64,000 bases of DNA from Eledone cirrhosa (taxonomy: Eukaryota), in NCBI GenBank assembly GCA_964016885.1, contig OZ024748.1, positions 34,224,001-34,288,000 of the forward strand. The letters run 5' to 3'. Position 1 is the stretch's first letter, and every line of letters begins with the position of its first letter. The notes below the pieces were generated by a model. That model did not search any database, had not been told where the DNA came from, and was given only the letters and a program-made list of their open reading frames with translations. The translations under genes and the position numbers were made by a program. This document shows, piece by piece, positions 1 to 64,000 of this stretch.

Positions 1-126
1 TATATATATATATATATATATATTTATAGTGGTGGAACACTGGAAGGTAATATCCGTAGTGGTAGAACACTCAGTCCATGGGACGAGTTAGGTAGAAGTG
101 GTTACACAACAGTTAGTTCACCATAC

Positions 127-164
127 CGAGAATAATTGTTTCACCTTAGCGAATCCTCAGATCG
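127..164 (-). ncRNA. Minimal type I hammerhead motif (degenerate)
   Basis: Minus strand reads cgat-CTGAGGA-ttcgctaaggt-GAAA-caatta-TT-ctcg. Inverted partner of 571-608. Confidence 0.5.
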
Positions 165-570
165 TAATGGCCATGGTTATACGGAACAGGAAGGACAACC
201 GTGCGAACGCGCATGCGCAGAAACGATCACTTCACACAGGCAATACTAAAATGCGTGCGAGAGGTGTAAGGGAGATAACTGCGAAAGTCCGAAAATGTCT
301 AGTTGATAAGAAAATTAGGATGTTGTTGTATATTCAATCCGGAGCTTTGTAGTTATGTAAGAGGTGTTTCCAGGCGTGTGGACAACGTGTGAATAATTCA
401 TTTCTGCTATTTAGGAAATCACTATTGCGTAATCTCTTTTGATTATTTATTCGTTCAGCAATACATAGTCCACACGACGGGATGCCCTTTGCGTATGGCT
501 TGGACTTAGTGATGGCTTTCCATTGAATGGAGTAGTCCATACTTGAGTCTTTGAGGGACCATGTCAATTA

Positions 571-608
571 CGAGCTGAGGATCCGCTAAGGTGAAAAAAT
601 TGTTCTCG
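571..608 (+). ncRNA. Minimal type I hammerhead motif
   Basis: cgag-CTGAGGA-t(cc gctaa gg)t-GAAA-aaattg-TT-ctcg. Stem I is cgag/ctcg. The consensus of the two copies gives a palindromic stem III (aacaattgtt). Confidence 0.55.
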
Positions 609-687
609 GTATGGTGAACTAACTGTTGTGTAACCACTTCTATATATATATATGTTGATTTATATATATATATATATGTTGATATAG

Positions 688-788
<101 letters not shown>

Positions 789-842
789 GATTTAAAACTT
801 CACTATTCACAAGTGTTTTTTAAGCTTCATATTATGTCTCCC

Positions 843-912
843 TATTTTATCTGATGAGAACGCAGATATCATCCCATGATGATATTTGTTTTTGAAATGC
901 CATAATAAAATA
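843..912 (+). ncRNA. Type I hammerhead motif in a short pLTR-like repeat (786-944)
   Basis: tattttat-CTGATGA-(long stem II containing gatatcatc/gatgatatt)-GAAA-tgcca-TA-ataaaata. A homologous copy lies at 37290-37360(-). Confidence 0.75.
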
Positions 913-1143
913 CTTGGAACTCTTTTAACCATCTTTTGATCTTATATATATATATATAAATAAAAGGATTACAACGGAGAATACATACTGTGAGAACATG
1001 TTTATACAAAAGCACCAGCTAGATATTAACGCTTCCGATATTTAACAATGTAGGCACAAGTATTGAGCACAAAGCACCAGCTTTTGGCTATTATCTATAT
1101 GTATCGCTTATCCCTTTAAACCTCTACTCTCTCACCATACTAA

Positions 1144-1224
<81 letters not shown>

Positions 1225-1425
1225 TATGTACGCGTACATACATATATGTATACAGACGTACAGTAGTATGTATATATATATTCATACATGCACACATATA
1301 TACATGTACGTATGGATTCACCGAACATTTATTATAATGCTCGGTGTATTTGTAAACAAACATCCCGTATTAAGCCGTAGTGTCGACCAACCATCGTTGC
1401 TCGTTTGTTCAACACTGACAAAGGA

Positions 1426-1468
1426 ACGCTGTACTAGTTTCAAGCTTATTAGCTATCGTCAGCAACGT
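1426..1468 (-). ncRNA. Minimal hammerhead ribozyme (intact core)
   Basis: acgttg-CTGACGA-t(agct aata agct)t-GAAA-ctag-TA-cagcgt, with palindromic stem III actagt. Confidence 0.8.
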
Positions 1469-1872
1469 ATACCTTCCTGCCAGATTGTTGAACATATATA
1501 CTTACCTTATGTATATTAACGGCTGAGTAGCCTAATCTGCATATCGAGTGGGTTAATCGGCAGGGTGCACCGAAAACGATAAACGGAAAAAAATGAAACG
1601 AAATTTCATTTCCCACTCTTAGTACGGCTGTTACTTAAATATAAGTATGTACACGTACATACATATATGTATACAGACGTACAGTAGTATGTATATATAT
1701 ATACATACATGCAATACATATATATATGCACGTATGGATTCACCGAAGATTTATTATAATGCTCGGTGTGTTTGTAAACAATATATTTAAGTAACAGCCG
1801 TACTAATAGTGGGAAATGAAATTTCGTTTCATTTTTTTCCGTTTATCGTTCAACAATCTGGCAGGAAGGTAT

Positions 1873-1915
1873 ACGTTGCTGACGATAGCTAATAAGCTTG
1901 AAACTAGCACAGCGT
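1873..1915 (+). ncRNA. Minimal hammerhead (U16.1 to C variant, probably inactive)
   Basis: Same motif but GAAA-ctag-CA. Confidence 0.65.
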
Positions 1916-2289
1916 TCTTTTGTCAGTGTTGAACAAACGAGCAACGATTGTTGCTGGACACTACGGCTTAATACGGGATGTTTGTTTACAAACACACCAA
2001 GCATTATAATAAATGTTCGGTGAATCCATACGTACATATATGTGTGCATGTATGTATATATATATACATACTACTGTACTTCTGTATACATATATGTATG
2101 TACGTGTACATACTTATATTTAAGTAACAGCTGTACTAAGAGTGGGAAATGAAATTTCGTTTCATTTTTTTCCGTTTATCGTTTTCGGTGCACCCGGCCG
2201 ATTAACCTACTCGATATGCAGATTAGGCTACTCAGCCGTTAATATGCATAAGGTAAGTATATACGTTCAACAATCTGGCAGGAAGGTAT

Positions 2290-2332
2290 ACGTTGCTGAC
2301 GATAGCTAATAAGCTTGAAACTAGCACAGCGT
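2290..2332 (+). ncRNA. Minimal hammerhead (U16.1 to C variant)
   Basis: Same motif with GAAA-ctag-CA. Confidence 0.65.
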
Positions 2333-2711
2333 TCTTTTGTCAGTGTTGAACAAACGAGCAACGATTGTTGCTGGACACTACGGCTTAATACGGGATGTTT
2401 GTTTACAAACACACCAAGCATTATAATAAATGTTCGGTGAATCCATACGTACATATATACATGTGTGCATGTATGTATATATATATACATACTACTGTAC
2501 TTCTGTATACATATATGTATGTACGTGTACATACTTATATTTAAGTAACAGCCGTACTAAGAGTGGAAAATGAAATTTCGTTTCATTTTTCTTCCGTTTA
2601 TCGTTTTCGGTGCACCCGGCGGATTAACCCACTCGATATGCAGATTAGGCTACTCAGCCGTTAATATGCATAAAGTAAGTATATACGTTCAACAATCTGG
2701 CATGAAGGTAT

Positions 2712-2754
2712 ACGTTGCTGACGATAGCTAATAAGCTTGAAACTAGTACAGCGT
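2712..2754 (+). ncRNA. Minimal hammerhead ribozyme (intact core)
   Basis: acgttg-CTGACGA-tagctaataagctt-GAAA-ctag-TA-cagcgt. Predicted cleavage after A2748. Confidence 0.8.
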
Positions 2755-2761
2755 TCCTTTT

Positions 2762-3420
2762 CAAGATAGAAAAGAATCAGCAGTACTGCACCAACATGCT
2801 AAAATAGAACATAAGGGAAAATTAGAGAACATAGTAATAAAAATAAAATCTACACACAGAAAAGACGCAATGTTTAGACAAATCACAGAGGCAATAAACA
2901 TAAAGGAACTCCAACCAAAATTAAATAGAAAACATGAATGGAATAGCAACATCACAACTTACAATTACGGATAAAATGAAAACACACACGCACATAGAAC
3001 AAACAACCAACCAGTAACATGTAAATAAACAAATAAATAAACAAATATAAACACACACAGACACCCGGATGTAACACATAAGCAAACTAAGCACACAACA
3101 CACACAAAAACAAGATAGCGTAGGACAGAACAAAGGAGAGGCACAAAACAAAGAAAAGAATCCCCAGTCACTAAAGAGGTCACAGAATGTGTGACGAAAG
3201 AACTTTGACAATATATGAACAACCGTCCGGTTGTGGAACCAACCAACCAACCGGAAATTTATAAATTTTAAATTTATAATTTAATTTATAATAAATTGGA
3301 GTGAAAGCAACTGGTGCATGTGTTTCTTATTGGCAACATGACCCTCCCAAAGTATCACAATATCGGTTTCAACACACGTTTTCAGATATAGAATCTTGCT
3401 AAACAAATTCAGAAACGAAA
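2762..3420 (+). mobile_element. PLE 3' fragment, family B (GIY-YIG C-terminus + pLTR + tail)
   Basis: Manual translation from 2762: QDRKESAVLHQHAKIEH...FRQITEAINIKELQPKLNRKHEWN. HHR-like motif at 3167-3209 has a mutated core (ctaaaga). Related copies at 5420-6020, 26028-26352 and 11650-12470. Confidence 0.75.
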
Positions 3421-3732
3421 TATATATATATATATATCACCTTGATCACCTTGAGCGACCAATCTGTCTGGGGCCATTGGGCGCCGCTGGTCACAGCACG
3501 TGCTGTTTTAGCCATATGATGACGCAATCCCACTGGCTGGGCGGGCAGGCCGTAAGTCTAAATATATATATACATATATATATATACATATACATATATA
3601 TATTATATATATATATATACGTATATATATATACATATATATATGCATATATATACATGCATATATATACATACATCTATATACATATACATATATATAT
3701 ACTTATATATATATATATATAGACTTTATATA

Positions 3733-3783
<51 letters not shown>

Positions 3784-3805
3784 ATATATATATACATGTA
3801 TATAT

Positions 3806-4216
3806 GGTGGCTGCCAACTCGTTTTCGAGTACGGCCACTACTTTATATCCATGTAGGAGAAGTCCTACCGATGCGCTGAACGAGTGTGACTTTTTAGTCC
3901 AGCCAGCGACTTGAAAACTCTGGTAAAAACACTACACTTGTGACAATTATTGACACATAGTGCTGGGCCCATGGTACCATGTGACGACAAGTGCAGAGAG
4001 ATCTCCATATATAAAGCAATGTCTGTGCCGTGAAGCTTGTATAGTGAGCAAAGGCACTGCACAAAGCCAGTCCCACTCTCTTAACCAAGATGATATTTAC
4101 CAAAAAGAAGAACAAGTCAACATCATTGGATACCATCAGGGTTGCAGGTGTTATATCAGAGTTTTCCTTCTCCTAGAATTCTGCCTTGACAAAGGCTTAG
4201 GGGTCATCTCTCCCGG
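3806..4216 (-). mobile_element. Non-autonomous RTE-derived element, copy 1 (5'-truncated)
   Basis: Minus strand carries the RTE-type 5' motif ggagaaggaaaactctga joined to a C-terminal zinc-finger remnant ([22 protein letters not shown]). Ends in a microsatellite. Near-identical to 10813-11223. Confidence 0.65.
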
Positions 4217-4520
4217 ACATGTATATTGATTTATTTATTATTTAACAATGTTAAATAATAAATAAATCAACTAATACCTTAACACTTCACACAAAGTAAA
4301 ACATTTAGTTTTAATGATTTTCTAACCCAGAAAAAAGAGAGAGAGAAAGAAAAAAGGAAAAAAAAAAATTTTTCTTCCTAATAATCGTCTCTTTCTCCCT
4401 GTTTTCATATATATATATATACATGCATATATATACATACATATATATATATATATACATATATATATACTTATATATATATATGGTATATATACTTATA
4501 TATATATATGGTATGGTATA

Positions 4521-5285
4521 TCTTATTAATTATATCTAATGTTTCTTCTTTCTTTATAATGCATTATATACTCTGATACTGAATCAATCTAATCCATTCG
4601 GATTATTTTGTAGCAGGAGTTGCCTCCCTTGTCGTGACACTCACAACCCCAATAGATTAACACCATCTAGACAGGAAGTAGAACCCTTTCTGTAACTTCC
4701 GGTCAGAACCCTATAAAACTAACAACTTTAAGTTCTCACTCTCTCATTCGCCTTTTCGGTCAGGCGCCTCCTGGCTTTCGCCAGGAGTTTTTAACCAGGC
4801 GTCTTCTGCCAGCCACGTTCGTTTGGCAATCAAACGGTAACTAATAACTTTGCTTCATTCTTTCATCTATTTCTTTGACATGTCAACTATACTGTTCTAT
4901 ATATATATCCATGATTGTTAATTAAATATTATACACACAAACCATGTCTCCTTGTTACATTCATACGCACACAGTATTTTGCTATAATTTTGTCCCAGTT
5001 ATTCATAGAGCAACAACGGTTAAGGTTGGCACCACAAATTCAGGGATATATGTGGATATATTCATGTATATGTATGTGTTCGCATGTATCTGTGTATTTC
5101 TTTATATTGTTTATAACTCCCTATGGTAGAGTAAACATTGAAGTGTAGTGACTGCTGGACAGCTTTCATTACTCAAACTTCTCGCCATCCTAGCCATCTC
5201 TTCTACGGCTTTGATATAGATGCCCCCTCCGCCTTTTGTGGTCTTTTTTCTTGGTTGTAAAAGGCTTAGCTCTGTTTCTTGACCA
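4521..5285 (+). repeat. Diverged relative of the 591-nt retrozyme-like unit, interrupted by a solo LTR
   Basis: 4521-4608 and 4987-5285 align by eye with ~32730-33115 (shared blocks such as aattatatcta, tgtcccagt, ggcttagctctgtttct). Confidence 0.7.
4609..4986 (+). mobile_element. Solo LTR (378 bp, probably Ty3/Gypsy-type)
   Basis: Starts TGTAGCA and ends TGCTATA (one change from TGCTACA). 4-bp duplication attt at 4605-4608 and 4987-4990. TATAAAA at 4712 and ATTAAA at 4921. Absent from the homologous sequence near 32820. Confidence 0.7.
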
Positions 5286-5286
5286 A

Positions 5287-6020
5287 AACATTGCGTCTTT
5301 TCTGTGTGTAGATTCTATTTTTATTTCTATGTTCTTTAATTTACCCTTATGTTCTATTTTAGTATGTTGGTAGAGTACAGATGATTCTTTACTATCTTGA
5401 AGCTCTCTCCAGTGTTCATTTAAGATAGTAAAGAATCATCTGTACTCTACCAACATGCTAAAATAGAACATAAGGTTAAATTAAAGAACATAGAAATAAA
5501 AATAGAATCTACACACAGAAAAGACGCAATGTTTAGACAAATCACAGAGGCAATAAATATAAATGAACTCCGACCAAACTTAAATAGAAAGCATTAATGG
5601 AATAGCAACATCACAACTTACAATTAAGGACAAAATGAAAACACACACACACATAGAACAAACAACCAACCAGTAACATGTAAATAAACAAATAAACAAA
5701 CAAATATAAACACACACAGACACCCGGATGTAACACATGCGCAAACTAAGCACACAACACACACAAAAACAAGATGGCGTAGGACAGAACAAAGGAGAGG
5801 CACAAAAACAAAGAAAAGAATCCCCAGTCACTGAAGAGGTCACAGAATGTGTGACGAAAGAACTTTGACAATATATGAACAATCGTCTGATTGTGGAACC
5901 AACCAACCAGAAATTTATAAATTCCTAAATTTATAAATTTAATTTATAATAAATTGAAGTGAAAGCAACTGGTGCGTGTGTTTCTTATTGGCAACATGAC
6001 CCTCCCAAAGTATAACAATA
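5287..6020 (+). mobile_element. PLE family B 3' fragment with 5' fold-back
   Basis: 5420-6020 matches 2762-3360. Bases ~5287-5399 are the reverse complement of ~5421-5533. Confidence 0.75.
5827..5869 (+). ncRNA. Minimal hammerhead motif, family B
   Basis: gtca-CTGAAGA-g(gtcaca gaatg tgtgac)-GAAA-gaac-TT-tgac. Confidence 0.65.
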
Positions 6021-6025
6021 TATAT

Positions 6026-6107
<82 letters not shown>

Positions 6108-6111
6108 CACG

Positions 6112-6142
<31 letters not shown>

Positions 6143-6264
6143 GTAGAGGTTATATGTAATTTATTGGGATACAAATTAAATCCAGGATTTAATATATATA
6201 CAACCAGAATGGTTGCATTTTTTAAGGGTATGTCAATATTTATTTATAAAACTAACCTATATTA

Positions 6265-6330
6265 TATTTTATCTGATGAAAGCGCACCATATTTTGCTCT
6301 GGTGGCCCTTGAAATATGTATAATGAAATA
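6265..6330 (+). ncRNA. Hammerhead motif in a pLTR fragment (6145-6370)
   Basis: tattttat-CTGATGA-(aagcgcacca...tggtggccctt)-GAAA-tatgta-TA-atgaaata. Confidence 0.7.
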
Positions 6331-6372
6331 AATATGGTTTTATAAATATAGTTTCCATTTGTTAATATAATG

Positions 6373-6458
<86 letters not shown>

Positions 6459-6495
6459 ATTAAATAAATGGAAACTATATTTATAAAACCATATT

Positions 6496-6561
6496 TATTT
6501 CGTTATATATATTTCAGGGATATCATATTAACAATATGTTATGCCTTCTTCAGACAAAATA
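6496..6561 (-). ncRNA. Hammerhead ribozyme motif
   Basis: Reverse complement of 8563-8628. Confidence 0.75.
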
Positions 6562-6868
6562 CAATATAAACAGTCTTATAAATAAATAGTTACGACATAC
6601 CTTTCAATCACCTTGCATTTGGGAGGTTGATTTGGCAGTAAAAAATATTGTGGACAGTTGTAAAAAGAAAGAGAGAAAGAAAGAAAGAAATAGAAACGAA
6701 GAAAAAGAAGAAATGCATGTGACTAAATAGAGAGATATAGAAAGATAGATAAAGAGAAGAACTTCATGTAAAGAAACAGAGAGAAATATATATATAGAGA
6801 GAGGAAAAAAGAAAGAGATAGATAGAGATAGATAGAGAAACTAGGAAGTTGAGTATCGGTTGATACAT

Positions 6869-6899
<31 letters not shown>

Positions 6900-8223
6900 G
6901 CTCTAGTATTAATGTAAAGAGAGATGTATGTAGTTAAGAGAGAAAATAGCCGTTATATAGAGAGAAAAAAGAGAAAATGAAAAAGAGAAAATGAAAAATA
7001 ACCAGACATAAACGAGGCAGAATTTAAAAACGCTATGTTTTATCCTGTAGAAAATATTAGTTCGTATAAAACAGGCATTATAATGTAAATATCAGTATTC
7101 ATGAATGAGACATGTATCTATAATGTGTGAAAAGTAATGATCTTATGTCTAGTTTTTAAAAATTCATATGTTTATATCATAATTATAAACAAACTCCCAA
7201 TTCACACGAAAACATTCTCATTGTGCTATAAAAATTCAAGTATACATATATGTGTGTATATATACACATATATATAGAGTCTATATTAATTTTAACAATA
7301 CTATTCTTGTCTTTACTCTACATGATTGTCGATCAAGCAGAAATAGAGAACAGATTTCAATATATTAATAAAAATAAAAATAAAAATAAAAATATCAGAG
7401 ACAAGAAAATAAATAAATAAACAGAAACCTAAAACATTTAATATTAAAAATAAAAATTAAAAATATTACAAAATATTAAAAAATAATAAAAATAAAACAT
7501 AGTATGCCACGCAAATCGGCCACAGAGATCAGCCTTTCAAAGTTAATTGACAATATATTGCCAAGTTCATCATAAGCATCAGAGTCGAAACAGATAAAAC
7601 AAAAATTGTTTACCAAATCCTGTCTAGCAGAAATCATTCCAAAAGTTTAGGATACCCAATTGGTCTACATATGTTCTTATATTTAATATAGAAGTTTATC
7701 TAGTGTAAAATTTAATTCGATATATTTGGAGCATCAGCTTTTAGGGTAGTTTAATTATTCATGAAGAATGTTTTAATAAAAAGAATGTTTTAATAAAAAG
7801 AAGAAATCGAAAGATTTATCGGCTAGTATTGTTAAAATTAATATAGACTCTATATATATGTGTATATATACACACATATATGTATACTTGAATTTTTATA
7901 GCACAATGAGAATGTTTTCGTGTGATTGGGAGTTTGTTTATAATTATGATATAAACATATGAATTTTTAAAAACTAGACATAAGATCATTACTTTTCACA
8001 CATTATAGATACATGTCTCATTCATGAATACTGATATTTACATTATAATGCCTGCTTTATACGAACTAATATTTTCTACAGGATAAAACATAGCGTTTTT
8101 AAATTCTGCCTCGTTTATGTCTGGTTATTTTTCATTTTCTCTTTTTCATTTTCTCTTTTTTCTCTCTATATAACGGCTATTTTCTCTCTTAACTACATAC
8201 ATCTCTCTTTACATTAATACTAG

Positions 8224-8257
<34 letters not shown>

Positions 8258-8562
8258 ATGTATCAACCGATACTCAACTTCCTAGTTTCTCTATCTATCT
8301 CTATCTATCTCTTTCTTTTTTCCTCTCTCTATATATATTTCTCTCTGTTTCTTTACATGAAGTTCTTCTCTTTATCTATCTTTCTATATCTCTCTATTTA
8401 GTCACATGCATTTCTTCTTTTTCTTCGTTTCTATTTCTTTCTTTCTTTCTCTCTTTCTTTTTACAACTGTCCACAATATTTTTTACTGCCAAATCAACCT
8501 CCCAAATGCAAGGTGATTGAAAGGTATGTCGTATCTATTTATTTATAAGACTGTTTATATTG

Positions 8563-8628
8563 TATTTTGTCTGAAGAAGGCATAACATATTGTTAATATG
8601 ATATCCCTGAAATATATATAACGAAATA
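8563..8628 (+). ncRNA. Hammerhead ribozyme motif
   Basis: tattttgt-CTGAAGA-(aggcataacatatt gtt aatatgatatccct)-GAAA-tatata-TA-acgaaata. Confidence 0.75.
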
Positions 8629-8758
8629 AATATGGTTTTATAAATATAGTTTCCATTTATTTAATATCATAAATATACTCCAAATACTTGTTGAGTGCTT
8701 TTATATCAGTTATAAATATTTACTCGTTGTTAACCCAACAATTTAAATATAACTTTCC

Positions 8759-8811
<53 letters not shown>

Positions 8812-8816
<5 letters not shown>

Positions 8817-8980
8817 AATTGTGGTAAGGAACCCGATGGACCATAACGCACCAGAGTACTCAATACTTAGGTTAGCAGAGTGGGAAATAGGAAAAAGTAT
8901 GACTCCGACGGCAGAGCTCAAGTCGGTTAGACGGCGATTTCTGGACTCCAGACATAGATGTCGAAACGGCTTGAGCTTTT
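8812..8980 (-). mobile_element. Diverged pLTR/tail fragment of PLE family A
   Basis: Similar to the reverse complement of 32235-32360. Contains a small fold-back of the hammerhead 3' half. Confidence 0.6.
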
Positions 8981-9265
8981 AAAAGGTTCACTGTACTTAC
9001 TATATGTACTCTTACCGCGCGGTTTCAGGTCTCAAAATAAATGGATAGCCCATGCGGACCACCATTGAGAAGGAGACTCACGTCAGAGGGTTCTTCTCGC
9101 TCGGAGAATATAAAATTCCCTAGTTCAAATCACGAACTGGCTCCATACAAAACTGTTCCCGGGTGAGAGTCAATGATAAAGAAACGATCTTGTCTAGTGC
9201 CGTATGTAAATTTATAAGTATATATATATGTATATATATATATATATGTATGTATATATATATGC

Positions 9266-9296
<31 letters not shown>

Positions 9297-9297
9297 C

Positions 9298-9353
<56 letters not shown>

Positions 9354-9404
9354 TTAATATAGATGAGATTCTACAGGACTAGAAGGTCGAGTTTGGTCAG
9401 CATG

Positions 9405-9443
<39 letters not shown>

Positions 9444-9692
9444 GAAAAGTATAGAAATTGTTGTAGCGTGAAGCTAACAGTATTCCATAACATATATGTG
9501 ACTATAGCGTCAAAATGGGAAAATAGTTAACATAGGATATGGGAAAAATAATTCAGACTCAATTCAAAAGGAATCAGGATATAGATTTATCCAACAGAAT
9601 TTAGAGAAATCCAGGGAAAAATCAATAGAGCCTTAACTCATGATAAAACAAAGTCTAAAGTACTCAACCTTCAATTTGGGACAACTTCAAAT

Positions 9693-9774
9693 GCTCTATA
9701 TAGTTTTGAAAAGACTATTTCACGAAAACTTTCAGTGGGGATGGTCACGGTTGGATTTCGTTCATCAGCAGAGC
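9693..9774 (-). ncRNA. Type I hammerhead ribozyme with stable stem III
   Basis: gctctg-CTGATGA-acgaaa[large loop]tttcgt-GAAA-tagt[cttttcaaa]acta-TA-tagagc. Lies in a repeat spanning ~9441-9810. Confidence 0.8.
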
Positions 9775-9814
9775 TCAACATGGTAACCAAGGTCTCACTG
9801 GTAATATGCCATAT

Positions 9815-10077
9815 ATATATATGAATGTATATATAGTGTATTTTGCAATACACTGTATGCTTAATTAAAAGCATTTTGAAGAACTTACGCTATTGTTTTA
9901 GAGTAGTGACAGTCACACTTACTTTAAATTTTCAGGGGAGATCTACCCCTGTTTGCTGAAAATTTAAAGTAAGTGAGACTGTCACTACTCTAAAGCAATA
10001 GCGTAAGGTCTTCGAGATGCTTTCAATTAAGCATACAGTGTATTGCAAAATACACTATATATACATTCATATATATA
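9815..10077. repeat. Hairpin with ~120-bp arms and ~20-bp loop (MITE-like or PLE fold-back)
   Basis: 9815-9935 is the reverse complement of 9956-10077 with a few mismatches. Flanked by TA repeats. Confidence 0.8.
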
Positions 10078-10102
10078 TCACTATTTCAGAGCACCAATTC
10101 TA

Positions 10103-10173
<71 letters not shown>

Positions 10174-10255
10174 AGAAAACACAGGTAAGCATTAAGACAA
10201 AGATTTTATCCAGGTATTTACGACCGTTTATTTGGTAAGTGCATATAAATATATG

Positions 10256-10348
<93 letters not shown>

Positions 10349-10355
10349 AATATTT

Positions 10356-10466
10356 TCTTTCTGATGAAGTGTAATCACAGACACGTAATGTATACGAATG
10401 AATATTATGTAGTGTAGTCAGCAAATATAAACTGTGACGTAATTGTACAGAAACATATGTTAAAGA
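10356..10466 (+). ncRNA. Hammerhead motif with extended stem II
   Basis: tcttt-CTGATGA-a(gtgtaat cacag...ctgtg..attgtac)a-GAAA-catatg-TT-aaaga, with palindromic stem III. Confidence 0.6.
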
Positions 10467-10581
10467 TTGACTGCCCAAATTTCTTCTTCTGTCCACATCT
10501 TCATTCATAATTTTTCCTGATATTTTTCCGGGTACCATATCTATGCTTATATATATACATATACATATATATATGCATAGC

Positions 10582-10639
<58 letters not shown>

Positions 10640-10683
10640 TACACACACACACGCGCGCGCGCGCATATATCTATCTATCTATA

Positions 10684-10755
<72 letters not shown>

Positions 10756-10812
10756 GTATATGTAAGGATATTTCGAATATATACATGTATACATGTATAT
10801 ATATGTATATAT

Positions 10813-11375
10813 GGTGGCTGCCAACTCATTTTCGAGTACGGCCACTACTTTATATCCATGTAGGGGAACCCCTACCGATGCGCTGAACGAGTGTGACTTT
10901 TTAGTCCAGCCAGCGACTTGAAAACTCTGGTAAAAACACTACACTTGTGACAATTATTGACACATAGTGCTGGGCCCATGGTACCATGTGACGACAAGTG
11001 CAGAGAGATCTCCATATATAAAGCAATGCCTGTGCCGTGAAGCTTGTATAGTGAGCAAAGGCACTGCACAAAGCCAGTCCCACTCTCTTAACCAAGATGA
11101 TATTTACCAAAAAGAAGAACAAGTCAACATCATTGGATACAATCAGGGTTGCAGGTGTTATATCAGAGTTTTCCTTCTCCTAGAATTCTGCCTTGACAAA
11201 GGCTAAGGGGTCATCTCTCCCGGTGATTTTGGATGGCCATTGACTATTAAGAGCTCCTTTGCCCTTTGACAGGTTTTGGTTTTAGTCCTGCTGGATGTCC
11301 AAAGTCACCCTCCTCACCAAGAAACCTTGGTGGGGTTGCCAGTTTAGTCGCCAACGACCCGACCATGAGACAGCT
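10813..11375 (-). mobile_element. Non-autonomous RTE-derived element, copy 2 (longest)
   Basis: As copy 1 plus ~150 bp more 5' sequence, including actggcaaccccacc. Confidence 0.65.
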
Positions 11376-11559
11376 TATACATATATATATATATACATAT
11401 TTATATACACACATATATATATATACATGTATACATATATACATATATATTTGAGCTCTGCTCATTTGACGCTATAGTCACATATATGTTATGGAATACT
11501 GTTAGCATCTCGCTACAACAATTTCTATACTTTTCATTTATATATATATATATATATAT

Positions 11560-11647
11560 AACGAGGGAAATGTGGTAAGGATCCAGGTGGACCATAACGC
11601 ACCAAAGTACTCAATACTTAGGGTAGTAGAGTGGGTAATAGGAACAT
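11560..11647 (-). mobile_element. Solo 3' tail of PLE family A
   Basis: Near-exact reverse complement of ~32275-32361. Confidence 0.75.
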
Positions 11648-11649
11648 AT

Positions 11650-12470
11650 ATTGTTATACTTGGGGAGGGTCATATTGTTGTAATAATATTGCCAGAAATA
11701 ATAACAGAACACACTCACTGTTTTGTTGGTTTTCGCTTCTGTATCTTTTATATCTCCACAGTTAATTCATTTGGTCCTCAATGTTTATCATTGACTGACC
11801 AACGGTCAAAAATATGGATATAATATACATATAAACACATATATATAGTCTAACAAAGTTCTTTCGCTGCACATCTGCAACATCATCAGTGGTACTAATA
11901 TGTTCCTTCTGTTGTATTGTATATCTACGCCATTTTTATTTTATCTGTTTATTTATTTATTTATTTATATTTCTCTTAAGTCAGTATTGTTTGTTTGGGT
12001 GTTGTTATTCCATTCATTTTTTCTGTTTAGCTTTGGCCTTCTAAGCTCTATTTCACTTGCTTCTCTGATTTGCCTATCTGCTGGGTCCTTTCTATGTTTA
12101 GATATTATTTTAATTTCTATGTTGTCTATGTTACCGTCATGTTGTTGTCTGGCGTGTTCGATTAGTACTGAACCGTTTTTTGGTCCTTTTAGTTCCCCCC
12201 AGTGTTGGTCTATCATTTCTCCTATCTTCGAGCTGTCTCGCCTATGTATGTTGTTTTTATGTTTCTGCAAGTACCCTCTGTACATCTTATGCTATAGATT
12301 ACGTTTCCACTCACACTCGTGGATAAGAAGTTACATCATTTATCTATTGTTTCTTCATAAGTATATTTTAAACTTATAGCCTCGTTTAAATGATTTTTTG
12401 TGTGGTTGATTTATGCTGTTTGCGAGGAGAAATACTGTATATATTTTATCTAATGATTCTATGGACTTAC
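11650..12470 (-). mobile_element. PLE fragment related to family B (GIY-YIG remnant + degenerate HHR at ~11852-11893)
   Basis: ORF 11965-12285 contains ...LIEHARQQH...DRQIREASEIELRRPKLNRKNEWN. Downstream: CTGATGA-t(gttgca gatg tgcagc)-GAAA-gaac-TT. Confidence 0.7.
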
Positions 12471-12486
12471 TTTATATATATATATA

Positions 12487-13391
12487 TACGAAGTGGGTCA
12501 GAAAAGTTCCAGGACTGATGTCACAAAAGATTTATTTCAAACCCTTACTTCACACTAAGAGTTTCTCCTTCAAATAATCCCCCCTGGAGCCTAATGCACT
12601 TTTCCATCCTTTTCTGCCACGCTTGCATGCACTCCTGGAAGGATTCTTCCGGGATCCTCCGCAGTTCCGTCGTCACGGCCTTTTTGATGTCGTCCACGTC
12701 TTCAAAACGGGTCCCCTCCGGGTCGTACTCGAAATCCATGACTCATCACCGGTGATGACTGTCCATAGCAAGTCTGGTTCGGTTTCGAGACGCTCGAGGA
12801 TGTCCTGGCACACTTGCATGCATCGACCCTTCTGGTCATCGTTCAGCAGTTTTGGCACCATCTTCGCGCAGACTTTCCGCATGTCCAAATCTTCAGTGAG
12901 AATCTTCCAGACGCTATCCCGATTCATGCCCAGCTCATTTGCTATCAGTCGAACAGTCAGCCGACGATCGCTAAGCACCATCTGCCTGACGCGCTCAACG
13001 TTGACCTCAGTCCTGGTTGTTGAGGGCCTTCCGCTCCTGGGGTCATTTTCTACGTCCTCGCGTCCTTCTTTAAACCTCTTTCACCACTCAAAAACACGTG
13101 AGCGTGACATCGTCTCATCTCCATACACTTGCTGCAGCAATCCCAGTGCTTCTGACGCAGTTTTCAAGTTTGTTCGTTGCTCTGTGCTCATTGCTTGACG
13201 ACCTGAAACAGAGGATAGGTATATAAAATTAGGAAGAAAAAAGTTTGATCGCTGCAGAGAGCTACGATTACAGTTCCATACTCCAGGGGGGGGGGGGATT
13301 AATTTGAAGGAGAAAACTCTTAGTGTGAAGTTGCGGTTTGAAATAAATCTTTTGTGACATCAGTCTTGGAACTTTTCTGAAACACCTCGTG
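12487..13391 (-). mobile_element. Internally deleted mariner transposon
   Basis: TIRs YACGARGTG..TCAGAAAAGTTCC in TA context. Transposase remnants RRLTVRLIANELG...RKVCAKMVPKLL...ITGDESW are joined to the C-terminal GTRFEDVDDIK...W.KR.EKCI.LQG. Most of the DD34D core is missing. Confidence 0.9.
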
Positions 13392-13401
13392 TATATATAT
13401 A

Positions 13402-13560
13402 ATTGTTTCTACTTTTTGGCACAAGACCACCGATTACCCCAATGCATTACTGGTGCTTTATTTTATCGATTCTGTAAGGATGAAAAGCAAAGTTAACTCC
13501 GGTGGGATTTGAATTCAGAACGCAAAGGGCCATCACTCTATGCTGCAAAGCATGGAACGA
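13402..13560 (-). mobile_element. tRNA-derived SINE fragment (Meta-like central domain)
   Basis: Minus strand: B-box-like ttcaaatccc, then ctttgcttttcatcc...cgataaaataaagcaccag, then tail cttgtgccaaaaagtagaaac. Confidence 0.6.
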
Positions 13561-13721
13561 GTATTCTACCTTGTCAATGCCTTGTGAATGCCTTGTCAAT
13601 ATCCGTCTTTGAACTCCATATACTCAAAATTCCCATCCTCTCTGCTGTCTTCATTTATGTATGTATGTATGTATGTATGTATGTATGTATGTATGTATGT
13701 ATGTATGAATGTGTGTATGCA

Positions 13722-15360
13722 AGTATGTATGTTCTTCTGGTTTTATAATTTCACAAAGTTTTACCAATAGAGAGAGAGTCGGTTTTTAACATAGACACAA
13801 GACCCTCTCATTGGAATTTACACAACATCAACTAGGTAGATATGTATGCATGTGTAGATATGGATGTTATTGTATGTGTGGATGTGGATGTTTTGAGTTG
13901 TATGTGTGCATGTGTATATGCTTTGCATCTGTACATGTGTATATGCAGTTATTAGATGCAAAAAGTGTGGAATGTTTTACATATTTTTACTGTTCCATTA
14001 ATGGATTGTACTTGTAATTTCCTAACTCGTTGTGTCCTTTCTGGTCCTGTGAAGCCTAGCTTCTCAAGATTTGTATTGTGGCAATTACTAACATACCCCA
14101 GTGCCCCAATAATCACAGGCATAAATCTGAAGGTGTAATCAAGGTGGAGTATCTGCAGATTTCTCATCAGTTCTGCATAAATATTCTCCTTTTCACTAAT
14201 CTTTGATATTATATTGGCATCTGCTGGGCAGCTAATTTCCACTACTGTGCATGCTTTCTTCTCCCTGTCCCATATCACAATATCTGGTCTGTTATGCCTG
14301 CATTTTATTGGGGTTTTTACTGGAACATTCCACCAGTACTATTTCATATTATGTACATGGATGTCTTCCACATTGCTGTAGCTTTTAATGTGTTAAGGCA
14401 TATAAACAGGCGTTGATTTGCTAAAATGTTGGGGTTTTTTTCCGTCGTAAATATTCATCCCTATTTCGTCAATAACACGTAATATTTCATTATTTAGTTT
14501 TTTATTAAACATTGTCGTTTTAATACGTTCAGAAAGAGAGATATTTATACATGAATTAATTTCTCTCTGGAAGATTTCGTTGAGGGAAAATTTCAATTGT
14601 TTATACTTTTGATTATTATCATTATCGATAGTATTTTCCACAACAGTCGAGGTAGACTCGGATGGTACACGTGGTGTCAAATTTCTTCGATTATTATTAT
14701 TATTTCTACGATTATTATTATTATCGATAGTGTTTTCCCTAGCATTCGAGGTTGACTTAGATGGTACAGGTGGTGTCAAGTTTCTTACAGGCATAGTTGT
14801 TTCAAGGCGCTGTTCGACCTGGCTGCTAGGAAGTCTAGTAGCATGGCGACCTGTAGCACGTGTTGTTGATGGGGACTTACAATTAATAATATTTATCTTA
14901 TTTTTACGTTCAACAAACGTCGCTTGTTGGCGTAATTGTTTCGCTGTGAAATAATTTAGCTCTGGGTGCATTTCGTCCCAGTGTAGCTTCATTCTGTTCA
15001 TATAGCCAATGGAGGGATTGTTTTTTGCCATTTTATAACAATTAAATAAATCATTATTAAGTTCGCAACCCCAAGAGAAATGCGTTTTATACTTTCGGTT
15101 TCTTCTGTAGCTACAACTGAATAAAGTTTGTTTACCTTCCTTGTTATTTGTCTTCGGTACTTCCTTAATTTTGTTGTTGATGTTGTGTTCAGCCAAGCTG
15201 TTTGTAGCAAATTCTTGTAAAATGAATTATGTATTTAGTCGGATATCTCTACGAATTCGAATAAAAGGTGTCTTCAGAAGATATAGTTAGAAGAATAACA
15301 GTTATTCAACATGGCTGTAGTTGTGGCATTACTGTCGGAGATATTATTCATCTTAAATTT
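13722..15360 (-). mobile_element. R4/Dong-like RLE non-LTR element with the RT deleted
   Basis: N-terminal ORF 14393-15196 (IGYMNRMKLHWDEMHPEL...KQLRQQA) abuts the RLE part (HNRPDI..WDREKK.CTVVEISCP...GTVKICKTF) at ~14394. The 3' end lies in (ATGT)n. Confidence 0.75.
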
Positions 15361-15399
15361 AATAAATAGTCTCCCACGCCAAAATATGCGACTGATCGT

Positions 15400-15794
15400 G
15401 ACCTCTTAACCTTTGTCAAGGCAGAATTCTAGGAGAAGGAAAACTCTGATATAACACCTGCAACCCCGATGGTATCCAATGATGTTGACTTCTTTTTGGT
15501 AAATATCATCTTGGTTAAGAGAGTAGGACTGGCTTTGTGCAGTGCCTTTGCTCACTATAAAAGCTTCACGACACAGGCATTGCTTTATATCTGGAGATCT
15601 CTCTGCACTTGTCATCACATGGTACCATGGGCCCAGCACTATGTGTCAATAATTGTCACAAGTGTAGTGTTTGTACCAGAGTTTTCAAGTCGCTGGCTGG
15701 ACTAAAAAGACACACTTGTTCAGCGCATCGGTAGGGGTTCTCCTACATGGATATAAAGTAGTGGCCGTACTCGAAAACGAGTTGGCAGCCACCA
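15400..15794 (+). mobile_element. Non-autonomous RTE-derived element, copy 3
   Basis: Reverse complement of 3806-4205 with some divergence. Followed by (ATGT)n. Confidence 0.65.
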
Positions 15795-15880
15795 TGTATG
15801 TATGTATGTATGTATGTATGTATGCAAGTACGTACGTATGTACGTATGTATGTATGTATGTATGTATGTATGTATGTATG

Positions 15881-16010
15881 TTTTCTCTTTCTCTTAATTT
15901 CGAGTATATTTTTTTGACCGGCCACCTTCCTGGTGGCAAGGTTGTAAAAGAAAAGAAATTGTCATCCCTTGAATCGCAAGAATGTTTTGCATATTTTGAA
16001 GGTGCCAGCT
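15881..16010 (-). mobile_element. Extreme 3' fragment of another R4/Dong-like subfamily
   Basis: Minus strand encodes AGTFKICKTFLRFKG-stop, similar to GTVKICKTF of the neighbouring copies. Bounded by (ATGT)n on both sides. Confidence 0.6.
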
Positions 16011-16089
16011 ATGTATGTATGTATGTATGTATGTATGTATGTATGTATGTATGTATGTATGTATGTATGTATGTATGTATGTATGTATG

Positions 16090-17385
16090 CAAGTATGTAT
16101 GTTCTGTTTTATAATTATATGTATGTTCTGTTTTATAATTTCACAAACTTTTTCCCACTAGAGAGAGAGTCGGTTTCTAACATAGACACAAGACTCTCTC
16201 ATTGGAATTTACACAACATCAACTAGGTAGATATGTATGTATGCATGTGTAGATATGGATGTTATTGTGTGTGTGGATGTGGATGTTTTGAGTTGTATGT
16301 GTGCATGTGTATATGCTTTCTTGCTGTACATGTGTATATGCAGTTATTAGATGCAAAATGTGTGGAATGTTTTACATATTTTTACTGTTCCATTAATGGA
16401 TTGTACTTGTAATTTCCTAACTAGTTGTGTCCTTTCTGTTCCTGTGAAGCCTAGCTTCTCAAGATTTGTATTGAGGCTGTTACTAACATATCCCAGTGTC
16501 CCAATAATCACAGGCATAAATCTGAAGGTGTAATCAGGGTGGAGTATCTGCAGATTTCTCATCAGTTCTGCATAAATATTCTCCTTTTCACTAATCTTTG
16601 ATATTATATTGGCATCTGCTGGGCAGCTAATTTCCACTACTGTGCATGTTTTCTTCTCCCTGTCCCATATCATAATATCTGGTCTGTTATGCCTGCATTT
16701 TATTGGGGTTTTTACTGGAACATTCCACCAGTACTCTTTCATATTATGTACATGGATGTCTACCACATTGCTGTAGCTTTTAATGTGTTTATTATCGGGG
16801 CTATCCTTTTTACGAACTGCATTGTACAGTGTTTTGGCCACTACATCATGCATCATAGGTAGATAGTACCGCGATGACATCTTTGGATAGCTGCTTATGA
16901 CATGGGTGATATCCTCGATGTTAGTTCTGCAGAGTCTGCACGTGTTATCACATCTAGGTGTCTTGCCTGCATCCCTATTTCTTTTGTGAATCAGGTATTT
17001 CGTGCTAATCTCCTGTTCCTGGATTGCAAAAGCGTATCCTGCAAAGTGGGAGCCAATATAGCGGTTATTGGTCCAAGATAGACTACTTTCCTTAACTATA
17101 TTACTCTCATTCTGGAGCTGCCTGGCAACATATCCATGCATGATTTTTTTGCTGATAGGCATGCAGTTTTTCATCCATGGATTCACTGCGATACTGCTGA
17201 GCCATATCCCTGGGTGTGAGTTTTTGATTATCACACAGGGAATATCTCTCGAGGAGTTCCTTCCGAACTCTCATGATCTTATCTGTTTCATGCAGATAGA
17301 CTTGCTCGAGAAACGGGCTCCTACGCTTCGAGGTTCGTAGATGTTGTCGGAGAGATATGATGCGACATTCAAATGTTGTCTGCAT
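16090..17385 (-). mobile_element. 5'-truncated R4/Dong-like non-LTR retrotransposon (zinc knuckle + restriction-like endonuclease)
   Basis: ORF 16347-17234: AIQEQEISTKY...CRLC...EDITHVISS...HDVVAK...HNRPDI...VVEISCP. Frameshifted upstream. (ATGT)n on both flanks. Confidence 0.85.
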
Positions 17386-17917
17386 GTATGTATCTATGTA
17401 TGTATGTATGTATGTATGTATGTATGTATATATGTATGTATGTATGTATGCTGAATTTCCGTCGGTTCCAACGATAAGTGTTTGAACAAGTTATTGTTCA
17501 TGCCCTGTACCTTCACATAATGGTCACACGTTACCCAATGTTATTTTGTTTCTTCAGAAACACAAACATCAGTAAACACTGCAGCAGTGAAGCTAATATT
17601 TACGGTCAGTTATAACATCCAAATCTTTAAAGACAACCAACATTCTTTAAACACCATTCAAACAACTGAACCTGATTGTAATATCACTTGGGATACTTTT
17701 TCGTCTATATTTGTGCAATTAGTTTAAAGGCATAACTTGCCCTGGGTTTGCCTCTACATGTTTTGTTGTGTCCCAATGTGTACTAGAATGAACGGTCCAA
17801 ACCTTAAAAACCGAAACCGTAGTGATTTCCAGATGTTTACTGAAGAGATGGGACTGTCCGTCTTCCCGTTGTTTATTCCATTGTCTTTGTCCTGTGCGCC
17901 CCCTATTTTGAATATAT

Positions 17918-18005
<88 letters not shown>

Positions 18006-18373
18006 GTATATATATACACGTATATATATATATATATATACACTGTAAAACATAAATATATCCCAATAACATTATTGCAGTACTGGTAATTGCTGGCCTT
18101 GTGCCAAAAGTAGAAACAATTATTGCATCGTTATGTGTTTTCGTTTAATTTCATACTAAGGTAACATGAACGTATTTTGCTTTGTAAAGAAAGAAAACAA
18201 GACTAAACAAAAACAACACAACTCGCAGCAGCCAGTCTAAATATTACTGTTTATCACTTCTTTAACGAAAAAATGTTTATTTTTTATTTGTGGGAATATA
18301 TCAGAACGTTAAAAGTTTAAGCAAAGGTCTCTCGCCCTCACACAACCATCCTACAACCTTCTTAAATCAAATG

Positions 18374-18416
<43 letters not shown>

Positions 18417-18438
18417 GTGTGTGTGTGTGTGTGCGTGC

Positions 18439-18549
<111 letters not shown>

Positions 18550-18764
18550 TGTGTGTGTAAACAGCAGCTAAGACACTCTTCATCTGTTCCAAGTATAAGA
18601 TTTCGCTATTAAGCTGGCCTTTCGGTTTAATAATCAGCTTTTTTTTTTGTTGTATTGATGGTTTTATTACTTTTTTGGTAGTCGTTCGTGTTGTTAATTT
18701 ATTTCTCCATGTATGAAAACAAATAAGACCATAACAACGCACACTCACATACATACAAACACAT

Positions 18765-18864
<100 letters not shown>

Positions 18865-18944
18865 TGAACGCCAATATAAGATTATTGTTTTTAATTTAAT
18901 TTCATCTGTCCTGAAAAAAAAAACAATCACCATTGGCATGTGCT

Positions 18945-18981
<37 letters not shown>

Positions 18982-19954
18982 AAATTCCTATTAAACACAT
19001 TATAGGAATAGATACATTTGTTAAGTTTATATATATATATGCATGTATATATATATGCAGGTATATATATATATGCATGTGCATAGCATAAGAAGAAAGT
19101 GAGAGTAAGAGAGTAAGGAGAGATGAGGTCTAGAAATATGATTACATGGTGGCACATATAGCAACTTCTGTCTTTCTCGCTCTTAGAGACCCATATCAAT
19201 GCAAGTATAGACAGAACAACAGCGACAACAGCAACATCAGCAACAACAGCAACAACAAGTAATTGATAACGGGGAAACCATTTCAAAACAGCCTATACAT
19301 CTCTGGTTATTATGTTGTTGAATATTGTTTCATTTTCCTTTTCTATTTCCCCTCCTTCTCCTAGATTTTTTTAAATCTCGTGTTTATAGCTTAGGTGACA
19401 GGTTAATAGCAAAGCAAACAATTGGTCGGAGTAGCTACCAATTTAATCAGACAATCACTGCTATACTCTTCCAACAAACTCAATTGAGGTATCGTTAGCA
19501 TTTCGTATCGCTTCTTACTCGCTTCAATTGTCAAGTACTTCAAAACATCGTTGAAAGTAAGAAATAAGAAACTACACCGAGAACATCTATAATTGCAGTA
19601 ACAGATATAAAAATATACTCACTACCACATACACATATACACGCATGGATACATCTATATACTCCATATACTCATGCACATATATACTATATAGACACAT
19701 ATACACATATGCACACAGACATATATATACTACATAGACACCTCCATACTAACACACACCCACACACTAACACTCACATACACCTCATCCACCCACACAG
19801 ACACCCACACCCACACGGATAGACAATTATGTTTATTTCAGTCTGGTACTTCTTTTATCGCTCTCTATTTGACGGACCGCTACTATATGTGACATAAAAA
19901 ACAACATCAGGTTCTCTAAACGTAAGCTCCCATACACACAAATACACACACACA

Positions 19955-20053
<99 letters not shown>

Positions 20054-20453
20054 TACAAGGTAATCATTTGATGCTATTTTATAAATTAATCATCTTTTCC
20101 ATGTGTCCAAGGTTCAAGAGTTATATTTCCTGTAGTGCCATCTCCTCTGACAGAGATAACAATGGCTCACTCTAATAATTTCACATTCTTCTTTACTCAG
20201 TACGCCATCTTAACCTCTTCTCAAGCTCTTCTTGTTCTTCTTCGTCTTATTATTATTATTATTATCGTTTTTATTATCTTCGCCCTCCATCTTAACCTCC
20301 TCTAGCTTTTCTTCTTCTTCTTCATCTTCTCCACCACTCATCCTTCATGAACATATTTTCTTCCCTTTCTTCCTTTCTTTACGTCTTCTTTCTTGTCTTC
20401 TCTCCTTTTCTAATCTTTTTATTCTCTCTCTCTCTCTCTATCTCTCTCTCTCC

Positions 20454-20491
<38 letters not shown>

Positions 20492-21289
20492 GAGTGTGTA
20501 TTTATTTATGATGCATGTATGTATGTATATTTGTGTATGTGAGTATGCTTATATGTGTGTGAATGTGCGTGTATGTGTGCATGTATATGTGTGTGTCGGG
20601 GTATATGTGTGTATATGTGTGTATGTATGTGTGTATGTATGTGTGTATATGTGTGTATGTATGTGTGTATGTATGTGTATGTGTGGGTGAATGTGCATAT
20701 AAGTATGTATGTTGTGTATGTTATTAGTTCCCTTTTTTGACCCATCAAATTTAACATTCTGCAATTTTTTTATTTTATCTTCCTCTTCGCGACCACCATT
20801 ACCACCACCACCACCACCACCACCACCATAACCCCCACCACCACCATCACCACCATCATCACCACCATCACCACCATCACCACCACCACCACAGTCATTA
20901 TCATGTATTCCAAATAAACGCCTGTTTAAAAAGTATCTTAAAGAAAAAATTAAATAATTCAATATGGCCGTTTTGCTTTTTTCTCTCACTTTCACCTGTT
21001 GCATCTCCCCCCACAACTTTCTCATGCACCGTTTTTTTTTTAATTAATATTTTATGTTTTTCCTTTTGTTTCTTTCTGTTATTGTTTCAGTTTTTCCGCT
21101 GTTTTCTTTCCTGTTTTCCTCTCTTATTTTCCACAATACTTTTATTGTTTATGTTGTTGTTATATATTTCTTTCTCATATAAGTTGTTGTATGAGTATTA
21201 TTTTCTCTATCATTGTCGTTGTTTTATAAAAAAAAAAAAACTATTTACAGTCACTGACCCTGTCTTTTGTAAAGTCTTTACTGTTGTTA

Positions 21290-21435
21290 GTGACGACGAA
21301 TTAGCAGAGTCGTTAGAACTGTGGATAAAATGCCACGTTGTGGGTGTTTCAGTTCTCTGTGCTCTGAGTTCAAATCCCGTCGAGGACAACTTTGCTTTTC
21401 ATCCTTTCAAAGTGTTGAGAAATCAAGCATCAATC
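21290..21435 (+). mobile_element. tRNA-derived SINE, degenerate
   Basis: A-box-like ttagcagagtcgttag, B-box gagttcaaatccc, then ctttgcttttcatcctttc. Same family as 13402-13560. Confidence 0.6.
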
Positions 21436-22117
21436 CAATACTGATCATTTCAGCCACCTCACTCTCCCCAACTTTCTTTTTTCTTTTTTCTTTGGAAGAG
21501 AAAGATGAGCTTCACAAGGTTTAAAATGACAAATACACACCGTATATCATGACAGCGCCCCCTATAACCCTATCAAGAGTTTAGAGTCCATGGACTCATG
21601 ACGATATGTTGGTTGCGGTTGTTATGACAACAGTAGTGATATAAGTTATATAAATTGTGGATGTTGTTTGTTGTAGCAGACTCCTGATAAATGTTAGTCC
21701 AGCTGTGACCATCCCACCTGTATATTTTTTTATTTCAGTATTTGTGGATCTAAGTGTATTTTTCTGAAAATGAAGAACAGTAGGGCGTGGTTTATGCAAG
21801 ATTAACTTTCCATTCCCTCACAGGAATTGGTTGTGTGCTTCAAAAGTTTACTTCACAATCACGTGGTTTCCGGAATAATTCCACAGCCACCTCGTAACTT
21901 GTCCAGACTTAATTGACGTGGCCCAAGACAGGGTGTGACCTATGGTTAAACATCATCAACAACAACATTGCATTTTAGCAAATATCATCAGACAAAGTAG
22001 AGCTGCTATAATACCACCTCGTCCCAAAGGTCGTTTCAACAAAAGAAGAACGAAAATACAGAAACATAAAATAAAAAAAAGGAATCAAACCGGAAAGTGT
22101 GAGGATATAAAACTGAT

Positions 22118-22153
<36 letters not shown>

Positions 22154-22252
22154 GGGGGGGGGGGGGTATGCATGTGTTGTAAACACAAAATATACATTGA
22201 ATAAAGTACTTTCATGCTGTTTATAGAGTTAATATAATATTTGATATCTGTG

Positions 22253-22288
<36 letters not shown>

Positions 22289-22635
22289 GTGTGTGTGTGT
22301 ATGTGTGTACACATATATAGCTGCGTAGGTACGTGAGCTGCTTGCTACTCTTATCTAATCCGCGTACAATCACCTTTATCTCCTCCTCCTCCTCCTCCTC
22401 CTCCTCCCTCTCCGCTCTCCGTATGATAGTGTTAAGTATTCCATGTCCCATTGGTGTTGTCACTAGAGACTATAGTATTGTGCCTCAATATATGTTTAAA
22501 CATCCACTGCACTAGATGCTGTCTTTGACGTGACGTTCACAGTAACCGATGGATTATTGATGGAGACTGTCAAAATAATTGCTTAATATAACCGCCATTG
22601 TTTGATTATCTGAATGCACTGCATAAGTGCGAGCA

Positions 22636-22667
<32 letters not shown>

Positions 22668-24779
22668 CGTATATATATATATATATATACGTATATATAT
22701 ATATATATATATATATACGTATATATATATATATATATATACGTAAATATTCTATATATATATAGAGAGAGAGAGAGGGAGAGAATATTTACGTATCGAG
22801 AGAGAGAAAGGGGGGGGGTGATACATGTAGTTATTTGCCAAATAGCGTATGCAGAGGGTGCTCAATACTAGTGCCGGCAGTGTTAAATATTAGAAGTGTT
22901 AATATCTAGTTTGCGAGAGAATTAGCAGAGCGTGATATATACATATATATGTATCTGTATGTATGTATGTGTGTGTGTGTGTGTATGAACATGTATATAT
23001 GTATGTTTGCGTGAGAGAGAAAGAGAGACAGAGGTTAAGTAGGTGCAAACTTATTTCTATCTTCTCATAGCGCTTTTTCGTATGTTCGTTTAAATATATA
23101 TACATGTGTGTGGTGTGTATGTGTGCACGTGCGCGTGCATGCATGCGTGTGTGTGCGTGTGCGTGTGTGTGTGTATACTAAGTGTTACTTTCCGTCATTA
23201 TTGTGTTGATATATTACAGCAGATTATGAACCATAAAGAGTTATATTTTCCCTTTTACTGCATTCGATTACTTTAATCCTAAATATGTCCTTTACTGTAT
23301 TGGTCACAAAGACCCTGACATGCAAAATATACTATTCAAAATGTGCCTCACAAAGAAACGAGAGGTGGGAAAAACAATAATACAATGTAAGACAAACTAA
23401 ATATTTAGTACAAAAACTAAATAGATGCATATGAGAGTAATTCATCCATAAAAAAGTTAAAAGACGAAACCTAGTCAAGATCTGGATAATCCATTACATG
23501 GACCATTTCCTACTCCGATCATATTTTGCAGTCCAGAATCGTCAGAGATGTCTGACAGAAACTCCGGCTTTAGTCGGGCCAAAAAGTAACCACAAATGCC
23601 CTGAAGCAATAGACAACTAATGTAGTGTTAACAGATCGTCTATCGTATAAGTTGGCCTCCTCATTCAGAAGAAAGAAAGCTTAGGATTTCGTTTGTGGAA
23701 ATTTCAGGAACTTTGTGGGACAGGACGGCCTTTTAATTTCGGCACACTCGAAGAATCCATGAAAATTGCTTTATACTGGGAACACATTTCAATCGTTTTC
23801 TTTGTTCGATAAGAAAAAATTGTCAGCTTTTCATATACTAATCTCTACGAATTGTTATTGGTGGTATTATTGCTGTTGCCTTAGTTTTCAAATATCGTGG
23901 AATTTCTAAAGGGCCAGCTAGTAAATAAATATAAACAATTAAATTTCTATATTCCATAAATCATACACAATTTTGAATGACAAACAAGAAAGCAATTTTC
24001 TTTTGTTGTTATTTTATTTATTTATTTTTGTGACATTTTCTGTTTGGAGGCATTTGAAATATATATATCTTAATTTCATCTACAGTTCTATAAGGTTTTT
24101 CTTTTTATATATTATGTTATATATCATATATTATATATATATTATACACACACACACATATACACACAAAAAACACAACAACAACGAATACATATACGCG
24201 TACATACATATATATTTGTACTTAATGTTAGTGAGTTAAGAAAAGGAATTAGAATTTGGGTTTGCATGTTTCTCATTTCTTAAAAAATATTTTGGTGGAG
24301 TTTCGGATCATGCAAACCCACATAAAAATTGTTTTTAATTTTCTATTATGATCGTTTTAAAAAATAGTTTCCGAATTTATATTTTGAACACCACAAATCC
24401 AGAAACTCCTAAACAAAAATTATATAGAGAGGTGGGGGAATTTTTTTCATGTTTTATTTTTCACACACACACTCACACCCTCCAAAAAAAAAAAGACTGA
24501 ACAAAATACTCGGATATTTTGCTTTGGAATATTCACTAAAAATTTCGTCGAACGGTGACGCATACAGCAATACTTATATTATTGAATATACATTGCAGTG
24601 GTTGTTTGGATCAAATATTTATTTTGCTAGAAAATTCTTTAAAATAAAGAAAATAATTAAAATTTTGTCAAAATGATGACGATGGTGGTGATTATGATGA
24701 TGGTGATAAGAAAGAGGAGGATAGTGAGGACAAGCGAATGAAGATCCAATAGCCTAAATAATTGACTGTCTATCTACGA

Positions 24780-25745
24780 CTTCGAAGAGTCTGTTAGTTG
24801 AAGAGGAGATCCAGGTACTGTTTGCTTCGGTCTAGTTTACAGGTGAGACACACTAAGTGGAGGAATTATCTCATAGAAGAGGTTAAGAGAGAAAAGAAGG
24901 CATTGAAGAGTAGATGGACTGAAGGCACCTCTGAAAATACTGTACAAAGACATTAAGAAAAGCTTCTGCCAGTAAACGCGTGAGAAGAGAGGAAAGACGG
25001 TTCAAGTGGCAGTGCCGGAGAAGACCCTTTTAAGTATGCTAATGGGCTGCTCCAGATGAGACATGCAGTGTCCCACTTGTACAGTGTATATACTGACAAT
25101 CTCTGGGATATCCCTATGCCACCAATTTAGGGGACACCAAAGCCAACAGCTCCTCAGCAAAATTTAATCTTGGCGACCTTCGATCGAAGAGTGTGTCAGG
25201 CCAAGATAGAGTTCCATACAAAATCTACAAGGAATGCCCCACTCTGTCCAACAAACTGTCTCCCATTCTTAGAAGAGACTGGAAAGAGAAGGTGGGTATG
25301 GATCACTGGAAAAGAGCAGACAACATCTACCTTCCAAAGGATCAGAATTCGTCAGCACTTGACCAGTTGAAGCCAATTACCTTACTGAATGTAGATTGAA
25401 AAAATATTCCTTGCGATTATTGCTGGACAAGTGATGATATTTCTGTGGACTAAGGATTATATCGATGTCATGGAACAGAAAGATGGCATCTTATGTGTAT
25501 CGAGGTGCGTAGAACATGGGAACATGATCTGAGATACCATACAGACAGCCAAGAAGGAGAAAACATACTTGGTAGTTGTGTCGTTTGACCTGGAAAATAC
25601 TCTCGAGTCAATTTAGCACAAATTGCATGAGATTTCTATGGACCTCTTCTGGATCCCACCTGAAGTACAATGATCATGGATCCCTCCCTCCTGAAGTACA
25701 TTGGTGAAGTTCTATTATAACAAGTTCTACATGTGATTTACCAAA
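24780..25745 (+). pseudogene. Degenerate reverse transcriptase of a Hero/NeSL-like non-LTR element
   Basis: YKIYKECPTL...W...IYLPKDQNSSALDQLKPITLLNVD-stop-KIF...YID..EQK.GI....CVEH...AKKEK..LVVVSFDLEN covers early RT domains, with stops. Confidence 0.7.
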
Positions 25746-25975
25746 TATATATATATATATATAGTATAACTCAACAAAAAAGAAAAACGAACACAGACAT
25801 ATACATGTATGTGTTCAAATCGTAATGGACCAGATTTACGATTTGAACACATATTTACGATTTACGATTTGAACACATATGACTGCGTTCGTTTTTATTT
25901 TTTCGGTTCGGAAAACCCTTTTTCCTAAAGTTAATTTTACTGTAATGAGACTATTTTGAGCTTCTAACTCAATAC

Positions 25976-26027
<52 letters not shown>

Positions 26028-26030
<3 letters not shown>

Positions 26031-26347
26031 CGTTTCTGAATTTGTTTAGCAAGATTCTTTATCTGAAATCGTGTGTTGAAACCGATATTGTTAAACAAAA
26101 TGGCGTAGGATAGAAGAAAGGAAAGGCACAGAAACGAAGAAAGAAATCCCCAGTCACTGAAGAGGTCACAGAGTGTGTGACGAAAGAACTATGACTATAT
26201 ATATATAAACAACTATCTGGTTGTGGAACCAACCAACCAACCAGAAATTTATAAATTTGTAAATTTATAAATATTTAATAAATTAAATTGAAGTGAAAGC
26301 AACTGGTGCGTGTGTTTCTTATTGGCAACATGACCCTCCCAAAGTAT

Positions 26348-26352
<5 letters not shown>
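26028..26352 (+). mobile_element. PLE family B pLTR with inverted tail at its 5' end
   Basis: 26092-26352 matches ~5765-6020. Bases 26028-26091 are the reverse complement of ~3357-3420. Confidence 0.75.
26152..26196 (+). ncRNA. Minimal hammerhead, family B (best copy)
   Basis: agtca-CTGAAGA-g(gtcaca gagtg tgtgac)-GAAA-gaac-TA-tgact. Confidence 0.7.
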
Positions 26353-26417
<65 letters not shown>

Positions 26418-26826
26418 GTAAATATTCAATTATTTTGATTGACCTCTTTTTGCTTGTCTTGACTTTTTGGCTTAGGTGGTTGATGGCTTCTTGACCGCCA
26501 TCTCAGTTTGTTCGACCTTTATAACCTATGTTTATTGCTCTGGTCTTTATTTGGTCCATGGAACGCTTGCCAGCATATCTCGAATATTGCGTTTCGTTTT
26601 GTTTTCGACCACAGCCGAAATCCGATCTCGCTGAAATTATATTTGTATATATATATATATATAAATAGCCCCTCTACCTCCTGCTGTTTTTATGTGCCTG
26701 TGTATATGCGTATATTTATGAGTACATGTATGTGTTTGTATGAGTGGCCGTTCGTTTGTATGAATATCGTTGTGTGTACGTGCGATCATATGTACCTGAT
26801 TCGGGGCATGTATGTGTATGTTTTTA

Positions 26827-26868
<42 letters not shown>

Positions 26869-26871
<3 letters not shown>

Positions 26872-29700
26872 TAGGAACAAGTAAGACCCCGACGGCTGAG
26901 CTCAAGCCGTTTCGACGGCTAATTCTGGACTGAATGAAAATTTATTCTGGTATTTAAATAGCCGAGCTTATCAAGGGGTAATTCCATATATGGTCAAAGA
27001 GACAATCACCAGGATTGGTCACATCACAAGTTAGTAGTAAATCGGTGATGGCAAATTGGTGGGGAAAGGGGTAGCTAAACCTGCCGGAAGGAGAAAAGGG
27101 GAGAGGGGGTGGAGTAGACCCATTCATGCGTTGGTAGTGCCGGCTACAGCTGGGCGTGAGGTCAAATGGATACTGGGAAGGTGAGGGGAGGAATTCGAAA
27201 CGGTAAGTAGAACAATGAGGGTAAAACTATAAACAGTACTGAGAGAGAAAAAAAATAAGCAAAGTCAGGTTACTAAGACTTAAGTCTCTCGCTATTGCTA
27301 GGCTAAAGAAATACATAAATAAATAAATAAACAAATACGTGAATAAAAGAATAGATAAATAAATTTAAAAAATATATATATAATGAAGAATAAAAAAATA
27401 AAAATAAAAATAAACTAGGTGGGACGGAAATAAAGGGACCCTTATACGAGGTATAAGTGCGTGTATCGTACGGTGACGTGTCAACAAAGGGGGGGGGGGC
27501 CAAAGTACTAAAGAGACTGCCACGAAATAATAAAGGTTTCTACCCCAATCACAGGGCCAGCAACCACCCAGTGCAAGAAAGTAAACTAGTACGAAAATAT
27601 AATTTAGGGTCCCGCAAAAAAATACTAGTGCTAACTCTAAGGGTACCGCCACGAAACGAAAAGTCTTATACACGCTACATGAAAGATCGTACGAAGTAAA
27701 AGTAAAGAACGGAAAATTAATACAGAAACACCCCCCCCCCCCCAAACAAAAGGGAAAAAGAAGAAAGAAATACTGGATAAACGAGAAATTAAAGCAAAGA
27801 TGCCACTAAGAAATATAGAAGGCACGGGAAAAAGGGACAGCGGTCGGAGAAGGGGGCAAATATCCGAAGTCTAACACCTCTGCTATAAAAAGCGGAGTCA
27901 GCCAAATCTATCATAGAATAGGGGAAGGGGGTGGGGGTGTTGAAGCTACAAGGGACCGAGGGGCTACCTCGGGTGGGCGAGAAAAAGACGACGACAAAGA
28001 AAAGGAACTGGGGTAGAAGGACTAGGGAGGGATGGGGGAAGAAGGAAATATAGAGGAAGCGATAAAAGAATGTAAAAGAAGATCTTACGTCTCCATTGGC
28101 AAGCAGGAGTTACCCATTACAAAATAGGCAAGTGGGGAGTTATAGCCCTAGTCTACACCCCCGGGTCATTATGGGGTTTGAGGGCGAGATAAGTCCTACG
28201 TAATCGGTGTTTACACGCAGTAACCAGTTCATCTTTCTTGTTTAGGAGTTGGTCCGTCGAAAACAACATTTGTAAAGTTTCCTCCGAGCATAAATTGCAC
28301 GGACGGCGTCCTCCCGTGTAAGAGTTGGCTCTGGACAGTAATTTCCAAGTGAGATCATAGTTGATGTTGTTGTCCTTGGGGTCCCATATGTGGCCCGAAA
28401 GTGTAGTGGCGTGACGCCGGGCCGGGTTTCGGAAGGTATGTCTGTGTTGGTATAGCCGGGTCTTGAAGTCACATGCGGTTAATCCTATATAAGCTTTATT
28501 GGAGGTGTCCGTGCTCACGTTGCACTGGTAGATCACATTACGGTCTCTGCATCTGATGTCGAGGGGGCAACTGGATCTATCAGGACAATTGCACCTCCTG
28601 GTCGGCTCTCCACTGCTATTTGGGTTGTTTCTTCCATCGGGGTTGAGTTTTTGTTGTTGGAGGAGACGATGTTTTGTGCGAAGTTAGGTGTAGTGCTGTA
28701 AGAGAGTTTGATGGTATTTTTGTTAATTATGTTGTGGTAGCGGTGTTGTGGTGGGAAGTGTTTTTCAATGAGCCTAAAGAAAATTTTCCCGATGGGAGTT
28801 GTCACCTCGGCGTTGTGGGGAGGATTGAACCATGTTACATTGCGTGAGCGGCGGTGTCGCCTGCTGGTTCCGCTAATGGGAGCTGGACAGTAGGATATTT
28901 CCTCCCGGAAACCACTCCGCTTGAGGGCCTGTTCATCGAATATCTTCTCATTAGTTGACAAACGGGATGTGCAGAGGGAGATGTTTTTGACCAGGTTGTT
29001 GGTGATGTTCCTAGGATGGTTAGATCGGCGGTGGATGTAGTGCAGGTTGTCATTGGGTTTCCTGTATGGGTAGTACAGGTCATTATTGAGATCAAGGGTA
29101 ACGTCCAGGAAATTAACTCGGGTCAGGGACGTTTGTAGGGTTATTTTAAATCCCCAGTCGCGGAAGAAACTGATTAATTGTTTACGGACGCGATCTGTAC
29201 TACTGGGGTTGTACCCTTTAAGGGATAAGGAGCCCATCATCACGGTACAATCCACCACCGAAAGCAGGAAACATATCGGTGAGTTTGGCTATAAGGAATA
29301 ATCCTATAAGATCTGTGACCTCCGCCGAATCCGTCGCGCCCATGCTGACGTCGAAGGGTGAGTCGGGAGCTCTTTTTATCCATTTGGAGTTGTCGAAGAG
29401 TAAGACTGTCTTCCTGGCGTGGAGGATGATTTTTCTTTCCTGGTCGGTGATGGGCACAAGTGCTTCGGCGAAGTCCAAGGCGGCAGTAAGTAGCGGTAAC
29501 GTGATTGAAGCATAGTAGCTCTCTATGTCGAACTGGATAAATTTATTGTCTCGTTTATCCTCCATATTGCTGAACCATGAGATAACTTCCTGGGTGTTGA
29601 TCCATAGGCTAAGTTGGGCGTGTTGCTTGACTTTTGGTATCACGCGGTCTAGGATTTTTTTGCTGATTCTCCCTATGTCGGACTTCGTTGGGTTTATAAG
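26869..29700 (-). mobile_element. Penelope-like element family A, left arm (RT + GIY-YIG, frameshifted)
   Basis: RT motifs FIQFDIESYYASI, MGATDSAEVTDLIG, GLYRDDGL, VNFLDVTLDL, YPYRKP. EN motifs IYQCNV..YIGLT..FKTRLYQH..CNLCSEE..LLNKKDELVTACKH. About 1.2 kb of 3' region with an HHR. Confidence 0.92.
26886..26979 (-). ncRNA. Type I hammerhead with U3-A8 core
   Basis: acccc-TTGATAA-gctcggct[loop]agccgtc-GAAA-cggct[tgagctc]agccg-TC-ggggt. Confidence 0.8.
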
Positions 29701-29712
29701 CCTGGTTTATAA

Positions 29713-32359
29713 GCCGAAGCACTTGTGCCCATCACCGACCAGGAAAGAAAAATCATTCTCCACGCCAGGAAGACAGTCTTACTCTTTGACAACTCCAAAT
29801 GGATAAAAAGAGCTCCCGACTCACCCTTCGACGTCAGCATGGGCGCGACGGATTCGGCGGAGGTCACAGATCTTATAGGATTATTCCTTATAGCCAAACT
29901 CACCGATATGTTTCCTGCTTTCGGTGGTGGATTGTACCGTAGTACAGATCGGGTCCCTAAACAATTAATCAGCTTCTTCCGGGACTGGGGATTTAAAATA
30001 ACCCTACAAACGTCCCTGACCCGAGTTAATTTCCTGGACGTTACCCTTGATCTCAATAATGACCTGTACTACCCATACAGGAAACCCAATGACAACCTGC
30101 ACTACATCCACCGCCGATCTAACCATCCTAGGAACATCACCAACAACCTGGTCAAAAACATCTCCATCTGCATATCCCGTTTGTCAGCTAATGAGAAGAT
30201 ATTCGATGAACATGCGCCTTACTACAACCAGGCCCTCAAGCGGAGTGGTTTCCGGGAGGAAATATCCTACTGTCCAGCTCCCATTAGCGGTACCAGCAAG
30301 CGACACCGCCGCTCACGCAATGTAACATGGTTCAATCCTCCCCACAACGCCGAGGTGACAACTCCCATCGGGAAAATTTTCTTTAGGCTCATTGAAAAAC
30401 ACTTCCCACCACACTTCCTACCACAACATAATTAACAAAAATACCATCAAATTCTCTTACAGCACTACACTTAACTTCGCACAAAACATCGTCTCCTCCA
30501 ACAACAAAAAATTCAACCCCGATGGAAGAAACAACCCAAATAGCAGTGGAGAGCCGACCAGGAGGTGCAATTGTGCTGATAGATCCAGTTGCCCCCTCGA
30601 CAACAGATGCAGAGACCGTAATGTGATCTACCAGTGCAACGTGAGCACGGACACCTCCAATAAAGCTTATATAGGATTAACCGCATGTGACTTCAAGACC
30701 CGGCTATACCAACACAGACATACCTTCCGAAACCCGGCCCGGCGTCACGCCACTACACTTTCGGGCCACATATGGGACCTCAAGGACAACAACATCAACT
30801 ATGATCTCACTTGGAAATTACTGTCCAGAACCAACTCTTACACGGGAGGACGCCGTCCGTGCAATTTATGCTCGGAGGAAACTTTACAAATGTTGTTTTC
30901 GACGGACCAACTCCTAAACAAGAAAGATGAACTGGTTACTGCGTGTAAACACCGATTACGTAGGACTTATCTCGCCCTCAAACCCCATAATGACCCGGGG
31001 GTGTAGACTAGGGCTATAACTCCCCACTTGCCTATTTTGTAATGGGTAACTCCTGCTTGCCAATGGAGACGTAAGATCTTCTTTTACATTCTTTTATCGC
31101 TTCCTCTATATTTCCTTCTTCCCCCATCCCTCCCTAGTCCTTCTACCCCAGTTCCTTTTCTTTGTCGTCGTCTTTTTCTCGCCCACCCGAGGTAGCCCCT
31201 CGGTCCCTTGTAGCTTCAACACCCCCACCCCCTTCCCCTATTCTATGATAGATTTGGCTGACTCCGCTTTTTATAGCAGAGGTGTTAGACTTCGGATATT
31301 TGCCCCCTTCTCCGACCGCTGTCCCTTTTTTCCGTGCCTTCTATATTTCTTAGTGGCATCTTTGCTTTAATTTCTCGTTTATCCAGTATTTCTTTCTTCT
31401 TTTTCCCTTTTGTTTGGGGGGGGGTGTTTCTGTATTAATTTTCCGTTCTTTACTTTTACTTCGTACGATCTTTCATGTAGCGTGTATAAGACTCTACGTT
31501 TCGTGGCGGTACCCTCAGAGTTAGCACTAGTATTTTTTTGCGGGACCCTAAATTATATTTTCGTACTAGTTTACTTTCTTGCACTGGGTGGTTGCTGGCC
31601 CTTTGATTGGGGTAGAAACCTTTATTATTTCGTGGCAGTCTCTTTAGTACTTTACCCCCCCCCCCCCCTTTGTTGACCCGTCACCGTACGATACACGCAC
31701 TTATACCTCGTATAAGGGTCCCTTTATTTCCGTCCCACCTAGTTTATTTTTATTTTTATCTTTTTATTCTTCATTATATATATTTTTTTTTTATTTATTT
31801 ATCTATTCTTTTATTCACGTATTTGTTTATTTATTTATGTATTTCTTTAGCCTAGCAATAGCGACAGACCTTAAGTCTTAGTAACCAGTCTTTACTTATT
31901 TTTTTTCTCTCTCAGTACTGTTTATAGTTTTACCCTCATTGTTCTACTTACCGTTTCGAATTCCTCCCCTCACCTCCCCAGTATCCATTTGACCTCACGC
32001 CCAGCTGTAGCCGGCACTACCAACGCATGAATGGGTCTACTCCACCCCCTCTCCCCTTTTCTCCTACCGGCAGGTTTAGCTACCCCTTCCCCCACCAATT
32101 TGCCATCACCGATTTACTACTAACTTGTGATGTGACCAATCCTGGTGATTGTCTCTTTGACCATATATGGAATTATCCCTTGATAAGCTCAGCTATTTAA
32201 ATACCAGAATAAATTTTCATTAAGTCCAGAATTAGCCGTCGAAACGGCTTGAGCTCAGCCATCGGGGTCTTACTTGTTCCTATTACCCACTCTACTACCC
32301 TAAGTATTGAGTACTTTGGTGCGTTATGGTCCACCTGGTTCCTTACCACATTTCCTTCG

Positions 32360-32361
<2 letters not shown>
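29713..32361 (+). mobile_element. Penelope-like element family A, right arm (inverted copy)
   Basis: Reverse complement of 26869-29469. ORFs 29725-30435 and 30392-31006. Linker CNCADRSSCPLDNRC. The catalytic DD is deleted (GLYR|STDR). Carries an extra ~75-bp tail. Confidence 0.92.
32175..32268 (+). ncRNA. Type I hammerhead with U3-A8 core (stem mutations)
   Basis: atccc-TTGATAA-gctcagct...agccgtc-GAAA-cggct[tgagctc]agcca-TC-ggggt. Confidence 0.7.
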
Positions 32362-32415
<54 letters not shown>

Positions 32416-32424
32416 GTACATATG

Positions 32425-32516
<92 letters not shown>

Positions 32517-32613
32517 TCTCGACCGTTATATCGCGTGACTATCTCCCCCTCCGCCTTTTGGGATTCTTTCTCACGTCGTGTAGACGCGTTCTTGAGACTA
32601 GTAAAATGAGGTA

Positions 32614-32701
32614 TCCTCTTGATAAGTCGGCAGACCTCGCAAGGACTCTATATCTTTGATATATTGTTTTTGTTTATGCCACGAAACTACGTAGTCGAGG
32701 A
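32614..32701 (+). ncRNA. Hammerhead, U3-A8 core, palindromic stem III
   Basis: tcctc-TTGATAA-gt(c)ggca[long loop]tgccac-GAAA-ctacgtag-TC-gagga. Predicted cleavage after C32696. Confidence 0.8.
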
Positions 32702-33204
32702 ATTTAGGAACAGTTTAGGTATGATACATTTTATTACTAATTATATCTAAATGTTTCTTCTCTCTTCATAATGTATTTTTAACTCTGATACTGGTTCAGT
32801 CTAGTTCAAACTGAATTGGTCTGTCCCAGTCATTCATTGAGCAACATCGGTGAAGTTGGCACCCTTAACTCACAGTTGGGTGCGGATGCATTCATGTATA
32901 TATGTGTGTGTCCGCATGTATCTGTGTGTTTCTAAATATATTAATAACTCCCTCTGGTCGAGCAATCTTTGAAGTGTGGGGACAACTGGAAAGCTTCCAT
33001 TACTCATACTTCTCGCCTTCTTCACTACCTCTTCTGCGGCCTCGATATGAATACCCCCTCCGCCTCCGTGGTATTTTCTTCGTGGTTATAGGAGGCTTAG
33101 CTCTGTTTCTCGACCGTTATATCGCGTGACTATCTCCCCCTCCGCCTTTTGGGATTCTTTCTCACGTCGTGTAGACGCATTCTTGAGACTAGTAAAATGA
33201 GGTA

Positions 33205-33292
33205 TCCTCTTGATAAGTCGGCAGACCTCGCAAGGACTCTATATCTTTGATATATTGTTCTTGTTTATGCCACGAAACTACGTAGTCGAGGA
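33205..33292 (+). ncRNA. Hammerhead, U3-A8 core (second copy)
   Basis: Identical core and stems, 591 bp downstream. Predicted cleavage after C33287. Confidence 0.8.
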
Positions 33293-33397
33293 ATTTAGGA
33301 ACTGTTTAGGTATGATACATTTTATTACTAATTATATCTAAATGTTTCTTCTCTCTTCATAATATATATATATATATATATTAAAATAACAGATTAA

Positions 33398-33448
33398 AGT
33401 TTAAGCAAAGAATCGCTGCTTTCACCCTTAACGGGATCTTCTGAAACT
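33398..33448 (-). ncRNA. Hammerhead-like motif with CAGAAGA core
   Basis: agttt-CAGAAGA-t(ccc gttaa ggg)t-GAAA-gca[gcgattctt]tgc-TT-aaact. Confidence 0.6.
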
Positions 33449-36245
33449 AACAAAGTCAATCTGTAAACGCAGAAGTGGATATTTCAAAAAACGTTGCAAC
33501 CGTAGTAAGACAGGAAGACGAAACTTTGGTTCGTGGAAACGTTCGCTGGCAAAGAACGGGAAAAAACGAATATAATACGTCATTAATAGGAGCGGTGAAA
33601 AACAATTACGTGCAAAGACAGAACCACGTTTATGGTATAAAAGAAGTCGTAGACTAATGTTCTCTTAGGTGGTTTATAGAGACGTTCTCTGGCAATGAAC
33701 AGAAAAAACGAAGATAATACGTCATATATGGAGCGTGGAGAACAATTGCACGCAAAGACAAAACCACGTAAATGGTATAGCTGAAGTCGTAGACTAAAAT
33801 TCTAACTAGGAAACCGAATGATTCTCCGCTTCAGAGTTAAGAATAAAGTAAATAAGATACAATACAGAGGTAATAGAAATTAAATAAATACATACACGCA
33901 TACAAATACGTACATACACAGCATACGCGAAAACACTTGCCATAGATATACAAAACCACGCACATATAAATATGTGTGTGTGTGTGTGTGTGTGCGTGTA
34001 TACAAATAAATAAATAAATAAATAAACTTATATAAATAAATAAATACGTATATAACAAGCGCACACACATACCTACATGTAAATACACAAATGTTCGGAT
34101 ACATACGTCAACCAAAACATGAAGTACACATATACACACACCCTACATACGTACGAACCCGTATACTCACACAGACGCAAAACACCCGTATACATATAAC
34201 CAAACCATATGTACCAGAATATATAAAATTATACGCCATAACATATACAATCAAATATACGTACGAGAAAGTATACGTACCTTCACAAAACATACAGGTC
34301 ATATATACTTACCTCTGCAAATAAGTAATGGTATAAACATAACATATACTTAGCTACCACATCAAGACGTAAAATATCCACGTATAGATCGTACTATCCG
34401 TTAGGGTATAATGTGGGGCTGTAATACAGGAAAGTTTTGTGCAATTTATGTTTACAAGCCGAAATTGCCTCAGATGTTTTGTTTAAGATGTGTTCTGTGG
34501 CGTAGAGTATTTCCAGGGCCTCAGCGGCGCAGAGGTCACATGGTTTTTTATTTCCGTTAGACGATCTAGCCCTAGCTAGGGTCTCCCAGTATAACTTATA
34601 TTGGGTGTGGTTGTCATTTAGACTCCGGGAAATAAGCTGAAAGTGACCGCATATTCCTTCTTAGAGGGTAACGAAAAGAATAGGTATGCATATAAAGACG
34701 CTGCTTGAATCTATTGGCGGTTAACCCTATGTAGGCCCTACGAGACGTGGGTGTTTCAACCTTACATTTGTAGACAAAGTTACTAGAGAGGCATTTCCCG
34801 GATAGGGGGCAATCAACCCAATTCCTACAATTACAGTTAGTACTAACTACAGGGTTGCACGTGTTCCTACGGCTAGGTAGTTTAGCTAAATTTGAAGTTG
34901 TGATGTTATGTGCAAGGTTAGGAGTCGTAGAGTAAGAAATTTTAATAGTATTTCTATTAAAAATTTTACTATATTTATGTGTAGGGGGAAAATGCTTCGT
35001 AATAAGGGATAGAAAGATCTTAGCTAATGGTGTGGCCACCTCTATATTATATGGTGGGTTATACCAACAAATGCGACAGGATCTATTTCTTCTAGGTCTA
35101 TTTTCGTACTCTGTATATGCTACCTTATCGACAAATCCACTCCGAGCAAGAGCTTCATTGTAATTAGTGGAATGGTCGTTGAAAATATGCTCGTTAGTAG
35201 ATAGACGGGAAGGCCTCAACGAAACGTTTCTTACCAGGTTCTTTGCTATGCTGGCAGGATGGTTGGAATGCTTACTTATGTAATTAAGCGTATCATTCGG
35301 CTTTCTATATGGGTAATACAACCCATTCGATAAATTGAGGGTAACGTCGAGGTAGTTAACGACCGAGAGATTGGCCTCAACCTGTATAGAGAGGTTGAAG
35401 CCTTTAAAGAAGGCTGTGAGTTCTTTTCTGAACCTGTCGTACACACGAGGTCCGCACTTAATCATGGTCAAAAGACCATCATCACGGTACAAACCACAGC
35501 CCGCGTTGTGCAATTCGTCCTTGATAGAGAAAAGAAGGAAAAGGCCGATAAGATATTTAACCTTCGCAGAATCGGGTACTATTGGATTTTTTAATCCAAA
35601 TAGAGTCGTCGAAATTAATCACCGACTTACGGGCATTGAGGATGACATCAACTTCGAAATCCTTAACCACTGTGAGTGTTTTAGCGAAATTGATAGCTCT
35701 AAGGAGAGGTGGTAAAGTGATGGAGGAGTAGTAATTGTTGATGTCGAATTGGATAAAACGGCAATGTTCCTTGTTACATATGCCGTTGAACCAATCAATC
35801 ACCGCGAAAGAATTGTTTCACAGTGCAAGAAGGGCCAAACTTCTAATTTCAGGTATAATTCTATCGAGAATCCTTTTATTAAGTCTACCTAAATCGAACT
35901 TCGTAGGGTTAATAAGCCGAATAGAGGGGTTGTTCGGAAAATTGGATTTGTTCTCCACGCTCCACATATGACGTATTATCTTCTTTTTTTCCGTTCATTG
36001 CCAGAGAACGTCTCTATGAACCACCTAAGAGAACATTAGTCTACGACTTCTTTTATACCATAAACGTGGTTCTGTCTTTGCACGTAATTGTTTTTCACCG
36101 CTCCTATTAATGACGTATTATATTCGTTTTTTCCCGTTCTTTGCCAGGGAACGTTTCCACGAACCAAAGTATCGTCTTCCTCTCTTCCTCCGGTTGTAAC
36201 GTTTTTTTGAAATATCCACTTCTGCGTTTACAGATTGACTTTGTT

Positions 36246-36296
36246 AGTTTCAGAAGATCCCGTTAAGGGTGAAAGCAGCGATTCTTTGCTTAAATT
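36246..36296 (+). ncRNA. Hammerhead-like motif with CAGAAGA core (inverted copy)
   Basis: Same motif in the inverted pLTR. Confidence 0.55.
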
Positions 36297-36394
36297 TTAA
36301 TCTGTTATTTTAATAAATATTTGGTCTACGGTTCTTATATATTTGATATATACTTATCCTCATGAGCCCTCTTTGGATTCAAATTTATTATTAT

Positions 36395-36582
36395 TACTAT
36401 ATATATATATGTATATATAATGTATATATATATATATGTGTGTGTGTGTATATATGTGTGTGTGTATGTATATATATATATATATATATGTGTGTATATA
36501 TATATGTATGTGTGTATATGTATATATATATGTATGTATATATATATGTGTGTGTGTGTATGTGTGTGTACATGTGTATATG

Positions 36583-36659
<77 letters not shown>

Positions 36660-36698
36660 GTGTATGTGTATATATATATGTGTGTGCATGTGTATATG

Positions 36699-36753
<55 letters not shown>

Positions 36754-36880
36754 GTGTGTATGTGTATATATATATGTGTGTATATGTATATATATATATG
36801 TGTATATATATCTGTATATGTGTATGTGTGTTTATATGTGCGTATATGTGTATATATGTATACATGTATGTATGTGTGTA

Positions 36881-36935
<55 letters not shown>

Positions 36936-37109
36936 ATATATGTATATGTACATATATATGTGTATATATATACACGTATGTATGTGTGTGTGTGTGTATG
37001 TGGACCCTATAACTTACCGTGGATATCTGTGTATATATATATATGTGTGTGTTTATATATGTATATGTATATATATGTATGAGTATATACGTATATTTGT
37101 ATATATGTT

Positions 37110-37160
<51 letters not shown>
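36395..37160. repeat. Compound (TA)/(TG)/(TATG) microsatellite
   Basis: About 770 bp of alternating purine-pyrimidine repeats. The longest of many such tracts in 1-38 kb. Confidence 0.95.
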
Positions 37161-37163
<3 letters not shown>

Positions 37164-37289
37164 GTAGGAGGTGAGTTTTATTGTAGTACAATAAAGCAAT
37201 GCAGATATCGGATAAGAAGCACTCTACAGTTTGTAGGACTGGAGTATACATAATATATAAGATCAAAAGATGGTTAAAGGAGTTCCATG

Positions 37290-37360
37290 TATTTTATTAT
37301 GCGCATTTCAAAAACAAACATCATCATGCAATAATATTTGTGTTGTCATCAGATAAAACA
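37290..37360 (-). ncRNA. Hammerhead motif, same family as 843-912
   Basis: tgttttat-CTGATGA-(long stem II)-GAAA-tgcgca-TA-ataaaata, with palindromic atgcgcat. Confidence 0.75.
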
Positions 37361-37459
37361 GGAGAACATGATATGAAGGCTAAAAAACACTTGTGGATAG
37401 TGCAGTTTTAAATCAACATATATGTTGATTTAAAACTGCACTACTCTGAGTATGTGTCT

Positions 37460-37717
37460 GTAAATTAAAAGTGGAAAACTGGGAGAGGGCACTTGCCCTG
37501 GTGGTCAGGGTCACTGTGGCCCTTTAATGAGCTTTCTCCACAAATGTCCCTCGAAAGTCTCCCCCTTATTGCGGAATTTTTCATTGTTATTTTTTTGTTA
37601 CATCCTCTGTTTTTGTTTTTTTACACGCAGAAATACCCATTTGTATCGTCCTGTATTGTCCTATACTGTCCTTAATGTCTACTTTATGTAAACCCTTGTG
37701 GTTAATAAAGAAAGCAC

Positions 37718-37768
<51 letters not shown>
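37460..37768 (+). mobile_element. Probable non-LTR retroelement 3' end
   Basis: T-rich segment, AATAAA near 37704, then a (TAT)n tail. Family not identifiable. Confidence 0.4.
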
Positions 37769-37770
<2 letters not shown>

Positions 37771-37973
37771 TAGAAAAAGAATGAGAAGTTATATATACAC
37801 ATATATATCATTTTTTCAAATAATAATAATATAATGGAAAGTATATTTCTCAATGTTTTGTTTCAATTATACTTCAGAAGGGAATCTAATTTCTCATTTA
37901 CTCTCAATGTCTGTTGATTGTTATAATGTTGTTGTTGTTGTTGTATTTCCATTCTCTCTCTTTGTCTCTCTGA

Positions 37974-38082
<109 letters not shown>

Positions 38083-38202
38083 TTATTATGTGTGTGGGTG
38101 TAATTTGTTTGCAATGTATGCGGAATGTAAACGGAATAAAGCAATATAAATATATATAGAGAGAGATAGATATGTGCGTGTGCGTGTACATATATTTATA
38201 TG

Positions 38203-38415
38203 AAAAGATTCAGGACCCCAACGGCTGAGCTCCAGCTGTTTCGACAACTAAATCCGAATTAACCCACTAGTCTGCTGGCTTAGCTCGGATCTAGCTGTCG
38301 AAACAAACGGAGCTCAGCCGTCGGGGTCCTGAATCTTTATTACCCAATCTACTACCCCAAGTATCGAGTACTTTGGTGCTTTATCGTCCACCTGGTATCT
38401 TACCACACCTCCTTT
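38203..38415 (+). mobile_element. Family-A-related pLTR end with fold-back of the hammerhead 3' half
   Basis: 38203-38257 is inverted at ~38295-38338 (gtcgaaac...gagctcagccgtcggggtc). The following tail resembles 32284-32355. Confidence 0.7.
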
Positions 38416-38680
38416 TTATCATCGTAGTGGACTATTGTTTTCACATAAAATCCTAATGCTTTACTGAGTTATGTCAGTCAGCCTAGGTCAACCTTATTCT
38501 AACACACTTATGCTGAAAGGTGCCTCAGCTGCAACCTGCATCACTTTTGGGGTTATACAAGACTCAATTGTATTATGTGTCCTTTCATATATTTCTAATT
38601 GTGTGATTTGAGTGAAATTTAACACCTTCCACACAAGCCAATGGTATACCAACCAACACTCTGAAACACTTATAAAGACA

Positions 38681-41600
38681 AAACACACCACCACACAATT
38701 ACACTCCCACATTGACACAACACCACACCACCACACTCTCACACTCCCACATTGACACAACACCACACCACCACTCTCTCACACTCCCACATTGACACAA
38801 CACCACACCACCACACTCTCACACTCCCACATTGACACAACACCACACCAACACACACTCACACTCCCACAAGAACACAACACCACACCACCACACTCTC
38901 ACACTCCCACATTGACACAACACCACACCACCACACTCTCACACTCCCACATTGACACAACACCACACCAACACACACTCACACTCCCACAAGAACACAA
39001 CACCACACCACCACACTCTCACACTCCCACATTGACACAACACCACACCACCACACTCTCACACTCCCACATTGACACAACACCACATCAACACACACTC
39101 ACACTCCCACAAGAACATAACACCACACCACCACACTCCCACACTCCCCCATTGACACAACACCACACCACCACACTCTCACACTCCCACACTCCCCCAT
39201 TGACACAACACCACACCACCACACTCTCACGTTCCCACATTGACACAACACCACACCACCACACTCTCACACTCCCACAAGAACACAACACCACACCACC
39301 ACACTCTTGCACTCCCACATTGACACAACACCACAGCACCACACTCTCACACACCCACATTGACACAACACCACACCACCACACTCTCAGCCTCCCACAA
39401 GTACACACCACCACACCACCACACTCTTACACTCCCACATTGACACAACACCACACCACCACACTCTCATATTCCCACATTGACACAACACCACACCACC
39501 ACACACTTGCACTCCCACATTAACATAACACAACACCACCACACTCTTAGACACCCACATTGACACAACACCACACCACCACACTCTTACACTCCCACAT
39601 TTACACAACACCACACCACCACACTCTTAGACTCCCACATTGACACATCACCACACCACCACACTCTTACACTCCCACATTTACACAACACCACACCACC
39701 ACACTCTTAGACTCCCACATTGACACAACACCACACCACCACACTCTCACACTCGCACAAGGACACAACTCCACACCACCACACTCTCACACTCCCACAT
39801 TGATACAACACCACACCACCACACTCTCACACTCCCACATTGACACAACACCACACCAACACACACTCACACTCCCACAAGAACACAACACCACACCACC
39901 ACACTCTCACACTCCCACATTGACACAACACCACACCAACACACACTCACACTCCCACAAGAACACAACACCACACCACCACACTCCCACACTCCCCCAT
40001 TGACACCACACCACCACACTCTCACGTTCCCACATTGACACAACACCACACCACCACACTCTTACACTCCCACATTTACACAACACCACACCACCACACT
40101 CTTAGACTCCCACATTGACACAACACCACACCACCACACTCTTACACTCCCACATTTACACAACACCACACCACCACACTCTTAGACTCCCACATTGACA
40201 CAACACCACACCACCACACTCTTAGACTCCCACATTGACACAACACCACACCACCACACTCTCACACTCGCACAAGGACACAACTCCACACCACCACACT
40301 CTCACACTCCCACATTGATACAACACCACACCACCACACTCTCACACTCCCACATTGACACAACACCACACCAACACACACTCACACTCCCACAAGAACA
40401 CAACACCACACCACCACACTCTCACACTCCCACATTGACACAACACCACAACACCCCACTCTCACACTACCACATTGACACAACACCACACCAACACACA
40501 CTCACACTCCCACAAGAACACAACACCACACCACCACACTCCCACACTCCCCCATTGACACAACACCACACCACCACACTCTCACGTTCCCACATTGACA
40601 CAACACCACACCACCACACTCTCACACTCCCACAAGAACACAACACCACACCACCACACTCTCACACTCCCACATTAACACCACACCACACCACCACACT
40701 CTCACACACCCACATTGACACAACACCACAACACCACACTCTCACACTCCCACATTGACACAACACCACACCACCACACTCTTACACTCCCACATTGACA
40801 CAACACAACACCACCACACTCTTACACTCGCACATTGACGCAACACCACACCACCACACTCTTACACTCCCACATTGACACAACACAACACCACCACACT
40901 CTTACACTCGCACATTGACGCAACACCACACCACCACACTCTTACACTCCCACAAGAACACAACACCACACCACCACAACCTCACACTCCCACAAGAACA
41001 CAACACCGCACCACCACACTCTTACACTCCCACAAGAACACAACACCACACCACCACATTCTCACACTCCCACATTGACACAACACCACACCACCACACT
41101 CTCACACTCCCACATTGACACAACACCACCACACTCTTACACTCGCACATTGACGCAACACCACACCACCACACTCTTACACTCCCACAAGAACACAACA
41201 CCACACCACCACAACCTCACACTCCCACAAGAACACAACACCACACCACCACACTCTCACACTCCCACATTGACACAACACCACACCGCCACACTACTAC
41301 ACTCCCACATTGACACAACACCACACCACCACACTCTCACACTCCCACATTGACACAACACCACACCGTCACACTACTACACTCCCACATTGACACAACA
41401 CTACACCACCACACTCTCACACTCCCACATTGACACAACACCACACCGCCACACTACTACACTCCCACATTGACACAACACCACACCACCACACTCTCAC
41501 ACTCCCACATTGACACAACACTACACCACCACACTCTCACACTCCCACATTGACACAACACCACCACACTCTTACACTCGCACATTGACGCAACACCACA

Positions 41601-44600
41601 CCACACCACCACACTCTTACACTCCCACAAGAACACAACACCACACCACCACAACCTCACACTCCCACAAGAACACAACACCACACCACCACACTCTCAC
41701 ACTGCCACATTGACATAACACCACACCGCCACACTACTACACTCCCACATTGACACAACACTACACCACCACACTCTCACACTCCCACATTGACACAACA
41801 CCACACCGCCACACTACTACACTCCCACATTGACACAACACCACACCACCACACTCTCACACTCCCACATTGACACAACACCACCACACTCTTATACTCC
41901 CACAGTCACACAACACCACACCACCACACTCTCACACTCCCACATTGACACAACACCACACCACCACACACTCACACTCCCACATTGATACAACACCACA
42001 CCACCACACTCTTACACTCCCACATTGACACAACACCACACCACCACACACTTACACTCCCACAAGGACACAACACCACACGACCCCACTCTCACACTAC
42101 CACATTGACACAACACCACACCACCACACTCTCACACTCCCACATTGACACAACACCACACCAACACACACTCACACTCCCACAAGAACACAACACCACA
42201 CCACCACACTCTCACACTCCCACATTGACACAACACCACAACACCGCACTCTCACACTCCCACATTGACACAACACCACACCAACACACACTCACACTCC
42301 CACAAGAACACAACACCACACCACCACACTCCCACACTCCCCCATTGACACAACACCACACCACCACACTCTCACGTTCCCACATTGACACAACACCACA
42401 CCACCACACTCTCACACTCCCACAAGAACACAACACCACACCACCACACTCTCACACTCCCACATTAACACCACACCACACCACCACACTCTCACACACC
42501 CACATTGACACAACACCACAACACCACACTCTCACACTCCCACATTGACACAACACCACACCACCACACACTTACACTCCCACATTGACACAACACCACA
42601 CCACCACACTCTCACACTCCCACATTGACACAACACCACACCACCACACTCTTACACTCCCACATTGACACAACACAACACCACCACACTCTTACACTCG
42701 CACATTGACGCAACACCACACCACCACACTCTTACACTCCCACATTGACACAACACAACACCACCACACTCTTACACTCGCACATTGACGCAACACCACA
42801 CCACCACACTCTTACACTCCCACAAGAACACAACACCACACCACCACAACCTCACACTCCCACAAGAACACAACACCGCACCACCACACTCTTACACTCC
42901 CACAAGAACACAACACCACACCACCACATTCTCACACTCCCACATTGACACAACACCACACCACCACACTCTCACACTCCCACATTGACACAACACCACC
43001 ACACTCTTACACTCGCACATTGACGCAACACCACACCACCACACTCTTACACTCCCACAAGAACACAACACCACACCACCACAACCTCAAACTCCCACAA
43101 GAACACAACACCACACCACCACACTCTCACACTCCCACATTGACACAACACCACACCGCCACACTACTACACTCCCACATTGACACAACACCACACCACC
43201 ACACTCTCACACTCCCACATTGACACAACACCACACCGCCACACTACTACACTCCCACATTGACACAACACTACACCACCACACTCTCACACTCCCACAT
43301 TGACACAACACCACACCGCCACACTACTACACTCCCACATTGACACAACACCACACCACCACACTCTCACACTCCCACATTGACACAACACTACACCACC
43401 ACACTCTCACACTCCCACATTGACACAACACCACCACACTCTTACACTCGCACATTGACGCAACACCACACCACACCACCACACTCTTACACTCCCACAA
43501 GAACACAACACCACACCACCACAACCTCACACTCCCACAAGAACACAACACCACACCACCACACTCTCACACTCCCACATTGACACAACACCACACCGCC
43601 ACACTACTACACTCCCACATTGACACAACACTACACCACCACACTCTCACACTCCCACATTGACACAACACCACACCGCCACACTACTACACTCCCACAT
43701 TGACACAACACCACACCACCACACTCTCACACTCCCACATTGACACAACACCACCACACTCTTATACTCCCACAGTCACACAACACCACACCACCACACT
43801 CTCACACTCCCACATTGACACAACACCACACCACCACACACTCACACTCCCACATTGATACAACACCACACCACCACACTCTTACACTCCCACATTGACA
43901 CAACACCACACCACCACACTCTTACACTCCCACATTGACACAACACCACACCACCACACTCTCGCACTCCCACAAGGACACTACACCACACCACCACACC
44001 TTCACACTCCCACATTGACACAACACCCCACCACCACATTCTTATACTCCCACAAGGACACAACACCACACCACCACACACTTACACTCCCACAAGGACA
44101 CAACACCACACGACCCCACTCTCACACTACCACATTGACACAACACCACACCACCACATTCTTACACTCCCAGATTGACACAACGCCACAGCACCACATT
44201 CTAACACTCCCACAAGGACACAACACCACACCGCCACACTCTCGCATTCCCACAAGTACACAACACCATACCACCACACTCTCGCACCCCACAAGGACAC
44301 AAAACCAGACCACCACACACTTACACTCCCACAACGACACAACACCACACGACCCCACTCTCACACTACCACATTGACACAACACCACACCACCACACTC
44401 TCACACTCCCACAATGACACAACACCACACCACCACACTCTTAGACTCCCACATTGACACAACACCACACCACCACACACTTACACTCCCACATTGATAC
44501 AACACCACACCACCACACTCTTACACTCCCACAAGAACACAACACCACACCACCACACACTTACACTCCCACAAGGACACAACACCACACGACCCCACTC

Positions 44601-47600
44601 TCACACTACCACATTGACACAACACCACACCACCACACTCTCACACTCCCACAAGGACACAACACCACACCACCACACTCTTAGACTCCCACATTGACAC
44701 AACACCACACCACCACACTCTTACACTTCCACATTGACAAAACACCACACCACCACACTCTTACACTCCCACATTGACACAACACCACACCACCACACTC
44801 TCGCACTCCCACAAGGACACTACACCAGACCACCCCACTCTCACACTCCCATATTGACACAACACTACACCACCACATTCTTACACTCCCAGATAGACAC
44901 AACGCCACAGCACCACACACTCGTACTCCCACAAGTACACAACACCACACCACCACACTCTTAAACTCCCACATTGACACAACACCACACCACCACACAC
45001 TTACACTCCCACATTGACACAACACAACACCACCACGCCTTCACACTCCCACATTGACACAACACAACACCACCACGCCTTCACACTCCCACAAGGACAC
45101 AACAGCACACCCCCAAACTCTTAGACTCCCACATTGACACAACACCACACCACCACACTCTCACACTCGCACAAGGACACAACTCCACACCACCAATCTC
45201 TCACACTCCCACATTGATACAACACCTCACCACCACATCTTACACTCCCACAAGGACAAAACACCACACCACCATACTCTCACACTCGCACAAGGACAAA
45301 ACACCACACCACCTCACTCTCACATTCCCACATTGACACAACACCACACCACCACAATCTCACACACCCACAAGGACACAACACATACACCACCACACTC
45401 TCACACTCCCACATTGACACAACACCACAGCACCACACACTTACACTCTCACGTTGACGCAACACCACACCACCACACTCTTACACTCCCACATTGACAC
45501 AAAACCACACCACCACACTCTCACACTCCCACATTGACACAACACCACCACACTCTTACACTCCCACATTGACACAACACCACACCACCACACTCTCACA
45601 CTCCCACATTGACACAACACCACACCACCACACTCTTACACTCCCCACTTTGACACAACACCACACCCCCACACTCTTACACTCCCCACATTGACACAAC
45701 ACCACACCACCACACTCTCACACTCCCACATTGACACAACACCACACCACCACACTCTCACACTCCCACATTGACACAACACCACACCACCACACTCTTA
45801 CACTCCCCACTTTGACACAACACCACACCCCCACACTCTTACACTCCCCACTTTGACACAACACCACACCACCACCACACTCTTACACTCCCCACTTTGA
45901 CACAACACCACACCACCACACTCTTACACTCCCCACTTTGACACAACACCACACCACCACCACACTCTTACACTCCCCACATTGACACAACACCACACCA
46001 CCACACTCTTACACTTCCACATTGACACAACACCACACCACCACACTCTCACACTCCCACATTGACACAACACCACACCACCACACTCTTACACTCCCCA
46101 CATTGACACAACACCACACCCCCACACTCTTACACTCCCCACATTGACACAACACCACACCACCACACTCTCACACTCCCACATTGACACAACACCACAC
46201 CACCACACTCTCACACTCCCATATCGACACAATACCACACCACCACACTCTTACACTCCCACATTGACACAACACCACACCACCACACTCTTACACTCCC
46301 CACATTGACACAACATCACACCACAACACTCTCACACTCCCCACATTGACACAACACCACACCACCACACTCTTACACTCCCACATTGACACAACACCAC
46401 ACCACCACACTCTCACACTGCCACATTGACACAACACCACACGACCACACTCTTACACTCCCACATTGAAATAACACCACACCACGACATTCTCACACTC
46501 CCACATAGAAACAACACCACACCACCACATTCTTATACTCCCACAAGGACACAACACGACACCACCACACTCTTACACTCCCACATTGACACAACACCAC
46601 AGCACCACACTCTCACACCCACAAGAACAAAATACCACACAACCACATTCTCACATTCCCACATTGACACAACACCACACCACCACACACTTCCACTCCC
46701 ACATTGACACAGCACCACACCACCACACTCTTACACTCCCACATTGATACAACACCACACCACCACACTCTTACACTCCCACAAGAACACAACACCACAC
46801 CACCACACACTTACACTCCCACAAGGACACAACACCACACGAACCCACTCTCACACTCCCACATTGATACAACACCTCACCACCACATCTTACACTCCCA
46901 CAAGGACAAAACACCACACCACCATACTCTCACACTCGCACAAGGACAAAACACCACACCACCTCACTCTCACACTCCCACATTGACACAACACCACACC
47001 ACCACACTCTTACACTCCCCACTTTGACACAACACCACACCACCACCACACTCTTACACTCCCCACATTGACACAACACCACACCCCCACACTCTTACAC
47101 TTCCACATTGACACAACACCACACCACCACACTCTCACACTCCCACATTGACACAACACCACACCACCACACTCTTACACTCCCCACATTGACACAACAC
47201 CACACCCCCACACTCTTACACTCCCCACATTGACACAACACCACACCACCACACTCTCACACTCCCACATTGACACAACACCACACCACCACACTCTCAC
47301 ACTCCCATATCGACACAATACCACACCACCACACTCTTACACTCCCACATTGACACAACACCACACCACCACACTCTTACACTCCCCACATTGACACAAC
47401 ATCACACCACCACACTCTCACACTCCCCACATTGACACAACACCACACCACCACACTCTTACACTCCCACATTGACACAACACCACACCACCACACTCTC
47501 ACACTGCCACATTGACACAACACCACACGACCACACTCTTACACTCCCACATTGAAATAACACCACACCACCACATTCTCACACTCCCACATAGAAACAA

Positions 47601-50600
47601 CACCACACCACCACATTCTTATACTCCCACAAGGACACAACACGACACCACCACACTCTTACACTCCCACATTGACACAACACCACAGCACCACACTCTC
47701 ACACTCACAAGAACAAAATACCACACCACCACACTCTCACATTCCCACATTGACACAACACCACACCACCACACACTTCCACTCCCACATTGACACAGCA
47801 CCACACCACCACAGTCTCACACTCCCACATTGACACAACACCACACCACCACACTCTTACACTCCCACATTGACACAACACCACAGCACCACACACATAC
47901 ACTCTCACATTGACGCAACACCACACCACCACACTCTTACACTCCCACATTGACACAACACCTCACCACCACACTCTTACACTCCCATTAAGAAAACAAC
48001 ACCACACCACCACCCTCTCACACTCCTACATTGACACAACACCACACCGCCGCACTATTACACTCCCACATTGAAACAACAACACCACACTCTTATACGC
48101 CCACAGTCACACCACACCACCACACTCTCACACTCCCACATTGACACAACACCACACCGCCACACTACTACACTCCCACATTGACACAACACTACACCAC
48201 CACACTCTCACACTCCCACATTGACACAACACCACACCGCCACACTACTACACTCCCACATTGACACAACACCACACCACCACACTCTCACACTCCCACA
48301 TTGACACAACACTACACCACCACACTCTCACACTCCCACATTGACACAACACCACCACACTCTTACACTCGCACATTGACGCAACACCACACCACACCAC
48401 CACACTCTTACACTCCCACAAGAACACAACACCACACCACCACAACCTCACACTCCCACAAGAACACAACACCACACCACCACACTCTCACACTCCCACA
48501 TTGACACAACACCACACCGCCACACTACTACACTCCCACATTGACACAACACTACACCACCACACTCTCACACTCCCACATTGACACAACACCACACCGC
48601 CACACTACTACACTCCCACATTGACACAACACTACACCACCACACTCTCACATTCCCACATTGACACAACACCACACCACCACACTCTTACACTCCCACA
48701 TTGACACAACACCACACCACCACATCCTCACACTCCCACAAGGACACAACACCACACCACCAGAAACTCACACTCCCACAAGAACACAACACCACACCAC
48801 CACACTCTAACACTCCCACAAGGACACAACACCACACCACCACACTCTCACACTCCCACATTGATACAACACCACACCACCACACTCTTACACTCCCCAC
48901 ATTGACACAACACTACACCACCACACTCTTACACTCCCCACATTGACACAACACCCCACCCCCACACTCTTTCACTCCCACATTGACACAACACCACACC
49001 ACCACACTCTCACACTCCCACATTGACACAACACCACACCACCACACTCTTACACTCCACACTTTGACACAACACCACACCCCCACACCCTTACACTCCC
49101 CACATTGACACAACACCACGCCACCACACTCTCACACTCCCACATTGACACAACACCACACCACCACACTCTTACACTCCCCACTTTGACACAACACCAC
49201 ACCACCACACTCTTACACTCCCCACTTTGACACAACACCACACCACCACACTCTCACACTCCCACATTGACACAACACCACACCACCACACTCTTACACT
49301 CCCCACATTGACACAACACCACACCACCACACTCTTACGCTCCCCACTTTGACACAACACCACACCACCACACTCTTACACTCCCCACATTGACACAACA
49401 CCACACCACCACACTCTCACACTCTCACACTCCCACATTGACACAACACCACACCACCACACTCTCACACTCCCACATTGACACAACACCACACCACCAC
49501 ACTCTCACACTCCCACATTGACACAACACCACACCACCACACTCTTACACTCCCCACTTTGACACAACACCACACCACCACACTCTCACACTCCCACATT
49601 GACACAACACCACACCACCACACTCTTACACTCCCCACTTTGACACAACACCACACCACCACACTCTCACACTCCCACATTGACACAACACCACACCACC
49701 ACAACCTCACACTCCCACAAGAACACAACACCACACCACCACACTCTCACACTCCCATATCGACACAATACCACACCACCACACTCTTACACTCCCACAT
49801 TGACACAACACCACACCACCACACTCTTACACTCCCCACATTGACACAACATCACACCACCACACTCTCACACTCCCCACATTGACACAACACCACACCA
49901 CCACACTCTTACACTCCCACATTGACACAACACCACACCACCACACTCTCACACTGCCACATTGACACAACACCACACGACCACACTCTTACACTCCCAC
50001 ATTGAAATAACACCACACCACCACATTCTCACACTCCCACATAGAAACAACACCACACCACCACATTCTTATACTCCCACAAGGACACAACACGACACCA
50101 CCACACTCTTACACTCCCACATTGACACAACACCACAGCACCACACTCTCACACTCACAAGAACAAAATACCACACCACCACACTCTCACATTCCCACAT
50201 TGACACAACACCACACCACCACACACTTCCACTCCCACATTGACACAGCACCACACCACCACAGTCTCACACTCCCACATTGACACAACACCACACCACC
50301 ACACTCTTACACTCCCACATTGACACAACACCACAGCACCACACACATACACTCTCACATTGACGCAACACCACACCACCACACTCTTACACTCCCACAT
50401 TGACACAACACCTCACCACCACACTCTTACACTCCCATTAAGAAAACAACACCACACCACCACCCTCTCACACTCCTACATTGACACAACACCACACCGC
50501 CGCACTATTACACTCCCACATTGAAACAACAACACCACACTCTTATACGCCCACAGTCACACCACACCACCACACTCTCACACTCCCACATTGACACAAC

Positions 50601-53600
50601 ACCACACCGCCACACTACTACACTCCCACATTGACACAACACTACACCACCACACTCTCACACTCCCACATTGACACAACACCACACCGCCACACTACTA
50701 CACTCCCACATTGACACAACACCACACCACCACACTCTCACACTCCCACATTGACACAACACTACACCACCACACTCTCACACTCCCACATTGACACAAC
50801 ACCACCACACTCTTACACTCGCACATTGACGCAACACCACACCACACCACCACACTCTTACACTCCCACAAGAACACAACACCACACCACCACAACCTCA
50901 CACTCCCACAAGAACACAACACCACACCACCACACTCTCACACTCCCACATTGACACAACACCACACCGCCACACTACTACACTCCCACATTGACACAAC
51001 ACTACACCACCACACTCTCACACTCCCACATTGACACAACACCACACCGCCACACTACTACACTCCCACATTGACACAACACTACACCACCACACTCTCA
51101 CATTCCCACATTGACACAACACCACACCACCACACTCTTACACTCCCACATTGACACAACACCACACCACCACATCCTCACACTCCCACAAGGACACAAC
51201 ACCACACCACCAGAAACTCACACTCCCACAAGAACACAACACCACACCACCACACTCTAACACTCCCACAAGGACACAACACCACACCACCACACTCTCA
51301 CACTCCCACATTGATACAACACCACACCACCACACTCTTACACTCCCCACATTGACACAACACTACACCACCACACTCTTACACTCCCCACATTGACACA
51401 ACACCCCACCCCCACACTCTTTCACTCCCACATTGACACAACACCACACCACCACACTCTCACACTCCCACATTGACACAACACCACACCACCACACTCT
51501 TACACTCCACACTTTGACACAACACCACACCCCCACACCCTTACACTCCCCACATTGACACAACACCACGCCACCACACTCTCACACTCCCACATTGACA
51601 CAACACCACACCACCACACTCTTACACTCCCCACTTTGACACAACACCACACCACCACACTCTTACACTCCCCACTTTGACACAACACCACACCACCACA
51701 CTCTCACACTCCCACATTGACACAACACCACACCACCACACTCTTACACTCCCCACATTGACACAACACCACACCACCACACTCTTACGCTCCCCACTTT
51801 GACACAACACCACACCACCACACTCTTACACTCCCCACATTGACACAACACCACACCACCACACTCTCACACTCTCACACTCCCACATTGACACAACACC
51901 ACACCACCACACTCTCACACTCCCACATTGACACAACACCACACCACCACACTCTCACACTCCCACATTGACACAACACCACACCACCACACTCTTACAC
52001 TCCCCACTTTGACACAACACCACACCACCACACTCTCACACTCCCACATTGACACAACACCACACCACCACACTCTTACACTCCCCACTTTGACACAACA
52101 CCACACCACCACACTCTCACACTCCCACATTGACACAACACCACACCACCACAACCTCACACTCCCACAAGAACACAACACCACACCACCACACTCTAAC
52201 ACTCCCACAAGGACACAACACCACACCACCACACTCTTACACTCCCCACATTGACACAACACCACACCACCACACTCTTACACTCCCCACTTTGACACAA
52301 CACCACACCACCACACTCTTACACTCCCCACTTTGACACAACACAACACCACCACACTCTTACACTCCCCACATTGACACAACACCACACCCCCACACTC
52401 TTACACTTCCACATTGACACAACACCACACTACCACACTCTCACACTCCCACATTGACACAACACCACACCACCACACTCTTACACTCCCCACATTGACA
52501 CAACACCACACCCCCACACTCTTACACTCCCCACATTGACACAACACCACACCACCACACTCTCACACTCCCACATTGACACAACACCACACCACCACAC
52601 TCTCACACTCCCATATCGACACAACACCACACCACCACACTCTTACACTCCCACATTGACACAACACCACACCACCACACTCTTACACTCCCCACATTGA
52701 CACAACATCACACCACCACACTCTCACACTCCCCACATTGACACAACACCACACCACCACACTCTTACACTCCCACATTGACACAACACCACACCACCAC
52801 ACTCTCACACTCCCACATTGTCACAACACCACACGACCACACTCTTACACTCCCACATTGAAATAACACCACACCAGGATATTCTCACACTCCCACATAG
52901 AAACAACACCACACCACCACATTCTTATACTCCCACAAGGACACAACACGACACCACCACACTCTTACACTCCCACATTGACACAACACCACAGCACCAC
53001 ACTCTCACACCCACAAGAACAAAACACCACACCACCACACTCTCACATTCCCACATTGACACAACACCACACCACCACACACTTACACTCCCACATTGAC
53101 ACAGCACCACACCACCACAGTCTCACACTCCCACATTGACACAACACCACACCACCACACTCTTACACTCCCACATTGACACAACACCACACACATACAC
53201 TCTCACATTGACGCCACACCACACCACCACACTCTTACACTCCCACATTGACACAACACCACACCACCACACTCTTACACTCCCATAAGAAAACAACACC
53301 ACACCACCACACACTTACACACCCACATTGACACAACACCACACCGCCGCACTATTACACTCCCACATTGAAACAACAACACCACACTCTTATACTCCCA
53401 CAGTCACACAACAACACACCACCACACTCTCACACTCCCACATTGACACAACACCACACCACCACACTCTTACACTCCCACATTGACACAACACCACACC
53501 ACCACACTCTTACACTCCCACATTGACACAACACTACACCACCACACTCTCACATTCCCACATTGACACAACACCACACCACCACACTCTTACACTCCCA

Positions 53601-56600
53601 CATTGATACAACACCACACCACCACACTCTCACACACCCACAAGGACACAACACCACACCATCACAACCTCACACTCCCACAAGAACACAACACCACACC
53701 ACCACACTCTAACACTCCCACAAGGACACAACACCACACCACCACACTCTCACACTCCCACATTGACACAACACCACACCACCACACTCTTACACTCCCA
53801 CATTGACACAACACCACACCACCACACTCCCACATTGACACAACAACACCACACTCTTATACTCACACACTCACACAACACCACACCACCACACTCTCAC
53901 GCTCCCAGATTGACACAACACCACACCTCCACACTCTCACACTCCCACATTGACACAACACCACACCACCACAATCTCACACTCCCACATTGACACAACA
54001 CCACACCACCACACTCTCACACTCCCACATTGACACAACAACACACCACCACACTCTTACACTCCCACATTGACACAACACTACACCACCACACTCTCAC
54101 ATTCCCACATTGACACAACACCACACCACCACACTCTTACACTCCCACATTGACACAACACCACACCACCACATCCTCACACTCCCACAAGGACACAACA
54201 CCACACCACCACAACCTCACACTCCCACAAGAACACAACACCACACCACCACACTCTAACACTCCCACAAGGACACAACACCACACCACCACACTCTCAC
54301 ACTCCCACATTGATACAACACCACACCACCACACTCTTACACTCCCCACATTGACACAACACTACACCACCACACTCTTACACTCCCCACATTGACACAA
54401 CACCACACCACCACACTCTCACACTCCCACATTGACACAACACCACCACAATCTTACACTCCGCACATTGACACAACACCCCACCCCCACACTCTTACAC
54501 TCCCACATTGACACAACACCACACCACCACACTCTCACACTCCCACATTGACACAACACCACACCACCACACTCTTACACTCCCCACTTTGACACAACAC
54601 CACACCCCCACACTCTTACACTCCTACATTGACACAACACCACACCACCACACTCTCACACTCCCACATTGACACAACACCACACCACCACACTCTCACA
54701 CTCCCACATTGACACAACACCACACCACCACACTCTCACACTCCCACATTGACACAACACCACACCACCACACTCTCACACTCCCACATTGACACAACAC
54801 CACACCACCACACTCTCACACTCCCACATTGACACAACACCACACCACCACACTCTTACACTCCCCACTTTGACACAACACCACACCACCTCACTCTCAC
54901 ACTCCCACATTGACACAACACCACACCCCCACACTCTTACACTCCCACATTGACACAACACCACACCACCACACTCTCACACTCCCACATTGACACAACA
55001 CCACACCACCACACTCTTACACTTCCCACATTGACACAACACCACACCCCCACACTCTTACACTCCCCACATTGACACAACACCACGCCACCACACTCTC
55101 ACACTCCCCACATTGACACAACACCACAACACCACACTCTTACACTCCCCACTTTGACACAACACCACACCACCACACTCTCACACTACCACATTGACAC
55201 AACACCACACCCCCACACTCTTACACTTCCACATTGACACAACACCACACCACCACACTCTCACACTCCCACATTGACACAACACCACACCACCACACTC
55301 TTACACTCCCCACATTGACACAACACCACACCCCCACACTCTTACACTCCCCACATTGACACAACACCACGCCACCACACTCTCACACTCCCATATCGAA
55401 ACAACACCACACCACCACACTCTTACACTCCCACATTGACACAACACCACACCACCACACTCTTACACTCCCCACATTGACACAACATCACACCACCACA
55501 CTCTCACACTCCCCACATTGACACAACACCACACCACCACACTCTTACACTCCCACATTGACACAACACCACACCACCACACTCTCACACTCCCACATTG
55601 ACACAACACCACACGACCTCACTCTTACACTCCCACAAGAACACAACACCACACCACCACACTCTTACACTCCCACATTGACACAACACCACACCATCAC
55701 ACTCTCACACTCCCACATTGACACAACACCACACCACCACACTCTTACACTCCCACATTGACACAACGCCACACCACCACACTCTTACACTCCCCACATT
55801 GACACAACACCACACCACCACACTCTCACACTCCCATATCGACACAACACCACACCACCACACTCTTACACTCCCACATTGACACAACACCACACCACCA
55901 CACTCTCACACACCCACAAGGACACAACACCACACCACCACAACCTCACACTCCCACAAGAACACAACACCACACCACCACACTCTAACACTCCCACAAG
56001 GACACAACACCACACCACCACACTCTCACACTCCCACATTAACACAACACCACAACACCACACTCTTACACTCCCACATTGACACAACACCACACCACCA
56101 CACTCTCACACTCCCACATTGAAACAACACCACACCACCACACTCTTACACTCCCACATTGACACAACACTACACCACCACACTCTCACATTCCCACATT
56201 GACACAACACCACACCACCACACTCTTACACTCCCACATTGACACAACACCACACCACCACATCCTCACACTCCCACAAGGACACAACACCACACCACCA
56301 CAACCTCACACTCCCACAAGAACACAACACCACACCACCACACTCTAACACTCCCACAAGGACACAACACCACACCACCACACTCTCACACTCCCACATT
56401 GATACAACACCACACCACCACACTCTTACACTCCCCAAATTGACACGACACTACACCACCACACTCTTACACTCCCCACATTGACACAACACCACACCAC
56501 CACACTCTCACACTCCCACATTGATACAACAATACACCACCACACTCTTACACTCCCCACATTGACACAACACCACCACAATCTTACACTCCGCACATTG

Positions 56601-59600
56601 ACACAACACCCCACCCCACACTCTTACACTCCCACATTGACACAACACCACACCACCACACACTTACACTCCCCACTTTGACACAACACCACACCCCCAC
56701 ACTCTTACACTCCCCACATTGACACAACACCACACCACCACACTCTTACACTCCCCACATTGACACAACACCACGCCACCACTCTCTCACACTCCCCACA
56801 TTGACACAACACCACACCACCACACTCTCACACTCCCACATTGATACAACACCACACCACCACACTCTTACACTCCCCACATTGACACAACACTACACCA
56901 CCACACTCTTACACTCCCCACATTGACACAACACCACACCACCACACTCTCACACTCCCACATTGACACAACACCACCACAATCTTACACTCCGCACATT
57001 GACACAACACCCCACCCCCACACTCTTACACTCCCACATTGACACAACACCACACCACCACACTCTCACACTCCCACATTGACACAACACCACACCACCA
57101 CACTCTTACACTCCCCACTTTGACACAACACCACACCCCCACACTCTTACACTCCTACATTGACACAACACCACACCACCACACTCTCACACTCCCACAT
57201 TGACACAACACCACACCACCACACTCTCACACTCCCACATTGACACAACACCACACCACCACACTCTCACACTCCCACATTGACACAACACCACACCACC
57301 ACACTCTCACACTCCCACATTGACACAACACCACACCACCACACTCTCACACTCCCACATTGACACAACACCACACCACCACACTCTTACACTCCCCACT
57401 TTGACACAACACCACACCACCTCACTCTCACACTCCCACATTGACACAACACCACACCCCCACACTCTTACACTCCCACATTGACACAACACCACACCAC
57501 CACACTCTCACACTCCCACATTGACACAACACCACACCACCACACTCTTACACTCCCCACATTGACACAACACCACACCCCCACACTCTTACACTCCCCA
57601 CATTGACACAACACCACGCCACCACACTCTCACACTCCCCACATTGACACAACACCACACCACCACACTCTTATACTCCCCACTTTGACACAACACCACA
57701 CCACCACACTCTCACACTACCACATTGACACAACACCACACCCCCACACTCTTACACTCCCACATTGACACAACACCACACCACCACACTCTCACACTCC
57801 CACATTGACACAACACCACACCACCACACTCTTACACTCCCCACATTGACACAACACCACACCCCCACACTCTTACACTCCCCACATTGACACAACACCA
57901 CGCCACCACACTCTCACACTCCCATATCGAAACAACACCACACCACCACACTCTTACACTCCCACATTGACACAACACCACACCACCACACTCTTACACT
58001 CCCCACATTGACACAACATCACACCACCACACTCTCACACTCCCCACATTGACACAACACCACACCACCACACTCTTACACTCCCACATTGACACAACAC
58101 CACACCACCACACTCTCACACTCCCACATTGACACAACACCACACGACCTCACTCTTACACTCCCACAAGAACACAACACCACACCACCACACTCTTACA
58201 CTCCCACATTGACACAACACCACACCATCACACTCTCACACTCCCACATTGACACAACACCACACCACCACACTCTTACACTCCCACATTGACACAACGC
58301 CACACCACCACACTCTTACACTCCCCACATTGACACAACACCACACCACCACACTCTCACACTCCCATATCGACACAACACCACACCACCACACTCTTAC
58401 ACTCCCACATTGACACAACACCACACCACCACACTCTCACACACCCACAAGGACACAACACCACACCACCACAACCTCACACTCCCACAAGAACACAACA
58501 CCACACCACCACACTCTAACACTCCCACAAGGACACAACACCACACCACCACACTCTCACACTCCCACATTAACACAACACCACACCACCACACTCTTAC
58601 ACTCCCACATTGACACAACACCACACCACCACACTCTCACACTCCCACATTGAAACAACGCCACACCACCACACTCTTACACTCCCACATTGACACAACA
58701 CTACACCACCACACTCTCACATTCCCACATTGACACAACACCACACCACCACACTCTTACACTCCCACATTGACACAACACCACACCACCACATCCTCAC
58801 ACTCCCACAAGGACACAACACCACACCACCACAACCTCACACTCCCACAAGAACACAACACCACACCACCACACTCTAACACTCCCACAAGGACACAACA
58901 CCACACCACCACACTCTCACACTCCCACATTGATACAACACCACACCACCACACTCTTACACTCCCCAAATTGACACGACACTACACCACCACACTCTTA
59001 CACTCCCCACATTGACACAACACCACACCACCACACTCTTACACTCCCACATTGATACAACACTACACCACCACACTCTTACACTCCCCACATTGACACA
59101 ACACCACCACAATCTTACACTCCGCACATTGACACAACACCCCACCCCACACTCTTACACTCCCACATTGACACAACACCACACCACCACACACTTACAC
59201 TCCCCACTTTGACACAACACCACACCCCCACACTCTTACACTCCCCACATTGACACAACACCACACCACCACACTCTCACACTCCCACATTGACACAACA
59301 CCACACCACCACACTCTCACACTCCCACATTGACACAACACCACACCACCACACTCTCACACTCCCACATTGACACAACACCACACCACCACACTCTTAC
59401 ACTCCCACATTGACACAACAGCACACCACCACACTCTTACACTCCCATAAGAAAACAACACCACACCACCACCCTCTCACACTCCCACATTGACACAACA
59501 CCACACCACCACACTCTTACACTCCCCACATTGACACAACACCACACCACCACACTCTCACACTCCCACATTGACACAACACCACACCACCACACTCTTA

Positions 59601-62600
59601 CACTCCCCACTTTGACACAACACCACACCACCACACTCTTACACTCCCCACTTTGACACAACACCACACCACCACACTCTCACACTCCCACATTGACACA
59701 ACACCACACCACCACACTCTTACACTCCCCACATTGACACAACACCACACCACCACACTCTTACGCTCCCCACTTTGACACAACACCACACCACCACACT
59801 CTTACACTCCCCACATTGACACAACACCACACCACCAGACTCTCACACTCTCACACTCCCACATTGACACAACACCACACCACCACACTCTCACACTCCC
59901 ACATTGACACAACACCACACCACCACACTCTCACACTCCCACATTGACACAACACCACACCACCACACTCTTACACTCCCCACTTTGACACAACACCACA
60001 CCACCACACTCTCACACTCCCACATTGACACAACACCACACCACCACACTCTTACACTCCCCACTTTGACACAACACCACACCACCACACTCTCACACTC
60101 CCACATTGACACAACACCACACCACCACAACCTCACACTCCCACAAGAACACAACACCACACCACCACACTCTAACACTCCCACAAGGACACAACACCAC
60201 ACCACCACACTCTTACACTCCCCACATTGACACAACACCACACCACCACACTCTTACACTCCCCACTTTGACACAACACCACACCACCACACTCTTACAC
60301 TCCCCACTTTGACACAACACAACACCACCACACTCTTACACTCCCCACATTGACACAACACCACACCCCCACACTCTTACACTCCCACATTGACACAACA
60401 CCACACTACCACACTCTCACACTCCCACATTGACACAACACCACACCACCACACTCTTACACTCCCCACATTGACACAACACCACACCCCCACACTCTTA
60501 CACTCCCCACATTGACACAACACCACACCACCACACTCTCACACACCCACATTGACACAACACCACACCACCACACTCTCACACTCCCATATCGACACAA
60601 CACCACACCACCACACTCTTACACTCCCACATTGACACAACACCACACCACCACACTCTTACACTCCCCACATTGACACAACATCACACCACCACACTCT
60701 CACACTCCCCACATTGACACAACACCACACCACCACACTCTTACACTCCCACATTGACACAACACCACACCACCACACTCTCACACTCCCACATTGACAC
60801 AACACCACACGACCACACTCTTACACTCCCACATTGAAATAACACCACACCAGGATATTCTCACACTCCCACATAGAAACAACACCACACCACCACATTC
60901 TTATACTCCCACAAGGACACAACACGACACCGCCACACTCTTACACTCCCACATTGACACAACACCACAGCACCACACTCTCACACCCACAAGAACAAAA
61001 CACCACACCACCACACTCTCACATTCCCACATTGACACAACACCACACCACCACACACTTACACTCCCACATTGACACAGCACCACACCACCACAGTCTC
61101 ACACTCCCACATTGACACAACACCACACCACCACACTCTTACACTCCCACATTGACACAACACCACACACATACACTCTCACATTGACGCCACACCACAC
61201 CACCACACTCTTACACTCCCACATTGACACAACACCACACCACCACACTCTTACACTCCCATAAGAAAACAACACCACACCACCACACACTTACACACCC
61301 ACATTGACACAACACCACACCGCCGCACTATTACACTCCCACATTGAAACAACAAAACCACACTCTTATACTCCCACAGTCACACAACAACACACCACCA
61401 CACTCTCACACTCCCACATTGACACAACACCACACCCCCACACTCTTACACTCCCCACATTGACACAACACCACACCACCACACTCTCACACTCCCACAT
61501 TGACACAACACCACACCACCACACTCTCACACTCCCACATTGACACAACACCACACCACCACACTCTCACACTCCCACATTGACACAACACCACACCACC
61601 ACACTCTTACACTCCCACATTGACACAACACCACACCACCACACTCTTACACTCCCATAAGAAAACAACACCACACCACCACCCTCTCACACTCCCACGT
61701 TGACACAACACCACACCACCACACTCTTACACTCCCCACATTGACACAACACCACACCACCACACTCTCACACTCCCACATTGACACAACACCACACCAC
61801 CACACTCTTACACTCCCCACTTTGACACAACACCACACCACCACACTCTTACACTCCCCACTTTGACACAACACCACACCACCACACTCTCACACTCCCA
61901 CATTGACACAACACCACACCACCACACTCTTACACTCCCCACATTGACACAACACCACACCACCACACTCTTACGCTCCCCACTTTGACACAACACCACA
62001 CCACCACACTCTTACACTCCCCACATTGACACAACACCACACCACCACACTCTCACACTCTCACACTCCCACATTGACACAACACCACACCACCACACTC
62101 TCACACTCCCACATTGACACAACACCACACCACCACACTCTCACACTCCCACATTGACACAACACCACACCACCACACTCTTACACTCCCCACTTTGACA
62201 CAACACCACACCACCACACTCTCACACTCCCACATTGACACAACACCACACCACCACACTCTTACACTCCCCACTTTGACACAACACCACACCACCACCC
62301 TCTCACACTCCCACATTGACACAACACCACACCACCACACTCTTACACTCCCCACATTGACACAACACCACACCACCACACTCTCAGAATCCCACATTGA
62401 CACAACACCACACCACCACACTCTTACACTCCCCACTTTGACACAACACCACACCACCACACTCTTACACTCCCCACTTTGACACAACACCACACCACCA
62501 CACTCTCACACTCCCACATTGACACAACACCACACCACCACACTCTTACACTCCCCACATTGACACAACACCACACCACCACACTCTTACGCTCCCCACT

Positions 62601-64000
62601 TTGACACAACACCACACCACCACACTCTTACACTCCCCACATTGACACAACACCACACCACCACACTCTCACACTCTCACACTCCCACATTGACACAACA
62701 CCACACCACCACACTCTCACACTCCCACATTGACACAACACCACACCACCACACTCTCACACTCCCACATTGACACAACACCACACCACCACACTCTTAC
62801 ACTCCCCACTTTGACACAACACCACACCACCACACTCTCACACTCCCACATTGACACAACACCACACCACCACACTCTTACACTCCCCACTTTGACACAA
62901 CACCACACCACCACACTCTCACACTCCCACATTGACACAACACCACACCACCACAACCTCACACTCCCACAAGAACACAACACCACACCACCACACTCTA
63001 ACACTCCCACAAGGACACAACACCACACCACCACACTCTTACACTCCCCACATTGACACAACACCACACCACCACACTCTTACACTCCCCACTTTGACAC
63101 AACACCACACCACCACACTCTTACACTCCCCACTTTGACACAACACAACACCACCACACTCTTACACTCCCCACATTGACACAACACCACACCCCCACAC
63201 TCTTACACTCCCACATTGACACAACACCACACTACCACACTCTCACACTCCCACATTGACACAACACCACACCACCACACTCTTACACTCCCCACATTGA
63301 CACAACACCACACCCCCACACTCTTACACTCCCCACATTGACACAACACCACACCACCACACTCTCACACTCCCACATTGACACAACACCACACCACCAC
63401 ACTCTCACACTCCCATATCGACACAACACCACACCACCACACTCTTACACTCCCACATTGACACAACACCACACCACCACACTCTTACACTCCCCACATT
63501 GACACAACATCACACCACCACACTCTCACACTCCCCACATTGACACAACACCACACCACCACACTCTTACACTCCCACATTGACACAACACCACACCACC
63601 ACACTCTCACACTCCCACATTGACACAACACCACACGACCACACTCTTACACTCCCACATTGAAATAACACCACACCAGGATATTCTCACACTCCCACAT
63701 AGAAACAACACCACACCACCACATTCTTATACTCCCACAAGGACACAACACGACACCACCACACTCTTACGCTCCCACATTGACACAACACCACAGCACC
63801 ACACTCTCACACCCACAAGAACAAAACACCACACCACCACACTCTCACATTCCCACATTGACACAACACCACACCACCACACACTTACACTCCCACATTG
63901 ACACAGCACCACACCACCACAGTCTCACACTCCCACATTGACGCAACACCACACCACCACACTCTTACACTCCCACATTGACACAACACCACACACATAC
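38681..64000. repeat. 40-bp tandem satellite array (>25 kb, runs off the window)
   Basis: Consensus ACATTGACACAACACCACACCACCACACTCTYACACTCCC, with 35/41/45-bp variants and higher-order duplications. Confidence 0.98.

Follow-up and report, generated by a model that had tools for sequence, protein, structure and literature searches.

Natural hammerhead ribozymes that carry the covariation U3-A8 in place of C3-G8 were published in 2011 and are reported to be active in vitro (Perreault et al., PMC3088659), and U10.1-U11.1 and U4C variants are reported in the same paper. In 2014 the U3-A8 pair was described in Penelope-like elements (PLEs), with about 1,300 Schistosoma matches (Cervera and De la Pena, PMC4209133). 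The Cercyon PLE of Schistosoma mansoni carries type I U3-A8 hammerheads in its terminal regions, identified genome-wide, which have a G10.1-C11.1 pair and a palindromic stem III or loop 3. A second group, the Hydra clade of PLEs, which includes Hydra-1_Obim (Craig et al. 2021, PMC8557442), is described as having RW(R/K) and DKT motifs, a CxCx5C linker, CxxC and CxH motifs, a C-terminal endonuclease, a (TA)n target, a hammerhead near the 3' end and inverted, 5'-truncated copies. The metazoan non-LTR retrozymes, whose link to PLEs is described in PMC7229834 (Cervera and De la Pena 2020) and by Li et al. (bioRxiv 10.64898/2026.07.22.740005), consist of non-coding units in tandem, each bearing a single type I hammerhead, with a GC content below 50% and a stable predicted circle; only 1 of 9 Xenopus retrozyme dimers is reported to cleave in vitro in the latter work. 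Finally, for a PLE of the anole, ribozyme-dead mutants are reported to insert in vitro, cleavage requires protein, and the tail is made by internal priming (PMC11167929).

The window, that is, the whole 64,000-nt stretch of Eledone cirrhosa DNA that we analysed (contig OZ024748.1, 34224001-34288000), holds four UUGAUAA sites that lie within type I hammerhead folds. Their cores are at 26968-26974 on the minus strand (hammerhead 26886-26979) and, on the plus strand, at 32180-32186 (32175-32268), 32619-32625 (32614-32701) and 33210-33216 (33205-33292). In all four, the core N3-U-G-A-N-N8-A is accompanied by GAAA and UH, and the Watson-Crick 3-8 pair is U3-A8. A type I descriptor with N3 and N8 unrestricted recovered three of them (26974, 32619 and 33210) and missed the copy at 32175, against a background of 0.1 U3-A8 matches per shuffle (20 shuffles of the first 38.5 kb of the window). 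The TTGATAA heptamer by itself is not enriched in the window (6 observed, 11.6 expected), and no hammerhead context was found around the two remaining sites, at 303 and 19263. The hammerhead family is absent from the Rfam matches listed (150 of 166, E up to 1); since the C3-G8 motifs that the descriptor finds in the window escape Rfam as well, this miss reflects a limit of the model. We consider it likely that the four motifs are U3-A8 type I hammerhead folds belonging to two separate retroelements inserted in (TA)n, namely a Hydra-type PLE (family A) and a probable retrozyme with a unit of 591 nt. The stems differ between the two families, as the first-pass annotation of this DNA had stated.

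The family A hammerhead at 26886..26979 (minus strand; core 26974-26968, GUC site with C17 at 26891) has a 5-bp stem I, a stem II of 1+6 bp with a long loop, and a 6-bp stem III with a palindromic loop, and 40 of 40 scored genome candidates are identical to it over 130-131 nt. The first-pass annotation had taken stem I, GAAA, stem III and the cleavage sites as intact, with AUC noted at 32175; intactness holds at 26886, 32614 and 33205, where stems I, II and III can all form, and fails for the second family A copy at 32175..32268 (plus strand; core 32180-32186, AUC with C17 at 32263), which is decayed. Its AUC results from a G-to-A change at 32261 that disrupts the 15.2-16.2 pair, and two further changes specific to this copy lie in stems I and II (32176 and 32191). 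G accounts for about 97% of the contig depth at 32261 in run X1, and we rejected AUC as a functional alternative site.

The two family A motifs, which had been assigned to pLTRs, are not direct pLTRs; each marks the 3' end of one member of a pair of 5'-truncated copies in inverted orientation. The inverted arm (26871..29706, minus strand) contains fragments of the reverse transcriptase (RT) and endonuclease, the 3' UTR and the hammerhead, and stops 20 nt beyond the predicted cleavage site. The forward arm (29713..32361, plus strand), with a frameshifted ORF at 29713-31006, stops about 98-100 nt beyond it. The arms are 95.6% identical, both end in (TA)n, and the pair stands between (TA)n tracts, one of which (32362..32512) separates it from the 591-nt insertion and is a target common to both. 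The tail of the forward arm (32264..32361, plus strand) corresponds to the start of the 5' region of the next unit and includes two preferred 3' ends. Among copies of the family these lie about +20 and +100 past the predicted cut and account for 126 of 128 ends (74 + 52); within this tail, positions 32283 and 32357 show loose ends in (AT)n.

Family A is a young Hydra-type PLE with a unit of 3.54 kb and an ORF of 717 aa. An array on C1 consists of tandem units of 3,542-3,543 nt, in which open ORFs of 717-719 aa begin at the first ATG; the hammerhead precedes the start codon of the following unit by about 275 nt. Among 150 scored matches to the family A protein in the 3.0-Gb genome, many are in open frames of about 784 codons. 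This single ORF has the RT followed by a C-terminal endonuclease, and the motifs read by eye (RWR, DKT, CNCPDRSIC, CNLC and CKH) agree with the definition of the Hydra clade (RWK-like, DKT, CxCx5C, CxxC and CxH), as do the protein blocks when compared by eye with the published Hydra alignment. The insertion into (TA)n, the tandem and inverted arrangement and the tail are likewise those of the Hydra clade. A Nematis assignment was considered and dropped in favour of Hydra, given the motif definition of that clade. Pfam returned no family for 14 fragments or for the full ORF, and a PDB sequence search returned only matches with E above 1; in the Atlas, the nearest clusters to the protein are at 0.96-0.99, some with GIY-YIG or RVT_1 members. 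Two differences from the clade as described in PMC8557442 stand out: the unit here measures 3.54 kb and its UTR about 1.1 kb, where units of the clade are generally below 3 kb, and the Hydra hammerheads in File S2 of that paper are C3-G8 in 26 of 26 rows. From the Cercyon minimal hammerheads (PMC4209133), family A differs in its 6-bp stem III, its long loop II, the lack of an additional base after A9 and its Hydra-type host element. The U3-A8 matches described in that paper are mostly single and heterogeneous, whereas those studied here form young homogeneous families, one of them tandem.

The second element (32513..33367, plus strand) is of retrozyme type and comprises 1.45 units, a full unit at 32513-33103 followed by 264 nt, which terminate in (TA)n 80 nt past the second predicted cleavage site. 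Its first hammerhead (32614..32701, plus strand; core 32619-32625, GUC with C17 at 32696) has a 5-bp stem I, a stem II of 2+4 bp with a long hairpin and a palindromic stem III, ACUACGUAGU; the second (33205..33292, plus strand; core 33210-33216, C17 at 33287) follows 591 nt downstream. The 3' half of the unit has 5,017 exact matches in the genome, many of them spaced 591 nt apart, and copies form short tandem and inverted arrays with up to five cores on one strand. Two 3' ends are preferred, at +80 and +245 past the predicted cut, and the paired ends of both families resemble the internally primed tail of the anole PLE. The circular fold of the unit is predicted at -175.9 kcal/mol, about 8 SD below 40 shuffles (-134.2 ± 5.2). 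Its units are non-coding, repeated in tandem and 42% GC, each with its own type I hammerhead, and the element is likely a retrozyme; 591 nt exceeds the 150-450 bp given in PMC7229834 and falls within the 51-972 bp of Li et al. It departs from the retrozymes described in these two papers in its U3-A8 core and long stem II hairpin, in that the circle is here a prediction, and in that no homologous PLE was found. Contigs that close on the unit (621 nt in run X3 and 620 nt in run X5) are not used as evidence of RNA, because a genomic tandem would give the same contig.

An older subfamily allows the conservation of this hammerhead to be assessed. One interrupted fragment of it lies in the window (4510..5296, plus strand, in two parts, 4510-4616 and 4991-5296), with 76-78% identity to the young unit and no hammerhead. 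From 2,245 candidates we scored 40 and examined 29 loci: the subfamily is about 77% identical to the young one, ends at the same two 3' positions and retains the core, and none of the 29 loci has a contiguous PLE ORF. Between the young and old subfamilies none of the 44 stem and core positions differ, compared with 117 of 547 elsewhere (Fisher p = 9e-5), and this retention of all 44 positions across about 77% identity points to selection on the 591-nt core. Stems I-III do not vary among 13 aligned copies and hence give no covariation signal. Both subfamilies have a long hairpin as loop II; it is 91.8% paired, which does not exceed shuffles (104 of 500). In an uncontrolled comparison of the young and old circles, which we do not count as evidence, 45 of 66 changed pairs still pair and the two have 76 of 181 pairs in common. 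Of 53 5' ends in the old subfamily, 5 are no more than 2 nt away from the predicted cut (binomial p = 9e-5; p = 2e-4 in a hazard test that allows for the choice of locus). For the young subfamily the figures are 1 of 44 and, in a second set from 20 loci, 0 of 30; this set becomes 1 of 30 if one junction (L333) is read by eye. The pile-up was spotted after the fact and the young subfamily fails to reproduce it, so we take it as a lead only.

U3-A8 is a genuine, family-wide core state in both families. In the 591-nt family it accounts for 5,749 of the 5,772 pattern matches, and C3-G8 for none; the exceptions affect position 3 (10) or position 8 (13), and never both. For family A, counted with fixed flanks and N7 left free, 3,606 of 4,877 matches are U3-A8 (74%) and 4 are C3-G8 (0.08%). 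N7 itself varies, with UUGAGAA and UUGAAAA common beside UUGAUAA. The possibility that other copies carry CUGAUGA, which would have made the window motifs decayed ones, was thus checked genome-wide, and U3-A8 proved to be the state of each family. In a sample of 116 blind-picked 10-kb stretches of the genome (1.16 Mb), the descriptor found 39 motifs: 24 C3-G8 (5 from one locus), 10 U3-A8, 2 C3·A8 and 3 others. Of the ten U3-A8 motifs, family A contributes 4 and the 591-nt family 3, and the other 3 are singletons. The reversed sequence of the sample gave 2 descriptor matches, neither of them U3-A8. With 10 of 39 matches in this state, the earlier statement that standard CUGANGA searches miss U3-A8 motifs is borne out, and censuses based on that pattern undercount. 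The further proposal of a hidden class is superseded by PMC3088659 and PMC4209133, in which U3-A8 is already in print, so the motifs are fresh examples of a published variant. The present data differ from the several examples of PMC3088659 in the thousands of genomic copies and in an amplified C3·A8 state. One literature search for a U3-A8 retrozyme returned no paper, a result that does not establish the absence of such retrozymes from print, nor that of C3·A8.

The term compensatory, which had been applied to the family A core, fits the U3-A8 majority and does not fit about a quarter of the copies: 1,235 of 4,877 matches (~25%) have a base other than U, unpaired, at position 3 opposite A8. 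In total, 1,243 matches have a non-U at position 3; among the first 100 of these, which are the matches listed, 97 are C3 and all 100 are A8. Another base at position 8 is found in 36 matches, which include the 4 with C3-G8. The C3·A8 copies are sister subfamilies of family A, which diverge by 7% in the ORF and by 19% in the 3' UTR. For the hammerhead the divergence is 5%, a figure that is inflated because these copies were chosen by hammerhead pattern. Trees of the ORF, built from the roughly 18 of 144 collected copies that reach it, show C3·A8 as a ladder of older lineages, inside which the young U3-A8 clade sits (bootstrap 100). A divergent U3-A8 copy (L217, UUGAAAA) falls near the root, which is poorly resolved. 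On this topology, position 3 has switched at least twice against a constant A8. The ORF trees supersede a 3'-UTR tree of 44 of the 144 copies, which held a single C3 copy, because C3·A8 subfamilies diverge upstream.

These core states bear on whether the folds, above all that of family A, are retained chiefly as a signal for structure or protein binding, with cleavage weak or dispensable, which we regard as a possibility to be taken seriously though not as the better bet. It would account for C3·A8 lineages that reached about 1,200 copies through a ladder of older masters, and for a neighbouring Penelope-like family (family B) with a CAGAAGA (A4) core in up to 10,371 copies. The 5' ends of family A point the same way, none of 60 sampled lying within 8 nt of the predicted cut site and 40 of 60 falling 30-50 nt upstream of it, as do the ribozyme-dead anole mutants and the protein-dependent cleavage reported in PMC11167929. 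Against it, among the family A lineages sampled, the intact and youngest ones carry a paired U3-A8 without exception, and the GUC site and the remaining core positions are conserved. Moreover, no open frame above 550 aa was found beside 20 long C3·A8 copies, many of which were truncated, and the 591-nt core is unchanged across 23% divergence. For the family A motif a competing fold has the lowest energy (-25.4), and the hammerhead fold (-23.0) is 2.4 kcal/mol less stable; repeated strands in stems II and III make the competing fold possible. Taken as a hammerhead, the family A motif is likely a weak or protein-assisted cutter, and cleavage would not be required for each insertion. An evolutionary course can be proposed only tentatively, and we hold it to be rather doubtful: a Hydra-type C3-G8 core may have passed to the unpaired C3·A8 state, amplified to about 1,200 copies by several masters, and from there to the active U3-A8 clade, with A4 in a sister family.

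For the 591-nt element, the reading as a retrozyme suggests the following mechanism. A multimeric transcript would be cut at GUC, probably as a dimer given that stem III is a short palindrome, and the monomer would close into a circle that is predicted to be strongly self-paired. A Penelope-type reverse transcriptase would then start at an internal position, +80 or +245 past the cut, where the 3' ends are seen, and would copy more than one unit of the RNA. The internal start together with the copying of more than one unit would explain both the tandem and the inverted insertions. The mobiliser could be family A, family B or some other PLE.

The first-pass annotation had gone further and suggested, from the shared core and the adjacency, that the 591-nt element is a derivative or a parasite of family A. 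We consider it unlikely that the element descends from family A, or depends on it specifically, and inherited its U3-A8 core from there. The two families do have U3-A8, G10.1-C11.1, a long loop II and GUC in common, as well as insertion into (TA)n and two preferred 3' ends; retrozymes as derivatives of PLEs are a published model (bioRxiv 10.64898/2026.07.22.740005), and the intact ORFs of family A could act in trans. However, the best match between the 591-nt unit and the family A copies of the window has an E of 0.015 and lies in AT-rich sequence, the relatives of the unit that were tested have no similarity to the family A protein, and the tails of the two families are unlike in sequence and length. 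No family A copy was found among the examined loci of diverged 591-nt relatives. Adjacency was rejected as evidence of parasitism, since family A lies within 1.5 kb of 11 of 50 loci of the 591-nt type and of 24 of 118 control (TA)n tracts, which is background. Neither terminal homology nor non-random association was thus found. Other PLE families are present, and the three singleton U3-A8 motifs have other stems, so that a common core does not single out family A.

It is very improbable that the 591-nt arrays arose by satellite amplification at the DNA level and not through RNA. Tandem arrays do occur, and unequal crossover is discussed for such arrays in bioRxiv 10.64898/2026.07.22.740005; against this, the element lies scattered in short copies (at 20 loci, 0-4 exact 3'-half matches on each strand), and these combine a fixed 3' end with a variable 5' end and inverted arms, which is the geometry of family A. 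The lack of TTGATAA enrichment, the decayed 32175 copy and the Rfam matches listed might suggest that the motifs arose by chance or by decay from C3-G8 hammerheads. Decay is refuted by the genome-wide core counts given above, and this reading as a whole is hardly credible in view of the reversed-sequence control, the selection indicated for the 591-nt motif and the equal silence of Rfam on the C3-G8 motifs of the window.

Read as a retrozyme, the 591-nt family is a well-conserved U3-A8 one, and family A places U3-A8 beside the published hammerheads of the Hydra clade, which are C3-G8 in every row of File S2 of PMC8557442. If the course from C3-G8 through C3·A8 to U3-A8 were true, the PLE hammerhead would in part serve a role that tolerates a crippled core, while the retrozyme would need true cleavage, and the purpose of PLE hammerheads would become testable through natural variants. 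What is most useful here is the natural series of cores, U3-A8, C3·A8 and A4, in related amplified elements, with which it may be asked whether hammerhead cleavage matters to Penelope-like transposition.

The family A hammerhead motif at 26886-26979 on the reverse strand carries repeated strands, CGGCU and AGCCG, that are common to stems II and III, so that an alternative hairpin able to bury the GAAA may form, and in this modelled fold the hairpin is a possible switch. Sister subfamilies of family A, sampled at the genome loci L160-L169 and L182-L201, have a core with a C3·A8 mismatch in about 1,200 copies, which represent older lineages. Three more minimal hammerheads with the U3-A8 core, each with stems of its own and found once, lie on the minus strand at oriented-strand positions 6819 of locus L103, 7959 of L262 and 4698 of L279.

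A second PLE in the window, family B (33374-36320), shares about 50% amino-acid identity with family A and has hammerhead-like motifs at 33398-33448 (minus strand) and 36246-36296 (plus strand). The motif at its end has the core CAGAAGA, with an A at position 4; in addition, U10.1·U11.1 is mismatched in this motif and its site is UU. With position 4 left free, the family B pattern gives 10,371 exact matches in the genome, and position 4 is A in all of the first 100 matches listed.

Other repeat families in the window have ordinary C3-G8 type I hammerheads at 6273, 6553 (minus strand), 8571 and 9768 (minus strand), with a partial match only at 851, and outside the window a retrozyme-like tandem array of a 311-nt unit with a C3-G8 core is present at genome locus L116 (8749-9682). 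At 1215-2760 of the window, a unit about 420 nt long recurs both in tandem and in inverted orientation, flanked by (TA)n tracts, and has CTGACGA at 1456 (minus strand), 1879, 2296 and 2718; these sites gave no match to the type I hammerhead descriptor. A long satellite with 8- and 40-nt periods occupies approximately 38500-64000. Runs X3 and X5, which carry two other organism codes, contain low-depth contigs, 621 and 620 nt long, that close on the 591-nt unit.

At 8762-8947, 11536-11644 and 38292-38414 lie very short family A insertions in which nothing of the element remains but the tail and the 3′ half of the hammerhead. Such insertions are truncated 30-50 nt upstream of the predicted cleavage site and frequently occur as inverted pairs. 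Matches to the family A tail number 60 in a 1.16-Mb genome sample, which scales to roughly 150,000 in the whole genome. Evidently, it is these tail insertions, rather than the 591-nt unit, that are the short derivatives of family A.
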